A stretch of 11,445 bases of DNA, from positions 1-11,445 of the forward strand of contig DXJL01000080.1 of assembly GCA_019057635.1 (NCBI GenBank). Direction: 5' to 3'. Position numbers and translations under genes: made by a program. The notes under the pieces were generated by a model. The model searched no databases, was not told the DNA's origin, and worked only from the letters and a program-made list of their open reading frames with translations. Shown in pieces: positions 1 through 11,445 of this stretch; within the stretch, counting starts at the first letter, position 1, and each line of letters begins with the position of its first letter. Source of the stretch: Candidatus Heimdallarchaeota archaeon. Its GTDB lineage: Archaea > Asgardarchaeota > Heimdallarchaeia > Hodarchaeales > Hodarchaeaceae.

Positions 1-65
1 ATATATCCCCGTAACATTTCCAGAATATAATAAGTCCTGGGGTCTCTCTGCGGGAGTCTTTATTG

Positions 66-96
66 AAAAAAAGAGAAAAGGAGAAAAGGGAAAAAA
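66..96 (-). terminator. Oligo-T/pyrimidine tract, likely archaeal intrinsic terminator
   Basis: Minus strand reads TTTTTTCCCTTTTCTCCTTTTCTCTTTTTTT, about 90 nt downstream of the stop of the 186..341 small ORF. Confidence 0.5.
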
Positions 97-185
97 TGGC
101 CGTTGCTAGTCTTCCTAACCCGACTCAAATTATCAAAAGGCGTTATTTCAGATTTGAGAGGTTAATATGAAGATAAATTGCGATG

Positions 186-341
186 TTAATATGCAGATGA
201 ACCAATAATCTTCAGTGAGATTTTCTGATCCTCCGTACTCAGTTCAGCACGAAGGCTCGTGAATACGGGTCCAGTATAATTGAGATATTCGATAGTTGAC
301 TGTAGTCGTTCTTGTGAAGGTCGTAGTAAGGGACGTGCCAT
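186..341 (-). CDS. Small hypothetical protein, 51 aa (YLxYxGP-motif microprotein, copy B)
   Basis: Manual translation: MARPLLRPSQERLQSTIEYLNYTGPVFTSLRAELSTEDQKISLKIIGSSAY*. Below the ORF-track cutoff. A TATA-like CTTTTAATA lies 22 nt upstream of the ATG, and the motif is shared with the neighbouring ORF 417..575. Confidence 0.7.
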   Translation of the reverse strand: MARPLLRPSQERLQSTIEYLNYTGPVFTSLRAELSTEDQKISLKIIGSSAY

Positions 342-363
342 ATTAGAAATGTTGTTCTTGAGA

Positions 364-397
364 TATTAAAAGAATGGTTCATACGTAGGTAGTACGT
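364..397 (-). promoter_or_regulatory. Putative TATA box for a leaderless transcript of 186..341, with a short upstream palindrome
   Basis: CTTTTAATA on the minus strand (372..364) ends 22 nt before the ATG at 341. An ACGTA-N5-TACGT inverted repeat lies at 383..397. Confidence 0.4.
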
Positions 398-416
398 GGG
401 GAAGATAGTATTGGTG

Positions 417-575
417 TTATACCAAAGGAAAGAGAGGAGAGGATGATAAATCAGACGAAATTGGTGGAATTTCCTCAATTCTTCGTAAATAAAGAGGCCC
501 TTGGTATTTTAGATAGGCGAGAACTTCATTTAGATTACTTAGATTTATTGATTCTGTATCAATCATTTTCATCAT
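417..575 (-). CDS. Small hypothetical protein, 49-52 aa (YLxYxGP-motif microprotein, copy A)
   Basis: Manual translation: MMKMIDTESINLSNLNEVLAYLKYQGPLYLRRIEEIPPISSDLSSSPLFPLV*. In-frame ATGs at 575, 572 and 566. TATATAAA (601..594) lies 21 nt upstream of ATG 572. The motif is shared with 186..341. Confidence 0.7.
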   Translation of the reverse strand: MMKMIDTESINLSNLNEVLAYLKYQGPLYLRRIEEIPPISSDLSSSPLFPLV

Positions 576-593
576 CCATGATTCTGTATTTGG

Positions 594-601
594 TTTATAT
601 A
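594..601 (-). promoter_or_regulatory. Putative TATA box for the 417..575 microprotein gene
   Basis: TATATAAA on the minus strand, at leaderless-type spacing from the ATG cluster at 575/572/566. Confidence 0.45.
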
Positions 602-754
602 TTTAGAATCCCAAAAAATACTTAGAGGGGTTTATCTATTTGAATAATGTGAAAGTTAGTATAAAAACTCGTAGAGGGAGGTTTTTCTATCCTAATTAGT
701 GATTATTCATCCAATGAAGGACGATCTGTAGAAATCTCCAAGGATTATCTCGAC

Positions 755-773
755 AAAAAAAAGGAGAAGGAAA
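755..773 (-). terminator. Oligo-T terminator after the thioredoxin reductase gene
   Basis: Minus strand reads TTTCCTTCTCCTTTTTTTT immediately after the TAA at 778..780. Confidence 0.55.
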
Positions 774-777
774 TTAA

Positions 778-2025
778 TTAGCTATTACTTAGGTATTCCC
801 TGATTGCAATAGCTGCTGCAGCCCCTTCACCAGCTGCTGCCACTGCTTGTTTCACTGAGCCGAAGCGACAATCCCCCGCTGCAAAAATCCCTTGGACTGA
901 GGATTGCTGTTGAGACGTGGTGATAAAACCTTGGGAATCAAGGTTAACTCCCTTTAGGAACTTTGTATTGGGTGATAATCCTACAAAAACAAAAATTCCA
1001 TCTGGATGATAATCTTTTACTTCTCCAGTTTCCGTATGCTTAACTCTAACAGCCTCAAGACTGTCCTCACCTAGTAGTTCAACAACTTTAGAATTTGCCC
1101 AAACTTCAATGCCTGATCGATCTCTTACTTTTTCCTGTAAAACAGGAGAAGCACGGGGTTCATTCCCACGGACGAGAATCGTCACATGATCAGCAAATTT
1201 CCCTTTCAGAAAAAGAGATTCTTCAAAAGCACTATTACCACCACCGATTACGAAAATCTTCCTATTTTTGTAGAAGAATCCGTCACAAGTGGCACAATAA
1301 TGTATACTTACTCCTAAAAGTGCGTCAGAACCCGGAACCACAAGCTGACGATAATTAGAACCAGTAGCAACAAGAACAGCTGAGCATGTAAATTCCTGAG
1401 ACTCAGTTTTTACGACTTTATACTGACATTCATCAAAGGAAGCATTAGGATGACAGGTACCCACGTTCAAGACTTTTTGAGGGGAGAGAATTTCAACCCC
1501 AAACCGTTCAGCCTGTTTTTTAACATTCTCAGCAAAATTTGCGCCCGTAATTCCCTCTGGAAACCCCGGAAAATTATCCAATCTGTTTGTGATGAACGCT
1601 TGTCCTCCAACCGTTGACTGTTCGATTACTAGCACGTCATATCCATCTCTAGCAAGATAAATCGCCGCAGTAAGACCCGCTGGTCCCGCTCCTATAATAA
1701 CAGTATGATAAAATGATTTTTTTGCTCTTTTTGCCAAGCCTAAGAAATCTGCGAGCTCAAAATTGCTGGGTTCCACAAATAATTTTCGCTCTCCATCCTT
1801 TATAACTTCAACAGCGGGTATTTTCCTTTTTTTTGTACCGAAAATAGCTTCGTTCGTGTCATACACAAATTGTAAAGCTTTCTCTCCTTCAACGTCTGGT
1901 TTTTCAATGTCAAACCAGCCATAATGAATACGCTGTTCACCTAAATATTTTTTTGTACGTCTACAATCACTACACCAGTTAGCTCCGTAAACATTAACTA
2001 TAGTTTGTTCTTCTGACATATTCAA
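778..2025 (-). CDS. trxB: Thioredoxin-disulfide reductase with fused N-terminal glutaredoxin/mycoredoxin-like domain
   Basis: N-terminal VYGANWCSDCRRTKKYL (CxxC, Grx-like). FAD-binding IIGAGPAGLTAA, redox centre YCATCDG, NAD(P)H-binding IGGGNSA and C-terminal GIFAAGD. The true start may be the ATG at 2019 (MSEEQ) rather than the TTG at 2025. Confidence 0.92.
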   Translation of the reverse strand: MNMSEEQTIVNVYGANWCSDCRRTKKYLGEQRIHYGWFDIEKPDVEGEKALQFVYDTNEAIFGTKKRKIPAVEVIKDGERKLFVEPSNFELADFLGLAKRAKKSFYHTVIIGAGPAGLTAAIYLARDGYDVLVIEQSTVGGQAFITNRLDNFPGFPEGITGANFAENVKKQAERFGVEILSPQKVLNVGTCHPNASFDECQYKVVKTESQEFTCSAVLVATGSNYRQLVVPGSDALLGVSIHYCATCDGFFYKNRKIFVIGGGNSAFEESLFLKGKFADHVTILVRGNEPRASPVLQEKVRDRSGIEVWANSKVVELLGEDSLEAVRVKHTETGEVKDYHPDGIFVFVGLSPNTKFLKGVNLDSQGFITTSQQQSSVQGIFAAGDCRFGSVKQAVAAAGEGAAAAIAIREYLSNS

Positions 2026-2037
2026 TCCCTTTCACAT

Positions 2038-3210
2038 CTAACTAAACACTTTATCGAACACAGGTATGTATTTAGATAGCATAAAGCGTCCGATGATCAT
2101 CCGTTGCACTTGGGAAGTTCCTTCGTAAATTTGATACAGCTTTGCATCCCGAAATAACTTTTCGATCAAATAATTTGTTGTATACCCATATCCTCCAAAG
2201 ATCTGTAGCGCATCTGAAGCTGTTTTCATTCCAGAATCCGTGGCAAATGCCTTCGCACAGCTTGCTGTTACCGTATTGTCCCAACTTTTATCCGCTTCCC
2301 AAGCTGCTTTCCATGTAAGTAGCCGCGCGGCCTCATAATGCATTTTCATTTCAGCAATCATGAACTGAATAGCTTGAAAGTTCGCAATCTCAGTTTCAAA
2401 AGCCTTACGTTTCTTAGCATATGCGATTGCATATTCCATTGCTGCTCGTGCCATTCCACATGCAAATGCTCCAATCGTCGGTCGTGTATGAGCAAATGTT
2501 TTCATTGCTAACGGAAATGCCTGTCCAAGTTCACCAAGGACATTTTCTAGGGGTATCCTTACATCCTCCATCCGTAACATTACCGTATTTGAGGATTTAT
2601 GACCCATTTTCGGAATCGGTTTTCCGATAGATAATCCAGCAGTTTCTACAGGTACCACGACCGCGGTAACGCCTTTATGACGCTTTGTACCTTCAAGACG
2701 GCAAAATAAACTAATAATCTTACTTACTCCCCCATTCGTTATCCACATTTTCCGGCCATTTATTACGAGTTCATCCCCTTCCACTCGTACAGTTGTTGTT
2801 ATTCCCGCCACATCACTCCCCATTCCTGGTTCACTTGTGGCAAACGAGGCAAATTGAAGTTTCTCTGTAAATGGACGCAGGAAATTTTCCTTCTGTTCAC
2901 TATTTCCCCCAAGAATAATTGGTTCTTGTCCAAGACTATTACAGAAAAGTGAAGTGGTTATTCCAGGATCAGCTGCGGCTGTTTCTTCCACTAACAAACA
3001 TGAATCCAGTATCCCTAATCCCAATCCTCCATTTTCCTTTGGTATTGTGACATTAAGCAACCCTGCTTCGAATGCTTTAGCATATACATCATATGGAAAT
3101 TCTCCTGACAGGTCATATTTTCGGGAGACAGGAATTATCTCATTCAGAGCAAAGTTACGCGCCTTCTTTTGTAGACTAATTTGCTCTTCGGTTAAACTAA
3201 AATCAATCAT
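2038..3210 (-). CDS. Acyl-CoA dehydrogenase (short/medium-chain type)
   Basis: MIDFSLTEEQ N-terminus, FATSEPGMGSD, INGRKMWITNG, RKAFETEIANFQAIQFMIAEM, ALQIFGGYGY, and RDAKLYQIYEGTSQVQR containing the catalytic Glu. Confidence 0.95.
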   Translation of the reverse strand: MIDFSLTEEQISLQKKARNFALNEIIPVSRKYDLSGEFPYDVYAKAFEAGLLNVTIPKENGGLGLGILDSCLLVEETAAADPGITTSLFCNSLGQEPIILGGNSEQKENFLRPFTEKLQFASFATSEPGMGSDVAGITTTVRVEGDELVINGRKMWITNGGVSKIISLFCRLEGTKRHKGVTAVVVPVETAGLSIGKPIPKMGHKSSNTVMLRMEDVRIPLENVLGELGQAFPLAMKTFAHTRPTIGAFACGMARAAMEYAIAYAKKRKAFETEIANFQAIQFMIAEMKMHYEAARLLTWKAAWEADKSWDNTVTASCAKAFATDSGMKTASDALQIFGGYGYTTNYLIEKLFRDAKLYQIYEGTSQVQRMIIGRFMLSKYIPVFDKVFS

Positions 3211-3448
3211 CGCTAAGATACCTCAAATGTTGTTGATATGATAGTATACCCACCTTCATCAGCTTCAAAAATATTCGCCCAACTATTGCGTAAAGCGGTA
3301 ATAATTATTCGAAATTATGGGATCTCAACCGATAAATAAAATTTCAATCGAAAAAAGGAGCTTCAACAGCAGAAATTTTTTAATTTGGGACTATTTGGGA
3401 ATAAACTGACCTGTTCTCGTAAACAGACATTTCTAAGGGTGTTTTTTC

Positions 3449-4090
3449 ATGAATTCTCTTTCACGTGGTATTCTAATCGCATTTGAAGGTATCGATGGCT
3501 CGGGAAAAACAACCCAAATTCACAAAGTTGCGGAGTGTCTACGAGAACTTAATTATCCAGTAACCGTTACTCATGAACCTAATCCCAATAGTCCGTATTC
3601 ACAGTTAATTCAGCAAAAGGTGAAGAAGCAACGAGACCAAGTCTCTCCTGAACAAGAGTTGGAATGGTATACAGAAGACAGACGATGGGATTTAGAGAAC
3701 AATATTCTTCCTGCGCTTGAGAGAAATGAACTGGTGTTGGTTGATCGGTATTATATGTCTAGTGCCGCATATCAAGGTGCTTTGAAAGTTTTTTCCTTAG
3801 ATTATGTTTTAGAGAAGAATTCATTTGCAAAACGACCAGATCTATGGATTATCCTGGATGTATCTGTCAAACTTGGTCAAACTCGATTGGGAATGCGCGA
3901 TAAACGAAATTATGATCAACTTGAAAAAACAGAGTATCAGAAAATGGTCTTAGTCAATTATCAGCGACTTTCTGAAATGGATATCGGTGGCCAAGTCGTA
4001 TGGATCGATGCCAGTATTGAGGAAGCTCAATTAACCCAAGTAATTGGACAGACAATCATTGATTTTCTGAAGGCATACGTTATCCACTAA
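3449..4090 (+). CDS. tmk: Thymidylate (dTMP) kinase
   Basis: P-loop IAFEGIDGSGKTTQ, THEP, LVDRYYMSSAAYQG signature and RPDLWIILDV. Confidence 0.95.
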   Translation: MNSLSRGILIAFEGIDGSGKTTQIHKVAECLRELNYPVTVTHEPNPNSPYSQLIQQKVKKQRDQVSPEQELEWYTEDRRWDLENNILPALERNELVLVDRYYMSSAAYQGALKVFSLDYVLEKNSFAKRPDLWIILDVSVKLGQTRLGMRDKRNYDQLEKTEYQKMVLVNYQRLSEMDIGGQVVWIDASIEEAQLTQVIGQTIIDFLKAYVIH

Positions 4091-4564
4091 TTATTTTTTT
4101 AAAAGGGCTCGGGCTGCTGTGATATAGACATCTAAATTTCGCAAAGTCTCCTGTTGAAAGTTATGAATTGTTTCAGCAGTTTTTGTGTTATCATAGACAG
4201 CGCTGGCTTGTTGTAGGATTTTGATGTCTTTGATGAGTTTGGTAATATCTTTCTTTAATTTCTCATCTTTCTCGAAGGTCATCCCTCTTACTCTGACTAA
4301 TAAGGCTAAAGCATCAGTAAATTGTAGATCGTAAACTAAAATTAGCGCCCGAATGAATAAGCTTTGTGAAATGACCAACTGGGCATTATAATCAGCATTT
4401 CTGTCAATACGATTTAGGAACTGTATTGCAGTCTGAACTTGTCCTTCTTCTATGTATGCTTTCGCCAACATAAAGTTTCTAAAGTCACGTAGCTCCATAA
4501 AATTTTGGAGCGCGTTTTCTATACGTTGTAATGAAAGTCTTATTTCACCGTCAAGTAAAGCCAT
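4091..4564 (-). CDS. Hypothetical alpha-helical (TPR-like) protein, possibly an N-terminally truncated remnant
   Basis: 157-aa ORF with TPR-like helix pairs (LAKAYIEEGQVQTAIQFL, RALILVYDLQFTDALALL). Its stop abuts the tmk stop with no gap. Confidence 0.6.
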   Translation of the reverse strand: MALLDGEIRLSLQRIENALQNFMELRDFRNFMLAKAYIEEGQVQTAIQFLNRIDRNADYNAQLVISQSLFIRALILVYDLQFTDALALLVRVRGMTFEKDEKLKKDITKLIKDIKILQQASAVYDNTKTAETIHNFQQETLRNLDVYITAARALLKK

Positions 4565-4722
4565 ATTTTAGGTCATTCCAATAAGAATCTGCACTATTCT
4601 TGCAAATCTCATGTTTCTCAGAGAATGTTTCTGCATAAAAAGATTTGTATAATTACTGTGTAAAAATTTCTGTAGAAATCGTTGAGTAACTCCCTCTGGA
4701 TATTATTTACGAAATAGACTGT

Positions 4723-5001
4723 TCACCTTGTTCGCTTAATGATATGATAGCCAAATTTCGTTTTAACAGGGATTTGTGTCATCTGATTTCTCTGTAATGC
4801 GAACGTTGCTTTTTCAAATTCTTTTACCATCTGGCCTCGGCCAAATTCTCCCAAATTTCCACCTTTTTTCTTTGATGAACATGTACTATGTTTACGGGCC
4901 ATTTCCTCAAATTTTGCTCCACCATTGATCTCTTCAATGATCTCTTCAGCCAATGTTTTCTTATCCACAAGTATGTGACGTGCTGTTACTTTGTTAACCA
5001 T
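4723..5001 (-). CDS. ppiC: Parvulin-type peptidyl-prolyl cis-trans isomerase (single domain)
   Basis: ARHILV, FEEMARKHSTCSSKKKGGNLGEFGRGQMVKEFE and VKTKFGYHIIK. The start is placed at ATG 5001 (92 aa) because GGTGA lies 5 nt upstream. The track's ATG at 5013 is the alternative. Confidence 0.93.
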   Translation of the reverse strand: MVNKVTARHILVDKKTLAEEIIEEINGGAKFEEMARKHSTCSSKKKGGNLGEFGRGQMVKEFEKATFALQRNQMTQIPVKTKFGYHIIKRTR

Positions 5002-5013
5002 ATTTTTCACCAT

Positions 5014-6273
5014 TCATCGTTCGGGCAATTCTGGTAGGGGGCCAAAATCTTTAATCATTTTCAAAATTTCGGTGTCGGTGAGGACTTTATTTTGACTTTT
5101 TGCATGGTCAAGGATGATTCTCACTAGATCAAGATTAAACGAAAATTGATGGTACACCAACCACCAAATCACGTTGCTCCTTCCACTATTAGGCCCAATT
5201 TCTATTCTCTATTCCCTACCTATCCATTCAGCAGGTACTGATGAATATACCCGATCCTCCAACCATGTGTCGCCAAGTCTCTTCGCCTTGACCAATGCTG
5301 ATGCGTGAATGCCAGTCTGGGTTCGGAAAGCATCTTTTCCAATAACTGGTAAAGAGGGGGGAATTGGTACATTCGTTACTTCCGACACTGTTTTCGAATA
5401 TTTGGGTAGTGCATATAATTTGTTATCAATCAATCCAAGCATTTTGCAGTTGGTCAATAATAACTCCATTGATAGGTTACCAGACCGTTCACCGAGACCC
5501 AAGGCAGTTGCATGAATTCTTGATGCACCAGTCTCGATTGCTGTAAGTGTATTCTCCAAGGCCATCCCTCTATCACAATGTCCATGCCAATCTATACCTA
5601 CGGTTTCCCCTAGGTCGTGAATGACAGTCTTCGCGAACTCAACAATCTTTTTTGTCCCTTGGGGAGTTGCATGTCCCACAGTATCGCAAAGAGCAATTCG
5701 ATTTGCCCCCGCCTCCACTGCCACTGTTATGAGCTGCTGCAAAACCTCAGGTGCAGATCGAGTGGTATCTTCAGTCACGAATGTAATTTTCTCAATGGAC
5801 TGATTGACTGCACGAGTAATTGTCTTGGTGACATCATTAACTATTTTCTCAAGCTTCCAGCCTTCAACTAGCACTCTGATAGGACTAGAGGCAATAAATG
5901 TACATACTTCAATAGGTGTTTCAGTTTTACCAATAATATCAACTAGAATATCAATATCTTCTGGAATCATCCGTGAAGGGGAATTAGCTTCGATAGAAAG
6001 TTTTTCTTGAGTAATTATTTTTACCAGACCCACGACATCTTCATGAAAATTTGTTGAAGCAAAATCCATGCCTAGATTTACACTATTTATACCAAGTTGC
6101 TCCATTAAACGAATAATCTGCGCTTTTTCCTCCAGAGACGGATGTCTAACACTTGCAGATTGTAAACTATCTCGCAGGGTTTCATCTAGAAATTGTAAAT
6201 CAGTCGGCCCCTTTGGAGTTGACGAGGGATCAACATTCCAATCATATATTAATTGTGATAAATCTCGATACAT
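5014..6273 (-). pseudogene. LeuA/homocitrate-synthase-like DRE-TIM enzyme interrupted by an in-frame TAG at 5209..5211 (pseudogene, read-through or sequence error)
   Basis: DETLRDSLQS, LCDTVG, metal-binding WHGHCDRG, GLGERSGN and TGIHA. After WIGRE* the frame continues RIEIGPNSGRSNVIWWL...KVLTDTEILKMIKDFGPLPELPER to a TGA at 5016..5014, giving 419 codons in total. There is no LeuA regulatory domain. Confidence 0.8.
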
Positions 6274-6292
6274 ATTAATCCCTTCTCGTGAG

Positions 6293-9200
6293 CTATTTAC
6301 CTGATAACGTCTCCCAGTTTAATTTTTTAACTTCAGTAATCCAAGTTTTATTGACAAATAGGTGCATTTTATACCAAGTGGTTAAGCCAACAATTTCATC
6401 AACACAGGCTAAATCGGGGTTTGTCGTAAGCCATTTATAGGCTTCAGGATACATTTCAGCATACGGTGGTACACCTGTTCCTTTCTCTGAATCCCACCAG
6501 TGTCCCGTATGATTCACTATAACCCAGAAGTGTATATCGGGTAAATGGTTAGTGAAATAGTCATTCACATCAGAAGTTGAATTTGAAGAGAAAGGATAAT
6601 TACCTGTGTCCTTGACTTCGTATTCTAGATAATATCGAAGGGCAAATTGAGTACCTCCCTCATTTATTGCCCATGTACTATAATTATAATCCCCTCCATG
6701 ATTATTTATATAAATAGCCATCTCCTGGTATCGGAGATCGAATATTTGATTGTAATGGACATTAGTAGAGACATTTACTAACATCCCTGACATAGCGAGG
6801 GCAAGAATTATTGTAAGTTGAGGTTTAATCTTTGGTTTCAACCAGTACAACCCAACAATCAACAATATCAGTCCAACGAAAGTAGCTAGGGGAGCTCCAA
6901 ACTCCATCACTTCTCCGATCCATGAAAAATCTAATTTGAATAGCAGGTTTAGGAAATCATGGACTATATAATCGTATAATCGATACAACCCACCCCCTCC
7001 CCTAAACCATGCATCGATAAAGAATTTATATGCAAACCCAGCAGTAATGATTCCAGGAAACGTTTTCAGTACATAAAAGCAAAGAAAAATGAATGGGATT
7101 AGATAAATAGCGGCGACAAAAAGGTTTCTGAACAAAGAATTTAGATTTCCATTAGCCAAAAAAGCGGTGAGGGGAACGTAAACAAATGTAAATCCGATTT
7201 CTAAGAAAAAATATCCTCCAGCTAGCCCTTTTTCAACATTATCAACAGCTAGTAATCGCATTTTCTCATATGAATAGATAAACTCAAAACCTTTGGCTGC
7301 AATAGCAAGATAAGGGAGTACAAGGGGAATATAGTAATAATTCAACTGAAACATTGCGGGGAAGAAAACAAGAGGAATGACAAGTAACCAAGTGATCAGG
7401 GCAGAGCCCAACGCGGGATTACGACGTTCTGAAAAGAAAAATGCCCAGAGTCCAATTAGGAAGAATGGAAGCATGACAACCAATACGTAATCGTTTATTG
7501 CACCCCCTAAACTATCAGCTAAATTATACTTGGTTCCAGAAGTGTAACGCCACCCAATGTAATAATCAAAAAATAAAAAGGTATATGTAACGACATCAGG
7601 CTTATTAGGATCACCAGCAAGCTCTCCTGGGGTCCGTACCTCCCATGGAAAGTTCACAAGATTAGCATCGATATATTGTACCCAGGCAATAAAGGGATAG
7701 AAGCTGAGAATAATGACAATGAGGGTGATTCCAATAAACAGAATATGGGATGAGAAAATTGTTAGTTCTGCTTGAGAACGAATTCTTGCTTTAAGATTGA
7801 AAAATTTTATGAGCTTATTCTTAAGATGTGGATAGTAGGACAGTAAGGGAATTAGTAATAAGGAGATAGCAACACCCATTAACGTTATTGACAAAGCATT
7901 TCGATCAAAAACAAGTCCAAGCAGAAGTAATCCAACAAACCAAAACATCAACCAAATACCCATAATAATTAGGGGAAAACTGTCTATTAACTCGTAAATA
8001 AAACGAATGAAGGCTCTATCGGAGGAAATGAAATCTAATAACAACCCAAATGCAACTAATGCGAGAATAATTGTACCAATCGATCCTAATAATGCTCCGA
8101 TGAGTTCTAATAATGCTAGAACGAAGACCTCGTTGTTAAGTGCCTCTAGATTTTCTAGTGTTCCTTCTGATAGAAAGAATAAAATTCCTTTAATTATGGA
8201 CATATTATTCGAACTTAAAGCAGTTGCAAATTGTTTGAAAGCATCCTCTAATCGATTATAAAAAAGAGATACGATGATATTTCCCGCAAATGCTGCTAAT
8301 ACGCTCGTAATTCCAGTGAAAAATAACACAAGGTAGTTTCCTTCAACGAACTCATTTTTCCAAAACCGAAGAAACACAGTAAAACATGTAGAAGCGCTCA
8401 CGATAGCTATTATTAGACCAGCGACAAGAAGTTGATTGTAAATAACAGTAATAATAAATGAGATGACCAATGCAAGTAAGAATACAAAATACGGGAAAAG
8501 ATTGGCATAGGTTTGTTCTGAGGAAGAAGAATGTTCCTCATTGTCGGAGAAAGAAAGAGAAAATGATTCACGACTCTCATGTAGAGCAATTTTTAATTGA
8601 GAGAAATCAACATGCCGCTCTAAATATCTGAATACCAAATAGATGGCTATGGATGGTGCAATTAATACCCCTTGCCATGCTTTCGTCATGACATTTAGTA
8701 CATTAAGTATTCCTGTTAGTATGATTAATAAATAGCCTTTTTTCAGATTGTTATCAACAAATATCGCATCAATGGCGCGAATTCCTGTTAAAAAAACTAT
8801 AGATCCCATGAAAATAACAAAGGGGTCGATATATGCAGTTCGAGAATAGAAATTTAGAAATGAGGCTAGTGCAACCAGAAGCCCTGCTATAGCATGCGCG
8901 CTCTTAGTTTCTTTTTGATGACTGAACAAGAGGTATATCACTACCGCAAGACCAGCACCACCTATAGCATTCATGCCATTTGCCCCAAAAGTGCTTTTTC
9001 CAAAGATATTCATGAGGAGCGCGCCAAAAATGAAAGCAAAAGGAGGTTTATCAAATAATTGAAGGGTTGTATTATTCCCCCTATAATATAAAGGTAGGAA
9101 AGGATCTGATAACCCGTCAGCTATTCGTGAGGCAATGGAAACAAACCAACCTTCATCCCACATGTCAATAGACGAAGTATAAACTATCTTTAACCAAAAG

Positions 9201-9331
9201 GCTAAAAGACCTACAATCAGTAATAAACGATACCGTACAAAGTAGTCCCATAGTCTTACCGCTATCTTTTCTAACATTTGATTCTTCGTTGATTCTGGGA
9301 TTGGGTTTTGTTCCTCTTCTTGGGCAGTCAT
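6293..9331 (-). CDS. Large polytopic GT-C fold glycosyltransferase (ArnT/PMT-like, GT83/GT39 type)
   Basis: First TM helix followed by WDEGWF (DE motif), then FDKPPFAF, YSRTAYID and MTKAWQG. Many hydrophobic segments, YYYIPLVLP near the last core helices, and a soluble C-terminal domain with several N-x-S/T sequons. Confidence 0.8.
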   Translation of the reverse strand: MTAQEEEQNPIPESTKNQMLEKIAVRLWDYFVRYRLLLIVGLLAFWLKIVYTSSIDMWDEGWFVSIASRIADGLSDPFLPLYYRGNNTTLQLFDKPPFAFIFGALLMNIFGKSTFGANGMNAIGGAGLAVVIYLLFSHQKETKSAHAIAGLLVALASFLNFYSRTAYIDPFVIFMGSIVFLTGIRAIDAIFVDNNLKKGYLLIILTGILNVLNVMTKAWQGVLIAPSIAIYLVFRYLERHVDFSQLKIALHESRESFSLSFSDNEEHSSSSEQTYANLFPYFVFLLALVISFIITVIYNQLLVAGLIIAIVSASTCFTVFLRFWKNEFVEGNYLVLFFTGITSVLAAFAGNIIVSLFYNRLEDAFKQFATALSSNNMSIIKGILFFLSEGTLENLEALNNEVFVLALLELIGALLGSIGTIILALVAFGLLLDFISSDRAFIRFIYELIDSFPLIIMGIWLMFWFVGLLLLGLVFDRNALSITLMGVAISLLLIPLLSYYPHLKNKLIKFFNLKARIRSQAELTIFSSHILFIGITLIVIILSFYPFIAWVQYIDANLVNFPWEVRTPGELAGDPNKPDVVTYTFLFFDYYIGWRYTSGTKYNLADSLGGAINDYVLVVMLPFFLIGLWAFFFSERRNPALGSALITWLLVIPLVFFPAMFQLNYYYIPLVLPYLAIAAKGFEFIYSYEKMRLLAVDNVEKGLAGGYFFLEIGFTFVYVPLTAFLANGNLNSLFRNLFVAAIYLIPFIFLCFYVLKTFPGIITAGFAYKFFIDAWFRGGGGLYRLYDYIVHDFLNLLFKLDFSWIGEVMEFGAPLATFVGLILLIVGLYWLKPKIKPQLTIILALAMSGMLVNVSTNVHYNQIFDLRYQEMAIYINNHGGDYNYSTWAINEGGTQFALRYYLEYEVKDTGNYPFSSNSTSDVNDYFTNHLPDIHFWVIVNHTGHWWDSEKGTGVPPYAEMYPEAYKWLTTNPDLACVDEIVGLTTWYKMHLFVNKTWITEVKKLNWETLSGK

Positions 9332-9336
9332 GACTA

Positions 9337-9376
9337 TCCACCCATCTGTTCAGTGCATTCATTTAAGTTAGTTTTG
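9337..9376 (-). promoter_or_regulatory. Putative BRE/TATA and SD of the glycosyltransferase-leuA-like-ppiC unit
   Basis: Minus strand reads CAAAACTAACTTAAAT, followed by GGGTGG a few nt before the ATG at 9331. Confidence 0.4.
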
Positions 9377-9649
9377 CCCTCAATCTGTTATGGATTCCTA
9401 AGTAGTAAAGAGGCATAAAGAACTTTCTTAAGGGGTGATACTTTGTTATTCGGTTGTCCGTTGATGTGAGAGATAAAGTAAACGAGTCTACTTATTATGA
9501 ATACGTTCCAATTAGAACAAGTAGAAGAGATGATAGACCAAGCTAACTATAGCGATGCTCTGAACGAACTAGAAAGGTATGAAGAATCAAACCAGCTAAC
9601 CGATGAAGAACTGCTGACCAAAATTATATCCATTGAGGAAGAATCCATG

Positions 9650-9667
9650 ACTAAATTTGTCAGACAA
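9650..9667 (+). repeat. Left terminal inverted repeat
   Basis: ACTAAATTTGTCAGACAA, which contains the palindrome TTGTC-A-GACAA. Confidence 0.88.
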
Positions 9668-9913
9668 CGCAGTAAAACCGCGTTCTGGACAGGATGAGTC
9701 ACACATCCGCTATCCGGAAAAAACCAATTCAGTTGATGAATTCGTTTTCGAGGGACTACTTGTTACAATCGGGTTGGCATTCTCGCTTGATTCCTCGAAT
9801 TTCAAAAACCACTGGCCTTACCCCCTCGCCCTTGACGGGTAACTCGTCTAACGTAGTTACGAGGGAGGTATTCCAGTAACATTGCGATCTATTCTTTTCA
9901 TCACCTCCGATTT
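9666..9913 (-). ncRNA. Candidate structured non-coding RNA inside the element (strand uncertain)
   Basis: Five consecutive paired domains from 9666 to 9877, including a three-way junction at 9811..9877. About 48% GC by my count over 9661..9880. A BRE-TATA at 9950..9937 points into it. G.U/mismatch patterns do not fix the strand. Confidence 0.5.
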
Positions 9914-9936
9914 ATAAGGATTTGAGGGGGGGAGGC

Positions 9937-9950
9937 CTTTTAAGGGTTTC
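9937..9950 (-). promoter_or_regulatory. Archaeal BRE-TATA promoter inside the element
   Basis: Minus strand GAAACC-CTTAAAAG. The predicted start near 9913 is followed by GGAGGTGA (9908..9901). Confidence 0.55.
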
Positions 9951-9983
9951 AGAGAGAGAGTGAGGTGAAAATGAACATGTAAT

Positions 9984-10001
9984 TTGTCTGACAAATTTGA
10001 T
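9984..10001 (-). repeat. Right terminal inverted repeat
   Basis: TTGTCTGACAAATTTGAT, overlapping the perfect palindrome AATTTGTC-T-GACAAATT (9981..9997). Confidence 0.88.
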
Positions 10002-10222
10002 CATGCTAAAGCTATTTCGAACTTGGGAGAAAATTCTGGATCAGAAACTTTCTATAGGCGAAATAATAAAAATTTCGCGAGTAGAAGACTTAATCAATGG
10101 GGTTATTCGAAATAAAGCATATCAAAATGAAGAAGAGGTCATCGCTTATGCTGATAAAGCTCTTCAGATTGCGAAAGCATGGAAAGCTTAATAACCGCTA
10201 ATAGTTCGTAGGTGGTTTTAAA

Positions 10223-10633
10223 TTGTCGTTTTGGGTTTATATGTTACTCGTAGGAAAAAAATCCAGTGGGTATAATAGGAAAATCTACACGGGGTATACT
10301 CATCATCTGATGAATCGACTTACACAGCACATTGGCTTAAATAGTGTAAAAGGTGCACGTATAACTCGTAAACAACCAATTGAGTTAGTCTATTTAGAAA
10401 AATTTTCTTCTCGTAAACTAGCTCTGAAGCGTGAGTGGGATTTCAAAAATACGAGTCCGTTAAATCAAAAACCGAATAAATTAAGTCTAATTAAAGAGTT
10501 CCAAACAAAGAATGCTGATATTTTAAAGGATTTAAATGCGATATTTGAGGAGCACAATCAATTTCTTGAAACTTTGACAAATGAAATTAAAAAAATTGAA
10601 AAGGAATTTGAGAGACGATTTACACCAAAATAG
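10223..10633 (+). CDS. GIY-YIG nuclease superfamily protein (UPF0213-like) with C-terminal coiled-coil tail
   Basis: WVYML...IYTGYT...NRLTQH...GARITR..PIELVYLE...ALKRE motifs. TTG start preceded by AGGTGG. Confidence 0.85.
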   Translation: MSFWVYMLLVGKKSSGYNRKIYTGYTHHLMNRLTQHIGLNSVKGARITRKQPIELVYLEKFSSRKLALKREWDFKNTSPLNQKPNKLSLIKEFQTKNADILKDLNAIFEEHNQFLETLTNEIKKIEKEFERRFTPK

Positions 10634-10660
10634 TTATTTATTAGCACAATTCAATACTTA

Positions 10661-10686
10661 TTTTAAGACGGGTTATGATTATAACC
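10661..10686 (+). promoter_or_regulatory. Putative TATA box followed by a palindromic operator
   Basis: TTTTAAG (10661..10667), then GGTTAT-GATT-ATAACC (10671..10686), 22 nt upstream of the ATG at 10709. Confidence 0.45.
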
Positions 10687-10708
10687 TATTGGAAGTGAGT
10701 TCGAACCT

Positions 10709-11445
10709 ATGGTAGATCCTTTGTTAATTGGTGCCTTCTTTATTCTTCTGATATGTCTGATCATGATTATTCGTTTCACAGAGATCATTCCATACCTTTA
10801 TATCTATTTTACAGCCAGGAAAGATCTTCCAATAAAACTTCCAAGTGATTTTGGATTAGAAGCTACCTCCATCTCTTTTCCTGTTAAAGATAATTTACAG
10901 AAAGCCTGGTTTTTTCCCAGTAAGCAAGAAAATGGTGCTATCATTCTTATGATCCCAGATTGGACTAATGAACGTTCTTTAGAAAACAGTTTGAAAACAT
11001 CTGGAGTATTTCAAATCATGGGATTTAATGTCTTACTCCCTATTATTCATAACATTGATGAATCAACGCGCCTTCTTCTAAAGAAGAATTTTTCAACGCG
11101 TCATTATTCATTAATAATCCTAAAGGCGTATGAATACCTCATCTCACGTGATAATCTTAATAAACGAAAAATTGCAGTGTATAGCCAATCATTCAGCACA
11201 CTATTAGTGAGTACCTTAGTAAAAGATCAACCAATCCGAGCTGTCGTCCTCGAAAATGGACCTGTTCCGTTAAATACTCTAATTGCTCGTAAATTACCCT
11301 ATACGGGTTTTGGTGCCTCTCTCTTAAGATTCGTGACCCGTTTGATTGTGTGGCCTTTCACGTGGAAAACACGATGGGATCTAAAACATTCTCTCTCCAT
11401 GCTCCATTCCTGTCCTACGTTCCAAATATCAGTTTTTGATCATAA
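10709..11445 (+). CDS. Membrane-anchored alpha/beta-hydrolase-fold protein, 3'-partial, with degenerate catalytic motifs
   Basis: The open frame from ATG 10709 runs off the window, so it is absent from the track. Translation includes MVDPLLIGAFFILLICLIMII (TM), LPSDFGLEATSISF, KAWFFPS, IILMIPD, MGFNVLL, AYEYLISR, KIAVYSQSFS, IRAVVLENG and CPTFQI. Confidence 0.75.
   Translation, partial: MVDPLLIGAFFILLICLIMIIRFTEIIPYLYIYFTARKDLPIKLPSDFGLEATSISFPVKDNLQKAWFFPSKQENGAIILMIPDWTNERSLENSLKTSGVFQIMGFNVLLPIIHNIDESTRLLLKKNFSTRHYSLIILKAYEYLISRDNLNKRKIAVYSQSFSTLLVSTLVKDQPIRAVVLENGPVPLNTLIARKLPYTGFGASLLRFVTRLIVWPFTWKTRWDLKHSLSMLHSCPTFQISVFDH

Follow-up and report, generated by a model that had tools for sequence, protein, structure and literature searches.

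Three tandem micro-ORFs, A, B and C, belong by sequence to a previously undescribed microprotein family of one Hodarchaeales genus (Asgard archaea), whose conserved helix-motif block may be a docking module that binds a larger protein. Family proteins are 42-60 aa long and share the core L-x3-[IL]-x-[YF]-L-[NK]-[YF]-x-G-[PV]-[LIV]-[FY]. Two of the genes lie in the window, the whole 11,445-nucleotide stretch of DNA analysed here, and the third lies on a neighbouring contig of the same assembly (G000):

Positions 186-341, minus strand: ORF A, a predicted 51-aa microprotein (stop included in the coordinates) with a helix at residues ~10-20, the motif E-Y-L-N-Y-T-G-P-V-F at residues 18-27 and the conserved C-terminus ..I-I-G-S-S-A-Y.
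Positions 417-575, minus strand: ORF B, a predicted 52-aa microprotein (stop included) with the motif A-Y-L-K-Y-Q-G-P-L-Y and a Ser/Pro-rich tail.
G000:C141:35167-35334, minus strand: copy C, just left of the window, 55 aa long and with a motif that reads E-Y-L-N-Y-N-G-V-L-Y.

An earlier sequence-only reading of the window had claimed the two minus-strand ORFs, an ungapped alignment between them and a motif at almost the same distance from each start. Both ORFs were found at the positions listed. BLASTP recovered the same 16 residues (6/16 identities, 9/16 positives, E = 6e-4 in a single comparison), and the motif tyrosine is Y19 in ORF A and, in ORF B, Y21 counted from the first Met or Y18 counted from Met 566. 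Taken by itself, the A-versus-B similarity is weak, marginal evidence. For ORF B, translation probably begins at the later Met (564-566), which would make the protein 49 aa long, because the orthologue at locus L010 begins there and GGATGATGA precedes this Met. The description of both tails as divergent and Ser/Pro-rich held for ORF B but less so for ORF A, whose tail is conserved among orthologues and ends ..SSA[Y/F].

The true locus, as reconstructed from overlapping contigs, comprises three tandem genes, of which the window covers two. The G000 assembly consists of 214 contigs (3.19-Mb genome, 91.6% complete, 3.2% contamination), and searching it showed that the end of contig C141 carries near-copies of ORF A (94% aa identity) and ORF B (89%), alongside the more divergent copy C. 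C141:35373-35965 matches window positions 2-533 at 89-93% DNA identity over ~590 bases. In the sister genome G002, a single contig (locus L007) carries an aldo-keto reductase gene on the plus strand followed by C, A, B and a Grx-thioredoxin-reductase fusion gene, all four on the minus strand. Since G002 has both flanks on one contig, the window contig and C141 are placed as neighbouring, overlapping ends of one locus. The overlap probably stems from two co-assembled strain variants, with the assembly broken on strain variation; a segmental duplication is a possible alternative. A search for further copies to the left of position 1, as the sequence-only reading had proposed, thus yielded the third tandem copy.

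Comparative analysis indicates that ORFs A, B and C are protein-coding and under purifying selection. We applied the Nei-Gojobori method to A, B and C orthologues from the five closest genomes (15, 10 and 10 pairs). dN/dS was 0.05-0.24 in all pairs with dS of at least 0.13 (33 of 35), and dS reached 2.3. ORF A orthologues from five close genomes gave 0.05-0.23 at dS of at least 0.36, and ORF B orthologues gave 0.06-0.21. The remaining two pairs, the window's A against its C141 and G002 copies, have only 7 differences and gave 0.44-0.45. Substitutions pile up at third codon positions (for example 5/2/15, 12/2/22 and 3/1/18). Invariant columns in a four-genome DNA alignment of the whole inter-gene region amount to 55% (B), 67% (A) and 68% (C) of the ORFs, against 32%, 10%, 35% and 8% of the four spacers. 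Among genus matches to a 30-sequence profile, every frame is open save G006:C41:18354-18470, which has one TAA. A motif regex run on the six-frame translation of the 3.19-Mb genome gave five hits, and all five are these micro-ORFs (two in the window, three on C141).

These data bear directly on whether the ORFs arose by chance or mark a non-coding element, for example an sRNA or promoter array. That reading can point to the A-versus-B similarity, weak by itself at E = 6e-4, but it runs against purifying selection in these very frames, frames open throughout the genus, ORFs better conserved than spacers and a motif found in no other frame of the genome; moreover, an alternative overlapping 79-aa frame at 239-478 is split into 47-aa and 39-aa pieces in the C141 copy. 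We consider it extremely improbable, and in our view selection, open frames and the contrast between ORFs and spacers have already refuted it. Selection on a real paralogous microprotein family, as the sequence-only reading had supposed, is borne out by frames kept in 20 of 22 genus genomes together with the third-position bias and the greater conservation of ORFs than spacers. An RNA run with a word share of 0.11 gave two short contigs on the window, at 680-815 and 1334-1488, and none on 1-679.

At the sensitivity of our searches, the family is restricted to a single genus. A profile built from the four G000 copies matched all 21 other genomes of the genus at E ≤ 1, many at E < 1e-5, in open frames mostly of 40-75 aa; across 19 more distant relatives the best match reached only E = 0.18, and several matches contain stops. 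The 30-sequence profile matched 20 of 22 genus genomes at E ≤ 0.01, a count over kin that are not independent of one another; the two without a match are 71% and 80% complete. Positive genomes hold 2-5 matches each, with tandem arrays of 2-3 at a syntenic site. Sampling the phylum gave matches at E ≤ 1e-3 in 20 of 400 genomes, all from one of the 85 genera sampled, and in none of the 378 other Asgard genomes. Because 50-residue queries have limited reach, "genus-restricted" here means absent elsewhere at the sensitivity of these searches, and low search power may partly produce the apparent restriction.

Wider searches returned small proteins of the same kind. A HMMER search of 1.84 billion representative proteins found 42 matches at E ≤ 1e-3, and for 13 the E-value was no higher than 1e-10. 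Of the 42, 41 are predicted proteins of 37-66 aa and one has 120 aa, so gene callers elsewhere already predict family members. The suggestion that both ORFs might be fragments of one longer known protein, which the sequence-only reading had set against its own proposal, failed on this size distribution and on the lack of a match to any known family. A pattern scan of 185,579 species genomes produced 13 matches, 10 of which tblastn confirmed; nine of the ten confirmed loci are micro-ORF arrays, seven in MAGs titled Hodarchaeota/Heimdallarchaeota (for example B3_Heim) and two in Hermodarchaeota/Promethearchaeota. Metagenome contigs gave 111 pattern matches with three confirmed, and viral contigs 34 with none confirmed. 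We discarded as a relative one gene from a MAG labelled Hydrothermarchaeota (L035:5092-9828, plus strand), where the motif lies inside a 1578-aa repeat protein as E-Y-L-N-Y-T-G-P within apparent GGW-containing alpha-alpha repeats.

The family matches no usable entry in the databases searched. At E ≤ 10, no Pfam family matched ORF A or ORF B, and copy C had a single hit, at chance level. Of 30 family members, none matched Pfam at E ≤ 0.01, none matched NCBIfam, and one matched PHROGs at E = 0.0077, which is not a usable match. The best PDB sequence match had E = 0.94, and the best ESM Atlas score for ORF A was 0.84, below the level reached by shuffled sequences. The excerpts returned by a literature search on the motif and on Asgard/Hodarchaeales small proteins hold no description of the family.

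Each of A, B and C has its own predicted promoter, and we read the three as separately transcribed. The signals around A and B in the window are as follows:

Positions 363-371, minus strand: predicted TATA box of ORF A, TTTTAATAT, its end 21 nt upstream of the ATG.
Positions 378-395, minus strand: operator-like direct repeat GTACTAC-N4-GTATGAA, upstream of the ORF A TATA box.
Positions 594-604, minus strand: predicted TATA box of ORF B, AAATATATAAA, its end 18 nt upstream of the first ATG (575) and 27 nt upstream of Met 566.
Positions 66-96, minus strand: T-rich tracts (T7 and T6 on that strand), ~90-120 nt downstream of the ORF A stop.

The sequence-only reading had placed a TATA box about 21-22 nt upstream of each ORF; both ORFs do have one, and the spacing holds for A at 21 nt but not for B at 18 nt (27 nt from Met 566). 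The ORF A element recurs 21-24 nt upstream in three of the four close orthologues shown (L008, L009 and L010), while the A-type gene of L007 has the weaker element TAAATAGTAT. The ORF B box is conserved in all five B-type upstream regions shown, as AATATATAA or AATATAAAA. Set against the usual archaeal distance from TATA box to start, the spacing suggests that the ORF A mRNA is leaderless or nearly so. In more distant A-type genes the TATA box stands ~40 nt from the start, which GTGAGGA precedes by 6-7 nt, and a GAGG ribosome-binding site stands 6-9 nt before the ATG in all five C-type genes and in 8 of 18 other, more distant genes. Oligo-T termination is established in archaea, and the T-rich tracts at 66-96 are possibly such a terminator.

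The direct repeat looks like a transcription-factor site or operator. The consensus among relatives is GTAYTAC-N4/5-(G)TATCAC. The repeat sits 4-7 nt upstream of the TATA box in A-type genes and is present in the window, in L007, L008, L009, L010, L011, L013, L014 and L022, and in the second copies of L016 and L019. With at most one mismatch allowed, a scan for the repeat in the window's own genome turned up 10 scattered sites; none of them precedes a TATA box and family gene, and no regulon was evident.

Conservation is concentrated in a single block of ~17 residues, L-x3-[IL]-x-[YF]-L-[NK]-[YF]-x-G-[PV]-[LIV]-[FY]-x-R, the sole strongly constrained part of the proteins. We counted residues over 96 distinct sequences; 127 of 130 collected sequences fit the regex that sets the register, and because that regex fixes the two Leu at positions 0 and 7, counts at both are circular. 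Preceded by a polar, Gln/Glu-rich lead-in, the block reads:

Position 0: L (fixed by the regex).
Positions 1-2: variable.
Position 3: [TIAV].
Position 4: [IL] in 92/96.
Position 5: [ED].
Position 6: [YF] in 85/96.
Position 7: L (fixed by the regex).
Position 8: [NK] in 88/96, N in 75/96.
Position 9: [YF] in 96/96, Y in 90/96.
Position 10: variable.
Position 11: G in 94/96.
Position 12: [PV] in 89/96, P in 74/96.
Position 13: [LIV] in 96/96.
Position 14: [FY] in 77/96.
Position 15: variable.
Position 16: R in 52/96.

The tail beyond has a median of 23 residues, 15% Ser and a net charge near zero. Cys occurs in only 11 of the 96 distinct sequences. A-type proteins keep the C-terminus [VI]-x-S-S-A-[FY] across the genus (14 sequences, one of which ends in H). 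Many members also carry a semi-conserved second stretch, [IL]-P-[SP]-D-x-[ED], 4-8 residues past the motif; it is absent from the A, B and C copies of the window's genome.

The block is predicted to form an amphipathic helix with N-Y-x-G-P as its cap and a short run of hydrophobic residues after it; the remainder is predicted to be disordered. This picture comes from one medium-confidence AlphaFold2 model of ORF A (30-row alignment, mean pLDDT 68), which has a single helix at residues 10-20, pLDDT of 89 at residues 11-20, 83 at 21-30 and ~50 beyond, and no DSSP secondary structure after residue 20. The winged-helix first helix shows an L-x-Y-L-x3-G-P pattern, and the family shares this local pattern at a helix end; we rejected a winged-helix domain for lack of a Pfam match at E ≤ 10, for a model with one helix rather than three plus a wing, and for a length of ~50 aa, which is too short. 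A type I toxin or small membrane protein was likewise rejected: inspecting the sequences by eye, we found no transmembrane stretch, as hydrophobic residues nowhere run to ~18 in a row and the tails have a polar or charged character.

The chain might instead fold on its own, as a mini-domain in which hydrophobic and Pro residues pack on the tyrosines of a G-P-capped helix and serve, for example, ligand or nucleic-acid binding. The family may resemble helix-Gly-Pro-capped miniproteins of the Trp-cage type, pLDDT stays at 83 past the helix, at residues 21-30, and many members carry [IL]-P-[SP]-D-x-[ED] shortly after the motif. Yet the model has no secondary structure after residue 20, its pLDDT falls to ~50 from residue 31, and the Pro-containing stretch is missing from the A, B and C copies. 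An autonomous fold is, on balance, quite unlikely.

Docking on a partner is our preferred account of the block, at a probability of roughly 45%. A one-helix chain of ~50 residues cannot bury its invariant Leu, Ile, Tyr and Phe alone, which makes docking of the helix-motif block on a larger protein the most likely explanation. The block would dock in a groove of a larger cellular partner, and the divergent tails would give each paralogue its own effect or a second contact, the A-type tails ending ..SSA[F/Y]. Separate promoters, one of them with an operator-like repeat, suggest that the paralogues may be deployed under different conditions. The helix-plus-motif docking peptide, one of the options raised by the sequence-only reading, fits the predicted structure.

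Natural fusions favour the docking-module account, since the block is reused in them and so appears to be a portable module. In one form the motif is N-terminal in 97-107-aa proteins, which continue with a low-complexity linker and end in a CxxC..CxxC zinc ribbon (L015 and L053). In the other it is C-terminal in 120-126-aa helical proteins (L053 and P0042), the L053 gene encoding ~95 helical residues and then the motif. The mapped examples are:

L015:1285-1605, minus strand: zinc-ribbon fusion.
L053:4815-5114, minus strand: zinc-ribbon fusion.
L053:5150-5527, minus strand: helical-protein fusion, neighbouring the zinc-ribbon form.

A search of the window's own genome found neither form. AlphaFold2 on the 126-aa fused form with a two-row alignment gave a mean pLDDT of 57.5, with the motif region below 50, and is uninformative on motif packing. 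A more specific proposal, to which we assign a low probability, is that the microproteins are interchangeable adaptors docking on one hub, with tails that would regulate the hub or recruit different clients; a zinc ribbon or a helical domain would then take the place of the tail in the two fused forms.

Alternatively, the paralogues may bind one another, forming homo- or hetero-oligomers through the amphipathic helix and acting, with no hub involved, as a small protein with a structural, chaperone-like or stress role. Two or three paralogue types are kept side by side in nearly all genomes, hydrophobic helix positions i, i+3/4 and i+7 suit helix-helix packing, and Hsp90 (HtpG) and oxidative-stress genes lie nearby in several genomes. 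However, the model helix spans only ~11 residues, short for a stable coiled coil, and the most invariant residues (N, Y, G and P) sit at the helix cap rather than on a heptad face. We regard self-association as unlikely.

Gene neighbourhoods offer no functional lead. We mapped 26 loci with ~5-kb flanks; one is the discarded L035, leaving 25 family loci. The main array sits between a thymidylate kinase gene (Tmk) and either an aldo-keto reductase gene or a gene for an 850-aa PKD-domain protein, and beyond Tmk lie genes for a 157-aa TPR-like protein, a 96-aa parvulin and a PMT_2-like protein of ~1010-1070 aa. Among main-array loci, Tmk is found in 12 and the reductase is adjacent in nine; an acyl-CoA dehydrogenase and a Grx-TrxR fusion are inserted only in the window's subclade. 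A single family copy stands beside a PHP-domain gene at five loci and between an AdoHcy-hydrolase block and a TruA/NOG1 block at two, fused forms account for two more, and the remaining loci are short or partial contigs or have other neighbours. Neighbours vary from one of the four kinds of locus to the next and have common housekeeping roles, so the surroundings hint at no function. A leader peptide or uORF was ruled out, since the array's final gene and the aldo-keto reductase gene are convergent and each copy has its own TATA box.

Several features of this neighbourhood are recorded in their own right. A redox/stress cluster surrounds the array (window 778-2025, minus strand, and C141:28000-35000), with genes for the Grx-TrxR fusion, a second TrxR-like protein, HtpG (Hsp90), a flavodiiron-like protein, the aldo-keto reductase and the acyl-CoA dehydrogenase. 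A 43-aa ORF with two CxxC pairs, rubredoxin-like by eye, overlaps the start of the flavodiiron-like protein. Window positions 6293-9331 (minus strand) encode a 1012-aa protein without a Pfam hit, whose 1072-aa orthologue in G010 matches PMT_2 (dolichyl-phosphate-mannose mannosyltransferase-like) over residues 96-241. In G005, an RRXRR/HNH-endonuclease gene (L055:3677-4999, plus strand) is inserted between Tmk and the array, and the Tmk frame there is 90 aa.

Context also weighs on the idea of a modified-peptide precursor, a further option of the sequence-only reading. Here the proteins would be precursors of a RiPP or a peptide-derived redox cofactor, with the block as leader or recognition element and the tail as core, the A-type core including the invariant C-terminal aromatic. 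Like RiPP precursors, the family consists of small tandem paralogues with a conserved, recognition-like N-terminal block and more variable C-terminal parts; A-type proteins end in the conserved ..SSA[F/Y], redox enzymes occupy the main locus (aldo-keto reductase, Grx-TrxR fusion, acyl-CoA dehydrogenase and flavodiiron protein), and the genome has one gene for a PqqD-like peptide-recognition protein (C55:2380-2721). That gene, however, lies on another contig among genes for secreted proteins, a search of the 92%-complete genome for a SPASM domain came up empty, and Cys occurs in only 11/96 sequences. Unlike the case of RiPP precursors, no modifying enzyme, protease or exporter is encoded nearby: we found no radical-SAM, YcaO, lanthipeptide-type, protease or exporter/transporter gene within ~5 kb of the 25 loci, with Pfam scans run on 39 representative neighbours, or in the window. 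The modifying enzymes that the sequence-only reading thought might flank the array were therefore seen neither in the window nor in the ~5-kb flanks examined. The tails give a mixed picture as a core: B-type proteins and other copies have variable tails, whereas A-type proteins conserve both tail and C-terminus, which are thus not hypervariable. With no modifying enzyme found inside ~5 kb at the loci examined, the evidence speaks against a modified-peptide precursor, which we rate very unlikely.

For the docking-module account, one comparison is with peptides that dock on scaffolds. TPR domains bind carboxy-terminal peptides, and short linear motifs dock on repeat scaffolds. Like such peptides, the family has a short conserved block in a disordered chain, its A-type members keep a conserved free C-terminus, and it has a TPR-like neighbour with a similarly genus-restricted distribution, the link being one of neighbourhood only:

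Positions 4091-4564, minus strand: gene for the predicted all-helical 157-aa TPR-like protein, a constant neighbour of the main array.

No Pfam family reaches the cut-off for this protein; TPR families match it several times below threshold (residues ~16-60), and the Atlas returned TPR-like look-alikes at 0.93-0.95. A single-sequence search recovered it from 18 of 22 genomes of the genus, and the 378 others yielded one weak hit. A complex prediction pairing it with ORF A, both given as alignments, returned a score of 0.00 (mark 0.32), a result that weighs neither way on binding.

The sequence family and its motif are new, and a lineage-specific archaeal small protein that presumably acts by binding has precedents. 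Some small proteins of Methanosarcina mazei and Haloferax volcanii reportedly act by binding enzymes. Archaeal small proteins of up to 70 aa have been catalogued in these two species by Ribo-seq and peptidomics, in reports of which we cite excerpts (PMC11456600, PMC10117724). As far as those excerpts go, the family resembles the catalogued proteins in comprising stand-alone genes of ~50 codons with their own promoters, without an enzymatic domain and presumed to bind larger proteins; unlike the small proteins described there, it has no sequence similarity to any described family, is confined to one Asgard genus and forms tandem multi-paralogue arrays.

The family offers a tractable handle on peptide binding in its lineage. 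Hodarchaeales is the archaeal order placed nearest eukaryotes in current trees, and we know of almost nothing reported on its small proteome. A sharp motif, clear orthology groups, separate promoters and natural fusions together provide that handle within a lineage-specific family. Without a hub the result would still be an annotation gain: the genes, three at this locus and 2-5 in each genome, are easily missed under size cut-offs. Short-linear-motif regulation is usually regarded as eukaryotic in style. If a hub partner exists, motif-based regulation would have evolved de novo in Hodarchaeales; and if the microproteins are interchangeable adaptors, a self-contained short-linear-motif regulatory layer would have arisen within the order.

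What the first reader, a model, noticed from the sequence alone, without database searches (positions are those of the whole stretch)
9646..10005. Transposase-less 352-bp element with palindromic TIRs inserted at CATG, cleanly splitting a gene
Seen: 18-bp inverted repeats (15-bp perfect core AAATTTGTCAGACAA), CATG on both flanks, and restoration of a continuous 112-aa frame when the insert and one CATG are removed. Each TIR contains its own dyad, TTGTC-N-GACAA, extended to a perfect 8-1-8 palindrome at the right end. Because CATG is palindromic, the duplication could be 4 bp (CATG) or 2 bp (AT) with longer TIRs, or it could be a recombination core. Established: MITEs are mobilised in trans, and IS110/IS1111 elements use a short core with sub-terminal IRs and an element-encoded guide RNA. 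I cannot assign a family. Inference: a recent insertion of a possibly undescribed archaeal non-autonomous element. An invertible promoter cassette is a less likely alternative.
Basis: partly seen in the sequence, partly recalled or inferred. Interest (0 to 1): 0.82.

Follow-up and report, generated by a model that had tools for sequence, protein, structure and literature searches.

The report
Miniature TnpB transposon with guide-RNA module
A 352-base mobile element that lost its nuclease gene but kept both ends and a folded, guide-RNA-like module sits in a decayed gene of an Asgard archaeon; it is a known general kind, but its mirror-image ends and missing transposase are unusual.

Summary
The element has 22-nt inverted ends (20/22), CATG on both flanks and a 352-bp body at 9650-10001. 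It is one of dozens of copies in this genome. A congener genome (G002) has the same site empty, with a single CATG.

The family can be assigned. The insert is a miniature, non-coding derivative of a 1.42-kb insertion sequence that encodes only TnpB (IS1341 type). It keeps both tips, a promoter-like block next to the left end (LE), and about 115 nt next to the right end (RE). That RE-proximal stretch folds into a covarying, strand-specific structure shared with the full-length elements. I read this stretch as the omega-RNA scaffold; that reading is an inference.

At least four TnpB copies in the genome are intact and under purifying selection (dN/dS 0.06-0.14).

Three features are unusual for the kind:
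- The ends are true terminal inverted repeats (TIRs), and the target is a palindromic CATG.
- T is never seen just outside the LE-side CATG (0 of 45).
- No matching transposase was found, although G002 holds 98-100% identical copies at five loci.

The "112-aa gene" is an internally deleted relic of a 605-aa TPR gene.

Verdict: a new variant of a known kind, of moderate interest.

The parts
9646..9649 (.). CATG on the RE side of the element (flank or duplicated target)
   Evidence: All 12 full-length copies listed begin with CATG on this side. Loose ends of metagenome contigs start exactly at 9646 in X2, X3 and X4.
9650..9667 (-). Right-end (RE) terminal inverted repeat. It includes the palindrome TTGTC-N-GACAA at 9657-9667 (helix H4).
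   Evidence: In the full-length elements this tip lies 13 nt beyond the tnpB stop.
9646..9763 (-). Omega-RNA-like structured module, read on the minus strand. It starts with the conserved CAAGTAGTCCC and holds H1 (9720-9748), H2 (9692-9708), H3 (9668-9682) and H4 (9657-9667).
   Evidence: Alignment A1 of 45 distinct sequences. Covariation test. Fold z-score -3.96 on the minus strand against -1.93 on the plus strand. Coordinates. Model R1 scores this copy best (147 bits).
9626..9645 (-). Predicted guide-equivalent flank (inference only). If the module is an omega RNA that reads out of the RE, this is the sequence it would carry as guide.
   Evidence: Geometry only. An RNA-library contig covers 9460-9690 across this junction, but its strand is unknown.
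9809..9883 (-). Remnant of the tnpB coding region. It matches about 736-824 of the full-length element, the start of the OrfB_IS605 domain.
   Evidence: nhmmer; blastn (window 9813-9864 matches C72:32499-32551 at 83%); Pfam domain span.
9936..9975 (-). Block conserved with the region upstream of tnpB in full-length elements. It holds a TATA-like CTTAAAAGG at 9936-9944 and is a putative promoter (inference).
   Evidence: Alignment of LE-proximal parts of 14 miniature and 5 full-length copies; coordinates.
9984..10001 (-). Left-end (LE) terminal inverted repeat with the extended palindrome at 9981-9997
10002..10005 (.). CATG on the LE side
   Evidence: A DNA contig of run X2 covers 9900-10252 without a difference.
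9497..9649 (+). N-terminal piece of the host relic gene (51 aa)
   Evidence: Residues 1-41 are 71% identical to residues 1-41 of the 605-aa TPR protein of G002, and residues 40-51 match its residues 533-544.
10003..10191 (+). C-terminal piece of the host relic gene (62 aa plus stop)
   Evidence: 87% identical to residues 544-605 of the G002 protein.
9587..9614 (+). Site of the roughly 1.48-kb internal deletion of the host TPR gene relative to G002
   Evidence: blastn: window 9200-9587 matches G002:C11:79131-79518 and window 9614-9649 matches 81024-81059.

Best explanation
Window 9650-10001 is a non-autonomous miniature copy of a 1.42-kb insertion sequence family of Heimdall/Hod-group Asgard archaea. 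The only gene of that family is tnpB (IS1341 type).

Shown:
- The miniature element shares three parts with the full-length elements: both 22-nt inverted tips, about 70 nt next to the left end, and the last ~118 nt next to the right end.
- It inserted at a CATG. The same site in a congener is empty and has one CATG.
- The last ~115 nt (minus strand, 9646-9763) form a conserved, covarying, strand-specific stem-loop structure. In the full-length elements this structure overlaps the 3' end of tnpB.

Inferred:
- This module is the omega-RNA scaffold.
- It is transcribed from the retained promoter-like block toward 9646 and out into the flank, so the flank serves as its guide.
- It is used in trans by TnpB from one of the intact copies to cut CATG-adjacent empty alleles and so restore or retain the copy. 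This homing role has been shown for IS605-family TnpB.
- The complete lack of T just outside the LE-side CATG, where the element's own RE reads T-CATG, would then be the mark of a TAM of the form V-CATG that spares occupied sites.

Not identified:
- The enzyme that moves the DNA. The outermost base of each CATG behaves as target DNA, so the duplication or crossover is most likely the central AT, or nothing with TG...CA element ends, rather than four bases.
For: Copies: 49 matches in the own genome, 7 full length at 85-100% and 5 at 67-69%. All 12 full-length copies have unrelated flanks beyond CATG or near-CATG.

Full-length relatives: they are bounded by the same tips and encode 425-431-aa proteins with Cas12f1-like_TNB (1.2e-23) and OrfB_IS605 (7.8e-18). 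These proteins match solved TnpB and Cas12f chains.

TnpB state: of 7 near-full-length copies, 4 are open. dN/dS is 0.06-0.14 in all 6 pairs.

Shared parts: three patches are shared between miniature and full-length elements.

Empty sites with one CATG:
- The window's site in G002:C11.
- Two reciprocal cases where G002 is occupied and G000 is empty.

Structure, on 45 distinct sequences:
- 89.1% of cells pair, against 74.0% when shuffled (0/500 shuffles as high).
- 190 double-change cells, against 79 +/- 9 (0/500).
- Covariation score 0.393, against 0.157 shuffled and 0.07-0.17 for slid partners.
- G-U pairs occur on the tnpB-sense strand.
- The minus-strand fold has z = -3.96 and the plus-strand fold z = -1.93.

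Flanks:
- The base outside the LE-side CATG is A 24, C 15, G 6, T 0 of 45.
- On the RE side, reading inward, it is T in 22 of 39 (Fisher p = 5e-10).

Outermost CATG base: it varies in 11 of 77 termini, against 5 of 231 cells for the other three bases. It is discordant between the two sides in 3 old copies and in one young G002 copy.

Recent activity: five G002 copies at five loci are 98-100% identical.

Literature: Meers et al. preprint PMC10055086 (passages read) reports PATE-like elements that often encode omega RNAs used in trans.
Against: No direct RNA evidence:
- Rfam gives no match.
- The single RNA-library contig (X19, 9460-9690) crosses the RE junction, but its strand is unknown. It could equally be the relic gene's mRNA running into the element, or DNA carried over in the library.

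Limits of the structure test:
- Helices H2 and H4 are invariant, so they say nothing for or against the fold.
- RNAalifold prefers a different pairing of those invariant parts.
- The 45 sequences are related, which inflates the shuffle test.
- Covarying hairpins could be read as DNA by a transposase rather than as RNA.

Other points:
- True inverted tips are not expected for IS200/IS605-type elements.
- The TAM reading of the flank bias is untested and could be a target preference of the unknown enzyme.
- 20 of the 45 LE flanks were taken from 20 of 29 LE-type termini that I picked from the G002 list. Some sites are orthologous between genomes.
- No transposase partner was found.
Confidence: 0.75

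Rival explanations
1. Ordinary MITE of a DDE cut-and-paste transposon. An unseen DDE transposase binds the 22-nt inverted tips and makes a 2-bp (AT) or 4-bp (CATG) target duplication. The conserved RE-proximal module is a protein-binding or DNA-level signal, and TnpB is only cargo.
For: True inverted tips. CATG on both flanks and a single CATG in empty sites. Altae-Tran et al. [quoted passage not shown] DDE_Tnp_1 and rve genes exist in G000 and G002.
Against: - No element bounded by these tips carries anything but tnpB, neither in G000 nor among the G002 termini listed, in which 26 matches were not listed.
- IS630-type DDE_3 is absent from G000, G002, G020, G018 and G004, the five genomes richest in the element.
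- The inverted repeats of the 6 DDE_Tnp_1/rve loci examined are unrelated to these tips.
- A symmetric enzyme does not explain the asymmetric flank bias.
- Covariation with G-U pairs on one strand fits an RNA better than a protein site.
Confidence: 0.3
2. A true PATE. The element moves by single-strand 'peel and paste' through a Y1 HUH TnpA supplied in trans. CATG (or V-CATG) is the target motif left of LE, and a second CATG is the last four bases of RE, so there is no real duplication.
For: - Context is TnpB-only.
- Subterminal palindromes lie at both ends.
- Empty sites are scarless.
- The target bias is specific to one orientation.
- 33-bp 'terminal-only' fusions across the palindrome occur in G002, like the core deletions described for haloarchaeal PATEs (PMC3119063, passages read).
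Against: - Y1_Tnp was not found in G000, G002 or G020. It was found only in 2 of 22 genomes of the genus, next to an unrelated TnpB and without these palindromes.
- The 11 nt outside the palindromes are also inverted repeats, and both palindromes sit equally far from the tips. In the PATE description the ends are asymmetric and lack ITRs.
- The outermost base varies on the RE side too.
Confidence: 0.2
3. The element is moved by a serine recombinase of the IS607 kind, which crosses over at the central AT of CATG. It excises as a circle and reinserts at another AT within CATG.
For: - The closest paralogous TnpB in the genome (40% identity) sits next to an IS607-type serine recombinase.
- A 2-bp core fits the behaviour of the outermost base.
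- Among 69 related loci, one has a serine recombinase upstream.
Against: - The ends of that IS607-like element are unrelated.
- G002, which has the youngest copies, has only a classical resolvase next to a reverse-transcriptase-like ORF.
- G020 and G004 have no resolvase match.
- IS607 elements are described as lacking inverted repeats (recalled, not read here).
Confidence: 0.12
4. Invertible promoter cassette or site-specific recombination switch at this locus.
For: Inverted repeats flank a short segment that holds a promoter-like block.
Against: - Dozens of copies lie at unrelated loci.
- A congener has an empty allele.
- The ends are shared with TnpB elements.
- No inverted-orientation contig or joint was seen in the 4 runs laid.
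Confidence: 0.01

Closest known systems
PATEs (palindrome-associated transposable elements) of Haloquadratum and Geobacillus, non-coding derivatives of IS200/IS605-type TnpB elements
   Same: - Too short to code.
- Derived from TnpB elements by internal deletion.
- Near-terminal palindromes and a short target motif.
- Scarless empty sites and terminal-only mini versions.
- Often carry an omega RNA used in trans.
   Different: In this element the tips beyond the palindromes are true inverted repeats of equal length. CATG stands on both flanks, and no Y1 TnpA is present in the genomes that hold the element. PATEs are defined as lacking ITRs.
IS1341-type (TnpB-only) members of the IS200/IS605 family
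   Same: The full-length relatives carry tnpB alone. The structured module overlaps the 3' end of tnpB at the RE, and copies within one genome are strongly diverged (dS 0.75-3.3).
   Different: The ends are symmetric with a palindromic CATG target. The TnpB has G where Cas12f 9nzq has the RuvC-II glutamate (alignment). This resembles the 'RIIr' rearranged clades of Altae-Tran 2023. Membership of a named clade was not tested.
DDE (IS630)-associated TnpB elements with symmetrical ends (Altae-Tran et al. 2023, PMC10691335)
   Same: TnpB lies inside an element with inverted terminal repeats. Solo TnpB copies share ends with transposase-bearing ones.
   Different: No DDE_3 gene occurs in the five genomes richest in the element. 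The target is CATG, not TA.
IS630, target CTAG with duplication of the central TA (recalled from memory, not read here)
   Same: A palindromic tetranucleotide target of which only the central dinucleotide seems to be duplicated.
   Different: Different tetranucleotide, no such transposase seen, and the resemblance is only formal.
IS607 family (serine recombinase TnpA plus TnpB)
   Same: The nearest TnpB paralogue in the genome belongs to such an element. A 2-bp crossover would fit.
   Different: This family has no adjacent serine recombinase, its ends are unrelated, and it has inverted tips.

Membership tests
Non-autonomous derivative of a TnpB-only (IS1341-type) element | Longer relatives with the same ends encode TnpB (OrfB_IS605 plus zinc-ribbon/TNB domains) | tested here: met
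   The same holds in named Heimdall/Hod records L033-L043.
Non-autonomous derivative of a TnpB-only (IS1341-type) element | No intact coding capacity of its own | tested here: met
   The ORFs inside 9650-10001 are 45-61 aa and have no Pfam family at E<=0.001. The one hit reported under the 0.1 cut-off used was RNA_polI_A14 at E 0.056. Only a 75-nt tnpB remnant is left.
Non-autonomous derivative of a TnpB-only (IS1341-type) element | Structured RNA module at the RE that overlaps the 3' end of tnpB (omega RNA) | tested here: inconclusive
   Conserved, covarying, strand-specific structure. There is no Rfam match and no strand-resolved RNA evidence.
IS200/IS605 family in the strict sense / PATE | Asymmetric ends without terminal inverted repeats | tested here: not met
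   22-nt inverted tips, 20/22. They are conserved across copies and genomes.
IS200/IS605 family in the strict sense / PATE | Subterminal palindromes able to form hairpins at both ends | tested here: met
   TTGTC-N-GACAA at 9657-9667 and 9984-9994.
IS200/IS605 family in the strict sense / PATE | Y1 HUH TnpA available in the genome | tested here: not met
   PF01797 gives 0 matches in G000 (91.6% complete), G002 and G020. It matches only 2 of 22 genomes of the genus, in unrelated elements.
IS200/IS605 family in the strict sense / PATE | Insertion next to a short motif on the LE side, without target duplication | tested here: inconclusive
   Empty sites have one CATG. The sequences cannot separate a duplication of 0, 2 or 4 bp. 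The flank bias is specific to one orientation.
Classical MITE | Terminal inverted repeats shared with an autonomous transposase-encoding element | tested here: not met
   The tips are shared only with TnpB-only elements. No transposase gene was found between such tips.
IS607 family | Serine recombinase TnpA adjacent to tnpB, ends without inverted repeats | tested here: not met
   The two resolvase genes of G000 sit beside other TnpB families with unrelated ends.
IS110/IS1111 (bridge-RNA elements) | DEDD transposase in the genome | tested here: not met
   PF01548 gives 0 matches in G000 and G002 and 1 in G020. The targets share only CATG.
Asgard Cas1-associated TnpB transposons (Altae-Tran 2023) | Cas1 homologue next to tnpB | tested here: not met
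   PF01867 gives 0 matches in G000. The full-length elements hold tnpB only. A very divergent Cas1 could escape this profile.

The most novel reading that the evidence does not exclude
This genus-restricted TnpB family transposes without any of the transposases known to move TnpB elements (Y1, IS607 serine, IS630 DDE, Cas1). Very young copies exist in a genome (G002) where none of the three searched there was found (Y1, IS607-type serine recombinase, IS630 DDE); Cas1 was searched only in G000. So either an undescribed enzyme recognises palindrome-bearing inverted tips and a CATG core, or the TnpB-omega ribonucleoprotein itself takes part in integration. The V-CATG rule on one flank would mark a TAM-guarded, self-sparing homing cycle, in which a miniature copy is a free-standing guide-RNA gene.
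Probability: 0.12. Interest if true: 0.85.

Novelty: new variant of a known kind. Interest (0 to 1): 0.5.

Why it matters
TnpB is the ancestor of Cas12 and a compact genome-editing nuclease. How TnpB-only elements move, and how their guide RNAs are used, is still partly open.

This family offers a clean natural data set in the archaeal group closest to eukaryotes:
- Full-length copies under purifying selection.
- Miniature copies that keep only the ends, a promoter-like block and the structured RNA module.
- Terminal-only stubs.
- Empty sites in a sister genome.
- A sharp, testable flank rule (never T before the LE-side CATG, where the element's own end reads T-CATG).
- Very young copies in a genome with no recognisable partner transposase.

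It gives a concrete candidate for a CATG-type TAM nuclease, and a test case for trans use of omega RNAs by miniature elements.

For annotation, the '112-aa split gene' should be read as a pseudogene relic, and the repeat family explains many contig breaks in these MAGs.

Tried and rejected
RNA families: Rfam at E<=1 gave no match on window 9300-10400 or on a full-length element.

Organism: an archaeal SSU rRNA search of the MAG found nothing, so the organism was inferred from named relatives.

Partner transposase, none convincing:
- Y1, Cas1 (29), IS630 DDE_3 (63), resolvase (15, 64, 95), IS110 DEDD (102).
- DDE_Tnp_1 and rve are present, but the inverted repeats of the 6 loci looked at are unrelated (89, 90, 91, 96).
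- Orphan termini in G000 (C160, C179:16040 and others) and the 2.6-kb pair in G002:C8 enclose ordinary host genes, not a transposase.
- A self-comparison of the genome found no repeated DDE element.

Collection scans with the exact tip pattern: 3 metagenome contigs, none with a transposase in the one contig that had room, and 0 viral contigs.

Circle or tandem junction and empty-site strings, built inside a script from the window: 0 hits in the assembly.

Reads:
- No contig skips 9650-10001 in X2, X3, X4 or X19.
- The RNA run has no cover on 9707-10005.
- The joints 9715>9828 and 9717>9820 in X3 are best read as other subfamily copies.

Of the 8 G002 copies compared with G000:
- 2 gave clean empty sites (L113, L117; the L117 region also holds about 480 bp of extra sequence).
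- 2 are shared orthologous insertions (L114, L119).
- 1 is a ~45-bp remnant in G000 (L115).
- 1 has degenerate ends and no CATG at the G000 site (L116).
- 1 matched on one flank only (L118).
- 1 lies in a repeat cluster (L120).

Distant TnpB relatives (27-35% identity): of 69 loci, 1 has a serine recombinase and 3 have Y1-like ORFs within 1.5 kb, so phylogenetic neighbours do not settle the enzyme.

Literature: searches found no paper in the held library describing a CATG-targeting, TIR-bounded TnpB family in Asgard archaea. Supplementary files were not read. These include the transposon-end files of PMC10691335 and Table S9 of PMC3119063, and they may hold similar ends.
Full report
1. THE OBSERVATION

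The inverted arms are 9646-9667 and 9984-10005 (22 nt, 20/22). CATG stands at both outer ends and the body is 352 bp. The right arm is part of a perfect 8-1-8 palindrome at 9981-9997.

The reading frame holds too. 9497-9649 reads as 51 aa, and 10003-10188 reads as 62 aa beginning with the ATG of the right CATG. Removing the insert and one CATG therefore gives one 112-aa frame.

This is not chance. The terminus pattern with up to 2 mismatches occurs 62 times in the window's genome. The backwards control occurs 0 times in all 22 genomes of the genus.

2. A MULTI-COPY MOBILE ELEMENT WITH AN EMPTY SITE IN A SISTER GENOME

The 360-nt stretch has 49 matches in its own genome (3.19 Mb, 214 contigs, 91.6% complete). 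Seven are full length at 85-100% and five at 67-69%. Many more match only the first 72 nt. All 12 full-length copies are bounded by CATG or a one-base variant, and their flanks are unrelated.

In the closest congener, G002, the flanks of the window's copy abut with a single CATG. The reverse comparison examined 8 G002 copies:
- Two have clean empty CATG sites in G000.
- Two are shared, orthologous insertions.
- One corresponds to a short remnant in G000.
- Three are unclear.

The family is also young in places. Five G002 copies at five different loci are 98-100% identical, and another three are 96-98% identical.

An independent sediment metagenome (X2) has a contig identical over 9900-10252, so this very insertion exists outside the assembly. 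In three metagenomes, contigs of other copies lose similarity exactly at 9646.

3. THE FAMILY

Some copies share only the two ends and are 1.34-1.42 kb long: C72:31895-33318, C133:54326-55746, C69:5445-6856, C179:5846-7268 and C67:28206-29541 (C152 ~25890-27314 has a degenerate LE tip). Their single ORF lies on the strand opposite to the window's orientation. It is a TnpB, with Cas12f1-like_TNB at 1.2e-23 and OrfB_IS605 at 7.8e-18. It also matches solved TnpB and Cas12f chains, among them ISDra2 TnpB at 5.9e-10.

The tnpB stop lies 13 nt from the tip CATGACTAAATTTGTCAGACAA, so that tip is the right end (RE). In the window it is the left side. The other tip is the left end (LE).

Of seven near-full-length tnpB copies in the genome:
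- Four are open.
- Two have two stops each.
- One is truncated.

The four open ones differ by dS 0.75-3.3 with dN/dS 0.06-0.14 in all six pairs. The protein has therefore been kept functional over a long time.

In the alignment to Cas12f 9nzq, the RuvC-II glutamate is matched by glycine, and the RuvC-III motif reads NADYN. This resembles the 'rearranged RuvC-II' clades described by Altae-Tran et al. 2023 (PMC10691335; passages read). I did not test membership of a named clade.

The same element with the same tips occurs in records titled Candidatus Heimdallarchaeota archaeon B3_Heim (up to 95% aa identity) and in Hodarchaeota MAGs (69-80%). From this I infer that the window comes from an Asgard archaeon of that group.

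4. WHAT THE MINIATURE COPY KEEPS

Read in tnpB sense, a profile of 14 miniature copies matches the full-length elements in three patches:
- Positions 1-70 match 1-115: the LE and the region upstream of tnpB.
- Positions 123-197 match about 736-824: the start of the OrfB_IS605 domain.
- Positions 244-361 match 1305-1424: the last ~118 nt.

The LE-proximal patch holds a block conserved in all subfamilies and in the full-length elements, ending in CTTA(A/T)AAG. In the full-length elements this sits about 25 nt before the tnpB start. I read it as the promoter. That is an inference.

5. THE RE-PROXIMAL MODULE

I aligned the last 132 nt of 45 distinct copies, miniature and full length, from G000, G002 and the named Heimdall/Hod records. 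A nearly invariant core is flanked by two hairpins whose sequences differ between subfamilies while the pairing is kept.

On a structure that I specified (H1, H2, H3, H4), one search gave:
- 89.1% of 1071 cells pair, against 74.0% when shuffled (0 of 500 shuffles as high).
- 14 of 24 pairs show changes on both sides.
- 190 cells have double changes, against 79 +/- 9 (0 of 500).
- The covariation score is 0.393, against 0.157 shuffled and 0.07-0.17 when the partners are slid by 1-3 columns.

All covariation lies in H1 and H3. H2 and H4 (the terminal palindrome) never vary, so they are uninformative. RNAalifold prefers to pair those invariant parts differently. The sequences are related, so the shuffle test overstates the case; the slid controls are the fairer comparison.

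G-U pairs occur on the tnpB-sense strand. The window's copy folds with z = -3.96 on the minus strand and z = -1.93 on the plus strand.

A covariance model of the module finds it in 9 of the 22 genomes of the genus and in 0 of 61 other genomes of the class. The window's copy is the best hit.

A structured, strand-specific module that overlaps the 3' end of tnpB and abuts the RE is what an omega RNA looks like. Non-coding derivatives that carry omega RNAs for use in trans are described by Meers et al. (PMC10055086; passages read).

Direct evidence is lacking. Rfam has no match. The one RNA-library contig (X19, 231 nt, 9460-9690) crosses the RE junction but carries no strand information. It may equally be the relic gene's transcript, or DNA in the library.

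6. TARGET AND ENDS

Empty sites have one CATG, and sequence alone cannot tell a duplication of 4, 2 or 0 bases apart. Two observations bear on the question.

First, the outermost base of CATG varies in 11 of 77 termini (mostly T). The other three bases vary in 5 of 231 cells. In three old full-length copies, and in one copy of the 98-100% young G002 group, the two sides disagree at that base. This argues against a 4-bp duplication. It fits either a central AT duplication or crossover, or TG...CA element ends inserted between CA and TG.

Second, the flanks are asymmetric. Just outside the LE-side CATG the base is A 24, C 15, G 6, T 0 of 45 de-duplicated sites. These are 25 from G000 plus 20 from G002; the G002 ones were picked from 29 listed LE-type termini. 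On the RE side, reading inward, T is the commonest base (22 of 39). Fisher p = 5e-10.

An enzyme that reads two identical tips should give a symmetric preference. The element's own RE ends in T-CATG. If TnpB uses V-CATG as its TAM, it would cut empty sites but spare occupied ones, and insertions behind T-CATG would not be protected by homing. This would explain the bias, but it is untested.

7. THE MISSING TRANSPOSASE

Between tips of this kind I found only tnpB, non-coding DNA or host genes. The searches gave:
- Y1 TnpA: absent from G000, G002 and G020. Present only in 2 of 22 genomes of the genus, beside an unrelated TnpB.
- Cas1: not found in G000.
- IS630-type DDE: absent from the five element-rich genomes.
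- IS110 DEDD: absent from G000 and G002.
- Serine recombinases: the two in G000 belong to other TnpB families with unrelated ends. G002 has only a classical resolvase.
- DDE_Tnp_1 and rve elements: present, but the inverted repeats of the six loci examined are unrelated.
- Exact-pattern scans of the metagenome and viral collections added nothing.

All genomes here are incomplete MAGs, so absence is not proven.

Altae-Tran et al. report inverted terminal repeats for DDE-associated TnpBs, and solo TnpBs that share ends with transposase-bearing elements (section 9 read). A DDE partner therefore remains the most conventional guess. PATEs as defined in Haloquadratum lack ITRs, so strict membership there fails on a tested feature.

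8. THE HOST GENE

In G002 the orthologous gene encodes a 605-aa TPR protein (TPR_12 at 3e-27). The window keeps residues 1-41 and 533-605. About 1.48 kb is missing between 9587 and 9614. The element sits at the codon for M544. The order of the deletion and the insertion is unknown.

9. VERDICT

The element belongs to a known general kind: a miniature derivative of a TnpB-only insertion sequence that carries the guide-RNA module.

The family departs from that kind in four ways:
- It has true inverted tips with a palindromic CATG target.
- It shows a strict one-sided flank rule.
- It is restricted to one genus in the genomes sampled.
- It has no recognisable partner transposase, although very young copies exist.

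I rate it a new variant of a known kind, with interest 0.5.

Noticed in passing
G000:C82:48180-48652, C150:25323-25795, C75:8509-8981, C137:1603-2076 and others: A second, unrelated miniature family of about 475 bp, with at least 17 copies or fragments at 90-97% identity. Its two ends match the ends of another 1.66-kb TnpB family (C152:3625-5286, C139:3638-5298, C104:14209-15871). TnpB-derived miniature elements are therefore a general habit of this genome.
   Followed up: partly
L183-L185 (G002:C8:64499-64531, C35:1462-1494, C50:11147-11179) and L182 (G002:C57:96043-96188): 33-bp 'terminal-only' elements in which LE and RE are fused across the shared palindrome, plus a 146-bp mini copy. They resemble the repeat-mediated core deletions described for haloarchaeal PATEs.
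   Followed up: partly
L173-L177 (G002, five loci): Five copies of the 'B' subfamily are 98-100% identical, each with different flanks. This points to very recent transposition in a genome where no Y1, IS607-type or IS630-type transposase was found.
   Followed up: yes
window 9497-10191 and L112:629-2446: The interrupted ORF is an internally deleted relic of a 605-aa TPR gene that is intact in G002. In G020 the matches stop at window 9386 and resume at 10168, about 33 bp apart there.
   Followed up: yes
G000:C22:23762-24660: One miniature copy is itself cut by an IS with a DDE_Tnp_1-like ORF at the contig end.
   Followed up: partly
G000:C54:5735-7600: An IS607-like element: a serine recombinase with an N-terminal HTH, plus a TnpB 40% identical to the CATG family. 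It lies 4 kb from a miniature copy at C54:1183-1542. A TnpB-only version is at C163:2504-3760.
   Followed up: partly
L044:1373-2741: A TnpB-only relative (35% identity) in an Altiarchaeum record has its own 19-nt inverted tips, TGAGTG...CACTCA. Inverted ends may therefore be wider in this TnpB clade.
   Followed up: no
window 6293-9331 (-): A 1012-aa ORF with no Pfam family at E<=0.001 lies directly upstream of the relic gene.
   Followed up: no
window 10223-10633 (+): A GIY-YIG domain protein gene lies just downstream of the relic gene and is conserved in G002.
   Followed up: no
L132 (G002:C2:5532-7731): The only resolvase of G002 lies tail to tail with a 416-aa ORF that looks like a reverse transcriptase by eye. 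The ORF was not scanned.
   Followed up: no
window 9670-9706 and 9818-9854: In three sediment or cold-seep metagenomes the summed contig depth peaks on the invariant core of the module and on the tnpB-remnant patch. These two pieces are the most repeated parts in those communities.
   Followed up: no

What the first reader, a model, noticed from the sequence alone, without database searches (positions are those of the whole stretch)
9666..9877. Element cargo is an almost fully base-paired ~210-nt multi-domain structure: candidate mobile-element ncRNA
Seen (plus-strand coordinates): (i) AACGCAGT 9666-73 with ACCGCGTT 9677-84. (ii) TTCTGGA 9683-89 with TCCGGAA 9713-19, enclosing GGATG 9692-96 with CATCC 9704-08. 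(iii) AATTCA 9726-31 with TGAATT 9737-42. (iv) TTCGAGG 9747-53 with CCTCGAA 9793-99, enclosing a 13-nt bulge and AATCGGG with CTTGATT. (v) ACTGG 9811-15 with CCAGT 9873-77 and TACCCCCTCG 9819-28 with CGAGGGAGGTA 9860-70, closing a linker-free three-way junction with hairpins CCC-TTGAC-GGG and TAACT-CGT-CTA-ACG-T-AGTTA. GC is about 48%, higher than the flanks, and the overlapping ORFs look spurious. Inference: the element lost its enzyme but kept a structured RNA, as expected if the RNA (or folded ssDNA) is needed for mobility or targeting, by analogy with bridge/seek RNAs and omega RNAs. I found no convincing guide match to the target or donor junction by eye and no recognisable known RNA family. 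This is the best candidate for a new system in the window.
Basis: partly seen in the sequence, partly recalled or inferred. Interest (0 to 1): 0.85.

Follow-up and report, generated by a model that had tools for sequence, protein, structure and literature searches.

The report
Enzyme-less TnpB transposon keeping its RNA
This is a 360-base miniature copy of an archaeal TnpB transposon that has lost the nuclease gene but kept the folded guide-RNA scaffold, plus one extra conserved hairpin module whose job is unknown; the kind of element is already known, the extra module is the unexplained part.

Summary
The helices are real and sit at the stated coordinates. They lie inside a 360-nt repeat (window 9646-10005) with about 20 copies in this Asgard (Hodarchaeales-like) archaeal genome. 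The repeat is an internally deleted derivative (PATE/MITE) of a 1.42-kb IS200/IS605-family element that encodes only TnpB, on the window's minus strand.

Three pieces of the parent survive:
- the last ~120 nt (end of tnpB plus right end, where the omega guide-RNA scaffold lies);
- the left end with the putative tnpB TATA box.

Covariation across 30-56 distinct copies supports hairpins i and iii, the outer stem of iv and the junction stem. Folding z-scores are modest. The loop of hairpin ii is complementary to the element's last bases, the pseudoknot described for archaeal omega RNAs.

The two retained coding pieces are the only stretches of intact tnpB genes whose synonymous sites are frozen. 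The internal module is therefore a selected nucleic-acid element of unknown role.

Verdict: not a new system, but a TnpB-less omega-RNA carrier with one unexplained extra module. No RNA data, no cognate TnpA and no firm strand call are available.

The parts
9646..10005 (-). Whole non-autonomous element (PATE/MITE): 356 nt plus one extra CATG. The sense direction of the lost tnpB is the minus strand, so the right end (RE) is at 9646 and the left end (LE) at 10005.
   Evidence: Copy boundaries from blastn against the own genome and from the alignment with flanks. The empty site in congener G002 holds a single CATG. Arms 9646-9667 and 9984-10005 are 91% complementary.
9646..9765 (-). Segment homologous to the last ~120 nt of the 1.42-kb parent (tnpB C-terminal codons plus RE). 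This is the expected omega-RNA scaffold core.
   Evidence: nhmmer: MITE positions 1-120 match long-element positions 1-120, E 1e-28 to 6e-36, in 6 of 6 long copies. In long copies the tnpB stop codon lies 14 nt from the element end.
9646..9652 (-). Terminal CATG and the AGTCAT (minus-strand) motif. This is the transposon-encoded end motif and the proposed 3' partner of the pseudoknot.
   Evidence: CATG at this end in 32 of 35 copies. Complementary to the hairpin-ii loop 9697-9702 in 98.3% of cells over 30 copies; the columns are invariant, so there is no covariation.
9657..9667 (-). RE subterminal palindrome TTGTC-N-GACAA.
   Evidence: Read directly from the sequence. Conserved in the alignments.
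9666..9684 (-). The sequence varies between subfamilies while the pairing is kept.
   Evidence: 6 of 6 pairs show changes on both sides, 86-96% of cells paired, 52 copies.
9683..9719 (-). Hairpin ii. The inner stem GGATG/CATCC (9692-9696 with 9704-9708) is invariant. The outer stem is weak. The loop 9697-9703 is the 5' partner of the pseudoknot. In the parent this stretch encodes PDSGCVTHPVQ.
   Evidence: Inner stem 97.6% paired; outer stem 71%. Third-codon-position identity here is 0.81-1.00 among 8 intact tnpB genes.
9726..9742 (-). Entirely different sequences in the subfamilies, same position.
   Evidence: 10 of 10 pairs show changes on both sides, 81.8% of cells paired.
9747..9799 (-). 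Domain iv. The outer stem 9747-9753 with 9793-9799 is supported; the inner stems are not conserved. The distal strand (about 9766-9808) has no counterpart in the parent.
   Evidence: Outer stem: 6 of 6 pairs with changes on both sides, 80.9% paired. Inner stems: 48-53% paired. No nhmmer match for MITE positions 121-163.
9809..9884 (-). It derives from parent positions 601-677, the tnpB codons for LGLNNLVTTSDGLLVKGGVGKT just after the RuvC-I motif GIDLG.
   Evidence: nhmmer E 1e-9 to 2e-11 in 6 of 6 long copies. Covariation in the stems. Third-codon-position identity 0.91-0.92 in intact genes against about 0.3-0.7 elsewhere. The core pattern was found in 7 of 400 genomes sampled from the phylum, all in one genus, with 25 hits in the own genome.
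9898..9907 (-). MITE-specific conserved block; the minus strand reads GAGGTGATGA (Shine-Dalgarno-like plus ATG). Role unknown.
   Evidence: Conserved in the A and B subfamilies. Not seen at the matching place in the 5 long copies printed.
9935..9944 (-). A/T-rich octamer after a (CT)n tract (minus strand CCTTAAAAGG). It is the counterpart of the CTTATAAG box about 25-35 nt upstream of the tnpB start in long copies, so it is a putative archaeal TATA box that would drive a minus-strand RNA starting near 9918.
   Evidence: Present in 6 of 6 MITEs and 5 of 5 long copies printed. nhmmer: MITE positions 290-361 match long-element positions 1305-1424. The promoter role is an inference.
9981..9997 (-). 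LE subterminal palindrome AATTTGTC-N-GACAAATT.
   Evidence: Sequence and alignment.
10002..10005 (-). CATG next to the LE. It is either the target or transposon-adjacent motif (TAM) or one half of a 4-bp duplication.
   Evidence: CATG at this end in 27 of 35 copies. A single CATG at the empty site in G002.
9630..9645 (-). Predicted guide of the omega-type RNA: the flank immediately 3' of the RE on the minus strand. Not conserved between copies.
   Evidence: Flanks are unrelated among 16 aligned copies. The empty site in G002 reads CATG followed by this sequence on the minus strand, with the first 14 nt identical. The guide role is inferred from how TnpB elements work.

Best explanation
The structure is the RNA cargo of a non-autonomous derivative (PATE/MITE) of an IS200/IS605-family, IS1341-type element that encodes only TnpB, in an Asgard archaeon. 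Shown: the element is the parent minus most of tnpB, and keeps the right-end ~120 nt, a 76-nt internal tnpB piece, and the left end with an A/T box. These pieces are conserved and their helices covary among diverged subfamilies. Three intact TnpB genes of the same family sit elsewhere in the genome. Inferred mechanism: the retained tnpB promoter drives a minus-strand RNA of about 270-290 nt (roughly 9918 down to just past 9646). Its 3' half is an omega-RNA scaffold made of hairpins iii, ii and i, the right-end hairpin, and a pseudoknot between the hairpin-ii loop and the terminal motif. Its 3' tail, copied from the flank 9645 to about 9630, is the guide. TnpB made by full-length copies would load this RNA in trans. 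After the element is excised, TnpB would cut the restored empty site (CATG plus the guide match), so that recombination with a sister copy puts the element back. The small element would thus borrow both the transposase and the retention nuclease. The junction module is a second cis element under selection in parent and derivative alike. My best guess is that it is an extra 5' RNA domain that helps TnpB loading, RNA stability or folding.
For: 1. Parentage. Long copies of 1412-1427 nt share both ends and encode a 423-429-aa ORF on the minus strand. That ORF matches NCBIfam NF040570 guided_TnpB (223.5 bits, cut-off 100), Pfam OrfB_IS605 and Cas12f1-like_TNB, and solved TnpB/Cas12f chains including 8exa and 8h1j. 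nhmmer maps three MITE segments onto the parent.
2. The right-end half sits exactly where omega RNAs lie: it overlaps the last tnpB codons and ends at the element boundary.
3. Covariation.
4. The hairpin-ii loop is complementary to the terminal AGTCAT in 98% of cells. [quoted passage not shown]
5. Among 8 intact tnpB genes (70-95% aa identity), third-codon-position identity peaks only at the omega core (0.81-1.00) and at the internal module (0.91-0.92) (7 copies). The MITE keeps just these two pieces.
6. The MITE versions of the module carry fixed changes that perfect the hairpin once coding is lost.
7. The putative TATA box is retained.
8. The insertion is real: congener G002 has the empty site.
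9. [quoted passage not shown]
Against: No transcript evidence exists: no RNA run holds the locus. There is no Rfam match at gathering scores, and only two irrelevant weak hits at E up to 10. The strand is not settled. G.U against A.C counts are mixed: 135 against 180 overall; hairpin i 20:5 and hairpin iii 25:15 favour the minus strand, while the outer stem of ii, 4:55, favours the plus strand. z-scores favour the minus strand in only 20 of 30 copies. The pseudoknot columns are invariant, so they are untested by covariation. In this subfamily the minus strand carries a U6 run (9719-9724) and a U5 run (9803-9807) inside the scaffold. From general knowledge, archaeal RNA polymerase tends to stop at such runs, so the RNA could be cut short. 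No Y1 TnpA (PF01797) was found in the own genome at 91.6% completeness. It was found in only 2 of 21 congeners, and the one locus examined (G018) is broken and sits next to a different TnpB; neither locus carries these ends. No described omega RNA that I found has a module taken from 500 nt upstream.
Confidence: 0.68

Rival explanations
1. The conserved hairpins act as single-stranded DNA rather than RNA. They would be recognition structures for the (missing) transposase during peel-and-paste transposition, with the internal module serving as a third, end-like hairpin.
For: Both ends carry GTC-N-GAC palindromes. The apex of the internal module carries the same motif (CGTCAGACG in long copies). 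It is complementary to the right-end hairpin strand in 96% of cells. Wobble statistics do not single out an RNA strand. Internal deletions at end-like repeats are documented for haloarchaeal PATEs (PMC3119063, passages read).
Against: From general knowledge of IS608-type elements, only the subterminal hairpins and short guide and cleavage motifs are needed for Y1 transposition. That does not explain conservation of about 75 further nt of the omega-homologous block, or covarying hairpins iii and iv 80-150 nt inside. No TnpA is present to exert the selection.
Confidence: 0.14
2. The MITE RNA regulates TnpB rather than guiding it. It could be a decoy that soaks up TnpB, or (if made from the plus strand) an antisense RNA against the two matching stretches of tnpB mRNA.
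For: The two retained pieces are 77-83% identical to tnpB. MITEs outnumber intact tnpB genes by about 20 to 3. The strand is unresolved.
Against: The retained A/T box points to the minus (sense) strand. Antisense action does not need covarying hairpins whose sequences differ from those of the parent. The frozen synonymous sites in the parent itself argue for a function in cis.
Confidence: 0.1
3. It is a neutrally decaying tnpB pseudogene fragment, and the structure is a by-product.
For: Both modules come from coding sequence. Thermodynamic z-scores of most copies are unremarkable, mean about -1.5.
Against: Subfamilies about 68% identical overall keep near-invariant blocks and compensated stems. 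The hairpin of the module became more perfect after loss of coding. A single-copy variant (C83) with a different junction and a parent-like core, probably a separate deletion event, kept the same module.
Confidence: 0.05
4. It is a new kind of RNA-guided mobility system (bridge or seek-RNA-like), with internal loops that read target and donor.
For: Multi-domain fold, no Rfam family.
Against: The parent encodes TnpB, not an IS110-type recombinase. The element interior matches its own flanks no better than the flanks of other copies (6.64 against 6.94 +/- 0.18, 25 copies).
Confidence: 0.02

Closest known systems
PATEs (palindrome-associated transposable elements) of haloarchaea, derived from IS605/IS1341-type elements (Dyall-Smith et al. 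2011, PMC3119063; passages read)
   Same: Archaeal, too short to encode a protein, near-terminal palindromes, derived from tnpB-bearing elements by internal deletion. [quoted passage not shown] They appear mobile in genomes without an intact IS200-type transposase.
   Different: Here the ends also form a 22-nt inverted repeat and both are bounded by CATG. A second piece from the middle of tnpB is kept and conserved. The host is an Asgard archaeon.
Omega RNA / reRNA / sotRNA of TnpB (IS1341-type) elements (PMC12558985, sections 3.3.3 and 4.2 read; PMC4615843 and PMC8612924 seen as search listings only)
   Same: Lies over the 3' end of tnpB and ends at the right-end boundary. Has a right-end hairpin and loop-to-end-motif complementarity. 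The guide would be the adjacent flank.
   Different: No transcript or TnpB binding is shown here. No Rfam model matches. The RNA would carry an extra 5' domain that in the parent lies about 500 nt upstream, inside the RuvC-I coding region.
PATE-like elements with omega RNAs in Geobacillus stearothermophilus (Meers et al. 2023 preprint, PMC10055086; passages read)
   Same: Minimal elements with LE and RE and no gene, said often to encode omega RNAs that need TnpB in trans. TnpB is proposed to restore excised copies by cutting the empty site.
   Different: That host is bacterial and has an identified TnpA. I saw no mention of retained internal tnpB sequence. Their Extended Data and supplements were not visible to me.
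Bridge RNA of IS110 (PMC11208160, search listing only)
   Same: A structured non-coding RNA carried by a mobile element.
   Different: Different enzyme family. The guide loops are internal to the RNA, which was tested here and not found.

Membership tests
IS200/IS605-family non-autonomous derivative (PATE/MITE) | Ends homologous to those of a gene-bearing parent element in the same genome | tested here: met
   nhmmer matches to both ends in 6 of 6 long copies; blastn.
IS200/IS605-family non-autonomous derivative (PATE/MITE) | Subterminal palindromic hairpins at both ends | tested here: met
   9657-9667 and 9981-9997, conserved in 16 aligned copies.
IS200/IS605-family non-autonomous derivative (PATE/MITE) | No target duplication; insertion next to a short fixed target motif | tested here: inconclusive
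   The empty site has one CATG and the filled site has CATG at both ends. This fits either a target motif plus a matching element end, or a 4-bp duplication of a palindromic target.
IS200/IS605-family non-autonomous derivative (PATE/MITE) | Too short to encode a protein | tested here: met
   360 nt; the longest ORFs are 61, 61, 51 and 45 aa. Indels between copies are visible in the alignments. ORF conservation was not tested formally.
IS200/IS605-family non-autonomous derivative (PATE/MITE) | A Y1 (HUH) TnpA available in trans | tested here: not met
   0 PF01797 matches in the own genome at 91.6% completeness. Matches in 2 of 21 congeners; the G018 locus examined is broken and next to a different TnpB, and neither locus holds these ends. 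An incomplete assembly cannot prove absence.
TnpB omega RNA | Encoded over the 3' end of tnpB and ending at the right-end boundary | tested here: met
   In long copies the stop codon is 14 nt from the end. Window 9646-9765 is the homologous stretch.
TnpB omega RNA | Conserved secondary structure with compensatory changes | tested here: met
   (scores and controls are given in the observation check).
TnpB omega RNA | Right-end hairpin and a pseudoknot between a hairpin loop and the terminal motif | tested here: inconclusive
   Complementary in 98.3% of cells against 22-51% when slid, but all columns are invariant. The feature is taken from PMC12558985, section 3.3.3.
TnpB omega RNA | Variable guide directly 3' of the scaffold that matches the empty site next to the target motif | tested here: met
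   Flanks are unrelated among copies. The G002 empty site reads CATG plus the flank on the minus strand. This holds by construction for any IS605-type insertion.
TnpB omega RNA | Transcribed and bound by TnpB | not testable with these tools
   No RNA run is listed for the locus.
TnpB omega RNA | Match to a curated RNA family | tested here: not met
   0 Rfam hits at gathering scores. At E up to 10 only snoR14 (16.1 bits, cut-off 40) and sR35 (11.5 bits, cut-off 60), both at other positions.
Bridge / seek RNA (IS110 / IS1111) | Internal loops complementary to target and donor; IS110-type recombinase in the parent | tested here: not met
   (no excess match to own flanks). The parent encodes TnpB.

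The most novel reading that the evidence does not exclude
The three-way-junction module is a previously undescribed second functional RNA domain of this Asgard TnpB system. It is written into the RuvC-I coding region of tnpB, where it freezes synonymous sites. The miniature elements have spliced it next to the omega scaffold, making a compact guide RNA that competes for TnpB better than the parent's own transcript. Its apex may pair with the right-end hairpin strand just upstream of the guide.
Probability: 0.3. Interest if true: 0.65.

Novelty: new variant of a known kind. Interest (0 to 1): 0.45.

Why it matters
TnpB is the ancestor of Cas12 and a compact genome editor, so how its guide RNA is built and loaded is of practical interest. 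This family offers a natural minimisation experiment: deletion derivatives show which nucleotides the system cannot lose. The result is the omega core plus one unexpected internal module whose synonymous sites are as frozen as those of the omega core itself. If that module is an RNA domain, it is a new part of a guide-RNA scaffold and a lead for engineering. If it acts as DNA, it bears on how TnpB-only elements spread in genomes where no TnpA is found. That puzzle was already noted for haloarchaea (PMC3119063, passages read). The element also documents recent transposon activity in Hodarchaeales-like Asgard archaea. As a new system, however, the finding does not stand.

Tried and rejected
- Rfam found nothing useful.
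- RNA evidence: no RNA holder is listed for window 6000-11445.
- Contigs of four DNA runs laid on 9000-10700 gave no contig that joins across the element. This gives no evidence on presence/absence polymorphism within the species.
- Strand call by wobble pairs: mixed, and dominated by a few inherited positions.
- Strand call by z-scores: only a weak lean to the minus strand, 20 of 30 copies.
- Internal guide: none.
- Alternative long helix 9814-9827 with 9924-9937. It is strong in the window copy (-29.7 kcal/mol). Over 25 copies the mean is -15.3, against -12.7 for shuffled partners, so it is not a family feature.
- Pairing of the module apex with the right-end hairpin. It was proposed by RNAalifold on 11 long copies and is complementary in 96% of cells. 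It shows no covariation. Two copies with a changed right end turn the U.G into U-A, while others break pairs.
- Looking for the same frozen synonymous sites in distant TnpB clusters (14 Firmicutes-like, 12 and 5 cyanobacterial loci). These show only the 3'-terminal peak and a mild rise at INQWYNK that low codon degeneracy explains.
- The core as a promoter: by eye I saw no A/T-rich box in or next to it on either strand.
- C/D-box or K-turn reading of GTGATGA ... CTGA: no terminal stem, dropped.
- Literature searches for an internal constrained module in tnpB, or for Asgard PATEs, found none in the listings or the passages I read. Supplements were closed and may hold relevant element tables.

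Full report
**Observation.** The plus-strand minimum-free-energy fold of 9666-9877 reproduces them. It has 72 pairs, so 68% of bases are paired, at -65.8 kcal/mol with z = -2.76; 1 of 200 dinucleotide shuffles folds as well. The minus strand folds slightly better in energy (-67.5 kcal/mol) with z = -2.32, 5 of 200. GC is 47.6% against 35-37% in the flanks. Rfam gives nothing at gathering scores, and only two irrelevant sub-threshold snoRNA hits elsewhere in 9600-10050.

**What the region belongs to.** Positions 9646-10005 are a repeat. The own genome (3.19 Mb, 214 contigs, 91.6% complete) gives 49 matches and 54 blastn pieces, and copy boundaries always fall at 9646 and 10005. Aligned with flanks, 16 copies share CATG at the left end; the 15 that reach the right end carry CATG there (12) or a one- or two-letter variant (3). 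The flanks are unrelated. Over 35 complete copies, CATG is at the left end in 32 and at the right end in 27. The two ends form a 22-nt inverted repeat, 91% complementary, and each holds a GTC-N-GAC palindrome. A congener (G002) has the uninterrupted site with a single CATG. The element is therefore a genuine insertion of 356 nt plus CATG.

**The parent.** About ten copies in the genome are long: six are complete at 1336-1424 nt and four are cut by contig ends or truncated. They share both ends with the short element and encode one ORF on the window's minus strand. It is intact in 3 of the 6 complete copies, at 423-429 aa. It is a TnpB by several measures: NCBIfam guided_TnpB at 223.5 bits against a cut-off of 100; Pfam OrfB_IS605 and Cas12f1-like_TNB; and matches to solved TnpB and Cas12f chains, including the Deinococcus enzyme. 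Its stop codon lies in the right-end palindrome, 14 nt from the element end. The last codons therefore overlap what in the window is hairpins i and ii.

A profile of 25 full-length short copies maps onto 6 long copies in three pieces:
- short 1-120 = long 1-120;
- short 164-239 = long 601-677;
- short 290-361 = long 1305-1424.

Short positions 121-163 and 240-289 have no counterpart. The genome holds about 20 such short copies, plus a single-copy variant (C83) with a different junction and a parent-like core, probably a separate deletion event, that also keeps the internal piece. A 230-nt form in another genome lacks the internal piece.

**Host.** The genome encodes TBP, a family that in the control set rings only in archaea. 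The closest TnpB relatives in named genomes (69-95% identity) are MAGs labelled Candidatus Heimdallarchaeota B3_Heim and Candidatus Hodarchaeota. The next relatives are at or below 35%. The element family was found in 8 of 41 related genomes including the own one, all in one genus. The core motif was found in 7 of 400 genomes sampled from the phylum, in the same genus, with 0 hits for the reversed control. DNA runs that hold the locus are marine-sediment and cold-seep metagenomes. None is on record as RNA.

**Is the structure conserved?** The copies fall into subfamilies that are about 68% identical overall, which gives real power.
The shuffle mean is 0.137 (0 of 500 reach it), and slid partners give 0.073-0.123. 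75% of cells are paired against 33-45% slid.
- A covariance model of the right-end half aligned 52 copies, short and long: 0.251 against 0.092 and 0.023-0.055.
- A model of the junction aligned 71 matches, 56 of them distinct, including the internal region of long copies: 0.274 against 0.181 and 0.051-0.133.

Model-fitted alignments lean towards the model, so the MAFFT result is the more conservative one.

Helix by helix:
- Hairpins i and iii and the outer stem of iv change on both sides at every pair.
- The junction's stems do so at 14 of 15 pairs.
- The inner stem of ii and the junction hairpin are invariant.
- The outer stem of ii, the inner stems of iv and the 3-bp arm are weak.

Thermodynamics alone is unimpressive across copies, with mean z of -1.5. 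The window copy is the best folder of the set.

**Why I read the right-end half as an omega-RNA scaffold.** It is the homologue of the stretch over the tnpB 3' end that runs to the right-end boundary. RNAalifold also proposed a pairing of the hairpin-ii loop with the last bases of the element. This pairing is complementary in 98% of cells, against 22-51% when slid, though it is invariant. [quoted passage not shown] The guide would be the flank 9645-9630 on the minus strand, and the empty site in G002 reads CATG followed by that sequence. An A/T-rich box after a (CT)n tract is kept in short copies. In long copies it sits about 25-35 nt before the tnpB start, so a minus-strand transcript starting near 9918 is plausible. 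This step is an inference. Meers et al. (preprint PMC10055086, passages) already state that PATEs often encode omega RNAs that need TnpB in trans. Dyall-Smith et al. (PMC3119063, passages) described archaeal PATEs derived from IS1341-type elements by internal deletion.

**The unexpected part.** It is the tnpB segment that encodes LGLNNLVTTSDGLLVKGGVGKT, directly after the RuvC-I motif.

Among 7 long copies, nucleotide identity is 0.62-0.85 along the gene but 0.90-0.93 at this segment. In codon alignments of 7 and then 8 genes (70-95% amino-acid identity), third-position identity is about 0.3-0.7 everywhere except in two places. These are codons 217-228 (0.91-0.92) and the last ~16 codons, the omega core (0.81-1.00). 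Many of the frozen codons are four- or six-fold degenerate (Leu, Val, Thr, Ser, Gly).

Distant TnpB clusters show only the terminal peak. The short elements keep exactly these two frozen segments. In them the module carries fixed changes that turn an interrupted hairpin into a perfect 6 + 3 bp one, while its outer stem covaries. The module is therefore a selected nucleic-acid structure in parent and derivative alike.

Its role is open. Its apex is complementary, with two G.U pairs on the minus strand, to the right-end hairpin strand in 96% of cells, but without covariation. It also resembles the end palindromes, which keeps a DNA-level role alive.

**What speaks against, or is missing.**
- There is no RNA evidence.
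- The strand is not fixed by wobble counts.
- U-runs lie inside the putative scaffold of this subfamily.
- No cognate Y1 transposase was found in the assembly, and 19 of 21 congeners have none either. The element's mobilisation is therefore unexplained.
- Whether the CATG is a target motif or a 4-bp duplication cannot be told.

**Verdict.** The element is a TnpB-less, omega-RNA-bearing PATE/MITE in an Asgard archaeon. That is a known kind of thing, with one conserved extra module that I could not find described (searches; supplements closed).

Noticed in passing
window 9497-9613 and L065 (G002:C11) 1-1686: The interrupted 'host gene' is itself a remnant. In G002 the matching C-terminus belongs to an ORF of at least 561 aa that looks repeat-rich by eye (not scanned against Pfam). 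In the window, homology to it starts only at about 9611-9614. Upstream lies unrelated sequence and a 1012-aa ORF on the other strand. The MITE therefore probably sits in an already truncated gene.
   Followed up: partly
own genome and 21 congeners: No Y1 TnpA in the own genome. Only 2 of 21 congeners have a match; the G018 locus examined is broken and next to a different TnpB, and neither locus holds these ends. Yet the family has dozens of copies and an empty site exists in G002. This is the same TnpB-only mobility puzzle reported for Haloquadratum (PMC3119063).
   Followed up: partly
window 9814-9827 with 9924-9937: A 14-nt, 86% complementary alternative partner for the pyrimidine strand of the junction. 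It is very stable in the window copy (-29.7 kcal/mol) but not clearly better than composition controls across 25 copies.
   Followed up: yes
window 9842-9850 with 9659-9667 (minus strand): The apex of the internal module is complementary over 9 nt (two G.U pairs) to the right-end hairpin strand, in short and long copies. The columns are invariant, so the pairing is untested.
   Followed up: partly
window 9898-9907: A block conserved only in the short elements reads GAGGTGATGA on the minus strand. That is a strong Shine-Dalgarno-like sequence with an overlapping ATG, but no conserved ORF follows. It forms a short inverted repeat with TCACCTC at 9961-9967, across the putative TATA box.
   Followed up: no
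G000:C83:29510-29900 (L022) and L035 1500-1730: Other deletion derivatives exist. One single-copy form joins right-end position ~117 directly to the internal module. A 230-nt form in G004 keeps only ~75 nt of the right end, the A/T box and the left end.
   Followed up: partly
window 9684-9740 and 9798-9854: In contigs of four sediment and seep metagenomes, summed contig depth jumps from about 4-8 to about 90-550 over just the two conserved blocks. Many contigs in those samples carry these blocks.
   Followed up: no
window 6293-9331 (minus) and 10223-10633 (plus): A 1012-aa ORF with no Pfam match, and a 136-aa GIY-YIG-domain ORF that is conserved next to the insertion site in G002.
   Followed up: no
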